Below are positions 1-62,624 of a DNA stretch of 62,624 nt, piece by piece. This DNA is from a virus. Lineage: Duplodnaviria; Caudoviricetes. The position numbers were made by a program, and so were the translations under genes. The stretch covers positions 1-62,624 of the IMG/VR virus record IMGVR_UViG_3300023179_000109; one strand, given 5' to 3'. The stretch's first letter is position 1. Every line of letters begins with the position of its first letter. A model generated the notes under the pieces. It saw only the letters and a list, made by a program, of their open reading frames with translations, was not told the DNA's origin and searched no databases.

Positions 1-10
1 AAATTATACT

Positions 11-427
11 TTGATAATATGGGTTCAACTTGGTTCTACATGGGGTGGTAATGGACTCATGAGTATTGGGTCATTTGGTACTACAAATCAATCAAACGCA
101 TTCAGAACGGCTTCAACTAATGTATTATTAAATTATTGGTGGGCTAACGATTTAGCGGGAGTTTCCTCTGTGTCACCAACAAACTGGTTTAACGCTGTTG
201 CGACTTATGATGGTACAACAAGAAGTATATGGGTTAATGGTAGTTTTGTTAGTTCAGATTCTCCTGTAGGACATAATGTTATTACAAGTGCATTACAGGT
301 TGCAAAAACTGGAGGAAATGAATTTTTGAATGGTAATGTTGGGGAGGTATTAATTTATGACAGAGGATTAACATCAGGAGAAATTTTAGGAATTTTTAAC
401 GCAACTAAATCAAGATACGGATTATAA
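11..427 (+). CDS. LamG/concanavalin A-like lectin domain protein (probably 5'-truncated by the window edge)
   Basis: WFNAVATYDG...IWVNG...FLNGNVGEVLIYDRGLT is a typical LamG-like pattern. Confidence 0.7.
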   Translation: MIIWVQLGSTWGGNGLMSIGSFGTTNQSNAFRTASTNVLLNYWWANDLAGVSSVSPTNWFNAVATYDGTTRSIWVNGSFVSSDSPVGHNVITSALQVAKTGGNEFLNGNVGEVLIYDRGLTSGEILGIFNATKSRYGL

Positions 428-429
428 TT

Positions 430-1665
430 ATGGCAACATTTAAACCACCTTTTGCTTATAATACAGGAGGACCAATTGATGGGACAACCCAATATGGTGA
501 CCTTGTAGTTGGAAACGTTAACGTTGATTATGGCTCCGACTATGGAGGTGTAAAATGGTGGGCATCACCTGAAGAAACAACAGGATACATAATTGGAAAT
601 GCAAGACCTGGTGGACAACCAGTACCTTCAGGAGTTACAGGAACAGCTCAAGTTGGATTTTGGAGGTCAAAAGGTAGAACAGACCAAGCTTTTTTAGATT
701 TAGCAAATTATATTGGTGCCAAAAATGGACAACCTCCATTTGCAACAACAAATGATGCCGAAGTATGGTTGGAAAGTAATGGGTATTATACAAGTTTCAA
801 TTTACCAACACCCACACCAACAGCGACTTTACAGAGTACAGTTACACCAACACCTACTAATACAATGACTCCCACGGTAACTCAAACTCCAACAAATACT
901 AATACACCAACTAATACACAAACACCAACTTCAACAGATTTAAGTTCAATTACAACATACATCATCTCAGGATGTAGTAGTTCAAATGTTATTGTCGCTG
1001 ATTTAGGACCAGGAGCATTTGCGCCAGGTGATGTGTTCTATTTAGATTTCACAGGGTCAACGGCCACTGAGTGTTACACAATCATCAATAAAATTAATGC
1101 AACGCCTACAGATGGAAGTAGCCCAATATCATACTACCCTAATTGTGCGGATTGTATTGATGGAACAACTACAACTTACACAATTTCAGGATGTACTAAC
1201 TTGAATGTTTTAGTTGCAGATTTAGGACCAGGAGCATTTGCGCCAGGTGACATATTCAACATGACATTCACAGGTGCAACTCCAAATGGATGTTATAGAA
1301 TTGTTAATAAGATTGTTGCAAGCCCAACAGATAGTGGAAGTCCACTTCTTTTCTATGTTAACTGTGCTGCATGTGAGGCAACTTTAGTAACACCTACACC
1401 AACAACTACAAGTACACCAACTCCACAGGTAACAAGTACTCCAACTCAAACACCAACTAATACTCTTACTCCAACACCATCAATAACTGCAAGCCCAACG
1501 ATTACTCAAACTCCGACTAATACAATAACACCAACTAATACAACAACTCCAACAACAACTACAACACCTACACCAACTCAAACACCTCAATTCTTCTTAT
1601 TATTTGAGGATAGTTCAATTGCTACGGCAGAAAATAACGATAATATTGAAATAGATATAATATAA
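430..1665 (+). CDS. Pro/Thr-rich virion-surface or fibre-like protein with a duplicated Cys-containing domain
   Basis: TPTPT tracts flank two ~73-aa repeats (TTY.ISGC...ADLGPGAFAPGD...CY.I.NKI...NCA.C). Confidence 0.6.
   Translation: MATFKPPFAYNTGGPIDGTTQYGDLVVGNVNVDYGSDYGGVKWWASPEETTGYIIGNARPGGQPVPSGVTGTAQVGFWRSKGRTDQAFLDLANYIGAKNGQPPFATTNDAEVWLESNGYYTSFNLPTPTPTATLQSTVTPTPTNTMTPTVTQTPTNTNTPTNTQTPTSTDLSSITTYIISGCSSSNVIVADLGPGAFAPGDVFYLDFTGSTATECYTIINKINATPTDGSSPISYYPNCADCIDGTTTTYTISGCTNLNVLVADLGPGAFAPGDIFNMTFTGATPNGCYRIVNKIVASPTDSGSPLLFYVNCAACEATLVTPTPTTTSTPTPQVTSTPTQTPTNTLTPTPSITASPTITQTPTNTITPTNTTTPTTTTTPTPTQTPQFFLLFEDSSIATAENNDNIEIDII
949..1374 (+). repeat. Internal tandem duplication, period about 219 nt
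   Basis: GATTTAGGACCAGGAGCATTTGCGCCAGGTGA is identical at 1000-1031 and 1219-1250. Confidence 0.85.
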
Positions 1666-1679
1666 AAAAATAGATTAAA

Positions 1680-2177
1680 ATGGCAAATACAAAAATTAGT
1701 GCATTACCAACGTTTACAGGAAACTCCACAGGAGTTTATCTTGTTATGGATAGTAGCGGATTAACAGAGACATATAAAGTTACTAAAGAGACCTTCTTAG
1801 CTGGAAGCACTGGCATACCTGTGACAGGAAGTTGGACTTTATCAACAGGTGCAAATACTGTTAGTTTTACAGTTACTGCAGGTCAATCATATGTAATGTG
1901 GGTAAATGGAAATATTCCAAACGGTATTGTTAATTGGAATGCAACAGTAACACTATCAAACTCAAACGTACCTGTAATAGGTGTACAATATGGTTGGTAT
2001 TATCTTGCAGGAAATGCTTTGGTGTTAACATCAATACCAAGTCAAATAATTGGAACTGCGGGAAGTATAAGTACCTCAGCACCAGCCGTTTCAAATTCAA
2101 ACACCTTTACATTTGGTATAACAAACAACAGTGGTGTATCTCAAGTAGTTTACTACGGATATACTAAAGTAAGTTAA
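1680..2177 (+). CDS. putative tail or fibre-associated protein
   Basis: N-terminal MANTKISALP motif; beta-rich, Ser/Thr/Gly-rich composition. Confidence 0.5.
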   Translation: MANTKISALPTFTGNSTGVYLVMDSSGLTETYKVTKETFLAGSTGIPVTGSWTLSTGANTVSFTVTAGQSYVMWVNGNIPNGIVNWNATVTLSNSNVPVIGVQYGWYYLAGNALVLTSIPSQIIGTAGSISTSAPAVSNSNTFTFGITNNSGVSQVVYYGYTKVS

Positions 2178-2236
2178 TTTGAGAGTAGTATCTTAGTAAA
2201 GTTTTTGATATTTATAGTTAAGTAAATTACCAAATT

Positions 2237-2497
2237 ATGAACAAATTATTAGCAGGAATCAAAAGCTTGTTTTCGGATGAACACGGAGTAGTCTCCATGA
2301 AACGCCTTTGTGGACTTTTATGTACACTGGCATTAACAGTTACTTTATACCAAAATAGTTTCAGTGAACAACACGTTGCACCATCAAGAGAATTGGTTGA
2401 TGCAGTTGCTTTATTGGCATTTGGTTGCTTAGGTTTATCAAGTGTTGATAAAATCTGGGGAAAGAAACCAAAAGACACAAGCTCAGAGTCTGAGTAA
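2237..2497 (+). CDS. small two-TM membrane protein (holin-like)
   Basis: two hydrophobic segments, SMKR motif, charged C-terminal tail. Confidence 0.45.
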   Translation: MNKLLAGIKSLFSDEHGVVSMKRLCGLLCTLALTVTLYQNSFSEQHVAPSRELVDAVALLAFGCLGLSSVDKIWGKKPKDTSSESE

Positions 2498-2505
2498 AGA
2501 AATTA

Positions 2506-2533
2506 AGTCCCCACTCACAAGGTGGGGATTTTT
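2506..2533 (+). terminator. intrinsic terminator
   Basis: GTCCCCAC-TCACAAG-GTGGGGAT followed by a T tract. Confidence 0.7.
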
Positions 2534-2558
2534 GTTTATGGTTGGTATTTATAAAGGT

Positions 2559-3488
2559 ATGAATATAATATTAAATGAGCAACAGATTTTGATGTTAGAA
2601 AATAACTACGAAGCGTGGGGGTGTTATTTGTTTGATGATAAGTCGGAAAATAGGGAGTGGTGTATGAATGCTCAGAGTAAAATTAAGAATAACAGGTCAA
2701 AAGTACAAGAACAAATAGATAGAGTAGGAAACCATCTTAAGGTAGATAGAGAAATACCTTATAGAGAGAAAGTTAAATACTATACTGAAGGTGACCCATT
2801 TTTTGATGAAAATATAGCCAATTTAAACTTAGCGGAAGAACTTATTATACCAACATGTGATAAGGCTAAGGATACTTTTGATAATTTTAAGTCCAATCTG
2901 GCTGAAAAATTTTTATTTGTTGATAAGGAAAACGACAAATACACTTATAATCAATTAACCAAATTAAATACTAATTATACTGCGTTAGCTTATCTATTAA
3001 CAGATTTCAGAGAAAGAAAGTCGTTGGTGGGTGAATCATTTGACCGAATATTTACAAAGTATTTTGAAGCACCTCCTGACAGTATGGGTGAGAGTTCATT
3101 TTTTAACCTTATTATTGAATATTTTTCAGGTAGAGACGAAGCGGTTAACATAATGAATGGGGTTTTAAAAACCATTAAAGGTACTGGTGATATTGGTGCG
3201 GCATCCGAGTCATCGGCATTGGCATTTTTATCTGAACATTTTGGTGAAGAAAATATTAAAGTTTTTAGTGGTGATTTTTCATGGCCAGATTTTTTAGGTA
3301 TTGATATGTTGATACACGAACAAGATTTAGGGTGGGGATGGGTTCCAGTTCAAGTTAAAACTAATATTAATGATTGTTATGCTAACAAAAAGTTTTGTAA
3401 AAACATTTGTATTGGAAAAGAGAACAAGAAAAATTGGAAAATTAAAATTTATAATGGAAAAGTTGAAATTCATCCGTCGCAAATTTAA
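2559..3488 (+). CDS. hypothetical protein with a possible C-terminal PD-(D/E)XK-like motif
   Basis: ATG at 2559 follows TATTTATA; GIDMLI...VQVKT motif. Confidence 0.5.
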   Translation: MNIILNEQQILMLENNYEAWGCYLFDDKSENREWCMNAQSKIKNNRSKVQEQIDRVGNHLKVDREIPYREKVKYYTEGDPFFDENIANLNLAEELIIPTCDKAKDTFDNFKSNLAEKFLFVDKENDKYTYNQLTKLNTNYTALAYLLTDFRERKSLVGESFDRIFTKYFEAPPDSMGESSFFNLIIEYFSGRDEAVNIMNGVLKTIKGTGDIGAASESSALAFLSEHFGEENIKVFSGDFSWPDFLGIDMLIHEQDLGWGWVPVQVKTNINDCYANKKFCKNICIGKENKKNWKIKIYNGKVEIHPSQI

Positions 3489-3509
3489 TTTTTTTCATAT
3501 ATTTGCATC

Positions 3510-3767
3510 ATGGCAACATCAGTAAATCAAAAAGAAGTCGTAAAACCGACAAAATGGGAGGTTGTTTATGAAGATGAGGATTGTATATCCATTTGGAAAT
3601 ATAACTCAAAAATAACGACCGCAGGACCCGTAGAAGTGGAATACAAATGGAAGAGACACTTCAATCCATGGAATCAAAAGAAAAAGACTTTGGGGGATTT
3701 GGCAAAAGACGCCAAAAAGAAACAAAAATTAGAGAAGTCTCAATTTGGAATCAATTATTCTTCTTAA
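3510..3767 (+). CDS. hypothetical protein
   Basis: ORF preceded by TATATTTG (Bacteroidetes -7 element). Confidence 0.55.
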   Translation: MATSVNQKEVVKPTKWEVVYEDEDCISIWKYNSKITTAGPVEVEYKWKRHFNPWNQKKKTLGDLAKDAKKKQKLEKSQFGINYSS

Positions 3768-4379
3768 TTCTAAAAGTGTTTTTCTATCTAAAGAATTAAC
3801 AACTTCTGATGTGTTTTCAATTACAAGTCTATCTAAAATAGATTCAATTTTAGTTTCATCAACTTCATATACATCACCAAAACTATAATCACTTTCTTCA
3901 AAATTTTCATATTCAGTAGGGTTTGTTTCTTGACCCTCCCACCTGTTCCAGTTACCATCATTACTTTGTTGGATTGCGGAATCTGTTACCCAATCTTCAT
4001 CATAAGAATCAAACTCTTGTACCATATAGTTGGTGTAACTACAACTACCCCACGAACTATAATCCATATTGTAACTTTTTGCCACAGGGATAACTAATTG
4101 TTCAAATAATTCCCTATTTTTCATTTGTTCCTTATTATTCGCAAAAAGGTCGGCAATTAAATCATCATTAATCTCTAAAAGTTTTGAAAAAAACTCAACA
4201 TCTTCTTGAGTTGCACTAATACCAAAATATTTTGAAACCGATTGTAAAATTTCATACGCATTGTCAAAATCATCAGTATATGGATTCCCAATAGGAAAAT
4301 CCTCATCAACTAATTTTTCACAAATGAATACTAATTGTTTTTTTGACAATTTTGAGAATTGACTTTGTTCTGCTGCCAT
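3729..4379 (-). CDS. hypothetical acidic protein
   Basis: likely start MAAEQ directly after the TATTTATA motif. Confidence 0.6.
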   Translation of the reverse strand: MAAEQSQFSKLSKKQLVFICEKLVDEDFPIGNPYTDDFDNAYEILQSVSKYFGISATQEDVEFFSKLLEINDDLIADLFANNKEQMKNRELFEQLVIPVAKSYNMDYSSWGSCSYTNYMVQEFDSYDEDWVTDSAIQQSNDGNWNRWEGQETNPTEYENFEESDYSFGDVYEVDETKIESILDRLVIENTSEVVNSLDRKTLLELRRIIDSKLRLL

Positions 4380-4417
4380 GATTATAAATATAAAAAAGGT
4401 GAGATTTCTCTCACCTT

Positions 4418-4765
4418 TTAATAATTCAATCTTTCTTTGTGACTGTTTAAGATTGCTAATATGTTTTCTCTTCCTACAGGATTTGCCGAATGACAATTAA
4501 ACTCAGGTATAGGTAAACCATTTTCCATACAATAACCACACATCCATTTTGCCGCGTCATAACCCGTTTTTTCTTCGTATTTGAAACTTTCGGTATAAGT
4601 TTTTGGGTCATAATGGATTTCAGCTAAATCATGGTCAAAAGACACTTCATCGGGTAATCCGTTTTTTGTTACCCAACTTACAAAATCATCGTAAGTTCTA
4701 ACAATATCCCACCCTTCAGTTTTTGGACATCTTACATCATCAAGATATAATTTTTTCATTTTCAT
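4418..4765 (-). CDS. cyclic-phosphate-processing receiver-like domain protein
   Basis: LYLDDVR.P...VSFDHDL...TGYDAAKW...HSANPVG signature. Confidence 0.75.
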   Translation of the reverse strand: MKMKKLYLDDVRCPKTEGWDIVRTYDDFVSWVTKNGLPDEVSFDHDLAEIHYDPKTYTESFKYEEKTGYDAAKWMCGYCMENGLPIPEFNCHSANPVGRENILAILNSHKERLNY

Positions 4766-5051
4766 TTTGTTTTTTTAGATAATCCACAAGCTCTTGGAGC
4801 TTATTGGCATCGCTTGAATTGAAGATAAATTCATCCCAAGCACCATACTTGGACTTGTATCCAAATATATACTTCACTCCATGGATTAATCGTCTCCAAA
4901 AAGATTTGTATGTTGTTAAATGTACGTGTGCATAACACATATTAGATTTATGTCCGTTATCAAATTCTGTTTCATTATAGAATAATAACATCTGATGTTC
5001 ATCCGAATGACATTCACACAAAAGAATGTCTTTATCCCAAATTGTTTTCAT
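4740..5051 (-). CDS. hypothetical protein
   Basis: ORF in a co-directional run; CECHSDEH motif. Confidence 0.6.
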   Translation of the reverse strand: MKTIWDKDILLCECHSDEHQMLLFYNETEFDNGHKSNMCYAHVHLTTYKSFWRRLIHGVKYIFGYKSKYGAWDEFIFNSSDANKLQELVDYLKKQNENEKIIS

Positions 5052-5053
5052 AA

Positions 5054-5527
5054 TTATTCAGTTATAGTTGTTGAGTAGTTGCCTACTTCAATTGTTAATT
5101 CATCAATTCCTTCTGGTGCAATTTCATAGTCCACATCATCAATATCTCCATCCCAATACATATCCATTCCTGATGGTGCAATTTCCTCTTCTTCTTCAGT
5201 TAATGGTTCACTCCACTCAATATTGTAAACATCTGTAGAACCGTCAGAGGCTTGCCCCATTTGAAGACCGACAAAGTCACCAGCACCCATATTAGAAAGA
5301 GTCTTCTTTTTTAGAAGTTTTATTAATTCCTCAACGGTCATTTCTTCAGTATAAAGTTCACCACTTCTCCAATTTGTGGAGGCTTCACACGAGTAGTTTT
5401 TATCTTCCCAAGTTCCATTAACGTAGTTAACTTCATCTAAACATTTCTTACCACAGATGATGGTGACTTTTGCCTTGTCTTCAGGATTAAGTTTTTTAAG
5501 TTCGGTTACAACTTCTTTATTTTTCAT
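5054..5527 (-). CDS. hypothetical protein
   Basis: ORF in a co-directional run. Confidence 0.6.
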   Translation of the reverse strand: MKNKEVVTELKKLNPEDKAKVTIICGKKCLDEVNYVNGTWEDKNYSCEASTNWRSGELYTEEMTVEELIKLLKKKTLSNMGAGDFVGLQMGQASDGSTDVYNIEWSEPLTEEEEEIAPSGMDMYWDGDIDDVDYEIAPEGIDELTIEVGNYSTTITE

Positions 5528-6198
5528 GGATAATCAATTTGTTTTGTTTCAACATCAAAATCTACAACGATTGGTTTATTTTCATATTCATATCTTTCAT
5601 TAAGAACGGATGCGTTTAAGAATTCAACACCATTGAAGTTTTTCTGACCATAAGCACAATGGATATGTCCACAAACATGAATTTTTGGTTGAACTTCCAT
5701 AATTCTATGAAATAAGTCTTCACAACCAACTCTTTGTCCACTTGGAGTCCAATCTAACATTCCGTGAGCTGGTCCGTGAGTGATTAAAATATCAGTATTA
5801 CCAGGAATTTTAGCCCACTTTTCAGCAAGTTTTTCTCCTCTTGGTAAATTGAATGCCCAATCATAAAATTCAGGTTGCCAAGGACTACCGTAGAACTTAA
5901 CTCCGTCAATTACAACCTCACTATCAAAAAGATAAATAATACCTCTTTCTTTGAACTCTTCTGCGATGTCAGTGTGCATCTCAAAACCAAAATCGTGGTT
6001 TCCCGCAATGAAGATTTTGTGTTTAAAATCAGTCATACCAAACCAATTCAAGAAGTTGGTGATTTCATGACTCTTACCCATACTGGTACAATCACCAGCG
6101 TGTACAAGAACATCACCACTTCCAAGAATGTTGTTATAGGCATTACTTGTTAAATGATTATGTTTGTTATGTGTGTCACTGATGAATGTAATTTTCAT
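5524..6198 (-). CDS. calcineurin-like metallophosphoesterase
   Basis: DTH, HAGD, GNHD, THGP and GHIH motifs. Confidence 0.9.
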   Translation of the reverse strand: MKITFISDTHNKHNHLTSNAYNNILGSGDVLVHAGDCTSMGKSHEITNFLNWFGMTDFKHKIFIAGNHDFGFEMHTDIAEEFKERGIIYLFDSEVVIDGVKFYGSPWQPEFYDWAFNLPRGEKLAEKWAKIPGNTDILITHGPAHGMLDWTPSGQRVGCEDLFHRIMEVQPKIHVCGHIHCAYGQKNFNGVEFLNASVLNERYEYENKPIVVDFDVETKQIDYP

Positions 6199-6209
6199 AA
6201 AATATTTTT

Positions 6210-6362
6210 TTAACCTAACCAATCTTTGTCTTCATCATCCCAATCTAAAAAGTCTTCACCTTTATAGTCAGGATGGTTTTCTTTCATATAGTCAATTCCC
6301 TGAACCCAAAAGTACGAAATTATTGCCACAACGGCAACCATTAATAAATAAATTTTCCACAT
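6210..6362 (-). CDS. small membrane protein (50 aa, not in the ORF track)
   Basis: MWKIYLLMVAVVAIISYFWVQGIDYMKENHPDYKGEDFLDW... fills the gap in the operon. Confidence 0.55.
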   Translation of the reverse strand: MWKIYLLMVAVVAIISYFWVQGIDYMKENHPDYKGEDFLDWDDEDKDWLG

Positions 6363-6377
6363 ATTATAGAGTTTTTT

Positions 6378-6980
6378 TTAATCCCACCATGATTTCATTC
6401 CTGACCCATCAAACCAATCATTCCAAACACTCTCTTCTTTCTTCTCTTCCTCTGTCTTACTATTGTAAATTTTACTAAATTCTTTCATATCTTGCCCGTG
6501 AACAATTAACCATAGTTCTTTCCATTCAGACATTTCAATTTCTCTGGCTCTCTCATAAACTTTTTTATTATGGATTCTTTCTTCCTCAGTATCTTCTTTA
6601 TCTGTCCATAACCAATCAGAGTTTTTTATTTCACCCAATTCTAATTCTGCCTGATTAACGTACTCATCACTACGAATGTTCTTAATTAATTGAATGGTTC
6701 GTTTCATCTTCCCAACCTTTTTCATTCTTGACTCTTCTACCTCTTGTCCGTAACGTTCAATTGTGTCAACAGTTTTTTCTAAAGAACGACGAAATAAATC
6801 TAAATTGAATGAATAGTCCCAAGAACGGAAAGCATATAATTCTTTTCTAAAATACCAAATATTTTCTAAAAAATACGGTAAATCTCTACGAAAAAATTCA
6901 TAGGTTTTGTACCACCAAGTTTGGTGTCTTGATAATCGTTTTAATGATTTCCAAAAACTATCTGCAAATTCTACTTTCAT
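6378..6980 (-). CDS. hypothetical protein
   Basis: ORF, likely start MKVEFADSFW. Confidence 0.6.
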   Translation of the reverse strand: MKVEFADSFWKSLKRLSRHQTWWYKTYEFFRRDLPYFLENIWYFRKELYAFRSWDYSFNLDLFRRSLEKTVDTIERYGQEVEESRMKKVGKMKRTIQLIKNIRSDEYVNQAELELGEIKNSDWLWTDKEDTEEERIHNKKVYERAREIEMSEWKELWLIVHGQDMKEFSKIYNSKTEEEKKEESVWNDWFDGSGMKSWWD

Positions 6981-7206
6981 AATATTATTTTGTTGGTCTT
7001 TTAAAAATATAATAAGTAATCCCAAGACCTATTATAATCATTGAAAGTCCTATTATCTCTACTAACATAATACAAATATATGAAAAAAATAAGACCCGAC
7101 AAAATAAATTTCGCGGGTCTTTTGGAAAAGGGATATATGAGAACACTCCCGAGGAGCGATGTAAAAATAAATATTAGATAAAATGTAAAAATTATATCTT
7201 ACAATA

Positions 7207-7620
7207 TCAAGAGAAATGATTTTTTACTCTTTTTAACAAATTTTCGTCAAAATTTACACCATGTCTATCTTCAAAATTATTTAATAGGTGTTTCATTGAT
7301 TCTTTCTTTCCTTTATTGTTTAATAGAATATATGCACCTAAATCAGCATCCATTTCTTCTTCATCATTTCTTGGACCATCATGACCCAATATAATGTGAG
7401 CAATTTCGTGAGCCTCAATAAATTTAAGAACGTTAGAGTCAAAATTTTCAACAATATTTTCACCATCAATTACGACCAAGTTTTTATTTGGTACTAAAAA
7501 TCCATATCCATATTCTTTAAAAAAAGGAATTAATTTTTCGTATTGAGGACTGTCAGAAAAAACAACCGCAATTGTAATTTCAGGTAAAAATTCACTATTG
7601 TACGAGATTGGTTTTGACAT
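7207..7620 (-). CDS. zincin-like metallopeptidase domain protein
   Basis: HEIAHIILGH...EMDAD (HExxH plus downstream E/D). Confidence 0.65.
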   Translation of the reverse strand: MSKPISYNSEFLPEITIAVVFSDSPQYEKLIPFFKEYGYGFLVPNKNLVVIDGENIVENFDSNVLKFIEAHEIAHIILGHDGPRNDEEEMDADLGAYILLNNKGKKESMKHLLNNFEDRHGVNFDENLLKRVKNHFS

Positions 7621-8462
7621 TATGCTAATAAACTATAGTATTCTTTAAAGTGTTTAATTCTATCAGGTAAACCAATTGTACCACCATTGACTTTTTTTGT
7701 TATTTGAGTAACAACAGCATCTGTAGCACCACCATCCGCTAGTTTGTGTAATCCATTTTTAGTAAAAAACCAAGCAGCTGATAATAAAGGATAATGTGTA
7801 GAAACTTTTTCAGGATTTAGGGTTAAATCTTCATTGATTGATTTACCAAAGGCAACATAGTTGTCTTTTCCTGTCAATTGAATATATCCGCGACCACAAT
7901 ACTTAGAACCATCTCCTGAAGATTCGGGTCCGTTACCCATTCTTCCACCATAAACTCTATTTGCAATTTTTTCAGGTTTTCTTTCATATTGTTCGGCCAA
8001 ACCAGCCTCTTTGAAATATTTTGCAAAAATACCTTTTAAACCTTTTGCAGAATAATTTAAATTTTCTTTAGTCAATCTGAATCCACCTGATTCGTGACCA
8101 CATTGAGCCAAGAAATGCGCTAATCTTAATGGGGTATCAATACCAAATTTTGCGGCGGTTTCAGGAATTTGTGTAATTACTGAATCAGGGATATGACCTT
8201 TTAATTTAGTTAAATTTAATCCACTTGATGACGTTTGAACTACAGGTACAACGGGTGCAGGTTCTGCAATAATTTGTTGAGAACCAAATAGTTTGTTCCA
8301 CGTACCTTCACCAACTAAACCATCAGGAGTAAGTGCATTTTTTAATTGAAAGGCTTTAACGGCTTCTTCCGTAGCTTTTCCAAAAACACCATCTGCTCCA
8401 AGACCCAATTTTGATTGGAGTTTTTTTACGTCTTCTCCTTTAGACCCAACTTTCAATAGCAT
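7620..8462 (-). CDS. endolysin: peptidoglycan-binding domain plus glycoside hydrolase family 19
   Basis: DGVFG/DGLVG PG-binding repeats; HFLAQCGHESGGF, GRGYIQLTG and VNGG motifs. Confidence 0.9.
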   Translation of the reverse strand: MLLKVGSKGEDVKKLQSKLGLGADGVFGKATEEAVKAFQLKNALTPDGLVGEGTWNKLFGSQQIIAEPAPVVPVVQTSSSGLNLTKLKGHIPDSVITQIPETAAKFGIDTPLRLAHFLAQCGHESGGFRLTKENLNYSAKGLKGIFAKYFKEAGLAEQYERKPEKIANRVYGGRMGNGPESSGDGSKYCGRGYIQLTGKDNYVAFGKSINEDLTLNPEKVSTHYPLLSAAWFFTKNGLHKLADGGATDAVVTQITKKVNGGTIGLPDRIKHFKEYYSLLA

Positions 8463-8500
8463 AGTAATTCACTTTACTAATAAATAGTGGTTAAATTCAA

Positions 8501-9595
8501 TTAGGATTGAGGTCTTAAAACAGCCAATGCTTCGGGATATTCAACATCTAAAGCCTCTTCATTTTTTGGTTTGTAAGGAACATTTTTAAGAACGTATCTA
8601 ATCGCATTTAAACCAGATACTCTTTTATCTTCAGAATCAATAATAACCCAAGGATGATTTAGTGTTGATGTTTTATCAAAAAGTTTCTCTTTAAATTCTG
8701 TAAATCTATCCCACAAATCTTGCATTTTCTCATCATTAGGTGAGTATTTCCAATATTTTAATGGTGATTGTTGTCTAATATCAAATCTTCTTTTTTGAGT
8801 GTCTTTTTCAATTGAAAACCAAAGTTTAAATAAGTAATCACCTTCTTTAACTAAGTCTTGTTCAAAATCAGCAACATTTTCCATAAAGTCGTTATATTCT
8901 TCGGGTGAACCATATCCCATAACAGGCTCAATTAATCCTCGGTTATACCAACTCCTGTCAAAAAGATTTATCATGCCTGGTTTGATTTCTTTTTTATATC
9001 TTTCCCACCAGTTTTTTCTATCCTCAGGAGTTGGAATACCTAAAGCAACTACATTATAGTATCTTGGGTTTAAATTTTCTACAAATTTCTTAATTGTGGA
9101 ACCTTTTCCTGCTGAATCTCTACCTTCAAAAACAATTATAACTGTTTTGCCTGTTTTTGATAACCATTCCTGCATTCTTAAAAGTTCAACTTGTAAATCA
9201 AATAATTCTTTTCTGTAAACTTTTTTTGGAATTATTGACGGTTCTTCAAATTCGTAATCAGACATTTCAGGTTCATCGGAATCAGACTCGGACCTATTTT
9301 TTAATGACACAATAATCTTTGAAAGATAGTCCACCACATTTTTTCTTTTATCTCCTTTTTTTAATAATACTTTTTTTAACCCTCTCTCTAAAAGACCAAA
9401 ATCAATTATTTGAGACTTAGCCAAAAAACTAATATCCATCAATAAACTTTCAATTGGTTGAGTGTATAATTTAAGATATTTTAATACCTCTATAGAATTA
9501 CGTAAGTCAAGATTCATTTGTAACGGAGAATCATCTTCTTTAACTAACCCCATTACACTACGGATTCTATCAATATTTTCAAAAAGATTTGACAT
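8501..9595 (-). CDS. ppk2: polyphosphate kinase 2 with a ~120-aa N-terminal extension
   Basis: FEGRDSAGKGSTIK Walker A, FDRSWYNR and WKYSPND motifs. Confidence 0.92.
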   Translation of the reverse strand: MSNLFENIDRIRSVMGLVKEDDSPLQMNLDLRNSIEVLKYLKLYTQPIESLLMDISFLAKSQIIDFGLLERGLKKVLLKKGDKRKNVVDYLSKIIVSLKNRSESDSDEPEMSDYEFEEPSIIPKKVYRKELFDLQVELLRMQEWLSKTGKTVIIVFEGRDSAGKGSTIKKFVENLNPRYYNVVALGIPTPEDRKNWWERYKKEIKPGMINLFDRSWYNRGLIEPVMGYGSPEEYNDFMENVADFEQDLVKEGDYLFKLWFSIEKDTQKRRFDIRQQSPLKYWKYSPNDEKMQDLWDRFTEFKEKLFDKTSTLNHPWVIIDSEDKRVSGLNAIRYVLKNVPYKPKNEEALDVEYPEALAVLRPQS

Positions 9596-9663
9596 AAAAT
9601 TTTTAATCTATAGTAATAAATACACTATTAGTATGTATTTATCTATACCAAGATACTATTAGA

Positions 9664-10152
9664 ATGAACAAGCTCATCCTAGCTGCAGCTATGTGTATAA
9701 TTACCATAGTCCCGCACAACAAGTTTACAAAAGACATTTATGTGGAATCTGTTTCCAACAAGATTCAAATTGGAAATCTTGCAGGAAACAGAAACCTTGA
9801 GTTTGGTGTTCGTAACATTCTGGAAGAATTTTTACAGGAAAAAAACTATGACCTGAATCCAGAATCAAAATCAAAAGTTTTAGTTGAAATTGTCTATTTG
9901 GACGTTCTCAAAACAAAATCTAATCTTTCAGTTTTTCACAAAAACGAAGAATCGGTTGTTATCCGATTGAAAGGCATTCTAAAAGTTGATGGTAAAAAAA
10001 TTAAAGAAGTAATCGTTGAGGAAGAATCCTCTGAGATTTCCATGTCAACACTTGCTGTTGATAATGGTGGCCAATTTAACCAACAATCACTTAGTAATGC
10101 AATCAAAAAAGCTTGTGAGAAGTTGGCGGATAAATTATTTGAGACAAAATAA
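9664..10152 (+). CDS. secreted protein, paralogous to the CsgG-like protein at 13919
   Basis: signal peptide; GVRNILEEFL and FNQQSLSNAIKKAC resemble GVTNIVLEYL and FNQSTISISTKKAL. Confidence 0.55.
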   Translation: MNKLILAAAMCIITIVPHNKFTKDIYVESVSNKIQIGNLAGNRNLEFGVRNILEEFLQEKNYDLNPESKSKVLVEIVYLDVLKTKSNLSVFHKNEESVVIRLKGILKVDGKKIKEVIVEEESSEISMSTLAVDNGGQFNQQSLSNAIKKACEKLADKLFETK

Positions 10153-10154
10153 AT

Positions 10155-12266
10155 ATGAAAAAATTTTTAATTTTAGGGTTTTTAATGATGTCCCTAACAT
10201 CATTTAGTCAAATTAAATTTAAGTTTCCTGACACAAGAGTTCTTACCGATATTAATGGTGGCGTTATTGATAGAGGAGACCAATTTGACGTTATGGTTCA
10301 TGCGAACGGTAATGGTAATGCAGCTACGAGACAATTATTGTTTGATTTTCAATACGACCAAACAAACTTTGAGGTAATTTCAGTTAATCATACAGGTACA
10401 GGAGGTAACGGTGGAGTACTTCCATCAGGTTCAAACATACAATTATCTTGGCAGAATTATCCTGGTTATACTTACGCAGGAAACAGTACTTTTACTGACG
10501 GAACACAAAGATATTTGTCAAACGCAACCTATACATATAATGCTACAGGGTCTAATGCGATTCTTAGAGCAACTTTAACATGGGCTACAAATTCGGCAAT
10601 GCCGTTTAATGCTTACTCTCAAATTGTGATTGTAAGATTTAGATTAAAAGCGGCATCTACAGCGAATTCATTCAATCCTGTTAAATTAAATTTTGTTGCG
10701 GGTTGGAATGGCCAAGGAGTTGCGGTTTCAACATTTATGGATAGTCCATTATTAACTGAAGTTATAATGAACCAAAATACAGGTAAATTTGTGACTGCAA
10801 AAGTTGATGTTAACTCTAATCTATATAATTTAACAAATATTAAAGTGTCCTTTAGAGATACAATATCAAATACAGGACAATTATTTAGTGTGTTATCAAA
10901 TGGTAACGTTGATGTGAATCAATCATTATTATCTGAAAACAAAGTTTATGAAGTGACAGTGATGCACAACATGGATAATACAAATGCAATATACAACGGA
11001 GCAATAACAATATCAGATTTTACAACAGCACAAGGGGAGTTCACATCAATGGGTTTAGATGGAAGTAATGGTCAAATATTAAGAACAGGACAGTCTTTAT
11101 ATGCAGCTGACATTAATAGAAATAAAGTTATTGATGGTGGGGATTTACCAAGACTATTAGGTCAAATTGTTGGAATAGATACTTTAGTGACAGTTCCTTC
11201 TGGATATGTCACAGGTAGTGGTGGATATATGAGTCTACCAACTTGGAGGGAAACAGATGCAATAAGTGTCGCGGGTCAAACTGAATGGTGTGTTGTTAAT
11301 GTTAATGGATATGGACAAGGTCAAACAAGAGTCTACATTGATATGAGAGAATTTAGTGGTACAAACGTATTACCTGAAAATATCAAAAGTTTACAATTGT
11401 TTGATTTATATTCAGGACCTGTTGAATTCATGAGTAAAGATGCATCTTGGGCTTTTTACAAAGTACCGTCAACATTCACAACAATATCAACATCAACATT
11501 TGCACCTTACATCAGAAGTATGGGTAACAATGACTACGGTCTCAAATCGGAATTCACATTTAATCCAAACCCTTCTAATTCATGGGGTTCAGTAACAACA
11601 ACAAATTGGAAAGACATTACATATCCTAAAACATACTTCAAAACGGGAGTTTTAGGAACAAACGAAATTTTAGAATTAAAATATCTTTTGTGGGGTGACG
11701 TAAATCGTTCACACTCATCTCAAGTTGTTGTTATCAATAATGGAGCAACAACAATTCAAACAAATGCTGTTAATAGTTTACAAACAAATACTGCTTTTAT
11801 TACAACTGCATCAAACACAGGATTTATTAACACATCAACAGGTGAAGTTAACTCAATCAATGTTAATTTATCAAACATAACAGTAACATCCAACAGTGTT
11901 GAAATACCTATTGGGGTTAATACTAACGGAAATTCAGTCGGAGCGTTACAATTTGAGTTCCAATACGACCCATTAAAAATTAAGTTTGAAGAGCTAAAGT
12001 CTGAGGTTCCAAATTCTTGGTACATTTTTGTAAATTCAAAAGACGGTAAAGTTAAATTTGGAGCAATTGACCAAAACAATAAGACTTCAATAAACGGAAA
12101 TTTGATTCCATTCAAATTAAGATTTTCAACAATAGGTAATGGTGTAGACATTTTAACATCAGTCAAAGTTTCTCCAACAATGGATGCAAGTAATTCAAAA
12201 GGAGTTCAATTAGGAATTGACTTGAACTCAACTCAAATAAAATTAACAGGTTATAATAATTTTTAA
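10155..12266 (+). CDS. secreted cohesin-like/dockerin-like/cohesin-like protein
   Basis: signal peptide; FDFQYDQTNFEV and LQFEFQYDPLKIKF cohesin-like strands; ADINRNKVIDGGD Ca-binding loop. Confidence 0.6.
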   Translation: MKKFLILGFLMMSLTSFSQIKFKFPDTRVLTDINGGVIDRGDQFDVMVHANGNGNAATRQLLFDFQYDQTNFEVISVNHTGTGGNGGVLPSGSNIQLSWQNYPGYTYAGNSTFTDGTQRYLSNATYTYNATGSNAILRATLTWATNSAMPFNAYSQIVIVRFRLKAASTANSFNPVKLNFVAGWNGQGVAVSTFMDSPLLTEVIMNQNTGKFVTAKVDVNSNLYNLTNIKVSFRDTISNTGQLFSVLSNGNVDVNQSLLSENKVYEVTVMHNMDNTNAIYNGAITISDFTTAQGEFTSMGLDGSNGQILRTGQSLYAADINRNKVIDGGDLPRLLGQIVGIDTLVTVPSGYVTGSGGYMSLPTWRETDAISVAGQTEWCVVNVNGYGQGQTRVYIDMREFSGTNVLPENIKSLQLFDLYSGPVEFMSKDASWAFYKVPSTFTTISTSTFAPYIRSMGNNDYGLKSEFTFNPNPSNSWGSVTTTNWKDITYPKTYFKTGVLGTNEILELKYLLWGDVNRSHSSQVVVINNGATTIQTNAVNSLQTNTAFITTASNTGFINTSTGEVNSINVNLSNITVTSNSVEIPIGVNTNGNSVGALQFEFQYDPLKIKFEELKSEVPNSWYIFVNSKDGKVKFGAIDQNNKTSINGNLIPFKLRFSTIGNGVDILTSVKVSPTMDASNSKGVQLGIDLNSTQIKLTGYNNF

Positions 12267-12268
12267 TC

Positions 12269-12640
12269 ATGAAAAAGATAAACAAAATTTTAGGTTTAGG
12301 GTTTTTAATTACCCTTTTAGCTCTGAGTTGTACGAAGATTGACATACCACAACCTCAAGTAATTGATTTAGGTGTCAAATCAACTTCAACAACTATAAAA
12401 TCAATATCTCAAACGGGTAATATTGTTACCGCTGAGTTTGAAACAACGGTAGGTTCAAAGTATTCGGTTCAAATTATACCTTTTGGTGGCGAAATACCTT
12501 CAAAAAAAGAAGGGTTTACTGCGACAGAAGGTGTTACAAAGAAAGTATATGACTTATCGGACTTGTCAAAAAAATACTACGACATAGTCTTCATAGACAT
12601 TAGTGGTAATGAGACAAAATATCCAATTTTAATAAAATAA
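12269..12640 (+). CDS. lipoprotein
   Basis: LALSC lipobox. Confidence 0.7.
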   Translation: MKKINKILGLGFLITLLALSCTKIDIPQPQVIDLGVKSTSTTIKSISQTGNIVTAEFETTVGSKYSVQIIPFGGEIPSKKEGFTATEGVTKKVYDLSDLSKKYYDIVFIDISGNETKYPILIK

Positions 12641-12652
12641 AAAAATAAAAAA

Positions 12653-12976
12653 ATGTCAGAAGAAACACAACAAGGTCAGGAACATAACGATGGTACATGG
12701 TCAGGACTTAAAAAAACAATCGTAGGTACTTTAGGTACCGTAGTTGCAGGTGGTGGTGTATTTTTAAGTACACTATTATTCGGTGGTCAAAAAGAAGAAG
12801 AAAAATCACCAGCACAACAACCATCAATAATAATCAACAACACTCAACAGCAACAACAAGCGGCTGCGGGTGGTAAAACAGTTGTAATAAAAGAAGCTGC
12901 AAAACCTGTACAACCAGCACCTGCTCCTAAAAAGAAAAATGGTGATGAGTTTAAGGAAGAAGCACCGAAATGGTAA
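12653..12976 (+). CDS. single-TM protein with a Gln/Pro-rich tail
   Basis: hydrophobic segment followed by low-complexity tail. Confidence 0.6.
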   Translation: MSEETQQGQEHNDGTWSGLKKTIVGTLGTVVAGGGVFLSTLLFGGQKEEEKSPAQQPSIIINNTQQQQQAAAGGKTVVIKEAAKPVQPAPAPKKKNGDEFKEEAPKW

Positions 12977-12989
12977 AAAAGATTAAATT

Positions 12990-13559
12990 ATGAGTACCCA
13001 ACCAAGCACAGGATTCAAAGATTTACTCTTTTCAGTTATGAAAAGAAGATGGTTTATAACAGCCATCGTACTATTCACCTTTTTTGGTACAATCCTTGCC
13101 ATTTTTATGGCAATTTTGATGAAGACACAAATGTCAGGTGAATGGAAAGAATTGTTATTGTTATTATTAGGAGCTTTCATTGGAAGTTATGGTAAAATTA
13201 TTGATTACTGGTTTAGTGACCAGGATAAAGATAAGATGCTTGTTCAAAAAATGGACGAAGAAGATGGAATTACTCTATCTAACACTTTGAACATGAAAAA
13301 CCAAGAAACTCCCGCTACACCAATTATTCCTGAAATGTCAATTCCAGTAGTTCCGTTACAAAGTAACCAAGTTAAACCCGTTGAAATAGACGAGGATGGT
13401 GATGGTGTAATGGACGGTATTGATAATGACGGAGATGGGGTTATTGATGAATATTTTGAACACAGAAATTGTCACCACGTTTGGGGCGATTCAGACCATG
13501 ACGGACATGAAGAATGTTTAGTATGCGGTCTATTAAAAGAAAATTTAGAACAAAACTAA
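12990..13559 (+). CDS. two-TM protein with DxDxDG Ca-binding repeats and a His/Cys C-terminus
   Basis: DEDGDGVMDGIDNDGDG; CHHVWGD...CLVC. Confidence 0.65.
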   Translation: MSTQPSTGFKDLLFSVMKRRWFITAIVLFTFFGTILAIFMAILMKTQMSGEWKELLLLLLGAFIGSYGKIIDYWFSDQDKDKMLVQKMDEEDGITLSNTLNMKNQETPATPIIPEMSIPVVPLQSNQVKPVEIDEDGDGVMDGIDNDGDGVIDEYFEHRNCHHVWGDSDHDGHEECLVCGLLKENLEQN

Positions 13560-13563
13560 AACT

Positions 13564-13794
13564 ATGAAAATAATAAATTTAAACAGATTAAGCGACCTAA
13601 TAGTGTTAGGATTTGTAAAACTATGCTGCCTGTGGGTAGTATCCGCATTATGTTTTGAAATGTTTGTAATATATCTACAAGCATCTGGACAAGAACAGAG
13701 ACAACAAGACATGATTAACAAAATAGAATGGAAATTTGATGGAACATTCAAAAACAATCCTGATAACATTTGGTATGAAGAACCTAAAAAATAA
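13564..13794 (+). CDS. small membrane protein
   Basis: ORF in operon with one TM segment. Confidence 0.55.
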   Translation: MKIINLNRLSDLIVLGFVKLCCLWVVSALCFEMFVIYLQASGQEQRQQDMINKIEWKFDGTFKNNPDNIWYEEPKK

Positions 13795-13918
13795 TATTAT
13801 GTCTAAAACTCAAGAAATTATAAGATTTATAGGGATATGTTGTATAGCAATATTTGGATTAGTAATTATGTCTTTTGGATTCAGTATGTTAATAACTCCT
13901 TTTTTAAAATAACTTAAA

Positions 13919-14638
13919 ATGAAAAAAACAATGGTTTTCTTGACAGTAATACTGTTGAGCACGGGAGCTTTTTCCCAAACAATAGGTAAAACCAAAACAG
14001 AAGATTACAAAGCTTCGTTTGAAACAAAAAGTGATATCTCACAATTTTTGGATTATGACGGACCAAAAAAGAATATTCAACTTCTGAAATGTGGTATCAA
14101 TGATGAAATGTATGAGATGTACCCTGAACTAAAAGAAAAAAGAGTTGGTTTGGGTGTTACAAACATTGTACTTGAATATCTTGATAATTTAAATCGTTTT
14201 GAATTTACAGAAGACAAAACAGAAATTAAAAACAGAATGGTAAAACAATTCCAAGCCTCTCAAGCGGGAATTTCTGAAAACAAATTAGACGGTAGAGGTA
14301 AGATTAAATTAGCTCACTACTTTGTTGAAATTGAATGTTATGACTACTCTGTTTCTGAAGATGAAACTGTGAATTTGAAAGACGGTGTAAAGAATATATT
14401 AGTAACACGTATTGGATTACAAGTTAGATTTACAGATGCGGAAAACGGTACAATCATAGCAGCATCTGGATTAGGGGAAGCAAAAACAACAAGAGAATTA
14501 ACTTTATTATCTGACGCAACCGTTGACCCTGTTAAATTCAACCAATCTACAATTAGCATTTCAACTAAAAAGGCTTTGGATGTTGCATGTGCTAACATTT
14601 TAGGTAAAATGGTGAAAAAAGGAATATTCGTTAAGTAA
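13919..14638 (+). CDS. csgG: CsgG/HfaB-family outer-membrane pore-like protein
   Basis: signal peptide; LDNLNRFEFTE and GLQVRFTDAENGTIIAASGLGEA match the CsgG-fold pattern. Confidence 0.6.
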   Translation: MKKTMVFLTVILLSTGAFSQTIGKTKTEDYKASFETKSDISQFLDYDGPKKNIQLLKCGINDEMYEMYPELKEKRVGLGVTNIVLEYLDNLNRFEFTEDKTEIKNRMVKQFQASQAGISENKLDGRGKIKLAHYFVEIECYDYSVSEDETVNLKDGVKNILVTRIGLQVRFTDAENGTIIAASGLGEAKTTRELTLLSDATVDPVKFNQSTISISTKKALDVACANILGKMVKKGIFVK

Positions 14639-16002
14639 TGAAAAAATGGTTTGTGTTTTTATTCATATTCATGCAACTTGCTCTGAAAAGCTCAGGGCAA
14701 GTTGTTACACAAACCTATTTAGACCCATGTAGTTTAAAAACTTATGTGGTATCAATTCCAATACAATCTAATTCAGGAGTTCTGGTTATAGTTAGAGATA
14801 AATCAAAAGTATTCACATATTCACAGTTTGTATCAGGAGAAGTGGATACATGGATAAAAAACATTTTTGCAGCACCATGTCCAACAAGTCAAGTAGTTCA
14901 ACAAACGGTAACAGCGACGGTGGCTCAAGCGGCATCACAGGCGGCTTCATCAGCGGCTTCTTCAGCAGCTTCATCTGCAGCTTCGTCAGCATCCTCGGCA
15001 GCGTCTTCAACTGCGTCTTCCGCGGCATCTACCACATCTTCACCACCACCAGCAACATCATCGTCTTCATCATCTACTTCCCAATCGTCCTCATCTGGTG
15101 GTTCTTCGTCTACATCAGAGAGCAAGAGTGAGACAAGTAGTTCATCAAGTGAAACAAGTTCAGAATCTAAGAGCGAGAGTAGTTCAGAAAGTAAGTCGGA
15201 AAGTAAAAGTAAGGAAAAAAAATCAGATGAAAAAAAGTCTGATGAAAAGAAAGAAGAAAAGAAGGACGAGAAAAAAGACGACAAGAAAAAAGAAGAAAAG
15301 AAAAAAATTCAAGTTGCCAACCCAATGTTGTTGGCGTCAGATTTAACTTCCGCACAAGGACCTGATTACAAATATAATGTAATATTATCTTTAGGGGTTA
15401 GTAAATCATCGGCACTGGGAAATCAAAGTTGGAGTGCAACAGGATTAATTTGGAGCTCACTTAATCAATTTGCAGTTAGCGGAGGATATACAAAAATGGA
15501 TTTCCAACAAGGTAAGTTAAATGCAATTCATTCTTATTCAATGACTACGGCATATCTGACTGGAAATTGGATGACCATGGGTGGATACACTTACATAAAA
15601 CCACATCCAAAACATGGTACTTACGGATACAACTTAGGTATCATTTCGCTTTTCTTGAAGAATGAGGAAATAGTTGGAGAAGGAAAATTTGTAAGAACAA
15701 AGACCGTGTTTTACACGTCAATTACCACTTCAGCAGTTGCGTTTTGGACAAAACCATACCAATATTCACAAAAAATTACAATATCGCCACAAGTTTTTGT
15801 TATGAATTCACCAATACTTTGGAATTCAAAAACAGGAGAAACTACAGTTGGAAGAAACTTTGGTTTTTTACTTGGAAGTTCATTTGATTATAAAATCACA
15901 AAGAGATTTGGACTCAGTTTGAACTATAAACTTTCTGCTTCAACGCAGAAAAATTCGCCGATTTTAAGTAATTTCTTAATCGGTTCAAGAGTAATGTTAT
16001 GA
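14638..16002 (+). CDS. secreted protein with Ala/Ser- and Lys/Glu-rich linker and a probable C-terminal beta-barrel
   Basis: signal peptide, low-complexity linker, alternating amphipathic strands ending FLIGSRVML. Confidence 0.6.
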   Translation: MKKWFVFLFIFMQLALKSSGQVVTQTYLDPCSLKTYVVSIPIQSNSGVLVIVRDKSKVFTYSQFVSGEVDTWIKNIFAAPCPTSQVVQQTVTATVAQAASQAASSAASSAASSAASSASSAASSTASSAASTTSSPPPATSSSSSSTSQSSSSGGSSSTSESKSETSSSSSETSSESKSESSSESKSESKSKEKKSDEKKSDEKKEEKKDEKKDDKKKEEKKKIQVANPMLLASDLTSAQGPDYKYNVILSLGVSKSSALGNQSWSATGLIWSSLNQFAVSGGYTKMDFQQGKLNAIHSYSMTTAYLTGNWMTMGGYTYIKPHPKHGTYGYNLGIISLFLKNEEIVGEGKFVRTKTVFYTSITTSAVAFWTKPYQYSQKITISPQVFVMNSPILWNSKTGETTVGRNFGFLLGSSFDYKITKRFGLSLNYKLSASTQKNSPILSNFLIGSRVML

Positions 16003-16625
16003 TAAAGAAAATATTAGATATTAGACATTTTATAATTTTGTTTTTATTAATTACGTGTCTTTTTTTACAAGACAATAAACCAAAGAAAGAGATTGTAATA
16101 AAGGAAGTACCATCAAAACCTGAATTAATACACGATACAATATCACAAGAAATTCCAGTTTATTTACCTGGTGAACCAATCTTAAAGGATACCACAATTT
16201 ACGTCACAACAATTGAAAAGGTTGATACGTCAGCAATCCTTAGAGATTATTTAGTTTTCAATAAATTTTCAGACACATTAAAATTATCAAATAACCAAGG
16301 ATTTGTTTATTTGAACCAAACCGTTAATGAAAACAAAATTGTAGATAGAAAATTCTCAGCAACAATCAAACCTAAAATTGTTAGAGAAACACCGCCACCC
16401 CCACCTCCAATAAGAAACCAAGTATTTTTTGGTATCAACGGTGCAGTGAGCAAAGAAGATTGGGTTAATTCAATCGGCTTGGGATTGATACTCAAAACAA
16501 AAAAAGACCATTTATTTCAGGTTAATCTTGGTGTGGCTAACAGAACTGTAGATGGAACAACTGGCGAGCTGAGACCGTATGTTGGAGGGGGGGTTTATTG
16601 GAAAGTAAAAGTTAAAAAAGACTAG
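15999..16625 (+). CDS. membrane-anchored protein with C-terminal beta-hairpins (spanin-like or outer-membrane protein)
   Basis: N-terminal TM segment, poly-Pro tract, PYVGGGVYWK terminus. Confidence 0.5.
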   Translation: MIKKILDIRHFIILFLLITCLFLQDNKPKKEIVIKEVPSKPELIHDTISQEIPVYLPGEPILKDTTIYVTTIEKVDTSAILRDYLVFNKFSDTLKLSNNQGFVYLNQTVNENKIVDRKFSATIKPKIVRETPPPPPPIRNQVFFGINGAVSKEDWVNSIGLGLILKTKKDHLFQVNLGVANRTVDGTTGELRPYVGGGVYWKVKVKKD

Positions 16626-16648
16626 ACTATTTATAATAAAACAGTCAT

Positions 16649-17176
16649 ATGGGTTTACGTGAATTAATTAAAGAATCTCTTGAACAACAATTGAATAAGT
16701 CTCTTATTTTGAGAGAAAATTCTAATGTTTCAGATTCTTTAAAATATCACATAGATAATGGTCTTACATTAACCAATAATATATACAGAGTCTATTCTGA
16801 AGGTTACTTTGATTTGGTAAATGAGGTTAGAGAATTGTTTAATGAAGGTAAGATTGACCTTAATGAAGAGGATACTTTAATGATTGAATCTGATTTAGGG
16901 GTTAAAGTAAAAATTGGTAAAGAATACGTTTATTTGGACGCACCATATATCCACGAAAGTGAAGAGGATATTTTAACTGAATCCAAAATACCAAGAGGAA
17001 ATAAGAAATTTGCAGTTTACACTAAGGCAAAAAATGGTGGGGTTAAAAAAGTGACTTTTAATAATTCTAATTCAATTATTAAAGAGAGTCGCATGTGTTC
17101 TCAAAAAACAGATAGAACAACTGCAGGATATTGGTCTTGTAATGTTGGTAGGTTCGCTAAACAATTGGGGTTATAA
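16649..17176 (+). CDS. hypothetical phage protein
   Basis: ORF after TATTTATA; KKVTF...AGYWSC C-terminal motif. Confidence 0.6.
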   Translation: MGLRELIKESLEQQLNKSLILRENSNVSDSLKYHIDNGLTLTNNIYRVYSEGYFDLVNEVRELFNEGKIDLNEEDTLMIESDLGVKVKIGKEYVYLDAPYIHESEEDILTESKIPRGNKKFAVYTKAKNGGVKKVTFNNSNSIIKESRMCSQKTDRTTAGYWSCNVGRFAKQLGL

Positions 17177-17193
17177 TCTTCAAATTCATACTA

Positions 17194-17484
17194 ATGGACT
17201 TAGAAAAAATTAAAAATTATTTACAAACTTATTTGGATGATGTATTAACACCAACAATCAATAAAGAGTTAGTTGGTGAAGAAGATGAGCCAATTACTCT
17301 AACAGTACATGCATTAAGAAAGGGTAGTTACCAACCACCAATTTTTCATATTTTTATTGATATTGACCCTAATTGGCAGGGTAGTCTTTTAAAAAGATTA
17401 GAAAAAAATATTGAAGATTTTATAAAAATTTTTTCTATAAAAAATAAAGTAAAAGTTCATTGGAACAAAAGACCGTTATTTTAA
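17194..17484 (+). CDS. hypothetical protein
   Basis: ORF track. Confidence 0.55.
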   Translation: MDLEKIKNYLQTYLDDVLTPTINKELVGEEDEPITLTVHALRKGSYQPPIFHIFIDIDPNWQGSLLKRLEKNIEDFIKIFSIKNKVKVHWNKRPLF

Positions 17485-17496
17485 AATTATTTATCC

Positions 17497-17736
17497 GTGC
17501 CAAACAAATTGTTAACTGCCGAACAAATTTCAATTTCCAAGTCTAACTATAATCATATAGATATTGGGTATTTCAAATACAAATCACATACACCTACAAT
17601 GGTAGATTGTATAAAAGAATATCCTATTACGGAGTTCATTTTAGAAAAAATTAAGAAAAAAGAATTGATTTGGGAATTTGAAATGGAAGAACAAAAACCA
17701 AAATTATACAACGGAAAATTAATCGTTTTAATATAG
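17497..17736 (+). CDS. hypothetical protein
   Basis: ORF track. Confidence 0.45.
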   Translation: MPNKLLTAEQISISKSNYNHIDIGYFKYKSHTPTMVDCIKEYPITEFILEKIKKKELIWEFEMEEQKPKLYNGKLIVLI

Positions 17737-18498
17737 TTTGGTCAGGTCAAATTTCTTAACAAAGGCAGGAAATGCTTCTTTATAAGACTCCTCAGTTTCA
17801 TCTGTAATCTTGTTTGTAAACTGCCAATTCCAATAAAAGTTATCGTTGGGTTTGAATCCGTAAAATGTGTGAACTCTTTTTTGAGTATCTACAACATCCA
17901 TACCTTTCCAGTTTTGTCCAGTACAAATGAATCCACTTTGAATACCCTCAACAATATTTGATTCACCTAAGGTATAGTGTCTATTCTCAATCCAAGTTAA
18001 TCTTTCAATTAGTTTTTGGTAGAACATATTGGCTTGACCCCATCTTACAGAACTAAAAAATATAACAGCATTTGAGTCAAATAACTCTTTTGATATTTTC
18101 CAAAGTTCATCACTTTTGTCATTTAAACTTGCCCAACATCTGTGATATCCTGTTGGATTTTTATCTTTGTCTTTAAGTTTGGCTTTCATTACTCCACAAG
18201 AGTTACCATCTTTTCTTGAAACATTACCCTCACAAGGTACAATGTTTAATTCAGGAACATCAATCAAAACTGATTTGTCATTTAGATATTCGTTGATAAC
18301 CATTCCAAGAATTGTTGACTTGGGAATATCAACATCATTTGGGTCCCAATTATATCTGTTGGAGCATGTTAATAGTAATACCTTATCTAACTTTTGAAGT
18401 TCAGATATTGTCTTTTCAAGTTTTTTCAAATTACCTGTAGAGTTGTTCTTTTCGGTAACGTTGTACTTGTCAAATATTTCTTGTAATCTATTATCCAT
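17728..18498 (-). CDS. flavodoxin-fold NAD(P)H-dependent FMN reductase / iron-sulfur flavoprotein-like protein
   Basis: LLLTCSNR, IVPCEG, AVIFFSSVRWG...QKLIERL pattern. Confidence 0.65.
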   Translation of the reverse strand: MDNRLQEIFDKYNVTEKNNSTGNLKKLEKTISELQKLDKVLLLTCSNRYNWDPNDVDIPKSTILGMVINEYLNDKSVLIDVPELNIVPCEGNVSRKDGNSCGVMKAKLKDKDKNPTGYHRCWASLNDKSDELWKISKELFDSNAVIFFSSVRWGQANMFYQKLIERLTWIENRHYTLGESNIVEGIQSGFICTGQNWKGMDVVDTQKRVHTFYGFKPNDNFYWNWQFTNKITDETEESYKEAFPAFVKKFDLTKLY

Positions 18499-18557
18499 TC
18501 AATATAAATACTTCGTATAGTATAATAAAAAACCCACTTCTTAGGTGGGTTTGTATT

Positions 18558-19583
18558 TTAAGCTCTCATTGTTGGAACATTACTAATTTCTTCCCTAATA
18601 TCCATATCATTTAGTAATTCACGTAATGTATTCATTTCTCTTTGATAATTAGGTGTGGGAGGCTCTGGTTGTTCCATTGCTTGTTCATCAAGTGGAACTG
18701 TTTCATCTGGTTGTCCCATTGCGTGTTCATTAACAAACTCAATCCTCATTTTTTCATGTGAACTCAAACATTCATTATGAACTTGTTCTTGAATTTCATC
18801 TGAACATAAATTTTTGTTTGTATCTTGAGATTTAAAAATTTTTCTAACAATTGGGAATAAATAATCATCAGCATCAATGTCAAGATAATCAACCCTAGAA
18901 TCTTCCGCGTTCCAAAAACTAAATTCTAAATCACCATCTATCCCTTTATACCCCGCAAATTTATAACCCGTCTGTTTGTTAATGAAGTAAACTAAAATAC
19001 CTCTTCTCCAATATTTCTCAAAATAGTTTTTTTCTCTTTGATATGTTGTACACCATCTTGTTGATGCACCATATTTTGCGGATGCTGAGAATGTTAAAGG
19101 TCTAACAACAACCCACCTTTCATCTTCATATTCTTTAATAACCTGACCCTCAAGGTCTTTAGTTAATTCTTTCATTGAAGCTAGGGTTACCGCACCTCTA
19201 ACATCCTCAAGGTCTTTATAGGTAGAAACGTCCTTATTTTCAATTTGGTCTTTCTCCATATAATTCATAAATTCTTTTAGAGTTTGGTATGTATCGTTAC
19301 TGTAATGCTCTGTAATGAAATTTAAAATATAATACATCTGACCATCATTAAGACCATCAGTTGAAATTCCCTTATTCATTAACAATGATTGAACTTCCAA
19401 CGTACCTTTTAAGTAATCATTTTTATCTCCCCAAAATTTTTTTGGATTGAACTTTTGACCAAATATTTTACACAATAATGGGAGATATTTGTAAGACTTG
19501 GAAGTATCTAATCTTGTCATCATATCAAAAAATGTGACATTTAATTCAGGGTGTTGTTTTTTTAATTCATCTAAACGAGACAT
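18558..19583 (-). CDS. hypothetical protein of the KYGxxTxWC family (paralog of 53906-55399)
   Basis: VVRPLTFSASAKYGASTRWCTT. Confidence 0.65.
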   Translation of the reverse strand: MSRLDELKKQHPELNVTFFDMMTRLDTSKSYKYLPLLCKIFGQKFNPKKFWGDKNDYLKGTLEVQSLLMNKGISTDGLNDGQMYYILNFITEHYSNDTYQTLKEFMNYMEKDQIENKDVSTYKDLEDVRGAVTLASMKELTKDLEGQVIKEYEDERWVVVRPLTFSASAKYGASTRWCTTYQREKNYFEKYWRRGILVYFINKQTGYKFAGYKGIDGDLEFSFWNAEDSRVDYLDIDADDYLFPIVRKIFKSQDTNKNLCSDEIQEQVHNECLSSHEKMRIEFVNEHAMGQPDETVPLDEQAMEQPEPPTPNYQREMNTLRELLNDMDIREEISNVPTMRA

Positions 19584-19660
19584 ATTTTTACTTTTTATAA
19601 AATATAGGTAAAATAAAAGTTTGAGTCAAAAAAAAATCCATCATTTCTGAAGGATTTTAA

Positions 19661-19834
19661 TGCTGTTAGAGCAGGAGTCGAACCTACAAACGGAGATTCA
19701 ATAAGCGACATAAGTGCTTGCAAGCAGGTGGTCTACCCCAGTATCGCTTATCTATTTCTTTATCCGTACCCTCGGGACTGGAGGGTGTGTTTGCCAAGGT
19801 CATAACAGAGACAACCTAATTTCACCATCTAACA
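19661..19834 (-). ncRNA. oversized tRNA-like RNA (nominal anticodon GUC)
   Basis: acceptor TGTTAGA/TCTAACA, T-arm GTAGG-TTCGACT-CCTGC, stem CCCTC-CAGTCCC-GAGGG, inserted D-loop hairpin, ~80-nt variable arm. Confidence 0.7.
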
Positions 19835-19838
19835 ATTT

Positions 19839-19924
19839 TGGCGGAGAGGAAGGGAATCGAACCCCCAAAGCCTTTCAGCCCAGCTGATTTCAAGTCAGTG
19901 TCCTCGTCCATTCGGACCCTCTCC
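19839..19924 (-). tRNA. tRNA-Ser(TGA)
   Basis: cloverleaf, loop CTTGAAA, long variable arm, encoded CCA. Confidence 0.93.
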
Positions 19925-20641
19925 TTATTCGTACAATCTAATATAATCTTTCCCGTATTTATTTATAACATAAATTAGATATTGTTTCATATCTTTTTCG
20001 TATAATACATTCAGATTAAACTTAAACTGTTTAATTTTTTCTTTATTCTCGTCATCCATTTTCTCAAAACTTCTTCTCCCTTTTATTTCATAATAGGTTT
20101 CCGATATTAAAAAATCAGGATGATATTTTCTTTTTTTACCCTTATATTCATATTCAAACCCAAAATTATTCCTCTCAAATTTTATGTTGTGTTCAATATT
20201 ATAAATCACCCACGCTAATTCCCAACTACTATCACACCAATATCCTTTATATCTACCCTTTTTACCTTTACCACTACCTTTTCTTAATCCACCAGACAAT
20301 GGATTTTTTTTCATTGTCTCCGATATTTTTTCTTTCCTTTCAGCTTCTTTAATAGGGGTTGAAGCTTTTCCTGTTGCTATACCTTTTAAAGAATCGCTAA
20401 TTTTTTTTCTATGTTCTTCTGTATAAACACCTATTTTACCTTTATTCCATGGTATAATAGGTAATCCTCTTTGATTTTCAGGAAGTGACCAATATGGGGT
20501 TCCTTTAAATTTTCCTTTCTTTTTTTCAGAGTCTTTATTTTTTTTTCCTTCACAAGAATTAGGTGATTTTTCACAACAACCATTTCCTGTTTTAAAAAAA
20601 TATTTTGCCTCTTTTCCACAACCATATGAACAAATTATCAT
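19925..20641 (-). CDS. putative free-standing homing endonuclease (NUMOD3-like repeats plus PD-(D/E)XK domain)
   Basis: PWNKGK..YTEEHRKKISDSLKG; DSSWE...YHPDFLI...EIKG. Confidence 0.75.
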   Translation of the reverse strand: MIICSYGCGKEAKYFFKTGNGCCEKSPNSCEGKKNKDSEKKKGKFKGTPYWSLPENQRGLPIIPWNKGKIGVYTEEHRKKISDSLKGIATGKASTPIKEAERKEKISETMKKNPLSGGLRKGSGKGKKGRYKGYWCDSSWELAWVIYNIEHNIKFERNNFGFEYEYKGKKRKYHPDFLISETYYEIKGRRSFEKMDDENKEKIKQFKFNLNVLYEKDMKQYLIYVINKYGKDYIRLYE

Positions 20642-20744
20642 CTTTTCTGTTTATAATAAATATCACAAAAAATGTGAAAATCAAGACAAACTCAATAAAC
20701 CAATTAGATTTTGTAATCTGATACAAATGTAGTATATTTGCCTT

Positions 20745-21179
20745 ATGAAAACAACAATTATCTCAATATTTTTACTTTCTATGGGTTTATCCGTAAAAAG
20801 TCAGACAACTGATTTGATGTATGTACCTGACCAAAAAAGTTTGGTTGTTACATACAATAGTAATTATTCTCCGATTGGTTTTTATGTCGGAGGGTACTAT
20901 ACAAGTTATTTTCCACAACCTTACATCTATACCACACCATTATCCATCATGAATAGAATTGGGGTGAGTTTTTCAAACGGACAAGTTGGTTTAATGGTGG
21001 GTGCACAGGTAAAATCATATGTTGATAGTTTGGCGTTAGGACCAGATGTATGGTTTAAAGTTTATCCGTTAAGGTTATTAACAAAAACAAAAAGAGGACC
21101 TGATTTTACCATCGGAATTAATTGTGCCGATAAAGTTAGATATGCGGTTGGATTATCAATACCTTTTGGTATTTATTGA
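20745..21179 (+). CDS. secreted small beta-barrel-like protein
   Basis: signal peptide, amphipathic strands, TATATTTG promoter upstream. Confidence 0.55.
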   Translation: MKTTIISIFLLSMGLSVKSQTTDLMYVPDQKSLVVTYNSNYSPIGFYVGGYYTSYFPQPYIYTTPLSIMNRIGVSFSNGQVGLMVGAQVKSYVDSLALGPDVWFKVYPLRLLTKTKRGPDFTIGINCADKVRYAVGLSIPFGIY

Positions 21180-22171
21180 TAATGAGTGAACTTGATGAAA
21201 TAAGACAGGGTATAGTTTCTGCCAACAAATTTTTGGAGAATCATGTATTTGAAATGTATTATCTTGCAGATGCTGAAGGAAATTTGGAAATCCCAACAAA
21301 TGTTAAGGTAAAATTAACAGGTATGAAACATTACCTTGATATGGGAGAGTCAAAACCTTTTGTTCAATTCACGGCATATATTTTACCAACAAACAAAAAT
21401 TCTGACAAATTTAACTCCATATTAAGTGCACAACTTGGACGAGAAACTGAAATTAAAACATTTGATAATAATGCTTATTTGAATTTTGAGTGGGTTATGA
21501 GTAAAAAATTGTCAGAGTTGTTAAAGTATTTTTCATTACCAAATGCAATACTTACTAAAGTAGTAAATGAAGTAGAACCAATGAAGTTAAATGAAAGTTT
21601 AATCAAAGAAGCCAGATTTGATAATGCAGTTAGAACCGTTGTCCAAGATATTATTGCATTTTTCAAACATCAAAGAGAAGGTGATTTTGGATTACCTGAA
21701 GATTTGAGGGACGATGAGTTAACGTATAAGTTTCCTGATATGGAAACTGAATTTTCAATATTTTTAGACTTACAATTGGATGATAGTGTTCAAGGTGTTG
21801 ATGTTGATGCCGATTATTATAGGGATGATGATTTAATTTATCTTACAATCATTTCAAACCCAAAGGACGGATATACAAATTTGAAAGAATTAACAAGTGA
21901 ATTAAATGAGGTTCTTAGACACGAATTTGAACATATAAAACAATTTGAACAAGGATATAAGTTTCCAAAAAAAGAACCTAAAGACCCATATAAGTACTAT
22001 ACTCAACCACATGAGTTAGAAGCCCAAAGAGCTGGATTCAGAAGAAGAGCAAAAGGTGAAAGAGTTGATTTTGAAACATTGGTTAGAAATTGGTTTGCCA
22101 AAAATCCACACAAACATAATTTAAATCCTACCCAACAAGAAAAGGTGATACAAAAAATTATTCAGAAATAA
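21176..22171 (+). CDS. hypothetical protein with an HExxH metallopeptidase-like motif
   Basis: LRHEFEHIKQ...YYTQPHELEA. Confidence 0.6.
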   Translation: MIMSELDEIRQGIVSANKFLENHVFEMYYLADAEGNLEIPTNVKVKLTGMKHYLDMGESKPFVQFTAYILPTNKNSDKFNSILSAQLGRETEIKTFDNNAYLNFEWVMSKKLSELLKYFSLPNAILTKVVNEVEPMKLNESLIKEARFDNAVRTVVQDIIAFFKHQREGDFGLPEDLRDDELTYKFPDMETEFSIFLDLQLDDSVQGVDVDADYYRDDDLIYLTIISNPKDGYTNLKELTSELNEVLRHEFEHIKQFEQGYKFPKKEPKDPYKYYTQPHELEAQRAGFRRRAKGERVDFETLVRNWFAKNPHKHNLNPTQQEKVIQKIIQK

Positions 22172-22917
22172 TGAATATTGATTTAAAGGACAAAGAGTTA
22201 AAAATATTTCGTAAAGTATTGATGGACCATTCTTTTAATAAAAATGGTTATGAATATCACTTTTTATCTATTGAACCTGATGAAAAAGGGTGGGCATTTA
22301 ATATTGTTGTAAATGTTGTTTTGCCTGTTAAGGGTCAATCATATGCAACTCCAGTATTCAGTGGACATATTCACGATATTCTCAGCAATATTTGGAAATA
22401 TGTAGGTAGTTCTTTTTCTTATTCAGAAAAAATATTAGTTGACGGTAAAGAACCTGTTGATAGAGGTCTTTTTATTAGTACAGAAAAACAAAGAGAAGTT
22501 TTATCTACGATGAGAAAGGAAATTAAAGAAGTAACTTTAAAAACTGCAATAGGTCCGTTGACTTTTGATGTATATTGGAAACCTAATGAAAAATTTTATT
22601 CATTAGATGATGTATATATTGATTTTGATTTTGATATTGAAATTAAAAATTTTATGTTAGATAGTCATTACGCGGTACCTAATTTAGACATCGCAGATGA
22701 TGTTGCTGGCGCTATTTTGAATGTAATGTATGATTCTGATTACCTAAGAGACGAAATGAATAACGTAGTCTATGATGTGATGAGTAATGAAATTGATATT
22801 ACTAGTATTGATGATTTATATTACCAAGTACGATTCTATATCACTAAAATTGATGGATTTGGGGTCAGTGGAAGGTGGGGTAATCACTATGACTTGGAAG
22901 ACGGAATGTTTATTTAA
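22171..22917 (+). CDS. hypothetical protein
   Basis: ORF track, coupled stop/start. Confidence 0.6.
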   Translation: MNIDLKDKELKIFRKVLMDHSFNKNGYEYHFLSIEPDEKGWAFNIVVNVVLPVKGQSYATPVFSGHIHDILSNIWKYVGSSFSYSEKILVDGKEPVDRGLFISTEKQREVLSTMRKEIKEVTLKTAIGPLTFDVYWKPNEKFYSLDDVYIDFDFDIEIKNFMLDSHYAVPNLDIADDVAGAILNVMYDSDYLRDEMNNVVYDVMSNEIDITSIDDLYYQVRFYITKIDGFGVSGRWGNHYDLEDGMFI

Positions 22918-23530
22918 ATCTTTTAACAATCTTTTTAAGTCCAGCACTTATAATCTCCTTACTTAAAACCACTACACTAGATGCAATTAATCTTTCGGCA
23001 ATTAAAATTGCCGCATTAGTTGGATTTGTTGATTGTGTTGATACCGAATAAATATCCGCAATAATTGGAATTAAAAAACTATATGCGACAGTATCCAAAA
23101 CAGCACCGCTAGTTATATTACAAGATTCTAAAAATCTTGAAAAAGAATTTTTTAATTGGAATCCTTTTGTTAAAACTTTATCAAAAACTTCTTGAAGACC
23201 CTCTTCTTTAATTTTTTTCAAAATTGAAACAATCCCTCTTTTATTTTCAAAAAAAATTGTGAAAGCAACCCCAGCTAAAACTAACATTCTTTCTCTTTCT
23301 GATAAATTAAAACCACCTTCTTTTATAAAATTATCTAATGGCATTACCAATCCACCAACTGCGGTACCCCACGTCAACAACATTTTAATGTTAAGTCCGT
23401 AGTTTTTAATTACTTTGTTAACCATATTGTTTGTGAACGAAAATAGTTGTTTCATATTACTTGTGAGCTTTGAGTCACTTTGTTCTAGTAATATTAGTTG
23501 TAATTGAGATTCTGTTATTAAAAAGTCCAT
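22910..23530 (-). CDS. hypothetical protein
   Basis: ORF with LITESQ N-terminus. Confidence 0.6.
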   Translation of the reverse strand: MDFLITESQLQLILLEQSDSKLTSNMKQLFSFTNNMVNKVIKNYGLNIKMLLTWGTAVGGLVMPLDNFIKEGGFNLSERERMLVLAGVAFTIFFENKRGIVSILKKIKEEGLQEVFDKVLTKGFQLKNSFSRFLESCNITSGAVLDTVAYSFLIPIIADIYSVSTQSTNPTNAAILIAERLIASSVVVLSKEIISAGLKKIVKRFK

Positions 23531-23564
23531 ATGTAATATAAATACTTATAATATATTTATTGTT

Positions 23565-24182
23565 ATGAAAGGTCAATTAAATCCTGAGTTAAAAGTTGGT
23601 GATAGAATAATGTGTTTCCATATGGAAGGAGAAACGGGTGTTCCTCCAGGTACATTAGGAACTGTCACAAGAATATCAAGAGACCCATTTGAGTCTGAAA
23701 ATGATAGTTTAATAACCGTTAAATGGGACAACGGGAGCACTCTCTCTCTTATAACATCAACAGATGCTTGGAAATTAGCACCACAAGAAATTAAAGAACA
23801 GGTAACTGGTTCTCCTGAATATGATTTTTTTAGTAAAAATCCTGAGGTATTTGAAAATTTTGATTATAAATTTCTGAAAAAATTCTTAGTAAAACTTAGA
23901 AATTCTGGTGTTATTAATATGTTTCAAGCGGCACCTTTTTTATATTCAGGTAAAGAATGGATAGACAGATATCATGGAGAACATGAGGAAGATAACGAAT
24001 CATTTCAAGAAGTATTGGAAATGGCTGATGAAGCTAAAAACAAAATGATTCAAGGACTTTTAAAATATATGGAATCAAAAAACCTTGATTTTGAAGATAT
24101 GGGTAGAGTTAATAGTTTGATGCATAAATTTGCAGTGAAAATTAACCAACTTTATGTGACTTTTCCTTTATCAAACAATTAA
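23565..24182 (+). CDS. hypothetical protein (SH3-like N-terminus)
   Basis: LKVGDRI...PPGTLGTV...VKWDNGSTLSL. Confidence 0.6.
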   Translation: MKGQLNPELKVGDRIMCFHMEGETGVPPGTLGTVTRISRDPFESENDSLITVKWDNGSTLSLITSTDAWKLAPQEIKEQVTGSPEYDFFSKNPEVFENFDYKFLKKFLVKLRNSGVINMFQAAPFLYSGKEWIDRYHGEHEEDNESFQEVLEMADEAKNKMIQGLLKYMESKNLDFEDMGRVNSLMHKFAVKINQLYVTFPLSNN

Positions 24183-24392
24183 TTTAACTATGGTTTTGGT
24201 TTCTTCTTTTATTATTTTATAATCTTTTAAGTAACGATTATCTAAATATATTGCATATTTTTTTAAATTGATAATTGGTTTATCAATATTTTCCCCTTTA
24301 ATATTTCCTGTAATTGATTGAGGTCCAAAATCAATTCCAATATTTTGCCATTCATCACCAATTATTTCTGGCAGTATTATTTGGTATTCCAT
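24171..24392 (-). CDS. hypothetical protein
   Basis: ORF track. Confidence 0.5.
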   Translation of the reverse strand: MEYQIILPEIIGDEWQNIGIDFGPQSITGNIKGENIDKPIINLKKYAIYLDNRYLKDYKIIKEETKTIVKLIV

Positions 24393-24396
24393 TATT

Positions 24397-24582
24397 TTAA
24401 TTAGCCTTTTGAATTTTTTCTATTGTTCCATCTTTCCAATGTTTTACAATCCAACCATCTTCATCTAAATAAACCATTGGTCTATCTTTACCCCACGTTT
24501 CTTCCTCAACTCGTTTTCTGAAAGATTCTTTGAATTGTTCAGACATTATCGCTTTTGATATTTTATCTTCTTCTTTGTCCAT
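24397..24582 (-). CDS. hypothetical protein
   Basis: ORF track. Confidence 0.5.
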   Translation of the reverse strand: MDKEEDKISKAIMSEQFKESFRKRVEEETWGKDRPMVYLDEDGWIVKHWKDGTIEKIQKAN

Positions 24583-24583
24583 G

Positions 24584-25747
24584 TTAGTTGCTCAAGGGAG
24601 CTTTAATTTTTGGGTGTGATTCATATCCGATTAATTCAAAACAATCAGGTCTATAACTTTTAAGTTTTTCATCAAGAGTTTTTTCACCTAAATGTTCTTT
24701 AACTGCCTCATGCATGTACCAATTACGTTCAGTTATTTTAACTGTTGGTAGTTCATATGGAGTTCTTGAAATTTGTTCTTTGGCTTGTTCAATATGATTT
24801 TTATATAAATGAACATCACCAAGGTTTCCAATCAATTGGTCAGGAACCATGTTAACTTCTTTAGCGATAATCTCAAGTAATAAACCGTAAGATGCAATGT
24901 TGAATGGTAAACCTAAGAATGTATCTACGCTTCTTTGATTCCACATTAAAGAGATAGCTCGTTTAGGGATATTCCCTTCATCAAATTTATTATGTAACCA
25001 TTTTCTATCCTCTATTGACATATCACTATTTTCAATACTATTCCCAATATTGAAACTACCATGTATATCATAAAACTTATCTGGGTTTGGATGTTGTTTT
25101 GCTCGTTCATCCAAATTCAACTCTCTTGTATAAATTTGGAATCCATAATGACAAGGTGGTAAAACCATTTGGTCTAACTCACCTACATTCCAAGCATTTA
25201 CCATCAATCTTCTACTATCAGGATTGGTTTTGAGTTCGTTGATTAAGTTTTGAATTTGGTCTACTCCGTTCATTAGTTTCTCAACATTTCCCAAATTGTA
25301 TGTAATTGTGGGTTCTGTTAGTTTACCCCAGCTTCTCCATTGCTTACCATAGATTGGCCCTAAATCACCCCACTTACTACAAAACTCTTTATTATTTTTA
25401 ATTCGGTCAATGAATTGATTCATATCCAAATGAGGTTCCCATGGTTGAACATTATTTGAATAATTCTTATAAGCATCACCATCCCAAATATGACAATCGT
25501 AATCCAATAAAAACTTGATATTGGTTTCTCCACGAAGGAACCACAATAGTTCAACTACCATAGTTTTCCATGCCATCTTCTTTGTTGTGAGTAATGGAAA
25601 TCCATCAGACATATTATGTCTGAACTGAATACCAAACAATGATTTGGTTCCTGTTCCTGTTCTATCAGATTTGTTAAAGCTTTGGTCTTCACTTATTAGT
25701 AATGAAAGTAAAGCTTGATACCATTCGTCTAAATAATTGCTATTCAT
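24584..25747 (-). CDS. thyA: thymidylate synthase
   Basis: DRTGTGT, FPLLTTKK, LPPCH, QRSVDTFLGLPFNIASY; contains insertions. Confidence 0.97.
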   Translation of the reverse strand: MNSNYLDEWYQALLSLLISEDQSFNKSDRTGTGTKSLFGIQFRHNMSDGFPLLTTKKMAWKTMVVELLWFLRGETNIKFLLDYDCHIWDGDAYKNYSNNVQPWEPHLDMNQFIDRIKNNKEFCSKWGDLGPIYGKQWRSWGKLTEPTITYNLGNVEKLMNGVDQIQNLINELKTNPDSRRLMVNAWNVGELDQMVLPPCHYGFQIYTRELNLDERAKQHPNPDKFYDIHGSFNIGNSIENSDMSIEDRKWLHNKFDEGNIPKRAISLMWNQRSVDTFLGLPFNIASYGLLLEIIAKEVNMVPDQLIGNLGDVHLYKNHIEQAKEQISRTPYELPTVKITERNWYMHEAVKEHLGEKTLDEKLKSYRPDCFELIGYESHPKIKAPLSN

Positions 25748-25748
25748 A

Positions 25749-27136
25749 TCAATATCCTTTTTGTATTGTTAAACCATATGCCCAACTTATCCAACTAATT
25801 TGTAATCCAAACGCTGGTGATGTAACACCTGTTTCTAAAAAATATTCTTTATCGTACCAAAGACTTATACATGGAATAATCCAGTATTTGCCTCGGATAC
25901 GATAAAAATTATTGTGTTCAATAAACCACTTCATTAAGAGTTTTTTAAATGTTTAAAAGCTAATTCAATTGATTCAACCCTACTCATTTTGGGATTTGAG
26001 TCTTGTAATTTTATTGACAAATCCAAAACTTGCTCCCTTATTTTCAATTCAGCGGATTCATGTAAAATTTCATCAATAATTTCTTCATTACTCATAGTAG
26101 TCCTGCTTCTTTTTTCCAATCTTCTTCCATTTGGTTTCTACCTGAATTGTAGTTACCATAGTCACCCCAATTCTCCAAAAGGTCTAAGAATGCTTTTTTG
26201 AGTTTATTATAATTTTCAATGTTCTCTTCTTTACCTAACATGAAAGATTGATACATGCAACTATCTATTGACCTCTTTGATAAAAAGGCCGAATGAGGTA
26301 TTGTGTTTTGGTATATTTCTTCCAATTTGTCTTTCATTGTTACTTTTTGATTAACATGTTTGTGTTTGCAATTGGGAAACGAGCAACTGGTACTCTTTTT
26401 TCTTCTACTGAAGTTGCGTCAATTTGCATTACTTCATAATAACCCTCTATAATTTTTACTGTTGGTACTGAGTCAAAAGTATAAAGGATTGTAGAACGGT
26501 CATCTCCTTCATAAAATTTTGCTGATTTAGTTGTTGTGTTGAATACTAATGTTTGCATGTGTTTGTTTTTTATAATTTTTCAAAATTTATTGTGTCGTCT
26601 TTATTAATATCGTCAAAATTACTCCAATTTCCAAATTTTCCGTTAATTCTTGGGAGAAGATGGTGTTCTCTATGTCCACACCATTTACATTCTCTTACGA
26701 CCACACGAATGAATTCTCGGTTATTTGGGTGCCCCTCAACTTTATGTTTTTCTCTACTGTATTCCCAATTATGTGCTCCTATATAACAAAAAGGATTTTT
26801 CATCTTCTATCAATTTTCTATTATGTTATTATCTATATTCCAAATATTAAAAAAATCAAATTCATTTTCTTTTTCCCACCCATACATCCTCATACTAATT
26901 TCGTTTCGGGTCTCCAAAGATAATGCTTTTGAAATGAATTGTCTACTAACTGGATGAATCATTTGTACCATCATCACAAAATCACAACCTTCATTTTTTA
27001 AACTTTTTATTCTATTAATCTTTTCATCAACATATTCAACTTCATCAAAAGTCCTCCAAAAACGAATGCAAATTGTTCGTAATTCTTCAAAACATTCATC
27101 TTTTGGAGGAGTATAAAATAATTCTACCGTTGTCAT
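25749..27136 (-). CDS. run of six small hypothetical ORFs (25749-25934, 25934-26119, 26092-26337, 26340-26558, 26570-26803, 26810-27136)
   Basis: tightly packed co-directional ORFs. Confidence 0.5.
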
Positions 27137-27807
27137 TACTTATCCGAATTTAATAATCTTTCTAAGTGGTGGTCAGCAGGCATCTCAGATAATTGTTCTC
27201 TGTGTCTCAACAAAGGTACGACTTCTCTGTATACATTGTACGGTCTAAATTCAGGGTGACCATCCATTCCTACATCCATTCTCTGGCCTCTACCAAACCT
27301 CATGTGGGTTGGAAGGTGACAGTGACCGTGTAAGTGCATAACAGCCTTATTAAGACCATCCCAAGAACTTATAGGGTAGTGCATCAAACGGAATTTAAAT
27401 TGTCCCATTTCAAGTGTATTGTAGTGAGACACGGTTTTAAATAACCCTTGAGACCCATCTCTATTATTTTCTATGTGGTGGTCATGGTTTCCAAGTATCA
27501 AATGTATGTTTTTACATATAAGTCTATCCCAAAATTCACGTATTTGGTCAAATCCACCAAACGACCAGTCACCAAGGTGAATTAATATATCATCTTGTCC
27601 AACGTATTCGTTAATGTTATTAACAATTGTTGCATTCATTTTTTCTATTGTGGAAAAGTCGCGAGTTTGGGATATAGGTATTTCACCTTCTTGGGTTCTC
27701 CAAGCTGTAACTCCCCTACATATATTCTTGTGAGAATAGTGGGTGTCAGAAGTAATCCATACATTAACTTCTGGGATATTTTTGGTATCTACAGGTACTT
27801 TTATCAT
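27136..27807 (-). CDS. calcineurin-like phosphoesterase
   Basis: SDTHYSH, HLGD, GNHD, HYP, HGHCH and DVGMD motifs. Confidence 0.9.
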   Translation of the reverse strand: MIKVPVDTKNIPEVNVWITSDTHYSHKNICRGVTAWRTQEGEIPISQTRDFSTIEKMNATIVNNINEYVGQDDILIHLGDWSFGGFDQIREFWDRLICKNIHLILGNHDHHIENNRDGSQGLFKTVSHYNTLEMGQFKFRLMHYPISSWDGLNKAVMHLHGHCHLPTHMRFGRGQRMDVGMDGHPEFRPYNVYREVVPLLRHREQLSEMPADHHLERLLNSDK

Positions 27808-27824
27808 AACACAAAGATAAGGAA

Positions 27825-28079
27825 TTATTCTGAAATTAAAAAAACTGGATTTTGGTCTCCAGCAAATAAACCTAAAATGTTGTATTCGTAGAATTCAACA
27901 GCTTCAATAGAGGACATCCCGTCCCTTTCTTCAAGAATATGAAGAACTTTGTTTTTGGAGTATAAGATTCTCGGTCCATTACCGAATTCTTCAACAATAC
28001 CGATAATTGCATCATCCAAACCGTCCAAAATAACGGCTCCTTCGGCAAATTCGTGTATATCGTAGTTGTTGGTTATCAT
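27825..28079 (-). CDS. hypothetical phage protein
   Basis: DGLDDAIIG...EAVEFYEYNILG pattern. Confidence 0.6.
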   Translation of the reverse strand: MITNNYDIHEFAEGAVILDGLDDAIIGIVEEFGNGPRILYSKNKVLHILEERDGMSSIEAVEFYEYNILGLFAGDQNPVFLISE

Positions 28080-28251
28080 TTAAAGAAAAAAAAAAGAAAG
28101 TGGGATTCTTATTCAAGGCGAAAGTAAATTACCAAGATACTATTCAAATGAATTGGAGAACCCCACTTATTTTACAAATCTATAGAATAAGTTCAAATTA
28201 GTCAAACCTAAATTTAAAATTTTTTTGAAGTATTTATAGAAAAATAAGTTT

Positions 28252-29685
28252 ATGAACGGATATTTTGCAGCAGGTAGAATCTCAGAAGATGAAAAAAATG
28301 ATATTCTAAAATTACACAGCAGTGTTTACAATGGTTATAGAACTATGCAACCAAAGGTTAACAATGAACAACCATTATATGTTTATGACCCAGCACAAGA
28401 TAAAGTTGGTGCGGTTATGAGTAACAAAGGAGTTGTGAAACCATATACTAATGTTGGAATCAATGAATCAACAGAACAAAAAGAAGTTTGTGATGAGTGT
28501 GGTTCAATGATGATGGAGGGAGAATGTTCTGAATGTGGATGGAAAGGTGAAGTTGGTGATATGGATGAACAATGGCAAGCGGCAATTGCACCAGCACTTG
28601 AAAGAATGGCTGCTGGATATGTTGCAGACAAAGCTATTGATAAGGTTTCTGATATGTTTTCAGGTAACGAAGGTGAGATGGAAGAAGGCATGTTAGGTGA
28701 TATGGGAAAAAAGGCTAAAGATTGGATGAACAAACCATTTTCACCCGATGTTGAAGATTACATTAGTAAAGTCATTGATGTTATTGATAACCCTGAAAAG
28801 AAAGATGATGATGAAAGTGATGATGATTTTGAACCAAATAAGAAACACAGAAGAGGTGGTAAATTCAAAAGACACGAATATGTAGAATCTGAAGTTTCAG
28901 AATACGAAACAGGTCATTTAGATGACATTTACGATGAAAGTGATTTAAATCCAAATGCTGAATTTGATTATGTTAAAGGTGCGTCAAACAAGACAAATGC
29001 TTTCCACATGAAAGAACAAGCTGACGATTATGTTGATAATTTTGAAGACCCTGATAATGAAGATGATGGATTTGAAGATATTAATTCATCAGAAGTAACA
29101 GATGAGATTGAGGAGCAAGGTGGAAATGCACCTGATTTTGACATCAGTAATGTAGATTCGGCATATAATTTCCAAAGTAACGGACCAATGGCAGGTGGAG
29201 ATGTTTATCCTGTTTATGAAGATTCAGATGAAGAATGTGATGAATGTTGGGAAAAAATGGAATCAGCTTGGTCTGAGGAAATTGATGAAACAGATGTTTC
29301 TGGTGTACAAGGAATTTACGGAGCGATGGAACCAGCATTTGATTTTGATAGTGAAGGACCTGGTAAAGCGGGACCTTACCAACATAGTCAATATAATGAA
29401 GGTTCATATGTTATTGGTTCTGACGGAGAACCAAGAGGTATGAAACCAGGTGAAAAGTTAAGTGCTTTTTCACCAGAAGATTTTGATGATGACGATGATT
29501 TTGACGAAGATGAGTTGGAAGTTGATTTTGATGAATTTGACCCAAGAGACAAATCGTGGGAAGAAATTACAGCTCACACAGGAGATGATGAGTTTGGAGG
29601 TGTAGACGAAGACATTAAAGAGTCTTTAATCTTACAGAAAAACAGAATCATGGAAATGATGAACAGAATGAAAGTAATTAAATAA
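28252..29685 (+). CDS. highly acidic protein with a CxxC...CxxC motif (possible internal head or scaffold-like protein)
   Basis: D/E-rich, internal FDFxSxGP repeats, TATTTATA upstream. Confidence 0.55.
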   Translation: MNGYFAAGRISEDEKNDILKLHSSVYNGYRTMQPKVNNEQPLYVYDPAQDKVGAVMSNKGVVKPYTNVGINESTEQKEVCDECGSMMMEGECSECGWKGEVGDMDEQWQAAIAPALERMAAGYVADKAIDKVSDMFSGNEGEMEEGMLGDMGKKAKDWMNKPFSPDVEDYISKVIDVIDNPEKKDDDESDDDFEPNKKHRRGGKFKRHEYVESEVSEYETGHLDDIYDESDLNPNAEFDYVKGASNKTNAFHMKEQADDYVDNFEDPDNEDDGFEDINSSEVTDEIEEQGGNAPDFDISNVDSAYNFQSNGPMAGGDVYPVYEDSDEECDECWEKMESAWSEEIDETDVSGVQGIYGAMEPAFDFDSEGPGKAGPYQHSQYNEGSYVIGSDGEPRGMKPGEKLSAFSPEDFDDDDDFDEDELEVDFDEFDPRDKSWEEITAHTGDDEFGGVDEDIKESLILQKNRIMEMMNRMKVIK

Positions 29686-29697
29686 AAAAAACCCCTC

Positions 29698-30738
29698 TTA
29701 GGAGGGGTTAATTATTTCTGAGAACTTTTGATTTTTGAAATTTTCCCATAGTCCCACAACATCATCAAATCCTTTATAAATTATTCTTATGCTGTCTTGG
29801 TCTTGAGGAAATACCGTTTCAATAATTTTTTTAATTTCATTTTTCTTATAATCATCGTGAAAATCTTTTAAAGGTTTTTCACCATATAAAACATTTGTAG
29901 GAAGATGAAGAATACTTTTATAAACTGATTCACCAATATTTTCGGCAATAACCTCAGTTAATTTGTCTGAAAATTCAATTATTGATACAGTGTCATATAA
30001 TTTACTAACCTCATTGAGGTTAACAGTATTACTTGATTCCACTAAAAATAAATGCTTTTTCATATAATCTCTTCCAATTTTATTATAAGCTAAGATACCG
30101 ACATTTTTTGGTAATTCAAAATCTGAAGGTGTTTTTATTAATTTATAAGTAGTTGCAAAGTTATAATTAGTACTTGGTAAAAGGTTTTCTCTAGCAAAAA
30201 CCTCATCCTCAGTTGGTTCATGAAAGTTCAAAAATTTCCAACCGTTTTTTATTTCTTTGAAGTTGGATTTATTTTTTCCAAAAAATCTTTTAAAAATATT
30301 TTTGTGAGTTAAAAATTTTGAGAAGGTAAAAACATATGCCCCAAAAAAAGTATCTTTTGTAAAATAATCAGTATTCCAACACAATGTTGTGTGTTCAATA
30401 AAAACATTCCTAATTTTTGTTTCATTAATAATTTCATCAATATTATTAAAATCAGGAATTTCATTTTCTTTTGATATAAAAATTAAATCATCAAAACTTT
30501 CATAATTCGTACTTAAGAATTCTTTTAATAAATCATAAAAATGAGTTTCGTTTTTAAATGTTTCAAAAAGTATGACCCTGTCTTTGAATCTTATGTCAAT
30601 CTCACATTTAACCTCATCCGATAATGGAACAAGGATGAAAAAATCAACAATATTATAGAATTCAGAAAATCTAAGATTTAATAAATCTTCATTACCTTCA
30701 AATAAGATAATATCAAAAATTTTAAAGTTTTTTTTCAT
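29698..30738 (-). CDS. degenerate glycosyltransferase family 17-like protein
   Basis: FDIILFEGNEDLLNLRFSEFYNIVDFFIL N-terminus; NGWKF. Confidence 0.45.
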   Translation of the reverse strand: MKKNFKIFDIILFEGNEDLLNLRFSEFYNIVDFFILVPLSDEVKCEIDIRFKDRVILFETFKNETHFYDLLKEFLSTNYESFDDLIFISKENEIPDFNNIDEIINETKIRNVFIEHTTLCWNTDYFTKDTFFGAYVFTFSKFLTHKNIFKRFFGKNKSNFKEIKNGWKFLNFHEPTEDEVFARENLLPSTNYNFATTYKLIKTPSDFELPKNVGILAYNKIGRDYMKKHLFLVESSNTVNLNEVSKLYDTVSIIEFSDKLTEVIAENIGESVYKSILHLPTNVLYGEKPLKDFHDDYKKNEIKKIIETVFPQDQDSIRIIYKGFDDVVGLWENFKNQKFSEIINPS

Positions 30739-30794
30739 TTATATTGAAATAACATTTACGTTAGATTACTATTAGTATAACTAAATTCAACGCA

Positions 30795-31385
30795 ATGTCA
30801 AAACAATTTTTAGCAAACGAAAGAAATAACGTTAATCATTTTAACTATTACTATTTTACCAACGCATTCACACCTGAAGAATTGGATACGATAAAAACAA
30901 TTGGAAACTCATATCCTAAACAATTAGCTGAAGTCGGAGGAGGAGATGATTCTCAAGTAAGTGATTATCGTAAAAGTGAAATTTCTTGGATTCCAGAAGA
31001 ACCCAATAATCAATGGCTTTACGATAAAATATCTCAATATGCTATTTCTGCTAACAAAGAGATGTGGAATTTTGACATTTGGGGATACCATGACACCCTT
31101 CAGTTTACAAATTATTATGGTGATGGCGGTCATTATGATTGGCACGCTGATTTAGGTCCTGGAATTTCTAATAGAAAGTTATCGGTTGTTTTACAATTAT
31201 CTGACCCTAAAGATTACGTAGGAGGAGAATTACAAATGAATACTGGCGGAGGTATTACATCAGTTAAAAAAGAATATGGTTTATTATGCTTTTTTCCGTC
31301 ATTTGTATTACATAGAGTAACCCCTCTAACTTCAGGAACGAGAACTTCTTTAGTTACTTGGTTATGTGGTGCAAATCTTAGATAA
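30795..31385 (+). CDS. 2OG-Fe(II) oxygenase
   Basis: YDWHAD...RKLS...GGEL...FPSFVLHRVTP...R.SLV.W. Confidence 0.9.
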   Translation: MSKQFLANERNNVNHFNYYYFTNAFTPEELDTIKTIGNSYPKQLAEVGGGDDSQVSDYRKSEISWIPEEPNNQWLYDKISQYAISANKEMWNFDIWGYHDTLQFTNYYGDGGHYDWHADLGPGISNRKLSVVLQLSDPKDYVGGELQMNTGGGITSVKKEYGLLCFFPSFVLHRVTPLTSGTRTSLVTWLCGANLR

Positions 31386-31783
31386 TGATTAGGGAAAGAA
31401 TAACAGTAAATGATTTTGAAAGAATAACAAAAGAAAACGAATATTTTATTTGGCATTTTGTTAATCCAAAAAGTGCGACCCAATTAAAATCAATATTTCA
31501 ACCAGACAACCCATTTACTCCGAACCCATTCATTCCAATTTTAAAATCAATATCTATACCGTATTTTGAATCTGACAGTCAAGAAAGTCATGATTTTTTA
31601 ATTAATTTAAGTACACCATTTATAATTAACGCTTATAAAAATAATACCTACAATCCTGTAGTAGTTTCATTTAATAGAAAGAGAATGGTAAACCACACTT
31701 TTGGACCATATTGTTATTGTATTGAAGGGGTAATAGAATTAATTGGGGAACTTAATCCCCAATTTATATTAGATATTAATTAA
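31385..31783 (+). CDS. hypothetical protein
   Basis: ORF track. Confidence 0.5.
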   Translation: MIRERITVNDFERITKENEYFIWHFVNPKSATQLKSIFQPDNPFTPNPFIPILKSISIPYFESDSQESHDFLINLSTPFIINAYKNNTYNPVVVSFNRKRMVNHTFGPYCYCIEGVIELIGELNPQFILDIN

Positions 31784-32361
31784 CGTTCAGTGTTGAAGAA
31801 AAACACTTGGAACAATCTTCCATCATACATATCTTTTCCAAAATAGTCTAATGATACATGATAATTGTCTGCTCTGTACATGATTAGACGATTGAAAATA
31901 TTACCAACTCTATCTACCATATCCCATTTTGTGTAGTCTTGCATATCGTCACCTGAAGGAGCGGACTCTTTATAACCTGGCTCGTTCTCTCTTTTGTAAT
32001 CATAATGCATCCAACCTGTTTCTTTATGTTTAAAGATTCCTGTTCCTGCACTAATGGGTGCGTTAGGTGTTAAATAACAAACAGCGGCCCAATCTGTAGT
32101 TGAGTCAGCATGAATCCAAGACCTATCTTTTGCGGTTGTATATTGGAACGACCCAGTATAGTCACCACCCCACCAAGTCACTTCACCAGCGAATGGATAA
32201 AGGATGTCTCTAAGTTTTTGTCTAATAGAATCGTTTAAGAATGATTCAGTTCTTAACCCAGGGTAGTTACCTCTCACCTTAAATTCTTGTTTTAGTGCAA
32301 ATTCTCTAACTTCCATTGGGTTTGAATAAAAGTCGTCAATCGTTAAAGAGTTAAATCTCAT
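31780..32361 (-). CDS. DUF6445-like 2OG-Fe(II) oxygenase
   Basis: IDDFYSNP..VR, YPGLR, WIHAD, FNRLIMY...H, RLFQVFF. Confidence 0.75.
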   Translation of the reverse strand: MRFNSLTIDDFYSNPMEVREFALKQEFKVRGNYPGLRTESFLNDSIRQKLRDILYPFAGEVTWWGGDYTGSFQYTTAKDRSWIHADSTTDWAAVCYLTPNAPISAGTGIFKHKETGWMHYDYKRENEPGYKESAPSGDDMQDYTKWDMVDRVGNIFNRLIMYRADNYHVSLDYFGKDMYDGRLFQVFFFNTER

Positions 32362-32477
32362 AATAAAAGTTTTATAAACAAGTATAAGAATAAAATGGTC
32401 TAAAAAAAATGATGTTTAATAATAATTTATGTGACTTTTGCTTCTTTTTGTAATATTTCTTTATAAATTGTTTTATT

Positions 32478-32777
32478 ATGGAGATAAAAGAAATCGTATC
32501 ATATTTTTTGAATGCTGAAACAAACATTTTAGAAGTTTCATTCAGAACTATAGATGACAATGAAGAAGTTTTAAGAAACGACAATATTGATTATACAATT
32601 GTTGGAGATTATGGATTTGATTTAGTTACAGAATCTTTTGATTTTTTTGGTGAGGAGTTTGAAGATGAATTGTTTGAAGAAGAAAAAGTTGAACTTGATG
32701 AAGATGAATTAGTGATTTTCTTAAATGAATATTATACAATAAATCCTGATACTTTACCAAGAGCAGAATTCTATTAA
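32478..32777 (+). CDS. hypothetical acidic protein
   Basis: ORF track. Confidence 0.55.
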   Translation: MEIKEIVSYFLNAETNILEVSFRTIDDNEEVLRNDNIDYTIVGDYGFDLVTESFDFFGEEFEDELFEEEKVELDEDELVIFLNEYYTINPDTLPRAEFY

Positions 32778-33304
32778 GGTCCTACACGAGTAAGGTACAA
32801 TGTCATTACTTGTTTTTCACCAAATTTACCTTTGAACCAAGCACCTGAACTCTTTAACTGAAGAGATTCAAACCCATCGTCCTCAATCAGGAACGTTAGT
32901 GTCCTTACGTCATTTGGTTTGGCTTCATAAGTAAATTGTAAGAATCCATTGCTATAAGAATTATTGTTTAAAATACGATAAAATATCTCATCTGGTGCCA
33001 TACCATATTCCCATATGTCTCTACCATCCGCGGTTAAGGTTAATTTACCCATTTTTATTGAGGAGTAATCCAAGTGAATATAAAACCTATTGATTTTAAT
33101 TGAGTCAAATGGTGACGGTATTAATGGGTTCTTATAAGTTGTACCTAAAAGATATAATGAGTCTTTGTATTGATTTTGGTCAACACTTGTTATATCTAAT
33201 TTAGAGACAACATACTTTCCACTTAAAGTTATGTCACTATTGTTTAATACAAATTTTTCACAACTTGTTAGACATAGTAGTATAAATAAGAGATATTTTT
33301 TCAT
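32774..33304 (-). CDS. lipoprotein
   Basis: MKKYLLFILLCLTSC lipobox. Confidence 0.7.
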   Translation of the reverse strand: MKKYLLFILLCLTSCEKFVLNNSDITLSGKYVVSKLDITSVDQNQYKDSLYLLGTTYKNPLIPSPFDSIKINRFYIHLDYSSIKMGKLTLTADGRDIWEYGMAPDEIFYRILNNNSYSNGFLQFTYEAKPNDVRTLTFLIEDDGFESLQLKSSGAWFKGKFGEKQVMTLYLTRVGP

Positions 33305-33352
33305 TTCGCAAAGATATGAAACTTTATTCAAAATTAAAAATATTTATATCAT

Positions 33353-33601
33353 ATGATTTTAGACGTAGATTTTTTAATTAATTTTTTTGACAAATATTCA
33401 GGTAAATCTGATAAAGAAGAAATGGGTGAACAAGAAGATGCTGCGGCACCATCTGCACCATCATCGGGTGGCTCTGGAAAAGGAGTTCCAAAATGGGCGG
33501 ATTCTTATTCTTTGAAAAGAGGGAAATCTAATATGTTGGGAAAGGCTGGTGAAAAATGGGAAACAGGACTCACAAGGGGTGCTGCAAATCAAATTTGGTA
33601 A
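33353..33601 (+). CDS. hypothetical protein
   Basis: KW...RG.AN repeats, TATTTATA upstream. Confidence 0.55.
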   Translation: MILDVDFLINFFDKYSGKSDKEEMGEQEDAAAPSAPSSGGSGKGVPKWADSYSLKRGKSNMLGKAGEKWETGLTRGAANQIW

Positions 33602-33628
33602 TTTAAATATATTTATAAAGAAAAGTAA

Positions 33629-34727
33629 TATGGTACAACCTAAATACAGCCCCGAAGAAGCTCTACAAAGAGTGAAATTAATGATGGGGTATGATACAAG
33701 AAAAACTCTTAAAGAGAATAAAGAAACCATTGAAGAACAAACATGGTGGAAATCAATGTTAGCAGGTGCTGCTACAGGTGGTGCTGCAGGTGCTGTGGCT
33801 GGTCCCGCGGCGATACCAGGAGCCGTAGTTGGCGCTGTTTTAGGGTTAGTTTTTGATTTCGCTGGAGGGGATGCATCCAAAACAAAAGTTGTAGAATTAA
33901 TCAAAGCTTGTTCAACAAATAAAAAAGAAGTTGGAAAAACTATTCTCTCTGATGATGAATTGGATGAGATGTCAGATAAATTATACACAGCAATGAAAGG
34001 TATTACAACCGACGAAGACTCAATCAAGGAAGTTTTTTCTGGTATTCAATCTGTACCTGATTTGTGTAATTTAGTAGAAAATTTTAAAGATAATTATGGA
34101 GATTTGATTGAATGGTTGAACGGTGATTTAGAAAATGATGAGGAATGGAGAGATTATGTTGCTTTACCTTTGAGAAAGGCTATTAGGAATAGTAAAAAAG
34201 CGTCTGAAGAAGGAACAGGAACTACGGCTATACGACAAAAAAATATTAACGCAGTTTGGTGTAGTGTTAACTTGAAAAATATCATAGAATTACCTGAAAA
34301 TCCATACAACGGTAAAACATGGGAAGAATTTATTATAAGTGAAAAAGTAACACAAGAAGAATTGGTGGCTGCTAAAAATTCTTGTCCACAAAAAGGTGGT
34401 GTAGTTAAAACTGGCGGAGGTGGTGGATATAAACCATGTTCAGGAACATATTCTTATGGATGTAAATCTGATGTTATTGCTAAAGTACAAGGTTGTTTAG
34501 GTGGATTAGTTCAAGATGGCAAATTTGGACCTAAAACAAGGACAAAATTATCTGCAAAAGGATTTACAACATTTACAGATTCTGATATTGAAAAAATATG
34601 TTCAGCGGCTGAAACTAAATTAACAAGTGATGTTGAATCCTCTGACTTAACACAAGGTGGAGAATCAAATGTAACACCAGCAGCAGGTCAAGGAGTTGAC
34701 CCTAATGCTAAAGATGGAATAAGTTAA
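33629..34727 (+). CDS. hypothetical protein with glycine zipper, annexin-like repeat and PG-binding-like motif
   Basis: GAATGGAAGAVAG; LYTAMKGITTDED; DGKFGPKT. Confidence 0.55.
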
Positions 34728-34739
34728 TAATATAGATAT

Positions 34740-35789
34740 ATGAAAAAATTTATAATAGACGAAAGTCAAAGAAATGAAATATTAAAACAACACGAAGACT
34801 TAAAAAAGTCTTTGGTTGAAACTGTAACTAAAAAAATTAAAGAATCTAAAGAGGTTTTAGCAGAACAATCAAATCCAATTTTCATTGATACAAGAACAAT
34901 TGAAAAAGTCAAACAAGAGTGTACAAAACCAGATGTTAAAAGTCTTCTTACCTTATTCAAAGGTAAGCCAGCAATTAAGGTTGTTGGTGGACCAGATGAT
35001 ATTAAAATATATACAAACGAACCAAATACAAATTTTGGTGGATACAACTGGTATATATTAAACACGGCAGAAACAAAAATATTAAAAGGACCGTTCAAAT
35101 GGACATGTGAGGCAAAAAAAGGACCTGACCCAAATGCTGGAGATGTTACTCAAGAAGTAGCCGCAGGATGGACAAAAAGAGAAGATTTGAAAAATGTTTC
35201 TGATGCTGAATTGGCTGATTTATACGACCCACATCCAAAGTATAAAAATTTGTATAAATTAAAAGTTGGAAAAGATAAGAAAGGTGGATTCACTGCAGAC
35301 CAACAATCGTTTATAAATGCTTGGACTGGCTCAACACAAGAAATGAGAGACAAATTTTCAACAGATGCGTATAAATTTAATCCAAGTGCTGCGGATTTTG
35401 CAACAGGTCAATGGACAAGAAACAATTATTTTATTGCACCAGGAAGTGAAGTATATTTTCCAGCAGATGAAAAAGGTCAAAAAGGTTTAAAAATATTTAT
35501 CAATGCTGCTAAATTAAGTAAAGAACCTAATAGAGAAAATTGTAGAGCGGCTATTAAAACTTTTGTTAATATGTATAAACAATCTCGTGGAGGTTTAGAA
35601 CCAAACGCTCAAGTTTTTGCCGATACTAAAGCATTAGTTAAATTATGTAAAGCAACTATAAAATTTGGTGGACCTTTCAGTAAAATAGATGATGATTTGA
35701 ATTTATTGGCTGGACAAACAGTTGATGGTATCAAAGGACCAACAAGTTTAGATTCTCAAAATAATCCAAATCCTTGGAGAATAGATTAA
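34740..35789 (+). CDS. hypothetical (possible virion) protein
   Basis: KFIIDESQRNEILKQH N-terminus. Confidence 0.55.
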   Translation: MKKFIIDESQRNEILKQHEDLKKSLVETVTKKIKESKEVLAEQSNPIFIDTRTIEKVKQECTKPDVKSLLTLFKGKPAIKVVGGPDDIKIYTNEPNTNFGGYNWYILNTAETKILKGPFKWTCEAKKGPDPNAGDVTQEVAAGWTKREDLKNVSDAELADLYDPHPKYKNLYKLKVGKDKKGGFTADQQSFINAWTGSTQEMRDKFSTDAYKFNPSAADFATGQWTRNNYFIAPGSEVYFPADEKGQKGLKIFINAAKLSKEPNRENCRAAIKTFVNMYKQSRGGLEPNAQVFADTKALVKLCKATIKFGGPFSKIDDDLNLLAGQTVDGIKGPTSLDSQNNPNPWRID

Positions 35790-35799
35790 AAAAAATATT

Positions 35800-36468
35800 A
35801 TGAAATTAAATAAAGAAATTAAAAAGGCTTTAGTTGAAGCTAAAGAACAAAAAGAAAGACGTTTGATTGAAGAATCTTTAATCAAAAGTAAAATCATGAT
35901 GATTGTTGAGTCTGAAGAAAATATCAAAAATTTTGATTCATTAACAAAAACTAAACAAAAAAAGATTGCTAATGGTATATTGAAAGAAATGATTTTATCT
36001 GATGACCAATTACTCAATGAAGGATTGTGGGACGCCCTTAGTTCTTTATTCGGTAGTTCTTTTTCAGGATTAGCTCAAATGATTGGTGAACCTATTGTGA
36101 ATTCTATTTTAGGTGCTTTAGGAATGGAAGATGGATACTTTAAAAGTGTAATGATTTCATTCTTCACTAAGAACTGGGGTAGATTAGCAAAGGCTCTAAG
36201 GGGTGATTGTAAAGAACTTACAGGGTTAGTCGCAGAATCATTGGTTGAGGGAATGGTAATACAATTATCAAACTCAAAAGGAATGAATGGAGCTGGTTAT
36301 ACTTTCTTAAGAAATACTCTTGAAGATGCGATACATAGTACAAGTTTCATCCAAGGATTAGAAAACTCTTTAGAGTCAACAGTTTGTGGGTTACTTAATA
36401 AATTTACAGGTAAAGCAACTGAAGTTGCTTCAAATTTAAAGGCTAAGCCAGCGTTGGCTGCCTCATAA
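35800..36468 (+). CDS. hypothetical (possible virion) protein
   Basis: ORF track; LNEG-type motif. Confidence 0.55.
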   Translation: MKLNKEIKKALVEAKEQKERRLIEESLIKSKIMMIVESEENIKNFDSLTKTKQKKIANGILKEMILSDDQLLNEGLWDALSSLFGSSFSGLAQMIGEPIVNSILGALGMEDGYFKSVMISFFTKNWGRLAKALRGDCKELTGLVAESLVEGMVIQLSNSKGMNGAGYTFLRNTLEDAIHSTSFIQGLENSLESTVCGLLNKFTGKATEVASNLKAKPALAAS

Positions 36469-36517
36469 AAGAATAAAAACAAAAAGGGGGTGTTCTAAAT
36501 TCTAAAAAAAAGAAGGG

Positions 36518-37198
36518 TTATTTACCCTTCTTTTTTGTTTTAACAATCTCATCAATTATTCCATACTCTAAAGCCTGTTCACTATCAAGCCATAAATCTC
36601 TTGAGGCATCATTTTTAACAATTTCCGCATCTTTACCACAATACTCACCTAATAACTCAAATAAAGTATTGTTGATTTTTTCCCATTCAAGGAATGAAAT
36701 TCTTGCGTCTTGGATATTACCTCCAGCACCTCCAGATGATTGGTGTAACATTGTTCTTGAAAATCTTAAAGAACTTCTTTTACCTTTTGTTCCTGCCCCT
36801 AATAAAATTGAACCCATTGAGGCGGCCATACCCGTATTTACGGTTCTAATATCACAAGTTATATAATTCATTACATCAACCATAGATAACCCTGATTTAA
36901 CACTTCCGCCAGGTGAATCAATATGCATTGTGATATCGGTCTTATCAGACGAATCTAAGAACATTAACTGTGCTTGAACCACAGTTGACATGCGGTCATC
37001 AACGGGACCTGCAACCCATAAAAGACGGTCTCTCATTAAACGAGAGAAGATATCCATTTGAGTTACTCTCATCTCCCTTTCTTCTAAAATGTAGGGAGTC
37101 ATTGAAGACTCAATTTGGTTTTCATAATAATGAAGGTCCAAAGAACCTTTACCTAAATGTTTCGTGTAGTAATTTTTGAAATCTTGACCAATATTCAT
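36518..37198 (-). CDS. clpP: ATP-dependent Clp protease proteolytic subunit
   Basis: DIFSRL, IDSPGGSV, GMAASMG (catalytic Ser), MLHQ, RDLWL. Confidence 0.95.
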   Translation of the reverse strand: MNIGQDFKNYYTKHLGKGSLDLHYYENQIESSMTPYILEEREMRVTQMDIFSRLMRDRLLWVAGPVDDRMSTVVQAQLMFLDSSDKTDITMHIDSPGGSVKSGLSMVDVMNYITCDIRTVNTGMAASMGSILLGAGTKGKRSSLRFSRTMLHQSSGGAGGNIQDARISFLEWEKINNTLFELLGEYCGKDAEIVKNDASRDLWLDSEQALEYGIIDEIVKTKKKGK

Positions 37199-37228
37199 AT
37201 TTGATAATTTTTACAAAAGTATGTAAAA

Positions 37229-37876
37229 TTATTCAATACACAAAATATCATTAATAATTTCTTTGCTGGAGAGAGAAGTCCAACATCTTGGGTGTTCATA
37301 TGACCAAAAAGTTTTCCAATAACCAAACCATAACACTCCTTCTTTTCTTGGGTCTACAGTCCTCCAGTCATTAGATGATTTAGGGTATCTACCAATTTTA
37401 TATATTTTATAAAAATCAATATCTTTTGTTAGATATTTCGTATTAAAACTATTGTTTAACTCATCAAACTTTGATTCAATGACAATTTTACAATTATGCA
37501 TTGTTTGATATTTTTTAATTTGTTCAATCCAAATTTCAGCTTCTTTGAAGTTTGAAGTATCTAAAACAAATTTCAATAATTTACCATTATCGTTATATCT
37601 GTGAGAAAATATTTTTTGTAATCCTGAATCTTCATTAAATCGGTAAACGTTAATTTCAAAATCAAAATAAAATTCTATTGGTAGATTAAAATATGAGTTA
37701 TTTCCTTTTCCAGGTTTAGTTGTTATATGATATGATTCCACAAATACAGGAGAATCATTATTTTTTTTAAATTCGTTAATTTCAACTAAATAATACGTTT
37801 CAGGACCATCAACATAAACTTTAATACCTGATTGAAAATTTAGTCTAATTTTTTCATTATTTATTTGTGTAAACAT
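37229..37876 (-). CDS. hypothetical protein
   Basis: ORF overlapping the carbamoyltransferase stop. Confidence 0.55.
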   Translation of the reverse strand: MFTQINNEKIRLNFQSGIKVYVDGPETYYLVEINEFKKNNDSPVFVESYHITTKPGKGNNSYFNLPIEFYFDFEINVYRFNEDSGLQKIFSHRYNDNGKLLKFVLDTSNFKEAEIWIEQIKKYQTMHNCKIVIESKFDELNNSFNTKYLTKDIDFYKIYKIGRYPKSSNDWRTVDPRKEGVLWFGYWKTFWSYEHPRCWTSLSSKEIINDILCIE

Positions 37877-39449
37877 AATTTTCAATAACAAGTTTATCTA
37901 TAATACCATTTTGTAGACTAATAAATGCATCTTCTGGGTTATCAATAATTGGCTGATTGTGTGAGTTAAATGATGTATTTAAAAGTACTGGTATTTTTGA
38001 AAGTTTATGATACTCGTTTAGTATTTCCCAAAATTTTGGGCAATTGTCTTTTTTAACTAATTGAGGTCTGGCGGTTTTATCAGATTTTTGAATCACAGCA
38101 GGAATTTTTTCAATCCATTCTTCTTTGGTTGGATAACAAATTGTCATAAATTCTGCACTATATTTTGATTTATTTCCTTCAAATATATCATCAAAATATT
38201 CTTCCATCACTATTGGTGCAAATGGCATTAATTCATATCTCTTTAGTCTTGTATTCAGTATTTCATGAGTACCAATATCCGTTGGTCTAACTAAAATACT
38301 TCTAGCACCAAGTGCTCTTGGTCCATATTCAAAACCATCTTGAAACCACCCAATAATTTTACCTTCATTTAAATCTTTGGCAATTGCGTTTGATTCATAA
38401 AATTCTTTATTAAAATCAAAATTTTTTGATATATTAAAAATTTGATAATCAGAATATTTTAATCCAAAATATAGGTTTTTTAATTTTTTTGGTTTTGTCC
38501 ATTCACCTAATTGTACTGCTTTGTAAATGCAGGCACCTAATGAAAGCCCCTCATCACCCATTGCAGGATAAATATAAATCTCATCAACCCAATCAAGTTC
38601 ATTTATCTTTTGATTTAATTTAACATTGGCAAACAATCCACCTGAAAAACATAATTTTTTGTATTCAGGAAACCTTATATGTAAATCGTTTAGAAATGAC
38701 AAAAACAAATCTTCTGTTATTTTTTGTAAATTGTATGAAAAAATTTCTCTTTTTGTTTTTGTGTCAAAAAAACCTTTTTGGTACATTGAATCAATAACAA
38801 GTTGGGTTTTTCCCGCGGTATTTGAGGGAAAAAATTTTAAGTTTTCATAATCAATGCATGAATTAAGAAACTTATATATTTTTTCATCATAGTAACCATT
38901 TGGCGCCATTCCCATTAGTTTCCCTTCATCCTTACACATTTTCCACGTGCCTTCAAACTTAGAATTGTGTCCCATTATACCATTTGTGCTAAATGCCCAC
39001 AAATGTGCTAAACTTCCTGTGTTACACATATCGTAACTGTATAATAAGTTCATTTTACCATCTTCACACATGTAGACCTTCATTACTGACTTATCTCCAC
39101 CACCATCATAAGAAATAGTTAGAACTTTTCCATCCATTCCACTTGTGAAATATGAACCATAACAATGAGCGTCGTGATGACTTACTCTTTCGTAATTGTT
39201 ATTTGTTATTTGGTTTGCGAATCTATCAGTCACAGGCTCAACAAATACCCTATGGTCGGAATCTAATATTTTTAAATCACAGTAGCTTTCAACAACTTTT
39301 GATGATAGTTCTGCAACCGCATCAAAATTATCTCCTGCTTTAATACGAGTAATTCTTTCTTCTTCAATACAACAAACAATTTCACCATCAATTACAAGTG
39401 ATGTTGCTGGACTGTGAGACCCACCAAAAAAACCATAAATTGAACTCAT
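37857..39449 (-). CDS. NodU/CmcH-family carbamoyltransferase
   Basis: EEERITRIK, HHDAH, DGGGD, EGKLMG, GPRALGARS, PFAP, LNTSFN. Confidence 0.92.
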   Translation of the reverse strand: MSSIYGFFGGSHSPATSLVIDGEIVCCIEEERITRIKAGDNFDAVAELSSKVVESYCDLKILDSDHRVFVEPVTDRFANQITNNNYERVSHHDAHCYGSYFTSGMDGKVLTISYDGGGDKSVMKVYMCEDGKMNLLYSYDMCNTGSLAHLWAFSTNGIMGHNSKFEGTWKMCKDEGKLMGMAPNGYYDEKIYKFLNSCIDYENLKFFPSNTAGKTQLVIDSMYQKGFFDTKTKREIFSYNLQKITEDLFLSFLNDLHIRFPEYKKLCFSGGLFANVKLNQKINELDWVDEIYIYPAMGDEGLSLGACIYKAVQLGEWTKPKKLKNLYFGLKYSDYQIFNISKNFDFNKEFYESNAIAKDLNEGKIIGWFQDGFEYGPRALGARSILVRPTDIGTHEILNTRLKRYELMPFAPIVMEEYFDDIFEGNKSKYSAEFMTICYPTKEEWIEKIPAVIQKSDKTARPQLVKKDNCPKFWEILNEYHKLSKIPVLLNTSFNSHNQPIIDNPEDAFISLQNGIIDKLVIENYVYTNK

Positions 39450-41119
39450 GTTGTCTTTGTAATTAAAACATTATTTAAAACTAAGAAATCCAATCCGTTT
39501 TCTATAAAACTTTTTATTGCGTCTTTAGGTGTTTCAACCATTGGTTCTCTTGGTCCATTGAAACTTGTATTGAGTAATACTGGTACACCAGTCTTTTCGT
39601 GGAATTTTTTAATTAACGAATAAAATCTTGGATTGTTTTTTTCGGTAACTGATTGATGTCTGGCAGAATAATCTATATGAGTTACTGCAGGGATTTTATT
39701 TCTCCAATCTTCTTTTACTGTTGTAGTTACTAACATATATGGTGAGTAAACATCAGATTCAAAAACTTCTGATTGATGTTCAAACAAAACAGCTGGAGCA
39801 AATGGTCTGTACCACTCTCTTTTCTTAATATCTGAATTAATATGTCCTGTCATCCAAGACTTAATTGGTGATGCAAGTATTGAACGGTTACCTAATGCTC
39901 TCGGACCAATTTCAGAACCTCCTTGGAACCAACCAATTACACGGTTTTGAGTTAACCAAAAAGAAACATCTTCAACTAATTTTTCAAAGTCATCATATTT
40001 TTCAAAAACTAAATGAGGAAATTCATTTAATGTTGAATTTATTTCCTTGTCAGAATAGGGTTTTCCTATATATGGACTTAAAGGTTCAACAACATCAATG
40101 TCAATAAGTTGTTGGTATGCGTACCACGCACATCCTAATGGGATTCCACTATCATCTGCTGGAGGAATGAAAAAACAATCTTCAAATAATCCTGAATTTA
40201 ATATTTTTTCATTTGAGTTACAGTTCAAGAATGAGCCGCCAGCAACACATATATTTTTAGAGTTAGTCAGTGTTTTTGCTTTCTCTGCAAGCATTAAAGA
40301 AACTCTCTCTTGTTCTCTTTGATAAATTCCCGCAACACAAGCTCTTGAGAAAAAATCTGAATTGTAATTAACTCTTGGATAGATTCTTTTGTTAGGGATA
40401 AAAATATCACCGTCTTTTTCAACAATAAAATATGGTGCTTCGTTTACAATATCTTGGTCAGCATATGATGCAAGACCCATAAGTTTACCCGCTGGCCACG
40501 TGTTATGGTTTGGTTCAAAGATTAATTGTAACGACCCTTCAGAATATACCGTACCAACGGAAACACCGTCTTCAGTTTCCAAAGGAACTGGCCACTTAAT
40601 CCATTTTTTGTAAACTTCAGTATATTCATTTTTTTTAATGTGATATATTGAAATTCCCTCACTCCAATCTTGACGAGTTTCTATTTTTTCATTATAGACA
40701 TCTTTATACCAAAGGGGTAGTTTATTAAGATGACTCAAAATACTACCAGACGCATCAGCAACAACAACCGCAGCTTCGTCAAAACCTGAGCTGAAGAAAG
40801 ATGAATATGCGTGAGCTAAATGGTGAGGTAAAAATTTGGTTTTATTTGTTAAATCAACTTTGAAATGTTTTCTCATTTGTTCGTCTACATCATCAACCAT
40901 TTCGGTTGTACTGTATACAAACAAATCAATATCTTTATAAGTTATTCCCAAATAATCTAAACAATAATTAATTGAATCATAAGGTATGGTTCCGCCCTGA
41001 TATGCGCCGTCGTGTTTTATTCTTGAAAGTCTTTCTTGGGTAATCCCCACGGCAACTTTTCCGTCTTCAATTATAACTGCACCCTTATCATGGCCAACAG
41101 AAAATCCTAATGTCCTCAT
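39446..41119 (-). CDS. NodU/CmcH-family carbamoyltransferase
   Basis: GHD, ERLSRIKH, HHLAHA, GKLMGLA, GPRALGNRS, RPFAP, LNTSFN. Confidence 0.93.
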   Translation of the reverse strand: MRTLGFSVGHDKGAVIIEDGKVAVGITQERLSRIKHDGAYQGGTIPYDSINYCLDYLGITYKDIDLFVYSTTEMVDDVDEQMRKHFKVDLTNKTKFLPHHLAHAYSSFFSSGFDEAAVVVADASGSILSHLNKLPLWYKDVYNEKIETRQDWSEGISIYHIKKNEYTEVYKKWIKWPVPLETEDGVSVGTVYSEGSLQLIFEPNHNTWPAGKLMGLASYADQDIVNEAPYFIVEKDGDIFIPNKRIYPRVNYNSDFFSRACVAGIYQREQERVSLMLAEKAKTLTNSKNICVAGGSFLNCNSNEKILNSGLFEDCFFIPPADDSGIPLGCAWYAYQQLIDIDVVEPLSPYIGKPYSDKEINSTLNEFPHLVFEKYDDFEKLVEDVSFWLTQNRVIGWFQGGSEIGPRALGNRSILASPIKSWMTGHINSDIKKREWYRPFAPAVLFEHQSEVFESDVYSPYMLVTTTVKEDWRNKIPAVTHIDYSARHQSVTEKNNPRFYSLIKKFHEKTGVPVLLNTSFNGPREPMVETPKDAIKSFIENGLDFLVLNNVLITKTT

Positions 41120-41139
41120 TATTTTGATATTTTAAAAAA

Positions 41140-41424
41140 TTATTCTTGTTCTTCCTTTGCTGCGCTTGTATCCATATTAACAGCGTTTCCTTCAGGAATG
41201 TCATCATCACATTTGTAGATGTGAACTTGGTTTTCAAATTTGAAAACAATAACTTTTTTGACCTCTTCTCCTAATTTAATGTCTCCAACAACATCAACAA
41301 CAATTCCTTCGTTTTCTTTAAGGATTAGTCCCAATGCTCTTGCAAATAGTAAAGATGCGTTTATTAAGTCTTGAGGGCCGTCTTGAAACCCTTCTTCGTT
41401 TGGTTTTAAATGATTTTCTTGCAT
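41140..41424 (-). CDS. hypothetical protein
   Basis: ORF track. Confidence 0.55.
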   Translation of the reverse strand: MQENHLKPNEEGFQDGPQDLINASLLFARALGLILKENEGIVVDVVGDIKLGEEVKKVIVFKFENQVHIYKCDDDIPEGNAVNMDTSAAKEEQE

Positions 41425-41425
41425 T

Positions 41426-41698
41426 TTATTCAGTTTGTGTGTTTTTTATTTCTTCTATTTCATTAACAGCCTTTGGATTTTTTTCTTTGTAAATTTCCAA
41501 AGCCGCTTCATATCTTCCAGCCTCAATGGAATTTTGAAATGATTCATCGTAAAGACTATCAGATAAATTAGTTAAACTATCAATGGTTTTTTGTTGGTTA
41601 ATAATTTTGTTACCCGAATTACCCCACATTACAGACATCCATATTGTTAATAATGCTGATACGGTCAAACCTGCTTTTAATTTAGTTTCAGTTGTCAT
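41426..41698 (-). CDS. single-TM protein
   Basis: N-terminal TM segment. Confidence 0.55.
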   Translation of the reverse strand: MTTETKLKAGLTVSALLTIWMSVMWGNSGNKIINQQKTIDSLTNLSDSLYDESFQNSIEAGRYEAALEIYKEKNPKAVNEIEEIKNTQTE

Positions 41699-41722
41699 GT
41701 TTTTTAAATTTAATAAAAAATT

Positions 41723-42214
41723 TTATGAAAAAAAGGATTTTTGATAATCATTCCAAACCATTTGTAATTTAGGATTTTCCCCAACTAAAGTTGGAACAAA
41801 AGGTTTTTGTCTCATTATTAATTTTGCCTCTTCAGGAGTTCTATTTCCCTTCCTTAAATTACATTTAAAACAAGATGTAACAAGATTGGTCCATTCGTTT
41901 CCACCACCTCTTGATTTGGGTATAACGTGGTCTAATGTCAAATCTTTATTTGACCCACAATACACACACTGATAATGGTCACGCTTATAGATTCTTGGCC
42001 TACTTGCCCTGATTGTCCTTGTTTTGTGTTTGATATAATTTAACAATCTGATGATTAACGGGCGTACGAATGTTTGATAGCCAGTGACAATAGGATTCTC
42101 ATCTGATTTTATAATCTCAGCTTTACCCTTGTCTACAAGTACAAATCCCCTCCTAATACTCGTAACATTTAGTGGGGTATAATCGTAATTCAAAACCAAC
42201 ACGTTACTCATCAT
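41723..42214 (-). CDS. HNH endonuclease
   Basis: [10 protein letters not shown]...[12 protein letters not shown]...[10 protein letters not shown]. Confidence 0.92.
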
Positions 42215-42254
42215 ACAAATTTTTATAAAAATAGTTTATTTTTTACTTAAAAAC

Positions 42255-42402
42255 AAAAAAGGGGTCAATTTTACTCGACCCCTTTAGATATACTACAGAT
42301 TTAGCAATAGTTTATGGTTCGAGACTGTTTAATTCTCATTACATCTACGTTCTCATACGTTGTCGTTGTTCCCAAAAGACACTGTTTATTTCTGTCAATC
42401 AT
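42255..42402 (-). promoter_or_regulatory. leader ORF (33 aa, 42402-42301) plus intrinsic terminator upstream of the HNH gene
   Basis: TATTTAT motif, MIDRNKQCLLGTTTTYENVDVMRIKQSRTINYC*, hairpin GGGGTCGA/TTGACCCC plus T6. Confidence 0.55.
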
Positions 42403-42474
42403 AATAATAAATATCAACAAAATTTTTGTAGAATCAAATTAATTATTATATTTGTCATAATAAAATTAAAATTT

Positions 42475-42753
42475 ATGCCAGATTTTACACCAGACGACAT
42501 TGAAATTCAACCCTACGAATACTTGAATGCATGTGGGCCGAGGGACATTGAAGAACTAATTAAAGAGTTAGTAGATGGGGGGTATCTTCCATCGTCAGTA
42601 TTAAAATTAAATAAAAAGAATAAGCCTGACAATGGACTCGGAAGACTTCAGTCTGATTTTGCTGAGAAGTTAGAAAAGTTGACTAAGGTTTATTATTCTT
42701 TATCAAAAGAAGATGAGCAAATTTTGGAATCACTTATTAAAAAATATATTTAA
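42475..42753 (+). CDS. hypothetical protein
   Basis: ORF after TATATTTG. Confidence 0.6.
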   Translation: MPDFTPDDIEIQPYEYLNACGPRDIEELIKELVDGGYLPSSVLKLNKKNKPDNGLGRLQSDFAEKLEKLTKVYYSLSKEDEQILESLIKKYI

Positions 42754-42762
42754 ACAAAAACC

Positions 42763-43443
42763 ATGAAAATCAAACAACTTATCCTTGCGGTGGCGGTAAC
42801 CGTAACAGTAGCATCTTGTACAAAACAGGACATTTCAACCCCTGAACAAGTTAGTCAGGTTCAAACTAACTCTGTCGCTGCAGTAAGTACAAACACAGTT
42901 CTAGAATCTACAAATGTTGCTTACATCTTTATTGAACCGAAAAATAAACAGAATCTTATTGTAAAATATCTTAAAGATTCGGTTTCTCATTCCGTTGGAA
43001 TTCCTTTCTTAGGTTTTAATATGGGTTACGGTATTTCTGCTACTAACAAAAATGATGTATTGAATTATATTAACTTAAAATATTGGTATAATGGTCAGTT
43101 ACCTCAAGTAAGAACTGTAAACATTTCCCAAACAAATTTTAAGATGGACTCTATTTCAATTGTAAACTCTTCTATCAATGATAATAGTTCTTGGGTTACA
43201 ATTTTGATTCCTGTATCTGCCATGAGTAATGATACCTACAGACAATCTCGTGTCACAATTGGTGGTACAGGTCTTAGAACCTCTGATGTCACAATGAATA
43301 GTACGATTCATGGATATACCTTTGACTACACAGGTAACTATCTTCCAAAGACAAGATATAGACTTTATACAACTTTTGTAAGTCCTACCGTAAGGTTTGA
43401 TTTAACAAAATCTGGATTTATTTACCTAAAAGGGTGTAACTAA
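42763..43443 (+). CDS. lipoprotein
   Basis: TVASC lipobox. Confidence 0.7.
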   Translation: MKIKQLILAVAVTVTVASCTKQDISTPEQVSQVQTNSVAAVSTNTVLESTNVAYIFIEPKNKQNLIVKYLKDSVSHSVGIPFLGFNMGYGISATNKNDVLNYINLKYWYNGQLPQVRTVNISQTNFKMDSISIVNSSINDNSSWVTILIPVSAMSNDTYRQSRVTIGGTGLRTSDVTMNSTIHGYTFDYTGNYLPKTRYRLYTTFVSPTVRFDLTKSGFIYLKGCN

Positions 43444-43478
43444 TTGACTTTGGAACATATTTATAATATTATTACACT

Positions 43479-43630
43479 ATGAGACATTTGAATTTAAATA
43501 CAGGAAACAGACCGACAACACCTAATGGTGATGCGGGCACTCTATGCTTAGATTCAGATACTGATGTTGGATAATTAAAAAATGAAGCCAAATATTAAAA
43601 CCCTGAATCTTGAAAGTTCGGGGTTTTTTT
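43479..43630 (+). promoter_or_regulatory. tRNA-array attenuator 1: leader peptide 43479-43574, antiterminator segment and terminator 43597-43630
   Basis: MRHLNLNTGNRPTTPNGDAGTLCLDSDTDVG*; AGATTCAG (43550-57) is complementary to CTGAATCT in the terminator 5' arm. Confidence 0.7.
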
Positions 43631-43650
43631 ATTACCTTTGTTTGAGAATT

Positions 43651-43723
43651 AGGGAAGTAGCGCAGTAGGTAGCGCACTTGGTTTGGGACCAAGGAGTCGC
43701 AGGTTCGAGCCCTGTCTTCCCTA
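43651..43723 (+). tRNA. tRNA-Pro(TGG)
   Basis: CTTGG-TTTGGGA-CCAAG anticodon arm. Confidence 0.93.
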
Positions 43724-43837
43724 CATATGAAAAAAGATATACATCCGTTTTGGAGTTTGACAACTCTATTGTTTACTTGTTTGGTGATTTTATTTTCACC
43801 ATTAATTTCTGGATTGTATCTTTGGATGTATGTTAGA

Positions 43838-43909
43838 GTCTCCTTAGCTCAGCGATAGAGCGATTCGCTGTTAACGAATAAGTCCCTGGTTTGAATCCAG
43901 GAGGGGACG
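43838..43909 (+). tRNA. tRNA-Asn(GTT)
   Basis: ATTCG-CTGTTAA-CGAAT; atypical D and T loops. Confidence 0.88.
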
Positions 43910-43914
43910 CAAAA

Positions 43915-43987
43915 GCGGGAGTAGCTCATTCGGTAGAGCGATAGCCTTCCAAGCTATAGGTGGCCAGTTCGAGCCTGGTCTCCCGCT
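43915..43987 (+). tRNA. tRNA-Gly(TCC)
   Basis: ATAGC-CTTCCAA-GCTAT. Confidence 0.95.
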
Positions 43988-44042
43988 CAAAGTGGATAAA
44001 ACGTGTAGTAACCACAGGAAAGGTACCTTTCACTACACTCCA

Positions 44043-44115
44043 GCGGAAGTAGCTCATTCGGTAGAGCACAACCTTGCCAAGGTTGGGGTGGCCAGTTCGA
44101 GCCTGGTCTTCCGCT
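44043..44115 (+). tRNA. tRNA-Gly(GCC)
   Basis: CAACC-TTGCCAA-GGTTG. Confidence 0.95.
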
Positions 44116-44230
44116 CATCTGGATACTAATGTGTAAGACAGAAGAGTATCATCGGTTGGAAACTTACATTTCACGAACCGAGGTGTGGGGACTGACCCAT
44201 CAGTTGGAATACCGCAAAGTTCCAATATTT

Positions 44231-44303
44231 GCCTCCTTAGCTCAGCAGGTAGAGCAACTGATTTGTAATCAGTAGGTCGTTGGTTCGATTCCGACAGGAG
44301 GCT
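44231..44303 (+). tRNA. tRNA-Thr(TGT)
   Basis: ACTGA-TTTGTAA-TCAGT. Confidence 0.95.
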
Positions 44304-44318
44304 CAAAAATTTTTATTT

Positions 44319-44552
44319 ATGAGTATGTTTGCGGCTTATTACGTTATATGCGTAATTTATTGTCTGTATCAATTGTTTAAAAACCTTAATAAAAGGTATA
44401 GTGATGACCCAACAGGTGCTTCACCTGAATTGGATACTATTATGGTTGTAATGATGGCTTGGGTTTTAGCACCGATTGATGTGTCTTTAACTTGGATTAG
44501 ATGGTACAAAGAGGCTGAAATTGCTAGAAGAAGACAAAATAAAGTTTTTTAA
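44319..44552 (+). CDS. small membrane protein
   Basis: true start likely MSMFAAYY after tRNA-Thr. Confidence 0.55.
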   Translation: MSMFAAYYVICVIYCLYQLFKNLNKRYSDDPTGASPELDTIMVVMMAWVLAPIDVSLTWIRWYKEAEIARRRQNKVF

Positions 44553-45130
44553 TGAATTACTCAGATACTCATAAAGTCATTTGGGCAACACCGATTAGGA
44601 CGGCGACTAGGTCTTGCAGACCAATTCAAGAATTTTTTGGATTTGATGTTGTTGGTAACCATGAATTAGAAATTCCAAAAAATAAAGAAGATTATTTTTT
44701 TGTTTTCAATACAAGAAATCCGTATACTAGAATGATTTCAATATATCATCTTTATTGTATACAATTTAAATTAGTTCCAAATAATTTTAAGATATGGATA
44801 ACAAAAAAGTTGGACGAAGAAGTGAATCTTCCCAACCAAACTTTAAATTATCAAATTTTTTTAAAGAAAAAAATTACTAAGACTCCTAATTTAATAATTA
44901 GATTAGAAAATTTGTATTCAGACGTTTTAGAACTACCATTTTTTGATAATAATTCTGACGAACTTTTTGATATATTCAATGATAATATTATTAAAAATGT
45001 TTATTCATCGGGATATGACTACAAAGAATATTATAATCAAGATTTAGCTGATTATGTTTATTCTTATTTAGAAGAAGATTTCGTATATTTTAATTACAAC
45101 AAAGACTCTTGGAAAAATGGCACACCCTAA
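44552..45130 (+). CDS. sulfotransferase family 2-like protein
   Basis: PIRTATRS (PKxA-like), RNPYTRMISIY, IIRLENL, EDFVYFNY. Confidence 0.65.
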   Translation: MNYSDTHKVIWATPIRTATRSCRPIQEFFGFDVVGNHELEIPKNKEDYFFVFNTRNPYTRMISIYHLYCIQFKLVPNNFKIWITKKLDEEVNLPNQTLNYQIFLKKKITKTPNLIIRLENLYSDVLELPFFDNNSDELFDIFNDNIIKNVYSSGYDYKEYYNQDLADYVYSYLEEDFVYFNYNKDSWKNGTP

Positions 45131-45464
45131 CGTACACGCAAAATCATCCGCCAAAAAATTCGGTGGAAAACCAGAAGACTATATCCATCTACATGAATGG
45201 TTAGATGAGACCAAAGGATGGTTTGGAGATTCTTTACACAGAATGTTTAGACATCATAGTGAAGGTATTTTTGAGATGGAAAAACGTTTTGGTCCTGAAT
45301 TCCTCAATAGTGATGGTAAAATAGTTTACACTAGATATGTTGGAGAACAACATGTTAAGGAAGATTGTAATAACTACATTCCATCCGCAAAAGAATGGGT
45401 CAATAATATTACAACAAACCAAAGACCCCAATGGATGACCAGAACACTTAAACTTGAAGACTAA
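45117..45464 (+). CDS. DUF6915-like protein
   Basis: MAHPNVHAKSSAKKFGG..EDY...HRMFRHHSEG...EQHVKED. Confidence 0.65.
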   Translation: MAHPNVHAKSSAKKFGGKPEDYIHLHEWLDETKGWFGDSLHRMFRHHSEGIFEMEKRFGPEFLNSDGKIVYTRYVGEQHVKEDCNNYIPSAKEWVNNITTNQRPQWMTRTLKLED

Positions 45465-45475
45465 TATTTATTGTT

Positions 45476-46219
45476 ATGAAAAGAAAAAAAGTGAATTCAT
45501 TTAATGTATTAACCCTTGAGGATAAACAATATCTTAGAAGAGTTTGTAGATATCTAGCATCTCTTGGAATGCAAGACGGAAGTATTGAGATGGATATTGA
45601 CAATGGTGCCGATTTTGATTTTAATGACATAGATTGGGAACATGAGGGTAGTCATTTTTCAAACAATTATAGTGCCGAAGTACCTGATGGTTTAATACCA
45701 ATATTGAAAAAAATAGGAGATTATATTCAAGAAAATGGTTTATTCCAAGAACCCGATGAAGAAGATTTAAATTACGAAAGAATTGATTTTGATATTGATT
45801 GTGAAAAATCAGAAATATCAGTAAACCATTGGTGGACATTTTACCAAAGAGGTGATGGTAATAGTATTGAATGGGATGGTGAAGAAGGAAAAGATATTTT
45901 TGAGGAATGGGAAAAAGATGGTGTTTTTGAAGACCTTGAGGTCCCAAATAATGGAATATTAACCATAAGTTACAATGGTTCTGGTGATTCAGGGTATATT
46001 GAAAGTAGTTTTAATGAAACTAATGATGGAGTACCTGCTGCGATGGAAGATTGGTGTTATAGTCAACTTGAAAATAACTTCGGTGGGTGGGAAATTAATG
46101 AAGGTTCAGATGGAGAATTTATATTTAACTTCCATGAAATGACGATTGAATTAAATCATACCTATAATGTAGAAGAAAATGCTCACGATACTATCTATGA
46201 AGAAAGTTTTGCCGAGTAA
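45476..46219 (+). CDS. acidic hypothetical protein (DUF6878-like C-terminus)
   Basis: YNGSGDSG...GWEINEGSDGEF. Confidence 0.55.
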   Translation: MKRKKVNSFNVLTLEDKQYLRRVCRYLASLGMQDGSIEMDIDNGADFDFNDIDWEHEGSHFSNNYSAEVPDGLIPILKKIGDYIQENGLFQEPDEEDLNYERIDFDIDCEKSEISVNHWWTFYQRGDGNSIEWDGEEGKDIFEEWEKDGVFEDLEVPNNGILTISYNGSGDSGYIESSFNETNDGVPAAMEDWCYSQLENNFGGWEINEGSDGEFIFNFHEMTIELNHTYNVEENAHDTIYEESFAE

Positions 46220-46260
46220 TTTTTTGATTTTCTAACTCAAATCCTTTATCTTTGTTTTAT

Positions 46261-46347
46261 ACCTTGGTGGCGAAATCGGTATACGCGCAAGACTTAAAAT
46301 CTTGTGGACAGAAAATGTCCGTGTGGGTTCAAGTCCCACCCGAGGTA
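46261..46347 (+). tRNA. tRNA-Leu(TAA)
   Basis: CAAGA-CTTAAAA-TCTTG, long variable arm. Confidence 0.95.
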
Positions 46348-46356
46348 CGTTTAATC

Positions 46357-46428
46357 GGTCCCGTAGTTAAATGGATATAACTACTCACTTCTAATGAGTA
46401 ATTCGTGGTTCGATTCCACGCGGGACTA
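46357..46428 (+). tRNA. tRNA-Arg(TCT)
   Basis: ACTCA-CTTCTAA-TGAGT. Confidence 0.93.
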
Positions 46429-46528
46429 CATATATCATATCTTCAGGTACCCGTACCGCTAACGTAGGGTTAAATAAGATACAATTTCGTGCTTGCGGGA
46501 AGTAGAATGCCTGTCTGATGTGATTAAT

Positions 46529-46609
46529 ACCCCGATGGCGTAATGGTAGCCGCGAATGCCTTAGGAGCATTTGTCGTAAGACGTGTCGGTTCGAGTCCGA
46601 CTTGGGGTA
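46529..46609 (+). tRNA. tRNA-Leu(TAG)
   Basis: AATGC-CTTAGGA-GCATT, long variable arm. Confidence 0.93.
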
Positions 46610-46649
46610 CACTTGATACTTTAATTAAAAAGTATATATTTATAATAAC

Positions 46650-46809
46650 ATGAACACTACAATGCGTCATATAGTCTTTAGTAAACAACAAGAAATTTGT
46701 TGGTATGAGACTATGCCTTGTAGTTCAGACGTGTAAATGATTTGGTAATTCCTGAAGAGAGTTATATATACAGACCCTGAACGACAGAAATGAAGTTCGG
46801 GGTTTTTTT
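46650..46809 (+). promoter_or_regulatory. tRNA-array attenuator 2: leader peptide 46650-46736, antiterminator segment and terminator 46772-46809
   Basis: MNTTMRHIVFSKQQEICWYETMPCSSDV*; GTTCAG (46723-28) is complementary to CTGAAC in the terminator 5' arm. Confidence 0.8.
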
Positions 46810-46848
46810 ATTTGGTTCTTTGAAATATTGGTTGTAAATTTGCTAAAT

Positions 46849-46920
46849 GCTCGGTTCGACTATCGGTTAGGTCATCAGGTTTTCATCCTGAAAAGACGGG
46901 TTCGATTCCCGTACCGAGTA
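46849..46920 (+). tRNA. tRNA-Glu(TTC)
   Basis: TCAGG-TTTTCAT-CCTGA. Confidence 0.93.
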
Positions 46921-47016
46921 CAAGATGATGGCATAAGAGAGGACGAATTCCGAAAGGATAAGGTTACTAATCCCTGCCGTAAACGCATTGAGAGAGTCAA
47001 TGGTGTCATCATTTAT

Positions 47017-47089
47017 AGTCTCTTAGCTCAGTTGGAAGAGTACTTGGCTTACATCCAAGGTGTCGTAGGTTCGATTCCTACAGGGACTA
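47017..47089 (+). tRNA. tRNA-Val(TAC)
   Basis: CTTGG-CTTACAT-CCAAG. Confidence 0.93.
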
Positions 47090-47099
47090 CAAAAAATGA

Positions 47100-47160
47100 C
47101 AAAGTCGGAAGTAAAACCCGTCCAAAGTCAGAAGTAAAAACAAGACAAAATCGGAAGTTA
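47100..47160 (+). repeat. three imperfect direct repeats, period 23 nt
   Basis: CAAAGTCGGAAGTAAAA / CAAAGTCAGAAGTAAAA / CAAAATCGGAAGTTA. Confidence 0.7.
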
Positions 47161-47375
47161 TGAAATATATTTTTAGAGGACATACTGTTTTTGAATATAA
47201 AGCAGATGATAAAAGGGATAAAGTAGTTCAAGGTAAAATTCATGATGCAATTCCAGCGTTTGATTTTTGTCATATGATTCCTGAGGACTATAAATTGTTA
47301 GGAGAATTTTTCAACACAGTTTATAGACACACTCAGGGAGAAGATGTACCTTTGGAAGATATTGAAGTGTATTAA
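47160..47375 (+). CDS. hypothetical protein inside the tRNA array
   Basis: ORF fills the spacer between tRNA-Val and tRNA-Phe. Confidence 0.55.
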   Translation: MKYIFRGHTVFEYKADDKRDKVVQGKIHDAIPAFDFCHMIPEDYKLLGEFFNTVYRHTQGEDVPLEDIEVY

Positions 47376-47376
47376 T

Positions 47377-47449
47377 GGTGACGTAGCTCAGTTGGTAGAG
47401 CACTTGCCTGAAGAGCAAGGTGTCGTCAGTTCGATTCTGACCGTTACCA
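47377..47449 (+). tRNA. tRNA-Phe(GAA)
   Basis: CTTGC-CTGAAGA-GCAAG. Confidence 0.93.
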
Positions 47450-47454
47450 CAACA

Positions 47455-47528
47455 GACCTTGTAGCTCAGTTGGTTAGAGCACTTCACTTTTAATGAAGGA
47501 GTCCCGAGTTCGAATCTCGGCGGGGTCA
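47455..47528 (+). tRNA. tRNA-Lys(TTT)
   Basis: CTTCA-CTTTTAA-TGAAG. Confidence 0.95.
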
Positions 47529-47543
47529 CAAAAAATATATATT

Positions 47544-47777
47544 ATGAAAGCAATACTTGAATTTAATTTACCTGACGACCAGCAAGATTTTGATTTGGCA
47601 AATAGTGGTCTCAAATTTTGGAGTGTACTATGGGAATTGGACCAGTCTTTAAGGACTAAGACAAAATATGCGTCTGATGATTTACCGAAAGATAAGTATG
47701 ATGCTTATCAAGAAATAAGGGATGAACTTCGTGAGTTAATGTCAGATAATAATCTTAGTTTTGATATGGTTAAATAA
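47544..47777 (+). CDS. hypothetical phage protein
   Basis: MKAILEFNLPDD start after tRNA-Lys. Confidence 0.6.
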   Translation: MKAILEFNLPDDQQDFDLANSGLKFWSVLWELDQSLRTKTKYASDDLPKDKYDAYQEIRDELRELMSDNNLSFDMVK

Positions 47778-47780
47778 AAA

Positions 47781-48005
47781 ATGGATATTATGGAAAGAAC
47801 ATTTAATAGTGATGATTTGTCTTGGATTGCATTCAGTTTAATAGAATATAGTCGCTCAATGGATTATGAAGGTGATTTAAGTGATTGTGGTAATGAAATT
47901 GGGAATATGGTTGGGAGTAAATATAAAAATATGACTGAGGGTGAGATTGAAGATTTTATCACAGGAATAAGACATGGGATTTCATTAACAAATGGAACCC
48001 ATTAA
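47781..48005 (+). CDS. hypothetical protein
   Basis: ORF track. Confidence 0.55.
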   Translation: MDIMERTFNSDDLSWIAFSLIEYSRSMDYEGDLSDCGNEIGNMVGSKYKNMTEGEIEDFITGIRHGISLTNGTH

Positions 48006-48010
48006 AATAA

Positions 48011-48082
48011 GGTCAGTTGGCCGAGTGGCTTAGGCGATAGTCTGCAAAACTATTTACACAGGTTCGAATCCTGTACTGACCT
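48011..48082 (+). tRNA. tRNA-Cys(GCA)
   Basis: ATAGT-CTGCAAA-ACTAT, U73. Confidence 0.94.
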
Positions 48083-48083
48083 C

Positions 48084-48203
48084 ATGAGAAAAAAACAAAT
48101 AGACCAAATGGTCAAGGCAATTAAAAAGGTGACGAAGAAAGCCTGTAAGAATAAGAAATCTGCTCGTAAGTTTCTTGTTAAGGCTGGAATTATAAAAAAG
48201 TAA
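48084..48203 (+). CDS. very basic 39-aa peptide
   Basis: MRKKQIDQMVKAIKKVTKKACKNKKSARKFLVKAGIIKK* exactly fills the Cys-Trp spacer. Confidence 0.45.
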   Translation: MRKKQIDQMVKAIKKVTKKACKNKKSARKFLVKAGIIKK

Positions 48204-48204
48204 C

Positions 48205-48277
48205 GCGTGTGTAGCTCAATTGGTAGAGTACTAGTCTCCAAAACTAGGAGTTTCAGGTTCGAGTCCTGACATGCGTG
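48205..48277 (+). tRNA. tRNA-Trp(CCA)
   Basis: CTAGT-CTCCAAA-ACTAG. Confidence 0.92.
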
Positions 48278-48423
48278 CAAAGGTTGATTGGGGAATGATA
48301 CAGGTTAGCCTGTTGGTGGCGCTCAAAAAGCATTGGCCGACTGTATCGGAGTTTAAACCATCATTAGTAATGCCAATCATAAAAGGGGTTGTCCACTGAA
48401 CCATCTTCTCCTTTCCTGTTTTT

Positions 48424-48506
48424 GGGAGTGTTGTCAATGCGGTAATTGGCACCTGACTGTAAATCAGGAGTCTTAGACTTCGGCGGTTCGAATCCGTCCA
48501 CTCTCA
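48424..48506 (+). tRNA. tRNA-Tyr(GTA)
   Basis: CCTGA-CTGTAAA-TCAGG, variable arm. Confidence 0.92.
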
Positions 48507-48513
48507 CAATTTT

Positions 48514-48587
48514 GGACTTGTAGCTCATTCGGTTAGAGCGGCACACTCATAATGTGAAGGTAATAGGTTCGATTCCTATCTGGTCCA
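48514..48587 (+). tRNA. tRNA(CAT), probably Ile2 (lysidine-modified, reads ATA)
   Basis: loop CTCATAA with an Ile2-like GGACTTGTAGCTCA body. Confidence 0.8.
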
Positions 48588-48593
48588 CAATTT

Positions 48594-48664
48594 TATCCTC
48601 TGGTGTAACGGTAACACAATTGGTTTTGGTCCAATTATTTAAGGTTCGAATCCTTAGGGGATAA
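48594..48664 (+). tRNA. tRNA-Gln(TTG)
   Basis: ATTGG-TTTTGGT-CCAAT. Confidence 0.92.
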
Positions 48665-48668
48665 CATC

Positions 48669-48740
48669 GGTTCCATAGTTTAATGGAAAAACATTTCGCT
48701 ACGGACGAAAAGAGTTGGGGTTCGAATCCCTATGGGACCT
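48669..48740 (+). tRNA. tRNA-Arg(ACG)
   Basis: TTTCG-CTACGGA-CGAAA. Confidence 0.92.
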
Positions 48741-48746
48741 CAAAAT

Positions 48747-48818
48747 TGCGGTGTAGTTCAGTGGTAGAACACTTGATTCATATCCAAGTTGTCAGAAGTT
48801 CAATTCTTCTCACCGCAA
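48747..48818 (+). tRNA. tRNA-Met(CAT)
   Basis: CTTGA-TTCATAT-CCAAG with one mismatch. Confidence 0.82.
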
Positions 48819-48823
48819 CACAT

Positions 48824-48895
48824 GGTGGCTATAGCCTAATGGTAGGGCGGAAGCTTGTGGCGCTTCATGTGAGAGTTCGATTCTCTCTAGTCACA
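48824..48895 (+). tRNA. tRNA-His(GTG)
   Basis: GAAGC-TTGTGGC-GCTTC, encoded G-1. Confidence 0.9.
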
Positions 48896-49025
48896 CAATG
48901 AGGTAGAGAAGGATTCAGTAGAAACTGATGCGGCCGTCGCACAATATCGGGGTTGGAGCACAGGGCTCCTATACGTGATGTAACCCGAGGCTAAACCCCT
49001 TTTGGGTGCTTCTACCTTATTTTAT

Positions 49026-49099
49026 TGGAGTATAGCTCAGTTGGTTAGAGCGTCATCCTGATACGGTGAATGTCGGTGGTTCGAGCCCACCTACTCCAA
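49026..49099 (+). tRNA. tRNA-Ile(GAT)
   Basis: TCATC-CTGATAC-GGTGA. Confidence 0.92.
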
Positions 49100-49101
49100 C
49101 A

Positions 49102-49335
49102 ATGAAAACTAAAATACACGTAAATCAACACCATATAAGGTCAAATAAGACTAAAGGGACTAACTTACCTGTAATTACCATAAAACAGGGGAGAAAGAAC
49201 ACTTATTGTAATGAGGTTGAAATTTTAGGACCAAGTAAAATTACTTATTGTGGTTTTGGCGATGAAAAACCTATTTTGAGTTGTGGCGCAAGGGTTGTTA
49301 TTGAAACTGAAAGTGAAATAAACATTATAAGTTAG
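49102..49335 (+). CDS. hypothetical phage protein
   Basis: MKTKIHVNQHHIRSN...LSCGARV.IET. Confidence 0.65.
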   Translation: MKTKIHVNQHHIRSNKTKGTNLPVITIKQGRKNTYCNEVEILGPSKITYCGFGDEKPILSCGARVVIETESEINIIS

Positions 49336-49422
49336 GAGAGTTGGGAGAGCGGTTTAATCCAACAGTTTGCTAAACTGTCGTACTTCTAAAGGGTACCGCT
49401 GGTTCAAATCCAGCACTCTCCG
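49335..49422 (+). tRNA. tRNA-Ser(GCT)
   Basis: ACAGT-TTGCTAA-ACTGT, long variable arm, G73. Confidence 0.94.
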
Positions 49423-49518
49423 CAAAATAAATTGTTATAGAAATTGACTAATTAGATAAGTTTTTATATATTTATAGTCTAATAAGTTATTTAAACATTA
49501 ACCTAAAAAAAAAAGAAC

Positions 49519-49698
49519 ATGAAAAAAATCCTTGCTATCTTGTCAATCGTTGCATTGGCATCTTGCGGAACAGGAACATCAACTGAAGTAAAAACTGATT
49601 CAACTGCTGTTGTGGCTGATTCAACTAAAGTAGATTCTACAGTTGTTTCTGTAGATTCAGCAAAAGCTGAAGCTCCTAAGGCAGAAGAAGTTAAATAA
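49519..49698 (+). CDS. small lipoprotein (59 aa, not in the ORF track)
   Basis: MKKILAILSIVALASCGTG...DSTAVVADSTKVDSTVVSVDSAK. Confidence 0.75.
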   Translation: MKKILAILSIVALASCGTGTSTEVKTDSTAVVADSTKVDSTVVSVDSAKAEAPKAEEVK

Positions 49699-49720
49699 TA
49701 TAACTTTCTGTAAAAAAATT

Positions 49721-49745
49721 AACCCACCAATTGGTGGGTTTTTTT
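49721..49745. terminator. terminator between convergent genes
   Basis: AACCCACC-AATT-GGTGGGTT plus T tract. Confidence 0.75.
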
Positions 49746-51039
49746 ATTTTAATAATTTTTTAATTTTTTCTATATTTTCGTCAACTTTTTTCTTTTTTCT
49801 TTCTTCCTCTTCTTTATTTTCTTTTCTAAATAAGTCTCCGATTTTTTTGAATGGTGCAACTATTGCATCTTTAACCCATGGGTCAACTCTTTCACCAGAA
49901 TATCCAAATCTTTTTTGTTTTAAATTTCCCGAATCATCATACTTGTCTTTGAATATTGTCAGTGGTGCTGTTAGGATTGCCCCCATTAATGGGTCTGAGA
50001 ATGTGGGTTCTTTTGTTCTTCCTTTATCAATTTTTACATTTTCATTACCTACATAATATTCAATAGTTATTTGATTGATACAAGAGCTATTATATTTGGT
50101 ACTTACAACTCCTGAAACTGGACTTTTTATTTTTGTATTATAGTCTTTTGGTATTGTTATTGTACCTAAATAATCCTTGGTATTTTTACCTAAATCAATA
50201 TCCCCTTTTTTTAATTTAATTTTGGATTTGTTGCTGTCAAATTGGTTAACTGTGACATCGGTATCTGTTTTTCCTAAAATAGTTCCTGAACTAACTTGTT
50301 GTCCGTTTTTAACCGATAATTGTGAAATGTTACAGAATTGTAAATAAAATTTTTCTTTACCTTTAATTGATTGTTCTTTGATACCAGCGGCTGATTTAAT
50401 TTGAGATACTAATGGGTTTGCAATATCATTCATAAACGTTGGGTCGTTTGTTTGAAAATCTAAATTTCCTTTTGGTCTAGTTGTACCTGATATTGAACTT
50501 GATGTTGAACCTGTAATTGTTCCACCACCACATTTTAAACTACCATCAGTATTTAAAAACTCAGTAATTTTGTGACCACTCTCAACCCCAATATGAACAT
50601 GGTCATAATTTACGGATTGAGGAGATTTCATCACGTATCCAAGAAATTGTCCACACTGAATATTATCTCCTTGTTTTACACTTACGGTTGTCAAATGAGT
50701 ATAATATACGTCAGGAAGATTGTTGTCACTATCTACAGTAAATCCGTATCCATATAATCTTTTACCTTCAGTTTCAATAACATCTGTACCATAATCTTTT
50801 AAAGTAATTACCTTACCAGAGGCTATTGCGTAAACAGGAGTGTTTGGTGCTGCTGCTATATCCCAAGCGTTCCCACTTTGCCAATCTGATTGACCAGCAT
50901 GTGCTCCATCTGCAGGAATTGTTACTTTATCACCACCAAATAACGAACTACTTGATGCCGATGCTTCATTAACGAATAGTTTATTTTCATTAAGAATTTT
51001 ATCAAATGATTGAAGTATTTTTTTAATGTCTGTGTTCAT
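49744..51039 (-). CDS. M23-family peptidase domain protein
   Basis: AWDIAA..NTPVYAIASGKV...YYTHL...VKQGD...HVHIG. Confidence 0.75.
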   Translation of the reverse strand: MNTDIKKILQSFDKILNENKLFVNEASASSSSLFGGDKVTIPADGAHAGQSDWQSGNAWDIAAAPNTPVYAIASGKVITLKDYGTDVIETEGKRLYGYGFTVDSDNNLPDVYYTHLTTVSVKQGDNIQCGQFLGYVMKSPQSVNYDHVHIGVESGHKITEFLNTDGSLKCGGGTITGSTSSSISGTTRPKGNLDFQTNDPTFMNDIANPLVSQIKSAAGIKEQSIKGKEKFYLQFCNISQLSVKNGQQVSSGTILGKTDTDVTVNQFDSNKSKIKLKKGDIDLGKNTKDYLGTITIPKDYNTKIKSPVSGVVSTKYNSSCINQITIEYYVGNENVKIDKGRTKEPTFSDPLMGAILTAPLTIFKDKYDDSGNLKQKRFGYSGERVDPWVKDAIVAPFKKIGDLFRKENKEEEERKKKKVDENIEKIKKLLK

Positions 51040-51089
51040 ATATCATATAAATATAACAATTTGAAATAAAAAAACCGAGTTAACTCGGT

Positions 51090-51452
51090 TTATCTATTAG
51101 ATGAATAATTTAATACTTTTTTTCCTGTAGGTTGAACTAAATTTGTTGGTTCTTCACTTAATGGTTCAGATTGAACTTTTTCTAAGACTTTAGTTTCTAC
51201 TTCATTTAATTGAACTTTTTTTGGTTTAGGTTTCTTTTCTTCAATTAATCCAAACTTAATCCATTTGTACCATATTCTTTCGTGAATATAATATTGGATT
51301 GGTTTGTAGACTAATTCTACGATTCCAAATGCGGCACCAATTTTAATACTTCCTGTTGCCCACCACATAATTGCAAAACCAATTCCTGTACTAACAACTC
51401 TATAACTAATTGTTTTAGCTACGTGTCTTTTTGCGGTTACTTTATAATTCAT
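51090..51452 (-). CDS. DUF2061-like membrane protein
   Basis: KRHVAKTISYR...YYIHERIWYK. Confidence 0.75.
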   Translation of the reverse strand: MNYKVTAKRHVAKTISYRVVSTGIGFAIMWWATGSIKIGAAFGIVELVYKPIQYYIHERIWYKWIKFGLIEEKKPKPKKVQLNEVETKVLEKVQSEPLSEEPTNLVQPTGKKVLNYSSNR

Positions 51453-51831
51453 ACGATTTAATATCTGGGATTCCACCTATTGGCTCAAATCCACCATCTC
51501 TAATAAAGTTTATTCCAACAGCCCTTTCAATCGGATTTTCAGGGTCCATATCGTTTAGAACGACTCTTGTACCTCTTCCACAATCCATAACAATTTGATG
51601 ATATTTCACACCAAGAGTTTCAAGTTCTTGTTTGGTCATCAATTCATAACTTGAAGGACGTGCTGTAGTTATAATTATCACCGACCCTGAATTGTAATGG
51701 TTATTTACATAATCAATTACATCTTGGATGGGTGTTAATACTGCTGTGGCTAATTCATTAAATTTACGATACTTAACAATTGTACCATCTATATCCACAA
51801 ATAATGTGGGGTTTTTCACTATTTTACTCAT
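51442..51831 (-). CDS. HAD-superfamily phosphatase-like protein
   Basis: FVDIDGTI, ITTAR. Confidence 0.75.
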   Translation of the reverse strand: MSKIVKNPTLFVDIDGTIVKYRKFNELATAVLTPIQDVIDYVNNHYNSGSVIIITTARPSSYELMTKQELETLGVKYHQIVMDCGRGTRVVLNDMDPENPIERAVGINFIRDGGFEPIGGIPDIKSYEL

Positions 51832-52006
51832 AAGATTTTGGGATTACAATCCACCCTATCAGGTAGATTGTTATGATTGGGAATGGGGTAAAAATTAGGC
51901 CTGCAAAAATCAATCTAACGATTGTTTCATCAATATTGAAATATTCTCCCAATCCTGAACAAACACCAGCAATAGCTTCGTCGTTACTTCTATATAATTT
52001 TTTCAT
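51824..52006 (-). CDS. pspC: PspC domain protein
   Basis: KKLYRS...IAGVCSGLGEYFNID...RLIF...YLIGWIVIP. Confidence 0.88.
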   Translation of the reverse strand: MKKLYRSNDEAIAGVCSGLGEYFNIDETIVRLIFAGLIFTPFPIITIYLIGWIVIPKSYE

Positions 52007-52107
52007 AATTTTAATTTTATAGGTCAGAGGTTGGTGGTGAAATACCTAGGAGCTAGCTTCCGTTCACCACTGCAGATGGCTACACCAACTTGACCCTGTT
52101 TTGAAAC

Positions 52108-52293
52108 TTAAGACTTTTTACACTCCTCCATCTCAATTCTGTTTTTTAAATCTAATTCAACAATTTTATTTTTCCACTCTTTCCAAATTTCAAAATCTTG
52201 TAAATCTTGAATTGTCTTTTCATGAAGTAGTACAAACCCCTCAGGAGCAACTCCTACATACCTTCCTTCAACTATCTTATTTATATCTATCAT
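52108..52293 (-). CDS. hypothetical protein
   Basis: ORF track. Confidence 0.5.
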   Translation of the reverse strand: MIDINKIVEGRYVGVAPEGFVLLHEKTIQDLQDFEIWKEWKNKIVELDLKNRIEMEECKKS

Positions 52294-52379
52294 CTTTATT
52301 CATTTTATCTCCCAACCAAAATGCACCCCCTGCAATTGCTGAAATTATTATTACAATAGAAACAAGTCCTATTATTAAA

Positions 52380-52994
52380 TTAAATACCTGATGTAGTATT
52401 GTCATCATTTAATAGTTTTATGATTTTATCTTTTAATCCTGTTTGTTTAATCCCTTCACTACTTTTTGGTGTGAGTACAAAATTGGTCAAACCCCAGTCC
52501 ATTTCCATTTCACCCCAACTCTCGTGAGTCTGTGGTATTCCCATATTTAAATCATCTACAGCAACCCATTCTGTGACTTCTGGATGGTCTTTAAGGTATT
52601 GAAGTATCTCTAAGGACCTTGACTGTTCTAAATTCCACTGACGAGACCATGGGAAGTTTTCAGGTTCTTGAAATTGACCTAATTTTTTGGTAAATCCAAT
52701 TGGTTTTTTTGAGATTCCTTGGGATAAATAATACTCACCTAATTCTTCTAAAGTCGCATGAAATCTCCAATCAGAAGATACCACAATCTCCGCTCCTGTT
52801 TCTTCTATGACTTCATTTAAAATTTTAATAGATTTCTTATCAAAATCATCAAATCTTATATCAACGGGGGCTTCTCTGTGCAAATTACTTGACTCAGGAT
52901 TTGAGGAGCGATATTTCGCCCATTTTTTTGTACGACCCCCCCAATTATTTGATAAACAGATTACTCCATCATTATCTAAAAATATGACTTTCAT
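52380..52994 (-). CDS. HAD domain protein of the Swiss-Army-Knife RNA-repair type
   Basis: IFLDNDGV, IVVSSDWR, R..EI..YL, WVAVDD. Confidence 0.8.
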   Translation of the reverse strand: MKVIFLDNDGVICLSNNWGGRTKKWAKYRSSNPESSNLHREAPVDIRFDDFDKKSIKILNEVIEETGAEIVVSSDWRFHATLEELGEYYLSQGISKKPIGFTKKLGQFQEPENFPWSRQWNLEQSRSLEILQYLKDHPEVTEWVAVDDLNMGIPQTHESWGEMEMDWGLTNFVLTPKSSEGIKQTGLKDKIIKLLNDDNTTSGI

Positions 52995-53014
52995 AGTCTA
53001 CAAAGATAAATAAA

Positions 53015-53626
53015 TTATTTTTCATAGCCAAATAAATCAAAATGGTCTGAAGAAAAATTATAAATAATTTCTTTAATATGTGGTGTTAGATACTCATCAG
53101 GGTTAAGTTGGTTATAACTTTTGTTTATTTTTTTATCACAAAAGTTTTTTAGAACACCAGAACTGTTTAAATCAGAATCTTTGATGAATGGTATTTTTAT
53201 TATGTCTTCATATAAATTTTCAGTTCTGATTAAATAATTGGGCATTCTATTTTTAAAAAAAGATGAAAATTTGAATATAGGTAAGTTAGTATTTTTTATA
53301 ACCCTTTCGTCTATAAATTTTTCAAAATTTTCAACACTTGGGTCCTTTGCATGACTTTGATACATTGATAGTACTCTACGATAAGGATTTCTTATTGCAC
53401 AAATAAATGACAATTCCTCATGATTTGGTGGAAAAATTGTATTGTGCCCAAAATGAGTTGTTTGATTTGGCATTATTTTATGAATTTGATTAGTTTCTGT
53501 TTCCATAGCGACGGACGAAAATTCAAAATAACCTAATACCCATGATATTAAATTAGTCGCACATTTGGGAGGTAACCACACAAATGTTTTGTGTTTTTCT
53601 GATATTGTGTAAGTTTCTATTTTCAT
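53015..53626 (-). CDS. sulfotransferase family 2-like protein
   Basis: PPKCATN, IRNPYRRVLSMY, IRTENL, FDLFGY. Confidence 0.7.
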   Translation of the reverse strand: MKIETYTISEKHKTFVWLPPKCATNLISWVLGYFEFSSVAMETETNQIHKIMPNQTTHFGHNTIFPPNHEELSFICAIRNPYRRVLSMYQSHAKDPSVENFEKFIDERVIKNTNLPIFKFSSFFKNRMPNYLIRTENLYEDIIKIPFIKDSDLNSSGVLKNFCDKKINKSYNQLNPDEYLTPHIKEIIYNFSSDHFDLFGYEK

Positions 53627-53694
53627 TTAAATAAGTATTTATGTTAATTAAGATAGGTCAAACGACATAAATTTTAAACGTTAAAATATGGTAG

Positions 53695-53919
53695 ATGGTG
53701 ACAAACAGAAAAACGTGGAGAAGAACGTTTCAAGACAATCTCTCCCAAATATTTTTAATGCTGGCATTATTTTTCAATCCTTTTGGGTTCGATGCCGTTC
53801 AGTATTCCCTAATATTACTGACAGGAAGTTTATGGAAAGCGAACTTCGTTTTGTATTGTATTGCGGGACTTTTCTTTGGATTATATATCTACTTTCGCAA
53901 GTTATCTAAAGAGCTTTAA
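53695..53919 (+). CDS. small membrane protein
   Basis: LFFNPFGFD plus hydrophobic segments. Confidence 0.55.
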   Translation: MVTNRKTWRRTFQDNLSQIFLMLALFFNPFGFDAVQYSLILLTGSLWKANFVLYCIAGLFFGLYIYFRKLSKEL

Positions 53920-55399
53920 GCTCACCTGATTTGAATGCGTCAAAATTAGGACCTTTAACTAATAAGAAATCCTTACCTACTTTTCTATAACCTAAAATTC
54001 CTGCATTTTTAGCCGCAGCAAAAAAGGATGCAAATTGACCTCTCAAATCCCTTGGGTTATACAAATAATTCCCTTTTGTTTTTTTATATTTTGTTTTCCC
54101 GTCTTGTGTGACTTTTTCCAAATATCCAACGTCAACTAAAAAATCCAATTTTGTTCCTATTTTACCAGAGTCTAAATAATTTGTAAGTTTTTTAACCCAT
54201 CCTTTATTCTGACGGAAAGTGTATCCATAAGTTGGTGTAAATACTTTTGATGTTCCAGCGACAATTTGTGTAAGTTTTTGATTGTTTACAATACGGTCTA
54301 AAACTCTATGTGCAATGTGTTTTCTAACGCCTTCAGCGGTTTCTGCGGGGGTTTTACCAAGATAGTATGTTACATCAATTCCCCACCCTTCAAGGCCAAG
54401 GTCTTCAAAATCATCACCAGCAACTTCGTCAGTACCCATAAAACCTATACTAGCGGTAAAGTTTTTTTCATCTTTAGATTTGTATGTAATAAAAACTTGA
54501 TATTCGTCAATTAATTTATTTTCTTTATCTGAATCTAATGATATTGATAAACGAGCTTCCGAATGACCAAACCCTAAATCAGGAATATTTTGAAACCCTC
54601 TGACAAGTATTGATAAATCATAACTTGACTTTAAATAATTTTTATTATCTGCGGAAGTTTCACCCATCATATTAAAAGATTCAGTTAAAAACTTATCGGT
54701 CATTGACCCTGCATATTTTTTATAATCATCTTTAATTGATTCAATCATTTCAGGAAATGCATATTCAAATACATCAATTTCCCTTTGGCTCATTGGTGAA
54801 TCTTGGGAGTCCCAATATCTCATAAATCCTTCATCATCAAAATGAATTGCAACTTTTGAGTAATTTTTGTTTGTGGACTTGGCTTTGTTGATTATAAAAT
54901 ATAATCCTTGACGACCTGCGGTGTATCTACTAAAATGTCCTGAGTTTTTTGATGTTACACACCATTTTGTATTTGAACCGTATTTACAAGATGATTGTTC
55001 AGTTTTTGGTTGAATAACCACAAAGTCACCTTTTTCGTAAATCTTTTTTGCTTGTCCTTCTAATTCTTTATCCTTGTTTTTAGTTCGTACAAAATTAATT
55101 ACACTTTCAAGTTCATTTAAGGACACGTATTGATTGATATCTTTTTTAGGGAATTGACTTTGATATTTATCAAAATCTTTTATAAGTTCTATGAAATACT
55201 CTAATTCATCAGTATCCAATTCTCCATCACCATCTGTATGTTTTAATACAAAATCAGTGTACTTGTGATTGAAATCTTTTAAATCAGAAATATTCAAAAT
55301 AAATTCTAAATCTTCTTCATTGAATTTTGTGGAATATTTTTTCTTTAAATCTTCTTTCCTGCCTTCCTTTAATAAGATACCCATGAATTTCATATTCAT
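53906..55399 (-). CDS. hypothetical protein of the KYGxxTxWC family
   Basis: VIQPKTEQSSCKYGSNTKWCVTS. Confidence 0.65.
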   Translation of the reverse strand: MNMKFMGILLKEGRKEDLKKKYSTKFNEEDLEFILNISDLKDFNHKYTDFVLKHTDGDGELDTDELEYFIELIKDFDKYQSQFPKKDINQYVSLNELESVINFVRTKNKDKELEGQAKKIYEKGDFVVIQPKTEQSSCKYGSNTKWCVTSKNSGHFSRYTAGRQGLYFIINKAKSTNKNYSKVAIHFDDEGFMRYWDSQDSPMSQREIDVFEYAFPEMIESIKDDYKKYAGSMTDKFLTESFNMMGETSADNKNYLKSSYDLSILVRGFQNIPDLGFGHSEARLSISLDSDKENKLIDEYQVFITYKSKDEKNFTASIGFMGTDEVAGDDFEDLGLEGWGIDVTYYLGKTPAETAEGVRKHIAHRVLDRIVNNQKLTQIVAGTSKVFTPTYGYTFRQNKGWVKKLTNYLDSGKIGTKLDFLVDVGYLEKVTQDGKTKYKKTKGNYLYNPRDLRGQFASFFAAAKNAGILGYRKVGKDFLLVKGPNFDAFKSGELKAL

Positions 55400-55408
55400 A
55401 AATACCTT

Positions 55409-55759
55409 TTATTTCCAAAACAATTGAATTCCAAGAATAATGAAACTTAATAAAAGACAAACCGATGTTTTAAGGGTAACAGGTTCTTTTAACATAAACC
55501 AAGACATTACGCTAAAAACAATAACTCCAAGACAAAATCCAATTATTCTATTTGGCCAAGTTTGACCATCCCATAAATTAACCATTTGTCTGCTGGCTAA
55601 AATAACGTAATAGCTAATTGGAATACCAATCAGTGTCATCATAAACGGATTTTCTTTAATCCATTTATTCCACAAGTGTCCTTGTAATTGATAAAAAGTG
55701 AAAATTTGGGATATTGTATATATAAAAAAAATAAATAACCCGATAAATAATTTGTTCAT
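55409..55759 (-). CDS. small multi-TM (EamA/SMR-like) membrane protein
   Basis: four TM segments, LKEPVT motif. Confidence 0.55.
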   Translation of the reverse strand: MNKLFIGLFIFFIYTISQIFTFYQLQGHLWNKWIKENPFMMTLIGIPISYYVILASRQMVNLWDGQTWPNRIIGFCLGVIVFSVMSWFMLKEPVTLKTSVCLLLSFIILGIQLFWK

Positions 55760-55836
55760 TGTAACAAATATAGTAAAATTTTGTTACAAAAAAACCCCCA
55801 TCCGAAGATGAGGGTTTAATATTATTCTTGATTAGA

Positions 55837-58800
55837 TTATCTACCGAAGATATATCTGATACCGAATTGAGCTGTCCACACATCAAATACTGATGAGTTT
55901 CTGCTGTAAGTATCTTTTAACAAAACTGTAGAACCATCAGCTAATTTTTGAGTAGCTAATTTGTAAACAGGTTCGTTGTTAACTACTGATGAATAAGTTA
56001 AAATAGTTGGGTTTGTTGCTCTTTGAGAAACACCCCACTTATCGTTAACCATATTACCAAAGTTAAGAATATCAAATCTTAATTGAATTGTATTTCTTTG
56101 ACCTTTAACGTTAACAAAGAAATCTTGTACAACTGATAAATCAAATCTGTGTAACCAAGGTAAGAACATAGCGTTTCTTTCAGCATATTGACCTTTACGA
56201 GATGAAAGATATTCATCTTGATTGATATAAGCTTCAAATGCCGCTTGTTGTTCTGCCTCTGTATATGTTCTTGTACCAACTACTAATGGTGCGAATTTGA
56301 TATCAGAACCTTTGTTAGGAACGAAGATTAATTCGTTGTTGTTTACTCTATCACCGTTTAAGTCACCCGCTACGATATAAGAGAAACCACCATTTCTTTG
56401 ACCTACGTAACCTAAAGTTACTGAAGTTGCTGCACCATATCCTTTTTTACCGTATTCAATTCTATATCCTAATAAACCAACTGCTCTATCAGGAACTACG
56501 AAATCTGAATTTGATAATAATGGGTTATTGTTACCGTTAACACTTCTGATAGACTGCCATGAACCTGATGCAATTGAACCACCACTCATGTAATCTTTAG
56601 CGTTAGACTTAGTGTAAGCAATACTACCAAAGAAACCTTTAGAATATGGTTTCTCTAATTTAACACTTAAAGCGTTGTAGTATGTGTCATCATTGTCAGT
56701 TAAAACAGCACCCATAGATACGTTGTTATTAACTCTAACACCAGCATCAGTTCTTGCATAAAGTGCTCTTGTATCAACTCCGCTGAAATTACCAACTGGA
56801 GCTTTTAAGTTTGCGTTGTAGTAATGAACTGCGTTAATGTTTTTGTTATAAAGGTATTCTACTGAACCAATTAATCCTAAAGGTAATTTTTGGTCAACTG
56901 CGATATTAGTTTTCCAAACCTGAGGGAATTTGTAATTAGGGTCAGTGAATGCTAAATCAAATGTAGATGGTAAAGTTGGAGTTGAAGGAATAAAGTATTT
57001 CTCAGGGTTAGCTGTGAAACCGTATCCTGCAGCTGCAGCACCACTTACATCAATAAATCCTGTTAACACACCGTTGTTACCAACTTGGTTAGAAACAAAC
57101 ACGTATGGAGGACGACCTGTGAATACACCTGTACCACCTCTAACTTGTGTTTTGTTCTCACCTTTAACATTGTAGTTAAAACCTAATCTTGGTTCTAATA
57201 ACTTTTGTGTTTTAGGTAATACACCTGTGTTGAATTTTTCACCGTTAGCAAAAGTCATTGCAGTTACTGCAGGGTTTTCTAAAGCGGTATTTTGAAAATC
57301 AATAATCGCGATTCTTAAACCACCAGTAACTTTCAATTTGTCATTTACTTGGTATTCGTCTTGACCATAAATGTCTAAACGAGTTGATTTTAAAGTTTGC
57401 ATTGGGTCAACAGCTCCAGGTAATGCAGAATATCTGTATTGGAATCTGTATGGTGCCAATGTTGATGGTTTTCCACCGTTAGCTAAAGATTGATTAGCTG
57501 CAGTGTAGAAATCAGTCAAACTGTTAAAAATGTAGACACCGTTAGATGCAGGATAGAATAAGTTATTAGATTGATATTTTTCAAAATTTACACCACCTGT
57601 TAAAGTGTGCTTGTTAGCATACTTTGTTAAATTGTTTGTAATGTGGAAAGTATTGTAATCTAATTTATTTCCTGGAGTGAACGGGTCAAATCCTGTTGAA
57701 ATATAGTTAATTCTTGCAGATGTTCCATCAGCGATATCTATCGTTGGGAATACACCTGACATATAAGCTCTATCCTCAATTTGTTTGTCATAACCAACAA
57801 TTAAGTTGTTATGTAATGTGTTTGATAATTTACTGTTCAATTCTAAAACTGCTGAACGTGTATTATCCATAATAATATAACCACTGTTTTTAAAACTCAT
57901 AGAGTTAAATTGAGTAGTTCTATTACCAGCACCTGCTGATGATGAGTTAGAAATATTAATTTCAGCTTCAGAGTCGTGGTGAATATAACGAGCGGTTAAT
58001 TTATGTTTGTCGTTAATATTCCAATCCATACGAACTAAGAATTTTTTAGATGCATTTGTGTTAGAATAACCTTCCCAAGGACCTGTAACATATCCAAACT
58101 TATCTTTCATAAAGTCAGATAGTGTTTTCATGTCATTGTATTGAACTCTTGTAGGTTGAGCCCCACCTAATGGAGAACCTGCAGATGTCCAAGTTGTACC
58201 TGGTTCAGTTTTTTCTAAAAACTCATAGTTTCCAAAGATGAATAATTTGTCCTTGATAATTGGTGCACCTAAACGAAAACCTCTTACAACTTCATCAAAT
58301 TTTGATGCTGTCACAGGAACTCCGTAAGCAGAATTACCAACATAACGAGAACTATTATCTCTTTGTGTTTGATAGTATGAACCTTCAATTTTGTTTGTAC
58401 CTGAACGTGTTACGGCATTAATTCCTGCCCCAACAAATCCACTTTGACGAATGTCAAAAGGTGCTATGTTTACTTGAAGTTGGTCAATTGCATCTAAAGA
58501 AATTGCAGTTGAGCCTGTTCTACCACCAGCTTGAGCTGAAGAACCCAATCCAAAACCATTATTGAATTGAGAACCATCAATTGTGAAGTTGTTTAAACGA
58601 GAGTCTTGAGCTCCAAATGAACTACCATCACCCAATGGGTTGTACTTAGTAATTGCATTAATAGTTCTAGCCCCTGTAATTGGAATAGTTTGTAATTCTC
58701 TTCTTCCGAATTGTTGACTAGCCCCTGTTTTGTCTTTTGAAAACACATTATTTTTTGTTCCAACGACAACAACTTCTTTTAATGATTTTGAATCTTCCAC

Positions 58801-59121
58801 CAAAACAACATCAATATTAGTTGTTAAACCTAATGATGTGTTGATATCAGAAACTTCTTTAGTTTTGTAACCTACGTAAGTTACTTTAATCACGTAAGGC
58901 CCACCAACTCTTGCCGCAGGGATTACATATCCACCTTGAGAGTTTGTTGAAGAACCGTACTTTGTACCTGTTGGTTGGTGAACAGCGTTAACTGTTGCTC
59001 CGACCAATTTTTCACCTTTTTCATTCTTTACAACACCTGACAGGGTAGAAGTTGTAATCTGCCCGAAAGATGCGATTGTCACGAATAAGGATAAAAGTGA
59101 CATCATGATTGTTTTTTTCAT
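55837..59121 (-). CDS. TonB-dependent receptor (Oar-like, N-terminal carboxypeptidase-regulatory-like domain)
   Basis: signal peptide, LSGVVK...LVGATV, NFTIDG, GAGINAVTRSGTN plug, terminal QFGIRYIF. Confidence 0.9.
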   Translation of the reverse strand: MKKTIMMSLLSLFVTIASFGQITTSTLSGVVKNEKGEKLVGATVNAVHQPTGTKYGSSTNSQGGYVIPAARVGGPYVIKVTYVGYKTKEVSDINTSLGLTTNIDVVLVEDSKSLKEVVVVGTKNNVFSKDKTGASQQFGRRELQTIPITGARTINAITKYNPLGDGSSFGAQDSRLNNFTIDGSQFNNGFGLGSSAQAGGRTGSTAISLDAIDQLQVNIAPFDIRQSGFVGAGINAVTRSGTNKIEGSYYQTQRDNSSRYVGNSAYGVPVTASKFDEVVRGFRLGAPIIKDKLFIFGNYEFLEKTEPGTTWTSAGSPLGGAQPTRVQYNDMKTLSDFMKDKFGYVTGPWEGYSNTNASKKFLVRMDWNINDKHKLTARYIHHDSEAEINISNSSSAGAGNRTTQFNSMSFKNSGYIIMDNTRSAVLELNSKLSNTLHNNLIVGYDKQIEDRAYMSGVFPTIDIADGTSARINYISTGFDPFTPGNKLDYNTFHITNNLTKYANKHTLTGGVNFEKYQSNNLFYPASNGVYIFNSLTDFYTAANQSLANGGKPSTLAPYRFQYRYSALPGAVDPMQTLKSTRLDIYGQDEYQVNDKLKVTGGLRIAIIDFQNTALENPAVTAMTFANGEKFNTGVLPKTQKLLEPRLGFNYNVKGENKTQVRGGTGVFTGRPPYVFVSNQVGNNGVLTGFIDVSGAAAAGYGFTANPEKYFIPSTPTLPSTFDLAFTDPNYKFPQVWKTNIAVDQKLPLGLIGSVEYLYNKNINAVHYYNANLKAPVGNFSGVDTRALYARTDAGVRVNNNVSMGAVLTDNDDTYYNALSVKLEKPYSKGFFGSIAYTKSNAKDYMSGGSIASGSWQSIRSVNGNNNPLLSNSDFVVPDRAVGLLGYRIEYGKKGYGAATSVTLGYVGQRNGGFSYIVAGDLNGDRVNNNELIFVPNKGSDIKFAPLVVGTRTYTEAEQQAAFEAYINQDEYLSSRKGQYAERNAMFLPWLHRFDLSVVQDFFVNVKGQRNTIQLRFDILNFGNMVNDKWGVSQRATNPTILTYSSVVNNEPVYKLATQKLADGSTVLLKDTYSRNSSVFDVWTAQFGIRYIFGR

Positions 59122-59295
59122 GTTTGTTTGTTTTTTGGTTTATAAATAAAAAATCCCGAAGACAAGAGTCTACGGGACTAGATTATTAAAATTTTGATAT
59201 ATTATTTTCGTCTGGTAATAGTTCATAAAAGATTTTTTCACCTGTATATAAGTAGTCTTGTTTTGTTACAAATATATTAATAAATCTTTAACAAA

Positions 59296-59679
59296 TCAAA
59301 TATTTTCCTTCAAGTAGTCACACATGTAGTCTTGACAAGTTTTTGGTCTAATATCGTAAATAGAACACGCTTTGATTTGTGTGTTATAAAAAATACACGG
59401 TTTTTTCATACTTGAAAAATTAATTTTTAATGCGGGATATGAGTTAGGATTTTGCCAAGTTGATTTATTTGGGAAAATAGTTTTCCCTTTTTCGTAACTA
59501 TAAAAAATTTCATCAAATTCAAATTCACGACCAAATTTTTCATTTAATTTAGTTAAGAATTCTTCTGAATCAGGATGTGGACCAATAATGAAATCACGGT
59601 CCTCAATTGAGCAACAACTACCGTGATAGCCTGGACTACCCCAACATTTGTTACTACATATATCGCATATTTTACTCAT
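59296..59679 (-). CDS. YkgJ-family Cys-cluster protein
   Basis: CDIC...CC...CIFY...CSIYDIRPKTCQDYMC. Confidence 0.8.
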   Translation of the reverse strand: MSKICDICSNKCWGSPGYHGSCCSIEDRDFIIGPHPDSEEFLTKLNEKFGREFEFDEIFYSYEKGKTIFPNKSTWQNPNSYPALKINFSSMKKPCIFYNTQIKACSIYDIRPKTCQDYMCDYLKENI

Positions 59680-59716
59680 AATTAAAAAAAAATGGTAATC
59701 TTTTCAGATTACCAAG

Positions 59717-60113
59717 TGGTGGAGATGACGGGAGTCGAACCCGTGTCTTACAAAATTAACATAAACAGACTACACGTTTAGTACAACATCGTTTCTCAAT
59801 GTTCCGAAATATTAGATTTGATATATGTGGGAAACCAATCTACAAACAACCTGGTCTCAGAGTTATTTTAAAGGAGCTCTGACCTGTGACCCCTATAGCG
59901 GACTTCTGTTCCTAGGTTATATGTCCTAACCGACCCGAGTAGTTGTTGCTTATATTAAGCTACAACTGGAGCTTCTTCAGCGATTAAGCCTAAAGTAGCC
60001 ATTTTAGCAAAAGTATTGCCGTTTGAATTTTTTCACCGTGGATTTAAGTCATAGATGAATTCTGACTACGTGCCTGCGTACCCTAACTATTGCAATCAAT
60101 ACCAAGCATCCCC
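59717..60113 (-). ncRNA. ssrA: tmRNA
   Basis: 5' GGGGATG, 3' GGTTCGACTCCCGTCATCTCCACCA with G3-U70 Ala identity, internal tag ORF 60020-59955. Confidence 0.92.
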
Positions 60114-60153
60114 AATATTTTAAAGAACTTGAACAAAGATAAGTATAAATATG

Positions 60154-60915
60154 TTATTTACCAAACAAATGTGGGTAGTATTCCTCATAAAAAGGGAATA
60201 TATCATCATCTTTTGTAACTTCTACAATACCAATACCTAAATAAGTTCCTTTAACAGAATCATATTGGTCTGTAAATTCATATGTTTTTCTATGTTTCTT
60301 TTTAATATCATTCCAAGCGAGCTTTGATGGTACTGAAGATTGACTTATTATGTCGTGGAATATTATATATTTTGCACCCAAATTTAATGCTCGTTGATAA
60401 TCTTCTTTGATACACCAATATAGGTGACAACCATCAATAAAAACACAATCAATTTGAGGTTGTGGTTTGTGTATTTTTGGCCCTAAATTATAAAACAAAA
60501 AAACATCGCTTGAATCATGTTGTAGATATGCAAATCTATTTCCCGTAAATTTGTTTTGATAAATGTCCAGTATTTCTGAGGGATTAATAAAATCATTGGC
60601 GTAAGATTCAATATGTGGATTAGATGCTCTCAACACCTCATTTATTATAATGAAAGTTCCTCCCCACCTTACACCGATTTCAAAATAAGAGTTAATTTCT
60701 TTATCTCTTAGATAGGCAATTAGTTTACTTAATTGGTTTGGGTATTGCCAAAACTTAATTCCCCAACCCATGTTAGGTTCAAATTCTTTTGGCATTTCAA
60801 ACAATTGTTCGTTGTTCATACCGAAGGAAGGTAAGATATTTTCAATCTCTTCTTGAGTTGAATTTTTCCAATCAAAATCTTTAACTAACTGTATTGATTC
60901 TTCAATTGTTTTCAT
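60154..60915 (-). CDS. class I SAM-dependent methyltransferase (Methyltransf_24-like)
   Basis: YFEIGVRWGG, DCVFIDGCH, IIFHDI. Confidence 0.8.
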   Translation of the reverse strand: MKTIEESIQLVKDFDWKNSTQEEIENILPSFGMNNEQLFEMPKEFEPNMGWGIKFWQYPNQLSKLIAYLRDKEINSYFEIGVRWGGTFIIINEVLRASNPHIESYANDFINPSEILDIYQNKFTGNRFAYLQHDSSDVFLFYNLGPKIHKPQPQIDCVFIDGCHLYWCIKEDYQRALNLGAKYIIFHDIISQSSVPSKLAWNDIKKKHRKTYEFTDQYDSVKGTYLGIGIVEVTKDDDIFPFYEEYYPHLFGK

Positions 60916-60953
60916 TTGTGAAATATAAATAATTTTTAGTATTTATAAACAAT

Positions 60954-61994
60954 ATGGCGTCGTTTGATACATTTATGGCTTTGAGAGATTATACTAAAGG
61001 TAAAATCTCAAAAAGGGAGTTAGAGGGTTCTGACCCAGACATTTATTATGTTAGAGAGCAAAATTCTAACCCTGGACAAAGTGTTCTTAAATTAGGATTT
61101 AATGATGATAAATTTTGGAAAAATGTAGGTTTAAACGAAGATGATATATGGTTTATGAGGGCTATTAATTCACCTTATTCAGACTATGATTTCATGGACA
61201 GATATAGTATTAAGGACGATTTTGAAAATGGGTATATTATTTTTGACGAATTGGATGAGGATAATATTGAAAAACTAAAATTAATATCAAGATATATTTT
61301 TCCTAAAAAATTTGATTTAGGAGATGACGGATTTAGGTCAGCTTTTGCGGAGAAATTATTAAGTTCATTTAAAAAGCAGACCGAGGATATTCTTGACGAC
61401 TATCACTCCGAAAAAAATTCTGAAATGTTACAAAGTGCTCAAGAAGGTGTCAATAAAGAATTGACTAACTATTTGAATGACTTTGGATTTACCTATATAT
61501 CTGATGACGAATTCTCAACAACGGTAGCAAATCTTATGATGTGGTATATCAGGTTGAATGCTTTACAACTTCCGATTAAAAAATTATTACCTGAAATTTT
61601 TAAAGCAGACAATATTTCTGTAGGTGGGTGGGCTGAAAATTCTTATGAATATCAAAACAAGGATTATTTTGACAGTAGTTCATTTAACAATTACGTTGGT
61701 CGTAAATTAGATGAAATAATTGAAAAGATTGAAGATGGTGCGGAGGAGAATTTTAATATAAAAGACTACATTGATATGGTAGATAGAGTTAGTAAAAAGT
61801 TTGAGGTCGGCAGATGGCATAATTTACCAAAAAAGAAAGACGTTAGATTTTATATTGAAAATTTTGAAATGAATCCAAATAAGGTTATCGTTAAACTTTC
61901 TAAAGCGCTTCAACAAAGAACATTAAAATTGTCGGAAGAAAATTTTTACCATCTACTTTATCAACCTACATTATTTAATTTGGAAGAAATCTAA
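60954..61994 (+). CDS. hypothetical protein
   Basis: ORF after TATTTATA. Confidence 0.6.
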   Translation: MASFDTFMALRDYTKGKISKRELEGSDPDIYYVREQNSNPGQSVLKLGFNDDKFWKNVGLNEDDIWFMRAINSPYSDYDFMDRYSIKDDFENGYIIFDELDEDNIEKLKLISRYIFPKKFDLGDDGFRSAFAEKLLSSFKKQTEDILDDYHSEKNSEMLQSAQEGVNKELTNYLNDFGFTYISDDEFSTTVANLMMWYIRLNALQLPIKKLLPEIFKADNISVGGWAENSYEYQNKDYFDSSSFNNYVGRKLDEIIEKIEDGAEENFNIKDYIDMVDRVSKKFEVGRWHNLPKKKDVRFYIENFEMNPNKVIVKLSKALQQRTLKLSEENFYHLLYQPTLFNLEEI

Positions 61995-62015
61995 TTTTTT
62001 CCTATCTTTGTGTTT

Positions 62016-62624
62016 ATGACACAAAATCTACAATTACTTAAAGACGTTCTAAGTGTTCCAACTAAAACGTATCAGGAAGACCTTATGGTTGAATTCCTAA
62101 AAAATTGGTTGACTGAGAACAATATTGAATTCTTTGTTGACGAGTTCAAAAATGTCTATGCGACAAAACAAGAATCAGTATTAATCGCCCCTGACTTTTA
62201 TTTTCCGTGTGTTATTTCACACACAGACACGGTTCACAATATTGACACAATCAATATTGCTGAAGAATATCTTCCAAACGCTCAAGGTGAAACCAAACTG
62301 GCTTACAAGGCTTATAATGACCTTGGAAGGTCTACGGGTATTGGTGGGGATGATAAATGTGGTGTCTTTGGATGTTTAACATTATTAAAAGAATTACCAT
62401 ATTTGAAGGCAGCATTTTTCGTATCAGAAGAAACTGGTTGTCACGGGTCCAAAAAAGCAAAAGAGGAGTTTTTTCAAAACGTTGGGTATGCAATTCAGTT
62501 TGACGCACCTGAAAACTGGATGATTACAGAAAAGTGTTTTGGTCAAGTTTTATTTGATAGAGATTCTGAATTCTTTAATACCGTTGATAAAGTTCTAACT
62601 GAAGGTATGGATAATGAACGTATG
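62016..62624 (+). CDS. M28/M20-family metallopeptidase (3'-truncated by the window edge)
   Basis: SHTDTVH, GIGGDDKCG, FVSEETGC and QFD motifs; open to the end of the window. Confidence 0.8.
   Translation, partial: MTQNLQLLKDVLSVPTKTYQEDLMVEFLKNWLTENNIEFFVDEFKNVYATKQESVLIAPDFYFPCVISHTDTVHNIDTINIAEEYLPNAQGETKLAYKAYNDLGRSTGIGGDDKCGVFGCLTLLKELPYLKAAFFVSEETGCHGSKKAKEEFFQNVGYAIQFDAPENWMITEKCFGQVLFDRDSEFFNTVDKVLTEGMDNERM

Follow-up and report, generated by a model that had tools for sequence, protein, structure and literature searches.

Oversized, stable RNAs have been known in phage tRNA clusters since the T4 species 1 and species 2 RNAs, and to our knowledge none has an assigned function. The two T4 RNAs (rnaC and rnaD; 139 and 119 nt) are encoded at the end of the phage tRNA cluster, on the strand of the tRNAs; the T arm and 3' end of rnaC resemble those of a tRNA. 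GOLLD and ROOL are phage and prophage RNAs that also occur near tRNA islands (Kretsch et al., PMC12286853). In that article, covariation from one palindrome to another in OLE and GOLLD was used to infer intermolecular pairing, which cryo-EM confirmed.

Class II tRNAs are recognised by a 3-bp D stem, a D loop of the Leu/Ser/Tyr type and a long paired variable arm. The discriminator of tRNA-Leu is A73. For tRNA-Asp, the nucleotides G73, G34, U35, C36 and C38 are five strong, evolutionarily conserved identity determinants and G2-C71 is a minor one (Giegé and Eriani, PMC9976931). The same article describes G1-C72 as strictly conserved in bacterial tRNA-Asp and as helping to place the 3' end in Escherichia coli AspRS.

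Here we analyse a giant tRNA-like RNA encoded in a 62,624-nt stretch of viral DNA (IMGVR_UViG_3300023179_000109, hereafter the window). The window is a piece of a virus record estimated to be 23% complete and has a G+C content of 30-39%. The locus is a member of a large phage RNA family that is supported by covariation and has been overlooked by standard tRNA finders and Rfam 15.

A tRNA array with 22 genes occupies 43.6-49.4 kb of the window, which also encodes a tmRNA (ARAGORN, Rfam). ARAGORN counts 22 tRNAs in the window and Rfam counts 23. Asp is in neither set, in agreement with the first-pass annotation, which had noted the absence of a canonical tRNA-Asp. At the place in the array where the Asp gene is gone, tRNA-Asn is followed after 4 nt by tRNA-Gly; the window's own array has lost tRNA-Asp. 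The 174-nt feature had been reported without a strand and lies on the minus strand, reading from 19834 to 19661 (Table 1). The tRNA-Ser(UGA) gene upstream of it is caught by Rfam and missed by ARAGORN, which does catch the copies in relatives. On the other side, a terminator scan made no call at the hairpin and T-run, beyond which lie a promoter-like site and then a 341-aa open reading frame (ORF).

Table 1. Parts of the giant tRNA-like RNA gene and its immediate surroundings, in window coordinates
Feature	Coordinates	Strand	Basis
Giant tRNA-like RNA gene, RNA positions 1-174 (window coordinate = 19835 minus RNA position)	19661..19834	-	Minimum-energy cloverleaf; covariance model R1, 201.2 bits; RNA-library contig over 19835-19662
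tRNA-Ser(UGA), 7 nt upstream of the giant RNA	19842..19924	-	Rfam RF00005, 33 bits; copies in relatives are tRNA-Ser(tga) by ARAGORN
Weak A/U-rich hairpin, then a run of nine T; possible end of the transcription unit	19627..19658	-	Sequence reading
Acceptor stem, 5' strand, TGTTAGA	19828..19834	-	7/7 pairs with double-sided change, 100% of cells paired (81-sequence alignment)
Acceptor stem, 3' strand, TCTAACA	19664..19670	-	MAFFT and model-fitted alignments
Discriminator G73 and encoded C74; CCA unencoded	19662..19663	-	G 81/81, C 81/81; N73-C74 only in all 22 window tRNAs too
Class II (Leu-like) D arm: 3-bp stem GTG/CAC, A14, D-loop GG at 19794-19795	19787..19825	-	Alignments; comparison with the window's tRNA-Leu; best non-family matches of R1 are tRNA-Leu and tRNA-Ser
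Hairpin of 7 bp inserted in the D loop ahead of the D-loop GG, RNA positions 18-38	19797..19817	-	7/7 pairs change on both sides, many gaps
Anticodon-like arm: 5-6 bp stem, 7-nt loop CAGUCCC (loop 19774-19780; GUC 19776-19778)	19769..19785	-	5/5 stem pairs covary; loop statistics
Branched variable arm, 78 nt	19690..19767	-	Fold, both alignments, mutual information
Internal loop of the variable arm: AAUA (5' side), GAA (3' side)	19753..19756 (AAUA); 19697-19699 (GAA)	-	Invariant in the 11-sequence alignment, nearly so in the larger family alignment
Tip hairpin 1, GGGGUAGACCACC, sequence nearly invariant	19727..19739	-	Alignments; outer pair switches GC 53 / UA 17
Tip 2, perfect palindrome, UGCUUGCAAGCA in the window; candidate self-pairing (dimerisation) element	19715..19726	-	Palindrome of at least 8 nt in 79/81 sequences; positions 113-116 covary
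T arm, 5 bp, GTAGG-TTCGACT-CCTGC; T loop GGUUCGAnUCC	19671..19687	-	Alignments

The minimum-energy fold of the minus strand reproduces exactly the cloverleaf drawn in the first-pass annotation. The acceptor stem and T arm are intact, the D stem is the Leu-like GTG/CAC, a 7-bp hairpin interrupts the D loop, and the variable arm, put at about 80 nt, is branched and includes the stems ACGGA/TCCGT and ATAAGCGATA/TGTCGCTTAT. The 7-nt loop has A33, as had been seen, followed by G34 U35 C36, C37 and C38. U8 and G9 sit between the acceptor and D stems, and the RNA ends in G73, C74 and A. Going outwards, the variable arm starts with a base of 4 bp, followed by a 4-nt bulge and a helix of 3 bp; beyond the internal loop (AAUA/GAA) comes a stem of 11 bp, which leads to a three-way junction that carries two tips. 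The internal loop may resemble a loop-E / sarcin-ricin motif. Mutual information across 81 sequences gives A76, not A72, as the partner of U141 (AU 50, CG 15 and UA 12 of 81), so the bulge comprises positions 72-75. The folding energy is unexceptional (z = -1.18; 24 of 200 shuffles fold as well). Since energy alone does no better than chance, the support for the structure comes from homologues.

The body of the RNA is that of a class II tRNA, with a 3-bp D stem, the corresponding D loop and a long paired variable arm. Its D arm (UG-GYG-AAAU..GG.A.A-CRC) nearly matches the one in the window's tRNA-Leu, and the variable arm begins one nucleotide past the anticodon stem, as in class II tRNAs. A covariance model of the family (R1) gives its best non-family scores to tRNA-Leu (36.9 bits) and tRNA-Ser (about 30 bits). 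The elbow nucleotides of a tRNA (U8, A14, the D-loop GG and GGUUCGA) are invariant in the family. In contrast to class II tRNAs, the variable arm is about four times longer and branched, and G73 and the GUC loop fit neither Leu nor Ser/Tyr anticodons. Like canonical tRNA-Asp(GUC), the RNA has an acceptor stem of 7 bp, a T arm of 5 bp with GGUUCGAnUCC and an anticodon stem of 5 bp closed by a 7-nt loop; the two also have G34 U35 C36, C38, G73 and G2-C71 in common. It differs from tRNA-Asp in its class II D arm, U1-A72 in place of G1-C72, a pyrimidine at position 37, a free position 33, the 80-nt branched variable arm and the optional D-loop hairpin, and it goes unseen by RF00005 and ARAGORN.

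Of the database checks suggested in the first-pass annotation, ARAGORN and Rfam were run, and neither recognised the RNA. ARAGORN and the RF00005 tRNA model made no call at 19661-19834, and a search of all Rfam 15 families (E<=10) gave no match over it. Homologues were found by synteny. The downstream ORF was used to fetch 32 related IMG/VR loci, many of which hold full-length copies at 72-98% identity by plain blastn; R1 finds full-length relatives in 21 of the 32. Its matches include a distant clade in a complete 321-kb phage genome (G001), where a 160-nt version directly follows tRNA-Ser(UGA). Scanning IMG/VR with a degenerate pattern across the junction of variable arm and T arm returned at least 119 stretches. 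Among the matches listed, R1 confirmed 94 of 100 pattern loci and then 15 of 16 further ones (109/116). Altogether there are more than 130 full-length homologous loci, a lower bound.

The same pattern applied to 185,579 species genomes gave 102 stretches with only two true R1 matches, both on tiny contigs of Bacteroidota MAGs; a Bacteroidota host is a weak guess. Among 50,697 GenBank phage records, blastn with the window region matched tRNA-Ser only, and two diverged family members used as queries matched nothing at E<=1. Homology to the T4 RNAs was considered and rejected, as R1 with filters off scored 12.9 bits over a portion of rnaC and had no match in rnaD.

The alignments provide the test of compensatory change that had been called for, and every helix is backed by it. 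A MAFFT alignment of 11 distinct copies has 97.3% of cells paired and 21 pairs with double-sided change, compared to 8.2 in shuffled alignments and 0-3 in slid controls. In the alignment of 81 distinct sequences, 98.2% of cells are paired, 39 of 52 pairs show double-sided change, and the covariation score is 0.479 (0.161 for shuffles, at most 0.092 for slid controls). This larger alignment leans towards the covariance model, to which it was fitted; the independent MAFFT result agrees. The earlier proposal of an unknown tRNA-derived non-coding RNA is thus borne out and extended to a large phage family with covariation.

Family members are 149-177 nt long. Constant features are U1-A72, G2-C71, U3-A70, G73, C74, U8, G9, A14, the D-loop GG and the T loop (U1 79/80, G2 79/80, U3 77/80). 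The remainder of the acceptor stem and the D, anticodon-like and T stems vary with compensation. The D-loop hairpin is optional: L125, L142, L117 and L089, among others, do without it, and in L132 it grows to about 40 nt. The variable arm occurs in every member, its distal covarying stem being 10-11 bp long, and it holds the most sequence-invariant stretches of the RNA. The giant RNA is missing from three close relatives (L005, L006 and L018), in which tRNA-Ser abuts the downstream ORF. It is therefore dispensable, an accessory gene.

Wherever ARAGORN finds a tRNA neighbour (52 contexts), the giant RNA is on that neighbour's strand. Spacers of 4 nt are common, as in Ser-4-giant-4-Ile (L107, L073), and the orders Ser-giant-Gly and Ser-giant-Leu also occur. 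The leader has A at -2 in 77/82 contexts, U at -1 in 71/82 and a pyrimidine at -1 in 81/82. U(-1) is the leader preferred by RNase P. Like all 22 tRNAs of the window, the giant RNA encodes N73-C74 and leaves out CCA, and the mature RNA is probably 19834-19662 with an added CA. No CCA enzyme was found in G000-G004, a set that includes the complete genome G001.

Transcript data come from four RNA runs. In run X18, a lake metatranscriptome, a 207-nt contig with a depth of 33 covers exactly 19835-19662, all 173 nt, with no internal joint. We read this contig, one from one run, as an abundant unspliced RNA with a non-templated CA at its 3' end. The contig closes on itself via three extra letters (...G73-C74-C-A-U-U(-1)-U1...). 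This head-to-tail junction could reflect circular or concatenated molecules, template switching by reverse transcriptase or tandem genes; against tandem genes, none of 100 loci has two copies of the giant RNA. In runs X15, X16 and X17 the contigs extend into the flanks (a tRNA-Ser variant, the downstream ORF), and they yield no transcript ends or expression; stretches that they leave uncovered count neither way. The locus almost certainly encodes a real, functional RNA that is processed like a tRNA.

GUC, C38 and G73, which the first-pass annotation had picked out as AspRS identity elements, hold across the family and belong to the set named in PMC9976931. G34, U35 and C36 are each present in 80/80 sequences, C38 in 78/80, G73 in 81/81 and G2-C71 in 79/80. 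The whole Asp set is kept except G1-C72: the 1-72 pair is U-A in 79/80, and G1-C72 is present in the canonical tRNA-Asp of the phage. Only 55 of 80 members have G10, which is an Asp element in E. coli.

Two other loop positions are not kept. Of 80 distinct loops, 71 have U at position 37, 8 have C and 1 has A, making a purine the exception (1/80); at position 33 the counts are 37 for C, 35 for U and 8 for A. As a control, 311 distinct ARAGORN tRNAs of the same loci have U33 in 311/311 and a purine at 37 in 310/311, with the caveat that a preference of ARAGORN for U33 may bias the U33 figure. In its commonest form, CUGUCUC, the giant loop departs from the CUGUCAC of canonical phage tRNA-Asp at position 37 only. 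Canonical tRNA-Asp(GUC) accompanies the giant RNA in G004, in the complete genome G001 and in 13 of 18 giant-bearing loci that hold at least 10 tRNAs. The hint that the giant RNA stands in for a missing tRNA-Asp is weakened accordingly, since relatives encode both. U33 and purine-37 are lost, the variable arm is 80 nt long and a normal tRNA-Asp is retained, all of which points away from the ribosome as the place where this RNA acts; very probably it does not decode.

In 79 of 81 distinct sequences the second tip of the variable arm reads as a perfect palindrome of 8-12 nt without gaps, and 17 different palindromes are in use. Palindromes in the anticodon arm, the T arm and the first tip span only 0-6 nt. 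The inner tetranucleotide switches among UGCA, GGCC, AGCU, UCGA, GCGC and CAUG, and mutual information shows positions 113-116 to covary (UA 48, GC 10, AU 5, CG 2). Adjacent bases of one chain cannot pair, so this switching supplies the same argument that was made for intermolecular pairing in OLE and GOLLD. It suggests, at the level of sequence, that two copies may pair through tip 2. Computed homodimer energies (RNAcofold) have medians of -16.1 kcal/mol for the family and -10.5 kcal/mol for 22 ordinary tRNAs, with no clear separation. We put the chance that the RNA dimerises at about even. The self-complementary, covarying loop is a feature shared with GOLLD, ROOL and OLE, where such loops brought intermolecular pairing and homo-oligomers to light (PMC12286853). 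Those RNAs are 3-5 times larger and are not tRNA-shaped, the giant RNA has no Rfam match, and its oligomer is putative.

These features can be arranged into a mechanism. RNase P and 3' trimming would free the RNA from the array transcript, and a host enzyme would add CCA. The giant arm and the altered loop would keep the RNA off the ribosome, and the palindromic tip may join two copies as a symmetric dimer. The RNA would then engage a protein that recognises tRNA-Asp at its anticodon loop as well as at its acceptor end. Such a reader is suggested by the joint freezing of GUC, C38 and G73. AspRS is the known protein of this kind, and no class IIb synthetase was found in the phages themselves (G000-G004); the homodimeric AspRS of the host is the most economical candidate. 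AspRS is a homodimer that binds two tRNAs, and a symmetric dimer formed through the palindromic tip would fit it. The RNA might be charged as a non-ribosomal Asp carrier, or it might be a poorly charged trap of AspRS, because U1-A72 replaces the bacterial G1-C72 and may misplace the 3' end.

Our main reading is thus a processed, CCA-tailed, non-decoding tRNA-Asp mimic, possibly dimeric, that engages AspRS or another tRNA-Asp-specific protein. The probability of roughly 0.4 that we assign is that of its weakest step, the choice of AspRS, which is a tentative partner. The most specific form, a regulator of host AspRS in which two mimics paired tip to tip fill both tRNA sites and either trap the enzyme or are charged as a dedicated non-ribosomal aspartyl carrier, is speculative and on present evidence unlikely.

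Several observations speak against the main reading. The U1-A72 pair deviates from the G1-C72 of bacterial tRNA-Asp, G10 is far from universal in the family, and some close relatives do without the RNA. Class II synthetases approach the tRNA from the variable-arm side, where an 80-nt arm could clash with AspRS. As to phage-encoded partners, besides the class IIb synthetase, RtcB was not found in G000-G004, nor GatB in G000 and G001. The only RNA ligase matches in the G000-G004 set are weak Rnl2-like ones in G004 and G002. Nor did clustering of the 632 ORFs taken from 83 contexts reveal a conserved protein neighbour; at most 21 contexts share a cluster. ORF clusters that overlap the start of the RNA are probably spurious ORFs across tRNA genes.

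U1-A72 might also act here as the determinant for the GatCAB amidotransferase (PMC9976931). This idea was down-weighted: U or A is the first nucleotide of other phage tRNAs here too, tRNA-Asn of the phage carries G1-C72, and Bacteroides thetaiotaomicron gave no GatB match.

The partner might instead be a host enzyme that attacks or modifies the anticodon loop of tRNA-Asp, for example a defence anticodon nuclease, with the giant RNA acting as a decoy or inhibitor whose loop is bound and not productively used. A synthetase or nuclease decoy had been named in the first-pass annotation and is still a candidate function, and phages are well known to carry tRNAs that escape cleavage or stand in for cleaved host tRNAs. 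Here a pyrimidine at 37 and a variable 33 would block cleavage while the large arm would exclude the RNA from translation, which suits a loop in which GUC and C38 are frozen and positions 33 and 37 altered. The coexistence of a normal tRNA-Asp also fits, as does dispensability in close relatives, a trait of many accessory counter-defence genes. Such a decoy leaves the acceptor end unexplained, however, because anticodon nucleases need not read it, and both G73 and U1-G2-U3/A70-C71-A72 are invariant. No tRNA-Asp-specific defence nuclease was identified here, and the neighbourhoods hold no conserved defence or anti-defence gene (largest ORF cluster, 21 of 83 contexts). We consider a decoy of this kind unlikely.

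The invariant stretches of the variable arm and its palindrome would be accounted for if the cloverleaf were a handle for the arm, recruiting RNase P and CCA maturation and lending stability, as in the T4 species 1 and 2 RNAs. The arm, with its loop-E-like loop, GGGGUAGACCACC hairpin and palindrome, would then bind a protein or build an RNA-only assembly. Homo-oligomers are known for phage RNAs near tRNA islands (PMC12286853), and the palindrome suggests oligomerisation. Yet an intact anticodon arm would be needless for this purpose, whereas GUC, C38 and G73 are kept across 80 distinct sequences while the stem beneath covaries; and the 83 contexts revealed no conserved protein neighbour. This explanation, too, we hold to be rather improbable.

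If the mimic reading is wrong about decoding, the RNA could be a genuine tRNA-Asp isoacceptor, hardened for example against host nucleases and used by the ribosome despite its size. The complete cloverleaf with all elbow nucleotides, the 7-nt GUC loop, the array context and the CCA-like end are those of a tRNA, and the window's array has no tRNA-Asp. Against this stand the rarity of purine-37 (1/80) and the loss of U33 (35/80) relative to neighbouring tRNAs (310/311 and 311/311), and the canonical tRNA-Asp that most large arrays retain. We also know of no decoding tRNA whose variable arm comes close to the 80-nt branched one, which is about four times longer. A decoding role is therefore quite unlikely.

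Non-canonical introns had been offered as a second way to explain the insertions, and removing both, from the D loop and the variable region, does leave a cloverleaf of tRNA size that would correspond to a 75-nt spliced tRNA-Asp; the weak Rnl2-like ligase matches in two relatives point the same way. The evidence fails to support introns. Both insertions are conserved as structure by covariation, Rfam (E<=10) finds no group I or other intron family, and the RNA-bounded contig of run X18, a single contig, is unspliced. Moreover, the spliced product would retain pyrimidine-37, and neither RtcB nor an RNA ligase turned up in the complete genome G001. Splicing is very improbable. A decayed, functionless pseudo-tRNA, the case that the first-pass annotation had named as refuting its proposal and that would agree with the missing ARAGORN and Rfam calls and the ordinary folding energy, is refuted by covariation: full-length homologues number more than 130, 98% of cells are paired and compensatory change is widespread.

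Our literature search surfaced no description of the family. PMC10690425 reports thousands of structured RNAs predicted from IMG/VR, tRNA-like ones included, and its supplementary tables, which lay outside the search, may list it. We know of no precedent among tRNA-like phage RNAs for an intact anticodon arm that bears identity elements and yet very probably does not decode, or for a giant branched variable arm with a palindromic tip.

The family is abundant in lake phages, with more than 130 loci at least, and shows that viral metagenomes hold tRNA-like RNAs to which tRNA finders and Rfam are blind. Among the oversized RNAs of phage tRNA clusters it is unusually easy to interpret, because the full Asp identity set is kept while two loop features needed for decoding are dropped. 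If confirmed, the non-decoding tRNA-Asp mimic would point to phage tRNA mimicry directed against, or working together with, a specific synthetase or tRNA-directed enzyme. It would show that a branched variable arm of 80 nt is compatible with the tRNA fold and that palindrome-mediated RNA self-assembly, as in GOLLD, ROOL and OLE, reaches down to tRNA-sized molecules. Should the dimeric regulator of AspRS prove true, it would be without precedent both as a natural tRNA with a variable arm of about 80 nt and as a dimeric tRNA mimic.

The tRNA-Ser(UGA) gene that lies 7 nt upstream of the giant tRNA-Asp-like RNA draws no ARAGORN call in the window. Under Rfam in E-value mode, the tRNA-Sec model outscores RF00005 at this site, at 36.8 bits, itself under that model's cut-off of 47; copies in the relatives are called tRNA-Ser(tga). 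The ORF directly upstream of the pair weakly matches PHROG 15427, PHROG 15137 and DUF7487. This putative endonuclease is reminiscent of the homing endonuclease segB, which sits inside the tRNA cluster of T4.

Features of the window.
Feature	Position (nt)	Strand	Remarks
Polyphosphate kinase 2 gene	8501-9595	-	
tRNA-Ser(UGA) gene	19842-19924	-	Rfam RF00005, only 33 bits
238-aa ORF	19925-20641	-	weak endonuclease matches
Thymidylate-synthase-like ORF	24584-25747		family match split into two stretches
Tandem pair of carbamoyltransferase genes (530 and 557 aa)	37857-41119	-	
tRNA array: Asn, then Gly(UCC) after 4 nt	43838-43988		
1094-aa ORF, CarboxypepD_reg and outer-membrane beta-barrel domains	55837-59121	-	TonB-dependent receptor-like
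Phage-encoded tmRNA	59717-60113	-	ARAGORN; Rfam 91.7 bits

Both tRNA-Asp and tRNA-Ala have been lost from the tRNA array of the window. A canonical tRNA-Asp sits between Asn and Gly in the related virus genome G004 and in the complete 321-kb phage genome G001, and the latter additionally carries tRNA-Ala after Thr. ARAGORN also reports a tRNA-Ser with the unusual anticodon ACU in six related arrays (L074, L111, L140, L149, L159 and L164). R1, the covariance model built for the giant-RNA family, matches a 108-nt stretch of a further related locus (L169:10073-10180, + strand; 36.6 bits); this exceeds normal tRNA length and may be another oversized tRNA-like gene. The tag of the window's tmRNA is short (AEEAPVVA*, ARAGORN).

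In the lake metatranscriptome run X18, the head and tail of a 207-nt contig over window 19662-19835 join up; the resulting period is 177 nt, and the letters at the junction are C-A-U. A circular RNA, a concatenated RNA, template switching and tandem genes are all possible sources of such closure. A borderline Rnl2-type RNA ligase domain occurs in ORFs, each roughly 365 aa long, from G004 (L285, 38674-39105) and from another related genome, G002 (L286, 152173-152601), both of which bear the giant RNA; this domain was not found in G001 or in the window.

The TonB-dependent receptor-like ORF is unusual cargo for a phage. Its domain architecture is typical of Bacteroidota. Because of this architecture, and because the giant RNA is present on two tiny contigs of Bacteroidota MAGs (L196 and L276), there is a weak hint that the phage host belongs to the Bacteroidota.

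What the first reader, a model, noticed from the sequence alone, without database searches (positions are those of the whole stretch)
43479..46609. Second attenuator whose leader lists the complementary tRNA set
Seen: the 31-aa leader MRHLNLNTGNRPTTPNGDAGTLCLDSDTDVG precedes a terminator and the tRNAs Pro(TGG), Asn, Gly(TCC), Gly(GCC) and Thr(TGT). Further downstream on the same strand are Leu(TAA), Arg(TCT) and Leu(TAG). Of codons 2-22, 18 belong to these families, including AGA twice, TTG, TTA, CTA, GGA, GGT and GGC. The leader has no E, F, I, K, Q, W or Y, which are all covered by leader 2, and leader 2 has no G, L or A. AGATTCAG (43550-57) is complementary to the terminator arm CTGAATCT. 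Inference: the two leaders divide the genetic code between two arrays. The unmatched GAT and GCG codons may point to lost or relocated Asp and Ala tRNAs. Caveat: TAnnTTTG-type promoters at about 43633 and 46247 could allow leader-independent transcription.
Basis: partly seen in the sequence, partly recalled or inferred. Interest (0 to 1): 0.87.

Follow-up and report, generated by a model that had tools for sequence, protein, structure and literature searches.

The report
Leader-peptide attenuator before phage tRNA genes
A 31-codon mini-gene in front of a phage's tRNA genes spells out the very codons those tRNAs read and is built like a classic ribosome-sensing terminator switch, so the phage probably makes more tRNA only when translation runs short of it.

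Summary
ORF 43479-43574, terminator 43597-43627 and the eight tRNAs are as described. Eighteen of the 30 leader codons are read by the downstream tRNAs, against a background of 0.284. All 8 tRNA species are represented.

A scan for the shared terminator found the same layout in more than 100 uncultured phage contigs. In 28 leader clusters the composition follows the cluster's own array (0 of 5000 permutations reach the observed match). The match is specific to the reading frame (56% against 20% and 17%). It lies 19-63 nt upstream of an antiterminator segment, and it extends to synonymous Arg codons.

Antiterminator and anti-antiterminator helices covary.

In 18 of 136 unique cases the tRNA starts 12 nt or less after the T-run, so only read-through can express it. 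In this window a TAnnTTTG promoter-like motif follows the terminator, so some transcription is probably independent of the leader.

No expression data exist. Five literature searches and Rfam gave no precedent. Best reading: a trp-like, many-codon attenuator of tRNA genes (confidence about 0.7).

The parts
43444..43472 (+). Promoter-like site P1 (TTGACT, 17 nt, TATTAT). It ends 6 nt before the leader ATG, so the 5' UTR would be very short or absent.
   Evidence: 10 of 12 matches; such sites are not enriched in the region overall. It is conserved in L001, L003 and L005. Promoter-like TTTG/TTGAC ... TAnnTTT[GA] elements lie upstream of most leaders. The transcription start is not mapped.
43479..43574 (+). 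Leader ORF 1, 31 codons. The sensor codons are roughly codons 2-22.
   Evidence: Conserved in relatives. The codon match is frame-specific across the family.
43486..43497 (+). Region 1 (anti-antiterminator arm). It pairs with region 2 when no ribosome is on it.
   Evidence: Minimum-energy fold. Duplex energy -9.8 kcal/mol, z = -3.0. In the alignment, 75.9% of cells pair against 71.2% when shuffled, and covariation is 0.198 against 0.134 (0 of 500 shuffles).
43548..43559 (+). Region 2. Its core AGATTCAG (43550-43557) can pair either with region 1 or with the terminator's 5' arm and loop.
   Evidence: A TTC[AG] anchor is present in 135 of 151 unique elements.
43562..43597 (+). Middle hairpin spanning the stop codon and the conserved AAGCCAAATATT spacer. 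Its role is uncertain; it may be a pause hairpin or a scaffold for the antiterminator.
   Evidence: Fold. Support in the alignment is weak: 64.5% of cells pair against 57.7% shuffled.
43597..43630 (+). Intrinsic terminator (regions 3 and 4). The 5' arm is 43598-43608, the 3' arm 43616-43626, followed by a run of 7 T. CTGAATCT at 43603-43610 is the antiterminator partner.
   Evidence: 96.5% of cells pair in 44 relatives, but these were found through this motif, so that figure is no independent support.
43633..43640 (+). TACCTTTG, a promoter-like motif of the TAnnTTTG type (P2), 10 nt before tRNA-Pro. It is a possible leader-independent start.
   Evidence: The same type of motif precedes tRNA-Asn (43817), tRNA-Leu (46247), tRNA-Glu (46835), tRNA-Phe (47347) and the tmRNA (60134, - strand). 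It is present in 75 of 121 unique relatives and absent in 34.
43651..44304 (+). tRNA sub-array: Pro(TGG), Asn(GTT), Gly(TCC), Gly(GCC), Thr(TGT).
44280..46219 (+). Four protein ORFs between the two tRNA groups (90, 192, 115 and 247 aa; the last two are DUF6915 and DUF6878).
46261..46610 (+). tRNA sub-array Leu(TAA), Arg(TCT), Leu(TAG). It has no leader of its own here. TATCTTTG lies at 46247-46254.
   Evidence: In other phages this trio has its own Leu/Arg-rich leader.
46613..46842 (+). The paralogous second element, which bounds array 1: promoter-like site 46613-46640, leader ORF 2 at 46650-46736, terminator 46775-46809, TAAATTTG at 46835-46842.

Best explanation
This is a ribosome-mediated (trp-type) transcription attenuator that controls tRNA genes, not amino-acid biosynthesis genes.

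Proposed sequence of events:
1. Transcription starts at the promoter-like site just upstream of the ATG.
2. The 31-codon leader is translated while RNA polymerase moves on.
3. Codons 2-22 are a catalogue of the codons read by the tRNAs encoded downstream.
4. If every one of these charged tRNAs is plentiful, the ribosome runs through. Region 2 (43548-43559) is then covered, or re-pairs with region 1 (43486-43497). The terminator (43597-43630) forms and the transcript ends before tRNA-Pro.
5. If any listed tRNA is scarce, the ribosome stalls in the sensor stretch. That keeps region 1 away from region 2, so region 2 pairs with the terminator's 5' arm and loop (43603-43610). Polymerase then reads into the tRNA array.

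Possible causes of scarcity, none tested here, are a mismatch between the host's tRNA pool and this 33% G+C genome, host shut-off, or tRNA-cleaving defences. The new tRNAs relieve the stall, which gives supply on demand.

In this phage a promoter-like motif behind the terminator probably adds a basal, leader-independent level of transcription.

Shown here: the anatomy, the codon-to-tRNA match, its frame and position dependence, co-variation of leader and tRNA content, and covariation of the alternative helices. Inferred: translation of the leader, coupling of transcription and translation, stalling, and read-through.
For: This window:
- 18 of 30 leader codons are read by the 8 downstream tRNAs (background 0.284; top of 292 small ORFs) and 8 of 8 tRNAs are listed. 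Leader 2 lists 13 of 13.

Family size:
- Of 237 matches to the shared terminator motif in the loci held, 208 have a + strand tRNA within 400 nt downstream.

Leader composition follows its own array:
- In 28 leader clusters the mean z of the own-array match is 2.29, against 0.43 (sd 0.25) with permuted arrays. No permutation of 5000 reaches it, and 26 of 28 clusters have z above 0.
- 480 of 535 tRNA species (90%; 58% expected) have a cognate codon in their own leader. 38 of 63 leaders list every species of their array.

Leaders follow tRNA gain and loss within a class:
- Leader-2 type: summed difference 7.76, null sd 1.72, 0 of 5000 shuffles.
- Leader-1 type: 4.02, null sd 1.55, 30 of 5000 shuffles.

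The match is at codon level:
- Arrays with only Arg(TCT) have 56 AGR codons to 3 CGH. Arrays with only Arg(ACG) have 12 to 25 (Fisher 5e-11; background 84:16). For Gly, p = 0.009.
- 56.2% of triplets match in the ORF frame, against 20.0% and 16.8% in the other two frames.

The match is where the model needs it:
- 0.45-0.66 of codons match at 63 to 19 nt upstream of region 2 (0.25 expected). The value falls to background (0.20-0.29) from 9 nt upstream onward.

Structure:
- The fold gives 1:2 plus 3:4. With the 3' arm withheld it gives 2:3.
- Antiterminator: 95.0% of cells pair, 3 pairs change on both sides in 32 cells (11.3 expected), covariation 0.213 against 0.096, 0 of 500 shuffles, and slid controls pair in 5-43% of cells. 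Four perfect 8-bp variants are visible in the alignment.
- Region 1:2: covariation 0.198 against 0.134, 0 of 500 shuffles.

Read-through is needed in some members:
- In 18 of 136 unique cases the tRNA starts 12 nt or less after the T-run, and in 11 cases 6 nt or less. In L020 it starts directly after the T-run.

Predictions met:
- tRNA-Asp and tRNA-Ala occur in relatives' arrays.

Translation start:
- No Shine-Dalgarno sequence is needed in this genome; 4 of 63 long ORFs have one.
Against: - A TAnnTTTG promoter-like motif lies between terminator and tRNA-Pro in this window (43633-43640). The same type of motif precedes tRNA-Asn, tRNA-Leu, tRNA-Glu, tRNA-Phe and the tmRNA. It follows the terminator in 75 of 121 unique relatives, and 12 more have a near match. 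Much tRNA transcription may therefore bypass the leader.
- A weak terminator-like hairpin at 43782-43801 could confine any read-through to tRNA-Pro.
- The match is imperfect. The leader keeps 4 GAT, GCG, CAT, TGC, TCA and GTT with no cognate tRNA in the array. L004 keeps most leader-2 codons although its array has shrunk to 5 tRNAs. Ser and Leu codon choice show no association with the array.
- The region 1:2 pairing is only moderately supported (mean z -0.98; 33 of 122 below -1.64). The middle hairpin is weakly supported.
- The related sequences are not phylogenetically independent, so the shuffle counts overstate significance.
- The terminator helix and the CTGAA part of the antiterminator were fixed by the search pattern.
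- The host is unknown. Coupling of transcription and translation in it is unproven, and the leader mRNA may have almost no 5' UTR.
Confidence: 0.7

Rival explanations
1. This is a separate small transcription unit. The ORF with its own promoter and terminator is translated and does depend on the phage's tRNAs, but its output is not tRNA transcription. It could be a peptide, or a terminated small RNA, whose production reports that the phage tRNAs have arrived (a timing device or consumer). The tRNAs are then made from the promoters behind the terminator, and the terminator merely insulates them.
For: - TAnnTTTG motifs lie behind the terminator in this window and in 75 of 121 unique relatives.
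- The peptide is moderately conserved at amino-acid level.
- The promoter-like site and the terminator bracket the ORF exactly.
Against: - In 18 of 136 unique cases there is no room for a promoter between the T-run and the tRNA.
- The antiterminator overlaps the terminator and covaries with it, which a plain insulator would not need.
- Matched codons stop about 19 nt before region 2. That geometry is predicted by ribosome-controlled folding, not by peptide function.
- No Pfam family matches the peptides.
Confidence: 0.15
2. This is a translation-independent RNA switch. The conserved alternative helices respond to a protein or RNA ligand, possibly to tRNAs directly as T-box leaders do, and the open frame is incidental.
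For: Three alternative helices are supported by folding and covariation. The transcription start may lie at or beyond the ATG.
Against: - The match to tRNAs is periodic in one frame (56% against 20% and 17%).
- The frame is open with ATG and stop in 240 of 250 elements.
- Synonymous Arg codons follow the isoacceptor present.
- No T-box or other Rfam family reaches its threshold.
- A row of 15-20 separate specifier triplets has no precedent that I know of (recalled).
Confidence: 0.07
3. This is chance or composition. A short ORF in A+T-rich intergenic DNA happens to resemble the codon usage of the neighbouring tRNAs, and the hairpin is only the terminator of the upstream gene 42763-43443.
For: Nineteen of 13,596 windows in long ORFs also reach 18 of 21 residues from the six families. 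Five small ORFs in the window cover all 8 tRNAs. Consensus promoter and terminator hits are not enriched in the region.
Against: The leader is conserved, and leader and array change together, in more than 100 contigs. The permutation, frame and position tests all argue against chance.
Confidence: 0.02

Closest known systems
Leader-peptide attenuators of amino-acid operons (trp, his, leu, thr, pheA of enterobacteria). Recalled from textbook knowledge, not from a call.
   Same: A short ORF carries the regulatory codons. Four RNA regions form the pairings 1:2, 2:3 and 3:4, and an intrinsic terminator precedes the regulated genes. The ribosome's position decides which helix forms (anatomy tested).
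   Different: - The regulated genes are tRNAs, not enzymes.
- The element sits in a phage.
- The leader has one to a few codons each for 8-15 different tRNAs, not a run of one codon.
- An additional promoter-like motif often follows the terminator.
- No sequence relation was found: no Rfam leader family scores at E up to 1.
Multivalent attenuation of ilvGMEDA/ilvBN (Leu, Val and Ile codons in one leader) and the thr leader (Thr and Ile). Recalled.
   Same: One leader senses several amino acids or tRNAs at once. A stall at any of them gives read-through.
   Different: Those leaders sense two or three amino acids tied to one pathway. Here 6 amino-acid families (leader 1) or 13 (leader 2) are listed, and the list changes with the gene content downstream.
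pheST attenuator (pheM leader) of E. coli. Recalled.
   Same: Leader-peptide attenuation controls a component of the translation apparatus that serves the very codons in the leader.
   Different: It controls an aminoacyl-tRNA synthetase for one amino acid, not the tRNA genes themselves.
T-box riboswitches
   Same: They sense the state of a specific tRNA and switch between terminator and antiterminator in front of translation-related genes.
   Different: T-boxes bind uncharged tRNA directly, without a ribosome, through one specifier codon and a conserved T-box sequence. Nothing of that kind scores here, and the signal here is periodic in an open frame.

Membership tests
Ribosome-mediated (leader-peptide) transcription attenuator | Short translatable ORF directly upstream of the regulated genes | tested here: met
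   A 31-codon ATG ORF at 43479-43574. An ORF is present in 240 of 250 related elements. The codon match is frame-specific. Translation itself was not observed.
Ribosome-mediated (leader-peptide) transcription attenuator | Regulatory codons in the leader correspond to the function of the regulated genes | tested here: met
   18 of 30 codons and 8 of 8 tRNAs in the window. Family-wide permutation 0 of 5000, coverage 90% against 58% expected, Arg isoacceptor match.
Ribosome-mediated (leader-peptide) transcription attenuator | Intrinsic terminator between the leader and the regulated genes | tested here: met
   A 12-pair hairpin with 7 T at 43597-43630. Its termination activity was not measured.
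Ribosome-mediated (leader-peptide) transcription attenuator | Mutually exclusive antiterminator that uses the terminator's 5' arm, supported by covariation | tested here: met
   43550-43557 pairs with 43603-43610. 95% of cells pair, 3 pairs show changes on both sides, and 0 of 500 shuffles reach the covariation score. The anchored analysis gave 0 of 2000 at two positions.
Ribosome-mediated (leader-peptide) transcription attenuator | Sensor codons placed so that a stalled ribosome frees the antiterminator arm, while a ribosome that runs on does not | tested here: met
   Enrichment lies at 63 to 19 nt upstream of region 2 and falls to background nearer to it. Region 1:2 pairing is moderately supported.
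Ribosome-mediated (leader-peptide) transcription attenuator | Read-through rises when the cognate charged tRNA is scarce | not testable with these tools
   No cultured phage or host is known, and no RNA run holds the region. Indirect support: tRNAs start 12 nt or less after the T-run in 18 of 136 unique relatives.
Ribosome-mediated (leader-peptide) transcription attenuator | Regulated genes have no other promoter behind the terminator (true of the classical examples, not strictly defining) | tested here: not met
   TACCTTTG at 43633-43640. A TAnnTTTG motif is present in 75 of 121 unique relatives and none in 34. Promoter activity is untested.
T-box riboswitch | Match to the T-box model (stem I, specifier loop, T-box sequence) | tested here: not met
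   No T-box hit at E up to 1 in 43300-47000.
Curated Rfam leader or cis-regulatory families (Trp, His, Leu, Thr leaders and others) | Score at or above the gathering threshold | tested here: not met
   Only sub-threshold hits, which lie over the stop codon-to-terminator stretch (43566-43640), in the leader region: ohsC, Yfr10 and NsiR1 at E 0.35-0.69.
Known small-protein or peptide-precursor families (Pfam) | Significant profile match of the 31-aa or 28-aa peptide | tested here: not met
   0 families at E up to 0.01 for both leaders. No tblastn match in 50,697 phage records at E up to 10.

The most novel reading that the evidence does not exclude
Large uncultured freshwater phages run a 'tRNA-stat'. 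Each block of their tRNA genes is preceded by a leader peptide that serves as a readable manifest of the tRNAs in that block. Ribosome stalling on any listed codon switches a terminator off, so the phage tops up exactly the tRNAs that translation is missing. The manifest co-evolves with gain and loss of tRNA genes. This would be the first attenuator class whose product is tRNA itself, and the most multivalent leader known.
Probability: 0.65. Interest if true: 0.92.

Novelty: new variant of a known kind. Interest (0 to 1): 0.88.

Why it matters
How phages regulate their tRNA arrays is largely unknown.

- **Sensing demand.** A demand-sensing switch would show that phages monitor the host's decoding capacity codon by codon, not just by expressing tRNAs constitutively. 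It would also link phage tRNAs to conflicts over the host tRNA pool.
- **Scope of attenuation.** Classical attenuation would extend from amino-acid supply to the tRNA genes themselves, and from a few codons to more than a dozen.
- **Annotation.** The leader predicts which tRNAs an array holds or recently held. In this window it correctly predicted Asp and Ala.
- **Tools.** The elements are compact, natural, multi-input sensors of tRNA availability and could be reused as reporters.

Tried and rejected
Expression data. The look-up of sequencing runs listed no RNA holder. The holders are DNA runs of lake or fresh water. One run guessed to be RNA (X20, share 0.06) was laid with the best DNA holder X1. 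The tool judged X20 'probably DNA', it held only contigs, and it had no cover over the leader. Nothing can be said about expression, starts or ends.

Cultured relatives. blastn of 43300-47300 against 50,697 phage records matched only tRNA genes and one hypothetical protein. tblastn with both leader peptides found nothing at E up to 10.

Bacterial genomes. The terminator pattern hit 48 stretches. Only one (L235) had a tRNA within 400 nt downstream, and that 375-kb contig looks phage-like. The host therefore remains unknown. The absence of Shine-Dalgarno sequences, the TAnnTTTG motifs and the Bacteroidota bin label are only hints.

Annotation. PHROGs on 10 large ORFs named only a carbamoyltransferase and a thymidylate synthase, so the phage type was not settled.

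Promoter motif. TAnnTTTG as a whole is not enriched in the window (114 against 102 expected). Only its placement before RNA genes is suggestive.

Weaker or negative results:
- Leader 2's plain fraction of matched codons (18 of 27) is not unusual, because its codon set makes up 44% of background. Its signal is in coverage.
- Ser and Leu codon choice showed no association with the isoacceptor present.
- The terminator helix gives no covariation evidence, because it was the search key.

Rows left out:
- One search used only arrays judged complete: 14 of 33 leader-2-type and 23 of 47 leader-1-type.
- One search aligned 44 leader-1-type elements. It kept one per peptide and excluded peptides longer than 36 aa.
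- One search excluded gaps over 150 nt.

Literature. Five full-text searches gave no report of leader-peptide control of tRNA genes; I saw only listings and the starts of abstracts. One term search inside PMC2965389 gave 0 occurrences.

Full report
**What is in the window.** The window is a 62.6-kb, 32.7% G+C contig. It is all that is held of its genome. It carries 22 tRNA genes on the + strand and a tmRNA. It is preceded by a promoter-like site, TTGACT-17-TATTAT at 43444-43472. It is followed by a terminator-like hairpin at 43597-43627 with a run of T. Then come Pro(TGG), Asn(GTT), Gly(TCC), Gly(GCC) and Thr(TGT). Four protein ORFs follow, and then Leu(TAA), Arg(TCT) and Leu(TAG). A second element of the same build (ORF 46650-46736, terminator 46775-46809) precedes the other 14 tRNAs.

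**Is the codon match more than chance?** By strict wobble rules the eight tRNAs of array 1 read 16 codons.
- These make up 28.4% of codons in the window's 48 long ORFs but 18 of the 30 leader codons (binomial 3e-4). That is the highest fraction among 292 ATG ORFs of 20-60 aa in all six frames.
- All 8 tRNA species are represented (simulated P = 0.0067).
The binomial probability is 2.1e-6, and 19 of 13,596 windows in long ORFs do as well.
- Leader 2 lists all 13 tRNA classes of its array in 27 codons (2 of 200,000 simulations; 0 of 13,308 real windows).
- The two codon sets do not overlap, and each leader largely avoids the other's set (2 of 30 and 2 of 27).

**Relatives.** Proteins flanking the leader found five IMG/VR loci at 66-92% identity. 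All four that include array 1 keep the leader ORF, promoter-like site and terminator. All four carry tRNA-Asp(GTC) between Asn and Gly.

The two window terminators share a motif.
- Of 237 motif matches in the loci held, 208 have a + strand tRNA within 400 nt downstream. Nearly all have a short ATG ORF ending 10-70 nt upstream.
- With a looser terminator pattern, 240 of 250 elements have such an ORF, giving 126 unique peptides in 28 clusters.

The classes make the point directly:
- P/T/N/G/D/A-rich leaders precede Pro-Asn-Asp-Gly-Gly-Thr(-Ala).
- The Q-Q-E-x-C-W-Y type precedes Glu-Val-Phe-Lys-Cys-Trp-Tyr-Met-Gln-Arg-His-Ile-Ser.
- MRTTLLHTLLLDRQGLLRRLMP (8 Leu, 4 Arg) precedes Leu(TAA)-Arg(TCT)-Leu(TAG).
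- Ser-rich leaders precede tRNA-Ser.
- MRNLSLHSLSYLYLHSVGSGDILM precedes His-Ser-Ser-Tyr and four tRNA-Leu.

**Family-wide statistics.**
- Across the 28 cluster representatives, the mean z-score of 'leader codons read by own array' is 2.29, against 0.43 ± 0.25 when arrays are permuted. No permutation of 5000 reaches it, and 26 of 28 clusters are positive.
- In 63 unique leader/complete-array pairs, 480 of 535 tRNA species (90%; 58% expected) have a cognate codon in their own leader. 38 leaders list every species.
- Within a class, leaders follow gains and losses of tRNA genes. The leader-2 type gives a summed difference of 7.76 (null sd 1.72; 0 of 5000). The leader-1 type gives 4.02 (sd 1.55; 30 of 5000).
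- Examples: L003 lacks Arg(ACG), Lys and Val tRNAs, and its leader has Q, H and S where the window has R, K and V. L018 lacks tRNA-Glu and has no Glu codon. L014 and L073 have tRNA-Asn inserted in array 2 and carry 3-4 Asn codons.
- The match reaches synonymous codons. With only Arg(TCT) downstream, leaders use 56 AGR to 3 CGH. With only Arg(ACG), they use 12 to 25 (Fisher 5e-11; background 84:16). Gly gives p = 0.009, while Ser and Leu give nothing.
- The match is specific to the ORF's frame: 56.2% against 20.0% and 16.8%.

These counts treat related sequences as independent, so the significance is overstated. The direction is nevertheless consistent across distinct classes.

**RNA anatomy.** The minimum-energy fold of the window's element pairs region 1 (43486-43497, codons 3-7) with region 2 (43548-43559, codons 24-27). 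It then forms a middle hairpin and the terminator. If the terminator's 3' arm is withheld, region 2's core (43550-43557) pairs with 43603-43610, that is, the terminator's 5' arm and loop. Leader 2 behaves the same way.

In an alignment of 44 leader-1-type elements:
- **Antiterminator.** It pairs in 95.0% of cells (86.8% shuffled). Three pairs change on both sides, in 32 cells (11.3 expected). The covariation score is 0.213 against 0.096 (0 of 500). Sliding the partner drops pairing to 5-43%. Four perfect variants are visible: AGATTCAG/CTGAATCT, ATGTTCAG/CTGAACAT, GTGTTCAG/CTGAACAC and AGGTTCAG/CTGAACCT.
- **Anchored analysis without an alignment.** Over 84 unique region-2/region-3 combinations, 67% and 63% of cells pair canonically at the two variable positions, against 43% with swapped partners (0 of 2000).
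- **Region 1:2.** It is supported more weakly: 75.9% against 71.2% paired, covariation 0.198 against 0.134 (0 of 500). The mean duplex z is -0.98, with 98 of 122 below zero.
- **Middle hairpin.** Support is weak.
- **Terminator helix.** It is uninformative because it was the bait.

**Geometry.** Codons read by the array are enriched 63 to 19 nt upstream of region 2 (0.45-0.66 matched, 0.25 expected). They are at background from 9 nt upstream onward. This is what a stalling model requires: a ribosome paused there keeps region 1 away from region 2 and leaves region 2 free. A peptide-function model does not predict it.

**The promoter problem.**
- TACCTTTG lies at 43633-43640, 10 nt before tRNA-Pro. 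The same kind of motif precedes tRNA-Asn, tRNA-Leu, tRNA-Glu, tRNA-Phe and the tmRNA.
- Among 121 unique terminator-to-tRNA intervals, 75 have TAnnTTTG, 12 have a near match and 34 have none.
- Against a pure 'separate promoter' view, 18 of 136 unique cases have 12 nt or less between T-run and tRNA, and 11 have 6 nt or less. In L020 the tRNA starts directly after nine T. There the tRNA can only be made by reading through the terminator.

My reading is that the attenuator is the ancestral control, and that many members, this window included, add a basal promoter.

**Host and setting.**
- Only 4 of 63 long ORFs have a Shine-Dalgarno-like 4-mer, so its absence before the leader is normal here.
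- Related contigs reach 317-375 kb.
- The DNA holders are lake or freshwater metagenomes.
- The one hit in binned genomes carries a Bacteroidota label but has phage-like genes.
- The host is not established.

**Comparison with what is known.** The logic is that of trp/his-type attenuators, and the multi-amino-acid aspect recalls ilv and thr leaders (recalled knowledge). It fails membership of T-box and all curated Rfam leader families. The peptides match no Pfam family and nothing in 50,697 phage records. Five literature searches found no description of leader-peptide control of tRNA genes. The library lacks most subscription journals, so absence from print is not proven.

**Verdict.** It still lacks any transcript or translation evidence. 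I file it as a new variant of a known kind of mechanism, with high interest.

Noticed in passing
L191:585-720 (also L023, L076, L151, L225 and others): A third leader class, MRTTLLHTLLLDRQGLLRRLMP (TTA x5, CTT x2, CTA, AGA x4), has its own terminator directly before Leu(TAA)-Arg(TCT)-Leu(TAG). The window has this tRNA trio at 46261-46610 but no such leader. Its leader 1 carries the Leu and Arg codons (TTR, CTA, AGA) in its place.
   Followed up: partly
L235:4445-4620: On a 375-kb contig binned as a Bacteroidota MAG, the leader MRNLSLHSLSYLYLHSVGSGDILM precedes His, Ser(GCT), Ser(TGA), Tyr and four tRNA-Leu (GAG, TAA, TAG, CAA). It contains TTA, TTG, CTA and CTC, so each of the four Leu isoacceptors has a cognate codon. 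A leucyl-tRNA-synthetase-like ORF (6322-7617) lies just downstream. The neighbouring genes look phage-like.
   Followed up: partly
window 59717-60141 (- strand): A phage-borne tmRNA (tag peptide AEEAPVVA) has TATCTTTG 20 nt upstream of its 5' end. This is the same motif type that precedes several of the tRNAs.
   Followed up: no
window 48084-48203: A 39-aa Lys-rich ORF exactly fills the gap between tRNA-Cys and tRNA-Trp. No terminator motif goes with it, and its meaning is unknown.
   Followed up: no
window 43910-43915: tRNA-Asn and tRNA-Gly(TCC) are 4 nt apart here. Relatives L001, L003 and L005 have tRNA-Asp(GTC) after tRNA-Asn and before the Gly tRNA(s), so this phage appears to have lost it. 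The leader still holds four GAT codons.
   Followed up: yes
window 43582-43596 and alignment A1 columns 125-135: The spacer AAGCCAAATATT between the stop codon and the terminator is at least 90% conserved at several positions in 44 relatives. That is more than the weakly supported middle hairpin explains. It could be a polymerase pause site or a protein-binding site.
   Followed up: partly
window 37857-41119 (- strand) and 41723-42214 (- strand): Two adjacent carbamoyltransferase paralogues (NodU/CmcH-like) and an HNH endonuclease lie just upstream of the tRNA region.
   Followed up: no
window 43503-43650: One contig of the best DNA holder (X1), laid at 85% likeness or more, joins 43503 to 43650 with unknown letters in between. 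A related strain in that run seems to carry a different leader/terminator stretch.
   Followed up: no
window, all long ORFs: Shine-Dalgarno-like 4-mers are rarer before start codons (4 of 63) than in a control window (8 of 63). The upstream regions are A-rich, with A at position -3 in 56% of cases.
   Followed up: partly

What the first reader, a model, noticed from the sequence alone, without database searches (positions are those of the whole stretch)
46650..49422. Codon-checklist leader peptide and attenuator controlling a 14-tRNA operon
Seen: a 28-codon ORF (46650-46736) precedes a terminator and then 14 tRNAs. Codons 5-20 read ATG CGT CAT ATA GTC TTT AGT AAA CAA CAA GAA ATT TGT TGG TAT GAG. 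These 16 consecutive codons cover every downstream tRNA: Met, Arg(ACG), His, Ile2(CAT), Val, Phe, Ser(GCT), Lys, Gln, Glu, Ile(GAT), Cys, Trp and Tyr. Split families match the isoacceptor present: CGT rather than AGA, AGT rather than TCN, and both ATA and ATT. The one imperfect match is GTC against Val(TAC). GTTCAG lies 14 nt after the last sensor codon and can pair with the terminator 5' arm (CTGAAC). Established: this is the geometry of trp/his/ilv-type ribosome-mediated attenuation. Inference: stalling on any depleted or cleaved host tRNA frees the antiterminator and induces the phage's replacement tRNA set, a multiplexed sensor of tRNA loss that could counter anticodon-nuclease defences. 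I know of no described equivalent for phage tRNA arrays.
Basis: partly seen in the sequence, partly recalled or inferred. Interest (0 to 1): 0.96.

Follow-up and report, generated by a model that had tools for sequence, protein, structure and literature searches.

The report
Leader-peptide attenuators controlling phage tRNA arrays
A lake-water giant-phage fragment carries two short leader genes, each followed by a switchable terminator and a block of tRNA genes and each spelled in the codons that its own block of tRNAs reads, which suggests the phage measures tRNA supply with a ribosome and makes more tRNA only when decoding is slow.

Summary

- **Two modules, not one.** The window holds 22 tRNA genes in two sub-arrays. 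Each sub-array has its own promoter-like site, short leader ORF, intrinsic terminator and antiterminator.
- **Each leader matches its own sub-array.**
  - Leader C (46650-46736) covers all 13 amino-acid types of its 14 tRNAs.
  - Arg is AGA in leader A (tRNA-Arg tct) and CGT in leader C (tRNA-Arg acg).
- **The design recurs in relatives.** It appears in dozens of related uncultured phage contigs, in other partitions. One example is a leader with 8 Leu and 4 AGA codons in front of Leu-Arg-Leu tRNAs.
- **The RNA geometry fits attenuation.** Folding gives a trp-like four-region arrangement. The antiterminator pairing is kept in relatives, with some compensatory changes.
- **Weaknesses.**
  - Recent tRNA gains and losses are tracked only loosely (17 same, 8 opposite, 15 unchanged).
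  - Translation and conditional termination are not shown experimentally.
  - The anticodon-nuclease counter-defence idea is untested.
- **Novelty.** My six literature searches found no description of leader-peptide attenuators in front of tRNA genes.

Verdict: a real, apparently undescribed variant of ribosome-mediated attenuation, and of high interest.

The parts
43444..43472 (+). promoter-like site of module A
   Evidence: Sigma-70-type scan gives 10 of 12 matches. A variant of the Bacteroidota sigma-A -7 box lies at 43456-43463 (read). Such a box is found within 35 nt upstream of the ATG in 27 of 43 distinct modules, against 5.4% of random windows.
43479..43574 (+). leader ORF A, 31 codons
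   Evidence: Of its 30 codons after the start, 21 code for Pro, Asn, Gly, Thr, Leu or Arg. All 6 types are covered, and 14 such codons run consecutively. The ORF is conserved in relatives.
43486..43497 (+). region 1 of module A (pairs with region 2 when no ribosome is present)
   Evidence: Taken from the minimum-free-energy fold of 43477-43630, z = -3.9. In relatives 68.5% of cells are paired, so support is only moderate.
43548..43559 (+). region 2 of module A; its core 43550-43557 is the antiterminator strand
   Evidence: It lies 14-23 nt before the stop codon.
43597..43630 (+). intrinsic terminator of module A (regions 3 and 4); 43603-43610 also pairs with region 2
   Evidence: Terminator scan: 12 pairs, loop of 7, then a T-run. 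Folds. In 14 relatives 95.8% of cells are paired. The antiterminator is 87.3% paired, against at most 46% when the partner is slid.
43651..46610 (+). tRNA sub-array A: Pro, Asn, Gly(tcc), Gly(gcc), Thr, Leu(taa), Arg(tct), Leu(tag), with three protein ORFs in between
   Evidence: ARAGORN, Rfam, ORF list.
46613..46640 (+). promoter-like site of module C
   Evidence: Sigma-70-type scan gives 10 of 12 matches. A -7-box-like motif ends 7 nt before the ATG.
   Evidence: Of its 27 codons after the start, 21 are in the set. All 13 types are covered, and 16 such codons run consecutively.
46651..46662 (+). region 1 of module C (codons 1-5; pairs with region 2)
   Evidence: Fold of 46648-46812, z = -4.4. 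In 12 relatives 84.9% of cells are paired. This pairing accounts for the conserved out-of-set codons 2-4.
46664..46716 (+). inner hairpin within the sensor codons (a possible pause hairpin; this role is inferred)
   Evidence: In relatives 83.5% of cells are paired, and three pairs change on both sides.
46718..46728 (+). region 2 of module C (antiterminator strand)
   Evidence: Pairs with 46777-46787 when the terminator's 3' arm is absent. In relatives 93.3% of cells are paired, against at most 50% when slid.
46772..46809 (+). intrinsic terminator of module C (regions 3 and 4)
   Evidence: In 12 relatives 100% of cells are paired.
46849..49423 (+). tRNA sub-array C: 14 tRNAs with five small ORFs in between
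   Evidence: ARAGORN, Rfam, ORF list.

Best explanation
Each tRNA sub-array is a transcription unit governed by a ribosome-mediated (leader-peptide) attenuator. Steps 1-5 below are an inferred mechanism; what the sequences show directly is listed under evidence.

1. Transcription starts at a Bacteroidota-type promoter a few bases before a 22-37-codon leader ORF.
2. The middle of that ORF is a list of the codons read by the tRNAs encoded downstream.
3. If those codons are decoded quickly, the ribosome reaches the stop codon and covers region 2. The terminator (regions 3:4) then forms, and little tRNA precursor is made.
4. If any listed codon is decoded slowly, because too little charged cognate tRNA is present (host plus phage), the ribosome lags. 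Region 2 is then free to pair with the terminator's 5' arm, and RNA polymerase reads through into the tRNA genes.
5. Without any ribosome, region 1 pairs with region 2 and termination is the default.

The result would be a closed feedback loop. Each block of phage tRNAs is transcribed only while decoding of its own codons is limiting. The two blocks (three in some relatives) are controlled separately.
For: **Anatomy in the window (shown)**
- There are two paralogous modules, each with a promoter-like site, a leader ORF, a terminator and tRNAs.

**Leader-to-array match (shown)**
- Leader A has 21 of 30 codons in its own set, covers 6 of 6 types, and has a run of 14.
- Leader C has 21 of 27 codons in its own set, covers 13 of 13 types, and has a run of 16.
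- Crossed over, each leader has only 6 codons in the other's set, with runs of 2 and 3.
- Fisher test on amino acids exclusive to one sub-array: [[19,4],[5,20]], p = 3e-5.
- Arg is AGA (twice) in leader A, whose array has tRNA-Arg(tct). It is CGT in leader C, whose array has tRNA-Arg(acg). The window's long ORFs use AGA 345 times and CGT 54 times.

**Relatives (shown)**
- The terminator pattern is followed within 300 nt by a tRNA in 56 of 74 matches in viral contigs. In bacterial and archaeal genome loci the figure is 1 of 81.
- A leader prefers its own sub-array's exclusive amino acids in 34 of 38 rows.
- Over 42 non-redundant leaders, arrays with only Arg(tct) show 24 AGR and 3 CGN codons. 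Arrays with only Arg(acg) show 7 and 19. Fisher p = 5e-6, not corrected for relatedness.

**Other partitions that obey the same rule**
- A 22-codon leader with 8 Leu and 4 AGA codons stands before exactly Leu(taa)-Arg(tct)-Leu(tag).
- In that three-module phage (L087), leader A has 1 Leu and 0 Arg codons. In the window, leader A has 5 and 2.
- In L089, a leader with a different terminator contains nine consecutive Thr/Ala/Asp/Arg/Glu codons and stands before Glu, Ala, Asp, Arg(tct) and Thr tRNAs. The next leader covers all 16 amino-acid types of its 19 tRNAs, with only two Thr codons outside the set.
- In L131, thirteen consecutive Leu/Ser/His/Tyr codons stand before His, Ser(gct), Ser(tga), Tyr and four Leu tRNAs. 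Both Ser codon classes and four Leu codon types are used.
- In L096, an Asn tRNA sits inside the C array and leader C has 4 Asn codons, against 2 in its sister phage.

**Coding constraint**
- In family A, 36 of 38 gap runs inside the ORF are multiples of three, against 14 of 30 after the stop.
- The sensor part of family C has no gaps.

**RNA switch**
- Full leaders fold with z = -3.9 and -4.4 into 1:2 plus 3:4.
- With the 3' arm removed, 2:3 forms.
- The 2:3 helix is 87% and 93% paired in relatives, against at most 50% when the partner is slid. Two pairs in each family change on both sides, and 0 of 500 shuffles reach the covariation score.
- The best leader-to-5'-arm duplex lies within -25 to +12 of the stop codon in 43 of 44 modules. 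This includes the module with the unrelated terminator.

**Host context**
- SD-like motifs precede 2 of 48 long ORFs.
- A -7-box-like motif lies upstream of 27 of 43 leaders, against 5.4% of random windows.
- PMC9723704 (passages read) places that box at -12 to -5. It also reports clues for leader-peptide attenuation in a flavobacterium.
Against: - Nothing shows that the leaders are translated or that termination is conditional.
- The RNA-library contigs of relatives that cover leader regions could be DNA carry-over, and they show no transcript ends.
- Recent evolution tracks poorly. In nine sister pairs there are 17 contrasts in the expected direction, 8 opposite and 15 unchanged (one-sided sign test p = 0.054). 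Family A alone gives 2 expected, 3 opposite and 7 unchanged.
- Clear counter-examples exist.
  - L006 keeps Val, Phe, Glu, Tyr, Ile and Ser codons with only Cys, Trp, Met, Gln and His tRNAs downstream.
  - L096 keeps most of the list with only four tRNAs.
  - The window's leader A keeps Asp and Ala codons although no Asp or Ala tRNA is in the window.
- Most amino acids appear only once or twice in a leader, so sensitivity to any single tRNA may be low.
- Ser codon class does not follow the Ser isoacceptor (p = 0.27).
- The antiterminators are short: 6-10 pairs, duplex energies of -8 to -16 kcal/mol, and z beyond -2 in only 57% of modules.
- The compensatory changes come from few independent events.
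- The 1:2 helix of family A is only 68.5% paired.
- Two ORF-plus-terminator pairs of another terminator type do not match the tRNAs they precede (L084 third module, L092 second module).
Confidence: 0.8

Rival explanations
1. A general translation-capacity sensor. The attenuator is real, but it reports overall elongation speed or ribosome availability during infection, not the supply of individual tRNAs. On this view the match to the downstream tRNAs is historical or only loosely maintained.
For: - Most amino acids occur once or twice per leader.
- Leaders keep codons after the matching tRNA gene is lost (L006, L096, and the window's Asp and Ala codons).
- Sister-pair tracking is marginal.
Against: - A general sensor gives no reason for two or three leaders in one genome to use nearly disjoint codon sets that match their own sub-arrays (34 of 38 rows).
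- It gives no reason for AGA against CGT to follow the Arg isoacceptor.
- It gives no reason for a Leu/Arg-only leader in front of Leu-Arg-Leu tRNAs.
Confidence: 0.12
2. The small ORFs encode functional micro-peptides, or are conserved only as RNA. On this view the terminators are ordinary operon boundaries between tRNA blocks, with no conditional readthrough.
For: - The termini of the leaders are conserved.
- The terminators are strong and would work constitutively.
- No expression data are available.
Against: - A strong terminator placed between a promoter and its only downstream genes makes sense only if it can be bypassed.
- At sensor positions residues change radically while staying within the set, for example Lys, His, Thr or Gln at one column.
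- In one clade the conserved 3' tail is read in a different frame, so it is conserved as RNA and not as peptide.
- The conserved ends coincide with regions 1 and 2 of the fold.
- The antiterminator covaries with the terminator's 5' arm and loop.
Confidence: 0.05
3. Direct, ribosome-free sensing of tRNA by codon-anticodon pairing, in the manner of a T-box.
For: The leader displays the codons cognate to the regulated tRNAs. T-box RNAs read a tRNA anticodon with a specifier codon (recalled knowledge).
Against: - No T-box or other Rfam family matches the leader regions at E up to 1.
- An ATG start, an in-frame stop and frame-preserving indels are conserved.
- The position of the stop codon relative to region 2 is conserved. 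That matters only if a ribosome reads the ORF.
Confidence: 0.02
4. Chance resemblance.
For: The choices of codon window and of tRNA set were made after looking at the sequence.
Against: - See the chance statistics in the observation check.
- A second module in the same window obeys the same rule.
- At least four further partitions obey it in other phages.
Confidence: 0.01

Closest known systems
Ribosome-mediated attenuators of amino-acid biosynthetic operons (trp, his, leu, thr, ilv and phe leaders of Proteobacteria). Recalled textbook knowledge; PMC3082878 was read only in one unrelated passage.
   Same: - A short leader ORF carries regulatory codons.
- The RNA has four regions with mutually exclusive 1:2, 2:3 and 3:4 pairings.
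- An intrinsic terminator lies before the structural genes.
- The stop codon is placed so that a ribosome that finishes the ORF masks region 2.
- The thr and ilv leaders already sense two or three amino acids.
   Different: - The regulated genes are tRNAs, not biosynthetic enzymes, so the product itself is what the ribosome senses.
- The leader lists up to 13-16 different amino acids, mostly once or twice each, instead of runs of one.
- Codon choice follows the isoacceptor (AGA against CGT).
- The system is phage-encoded.
- One array carries two or three modules with complementary lists.
- No Rfam leader family matches.
The pheM leader of the pheST operon (phenylalanyl-tRNA synthetase) in E. 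coli. Recalled.
   Same: Leader-peptide attenuation controls a component of the translation apparatus, not a biosynthetic pathway.
   Different: It senses one amino acid and regulates a synthetase, not tRNA genes. My recollection of a Phe-rich leader before the E. coli tRNA-Phe gene pheV was not borne out: no such ORF lies upstream of pheV in K-12.
T-box riboswitches. Recalled.
   Same: They are conditional terminators that respond to the state of a specific tRNA through its codon.
   Different: They need no ribosome, use one specifier codon, regulate synthetases and amino-acid genes, and have a conserved T-box sequence. No match was found here.
Phage tRNA clusters viewed as codon compensation or as counter-defence against tRNA-cleaving systems (PMC10264068 and PMC11555353; only the search listing and the start of each abstract were seen).
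   Same: Large phage-encoded tRNA sets that could replace depleted or cleaved host tRNAs.
   Different: As far as I saw, those works concern what the tRNAs do, not how their transcription is controlled. No leader or attenuator is mentioned in the text I saw.

Membership tests
Leader-peptide (ribosome-mediated) transcription attenuator | A short ORF directly upstream, enriched in codons cognate to the regulated function | tested here: met
   In-set codons: 21 of 30 and 21 of 27. Coverage: 6 of 6 and 13 of 13 types.
Leader-peptide (ribosome-mediated) transcription attenuator | An intrinsic terminator between the leader and the structural genes | tested here: met
   In relatives 95.8% and 100% of cells are paired.
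Leader-peptide (ribosome-mediated) transcription attenuator | An antiterminator that shares bases with the terminator's 5' arm | tested here: met
   Paired in 87.3% and 93.3% of cells, against at most 50% when slid. Two pairs per family change on both sides. The location is consistent in 43 of 44 modules.
Leader-peptide (ribosome-mediated) transcription attenuator | An upstream region 1 that sequesters region 2 when no ribosome is present | tested here: inconclusive
   Predicted in both minimum-free-energy folds. It is 84.9% paired in family C but only 68.5% in family A, with little covariation.
Leader-peptide (ribosome-mediated) transcription attenuator | The leader is translated, and readthrough rises when cognate charged tRNA is scarce | not testable with these tools
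   Only indirect support: frame-preserving indels (36 of 38) and conserved start and stop codons. The RNA-library contigs are uninformative.
Leader-peptide (ribosome-mediated) transcription attenuator | The regulated genes are amino-acid biosynthesis or synthetase genes (all described members, as I recall) | tested here: not met
   The downstream genes are tRNAs and a few small ORFs. This is the respect in which the system is a new variant.
Rfam leader families (His, Leu, Thr, Trp, Phe leaders) | A match to the covariance model | tested here: not met
   No such family is listed at E up to 1 in 43300-49600.
T-box riboswitch | Specifier loop and T-box motif (Rfam model) | tested here: not met
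   No match at E up to 1.
Phage tRNA counter-defence against anticodon nucleases | The tRNAs resist or replace cleaved host tRNAs, and are induced on cleavage | not tested
   No host, no defence system and no cleavage data are available. Anticodon-loop comparison with host tRNAs was not possible because the host is unknown.

The most novel reading that the evidence does not exclude
The modules form a ribosome-read tRNA homeostat that resolves individual isoacceptors. Each phage tRNA sub-operon is switched on by slow decoding of exactly the codons its own tRNAs read. The phage therefore tops up, block by block, whichever tRNAs the infected cell lacks. That would include tRNAs destroyed by host anticodon nucleases, which would make the array an inducible counter-defence and not a constitutive supplement.
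Probability: 0.3. Interest if true: 0.95.

Novelty: new variant of a known kind. Interest (0 to 1): 0.9.

Why it matters
How phage tRNA genes are regulated is essentially unknown. Debate has centred on why phages carry them: codon compensation or defence evasion.

A leader whose codon list mirrors the tRNAs behind it would be the first case, to my knowledge, of tRNA genes under leader-peptide attenuation. It would also be the most multiplexed attenuator described, sensing up to 16 amino acids against the three I recall as the known maximum.

It offers three things:
- **A direct functional readout.** The phage itself declares which codons it considers limiting, which makes the purpose of phage tRNAs testable.
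- **A sequence signature.** It can be used to search other phages and bacteria for the same logic.
- **A compact natural part.** It could be used to build sensors of the supply of a chosen tRNA.

It also shows that classical attenuation works in phages of SD-less Bacteroidota-type hosts.

Tried and rejected
**Earlier findings.** A second call sent in the same turn returned a form error. No earlier findings were seen.

**Cultured relatives.** None were found.
- The 703-aa and 247-aa proteins have no tblastn match in the phage collection.
- DNA of the leader region matched phage records only over tRNA genes.
- The carbamoyltransferase matches cyanophage genes at about 32% identity, which says nothing about the host.

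**Recalled precedent.** I recalled an attenuator-like Phe leader before E. coli pheV. The region upstream of pheV in K-12 holds no such ORF, so I dropped it.

**Expression.**
- The run search found the stretch in lake and freshwater DNA runs. RNA runs held only 5-7% of the sampled words.
- Laying four RNA runs gave contigs of relatives (90-95% alike) over 43463-43575, 43511-43643 and 46661-46813.
- Contigs show no transcript ends and DNA carry-over is possible, so I make no claim of transcription or termination.

**Ser codon class against Ser isoacceptor.** Not significant (p = 0.27). Several Ser codons lie in region 2 and are constrained by the RNA.

**Ile2 identity of a CAT tRNA.** Pairwise identities to tRNA-Ile(gat) were 53 of 77 and 46 of 79. 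This does not decide the question.

**treekit independent_pairs on presence or absence.**
- Too few pairs differed in the leader trait to be informative, and the output was cut.
- I replaced it with codon-count contrasts in nine sister pairs chosen by hand on the tree.
- Rows left out of those pairs were L033, L053, L009 and L025.

**Collinearity of leader codon order with tRNA gene order.** The mean z is 0.99 and 8 of 44 leaders have P < 0.05, mostly related family C leaders. The window's own leaders give P = 0.16-0.28. This is a weak hint only.

**Module detection.**
- My first terminator regular expression missed variant terminators.
- Two later rules found them.
- The rule 'longest ATG ORF ending before the terminator' chose a wrong frame in L098 and an over-long start in L086. 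I corrected both by homology.
- Two ORF-plus-terminator pairs of another terminator type (L084 third module, L092 second module) do not match their tRNAs. I dropped them but kept them in the 38 rows.

**Supplements.** Supplementary files of papers were not opened. The tables of PMC9723704 listing its candidate attenuators could bear on whether flavobacterial hosts hold anything similar.

**Literature searches for a prior description.** Searches found none. The library lacks most subscription journals.

Full report
**What is in the window**

The window is a whole IMG/VR virus record of 62,624 bases, estimated 23% complete. It is therefore a fragment of a very large phage. Complete relatives measure 294-317 kb.

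ARAGORN finds 22 tRNA genes on the + strand between 43651 and 49423, and a tmRNA on the - strand. Rfam confirms all 22 tRNAs.

Its codons 5-20 read as listed. Behind it lie a hairpin with a T-run (about 46772-46809) and 14 tRNAs.

- In front of the first tRNA (Pro, 43651) lies a 31-codon ORF at 43479-43574.
- The two leaders are paralogous. They share their first residues after the sensor-independent start, and their acidic tails.
- Each leader is preceded within 10-40 bases by a promoter-like site.
- The eight tRNAs behind leader A are Pro, Asn, Gly (two), Thr, Leu(taa), Arg(tct) and Leu(tag).
- Codons 4-17 of leader A are drawn only from those six amino acids.

**Is it more than chance?**

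| Leader | Codons in own set | Types covered | Longest in-set run |
|---|---|---|---|
| A | 21 of 30 | 6 of 6 | 14 |
| C | 21 of 27 | 13 of 13 | 16 |

- Crossed over, each leader has only 6 codons in the other's set, with runs of 2 and 3.
- For leader C, full coverage of its set occurs in 0 of 13,655 equally long windows of the window's long-ORF translations. It occurs in 3.5e-4 of random peptides of that composition.
- For leader A, an in-set count of 21 or more occurs in 83 of 13,508 such windows and in 8.5e-5 of random peptides.
- Of 415 small ATG ORFs in the window, only leader C and its nested start cover set C.
- Counting only amino acids whose tRNA lies in just one sub-array gives 19 against 4 for leader A, and 5 against 20 for leader C. 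Fisher p = 3e-5.
- Arg is AGA (twice) in leader A and CGT in leader C. This matches tRNA-Arg(tct) and tRNA-Arg(acg). The phage's long ORFs prefer AGA 345 to 54.

**Relatives**

- A protein encoded inside the array brought four related loci.
- The terminator pattern brought 73 loci from viral contigs. Of 74 matches, 56 have a + strand tRNA within 300 nt downstream.
- The same pattern in bacterial and archaeal genomes gave 81 matches in the loci returned. Only one is followed by a tRNA, so the motif by itself is not tied to tRNAs.
- I enlarged 19 loci from 19 of the 20 records G001-G020 and mapped modules with a composition-blind rule.
- Both leaders are conserved as ORFs everywhere.

Other architectures obey the same rule:

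- **Three-module phages.** These insert a 22-codon leader with 8 Leu codons (5 TTA, 2 CTT, 1 CTA) and 4 AGA codons in front of exactly Leu(taa), Arg(tct) and Leu(tag). In such a phage (L087), leader A has 1 Leu and no Arg codon. The window's leader A, whose sub-array includes those tRNAs, has 5 and 2.
- **L089 partitions differently.**
  - Its first leader has an unrelated terminator and nine consecutive Thr/Ala/Asp/Arg/Glu codons. It precedes Glu, Ala, Asp, Arg(tct) and Thr tRNAs.
  - Its next leader covers all 16 amino-acid types of its 19 tRNAs. Only two Thr codons fall outside the set.
- **L131.**
  - This is the single tRNA-linked hit in the genome collection: a 375-kb contig of a Bacteroidota MAG with phage-like neighbouring genes (my reading of the ORF translations; no family search was run on them).
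  - It has thirteen consecutive Leu/Ser/His/Tyr codons before His, Ser(gct), Ser(tga), Tyr and four Leu tRNAs.
  - Both Ser codon classes and four Leu codon types are used.

Summary figures:

- Over all multi-module genomes, a leader prefers the amino acids exclusive to its own sub-array in 34 of 38 rows.
- The four misses fall into three cases.
  - Two are ORFs before terminators of another type.
  - One is the Leu/Arg leader, for which Arg is counted as shared.
  - One is the first leader of L089, whose set has only five members.
- Over 42 non-redundant leaders, the Arg codon class follows the isoacceptor: 24:3 against 7:19, p = 5e-6, not corrected for relatedness.

**How well do leaders track recent change?** Only loosely.

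- I built a tree of the 247-aa array protein and compared nine sister pairs.
- For amino acids whose tRNA is present in one sister only, the leader's codon count differs in the expected direction 17 times. It differs in the opposite direction 8 times and is unchanged 15 times (one-sided sign test p = 0.054).
- Family C gives 15, 5 and 8. Family A gives 2, 3 and 7.
- Good cases:
  - An Asn tRNA inserted in the C array of L096 goes with 4 Asn codons, against 2 in the sister.
  - Loss of Glu goes with loss of Glu codons in L083.
  - Loss of Arg(acg) and Lys goes with Arg-to-Gln and Lys-to-His changes in L005.
- Bad cases:
  - L006 and L096 keep most of the list with only five and four tRNAs left.
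  - The window's leader A keeps Asp and Ala codons. Relatives have Asp and Ala tRNAs in that sub-array, but the window has none.
- The match is therefore ancient and strong between module types. It decays slowly after tRNA loss. That would be expected if the leader senses the total pool of host plus phage tRNAs.

**The RNA switch**

- Full-length leaders fold far better than shuffles (z = -3.9 and -4.4; 0 of 200 shuffles as good). The fold is region 1 paired with region 2, followed by the terminator.
- With the terminator's 3' arm removed, region 2 pairs with the 5' arm.
  - In module A this is eight pairs (43550-57 with 43603-10).
  - In module C it is ten pairs with one mismatch (46718-28 with 46777-87).
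- The two paralogues differ by a compensatory A-U to G-C change at the same position (read).
- In 14 family A and 12 family C sequences the antiterminator is paired in 87.3% and 93.3% of cells, against at most 50% when the partner is slid.
  - Two pairs in each family change on both sides.
  - No shuffle of 500 reaches the covariation score.
  - These changes come from few clades.
- Across 44 non-redundant modules of about ten types, the best duplex between leader and 5' arm falls within -25 to +12 of the stop codon in 43. The module with the unrelated terminator is among them.
- In module C, region 1 covers codons 1-5. This accounts for the conserved out-of-set codons 2-4.
- In one clade the 3' tail of leader C is read in a different frame while its nucleotides are conserved. 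The tail therefore matters as RNA and the middle as codons.
- Gap runs inside the family A ORF are multiples of three in 36 of 38 cases, against 14 of 30 after the stop.

**Host context**

- SD-like motifs precede only 2 of 48 long ORFs.
- A variant of the Bacteroidota sigma-A -7 box lies within 35 nt of the start codon in 27 of 43 distinct modules (strict consensus in 12). Random windows give 5.4% and 2.8%.
- PMC9723704 (passages read) places that box at -12 to -5. It also reports clues for leader-peptide attenuation before amino-acid operons in Flavobacterium psychrophilum.
- The 5' untranslated regions would be 0-15 nt long.
- DNA runs that hold the stretch are from lake and freshwater metagenomes of several studies.
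- The host is inferred to be a freshwater member of the Bacteroidota. This is not shown.

**Most likely mechanism**

This is classical ribosome-mediated attenuation applied to tRNA genes.

- Fast decoding of the listed codons carries the ribosome to the stop codon, where it masks region 2 and the terminator forms.
- Slow decoding of any listed codon leaves region 2 free to block the terminator, and the tRNA block is transcribed.
- Without translation, 1:2 pairing gives termination.

Shown: the anatomy, the leader-to-array match, its recurrence in independent partitions, and conservation of the alternative pairings. Inferred: translation, coupling, the response to charged-tRNA levels, and any link to host tRNA-cleaving defences.

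**Comparison with what is known**

- It works like the trp, his, leu, thr and ilv attenuators and meets their structural criteria.
- It differs in the regulated product (tRNAs), in the breadth of the list (up to 16 amino acids), in isoacceptor-specific codon choice, and in being modular and phage-borne.
- No Rfam leader family or T-box matches.
- Six literature searches found no description of a leader-peptide attenuator before tRNA genes. The library lacks most subscription journals.
- My recalled E. coli pheV precedent failed on inspection.

**Verdict**

The attenuator interpretation is supported as far as sequence analysis can go (confidence 0.8). The counter-defence role is open. The system is a new variant of a known kind, and of high interest.

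Noticed in passing
window 46430-46528, 46922-47016, 48279-48423: Conserved, structured-looking spacers lie between tRNA genes: Arg(tct) to Leu(tag), Glu to Val, and Trp to Tyr. They recur at the same places in several relatives (gaps printed). No Rfam family matches them at E up to 1. They may be processing elements or small RNAs.
   Followed up: partly
window 59717-60113 (-): The phage encodes a tmRNA with a short tag peptide. A phage whose attenuators rely on stalled ribosomes also carries a ribosome-rescue RNA. Any connection is speculative.
   Followed up: no
window 37857-41119 (-): Two tandem Nol-like carbamoyltransferase genes (PHROG 1601; E = 1e-104 and 2e-86). The nearest phage matches are cyanophage genes at about 32% identity.
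   Followed up: partly
L131 4444-5409 and 6322-7617: A 375-kb contig of a Bacteroidota MAG carries a leader of Leu, Ser, His and Tyr codons before His, Ser, Ser, Tyr and Leu tRNAs. A 431-aa ORF that by eye resembles a class I (Leu-type) aminoacyl-tRNA synthetase lies between the Leu tRNAs. Whether the contig is a phage or a chromosome was not settled.
   Followed up: partly
window 46219-46261, compared with L087, L009, L025 and L053: Relatives carry a third leader-terminator module (Leu/Arg leader) between the 247-aa ORF and tRNA-Leu(taa). In the window only 41 bases lie there, so that module is absent and the Leu-Arg-Leu tRNAs fall under leader A.
   Followed up: yes
all modules: The order of codons in a leader tends weakly to follow the order of the tRNA genes. 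The mean z is 0.99 and 8 of 44 leaders have P < 0.05, mostly related family C leaders. The window's own leaders are not significant. No reason for this is known.
   Followed up: partly
L009 7063, L080 9257, L084 15281, L087 11043, L094 11373 (0-based start offsets on each locus's array strand, as printed): A second, different conserved terminator type stands before the last tRNAs (Ile or Ser) of several arrays. It has no matching leader ORF. It may be the end of an inserted protein gene.
   Followed up: no
window 49721-49740: A bidirectional terminator-like palindrome lies after a small lipoprotein-like ORF (49519-49698). It probably closes the tRNA operon.
   Followed up: no
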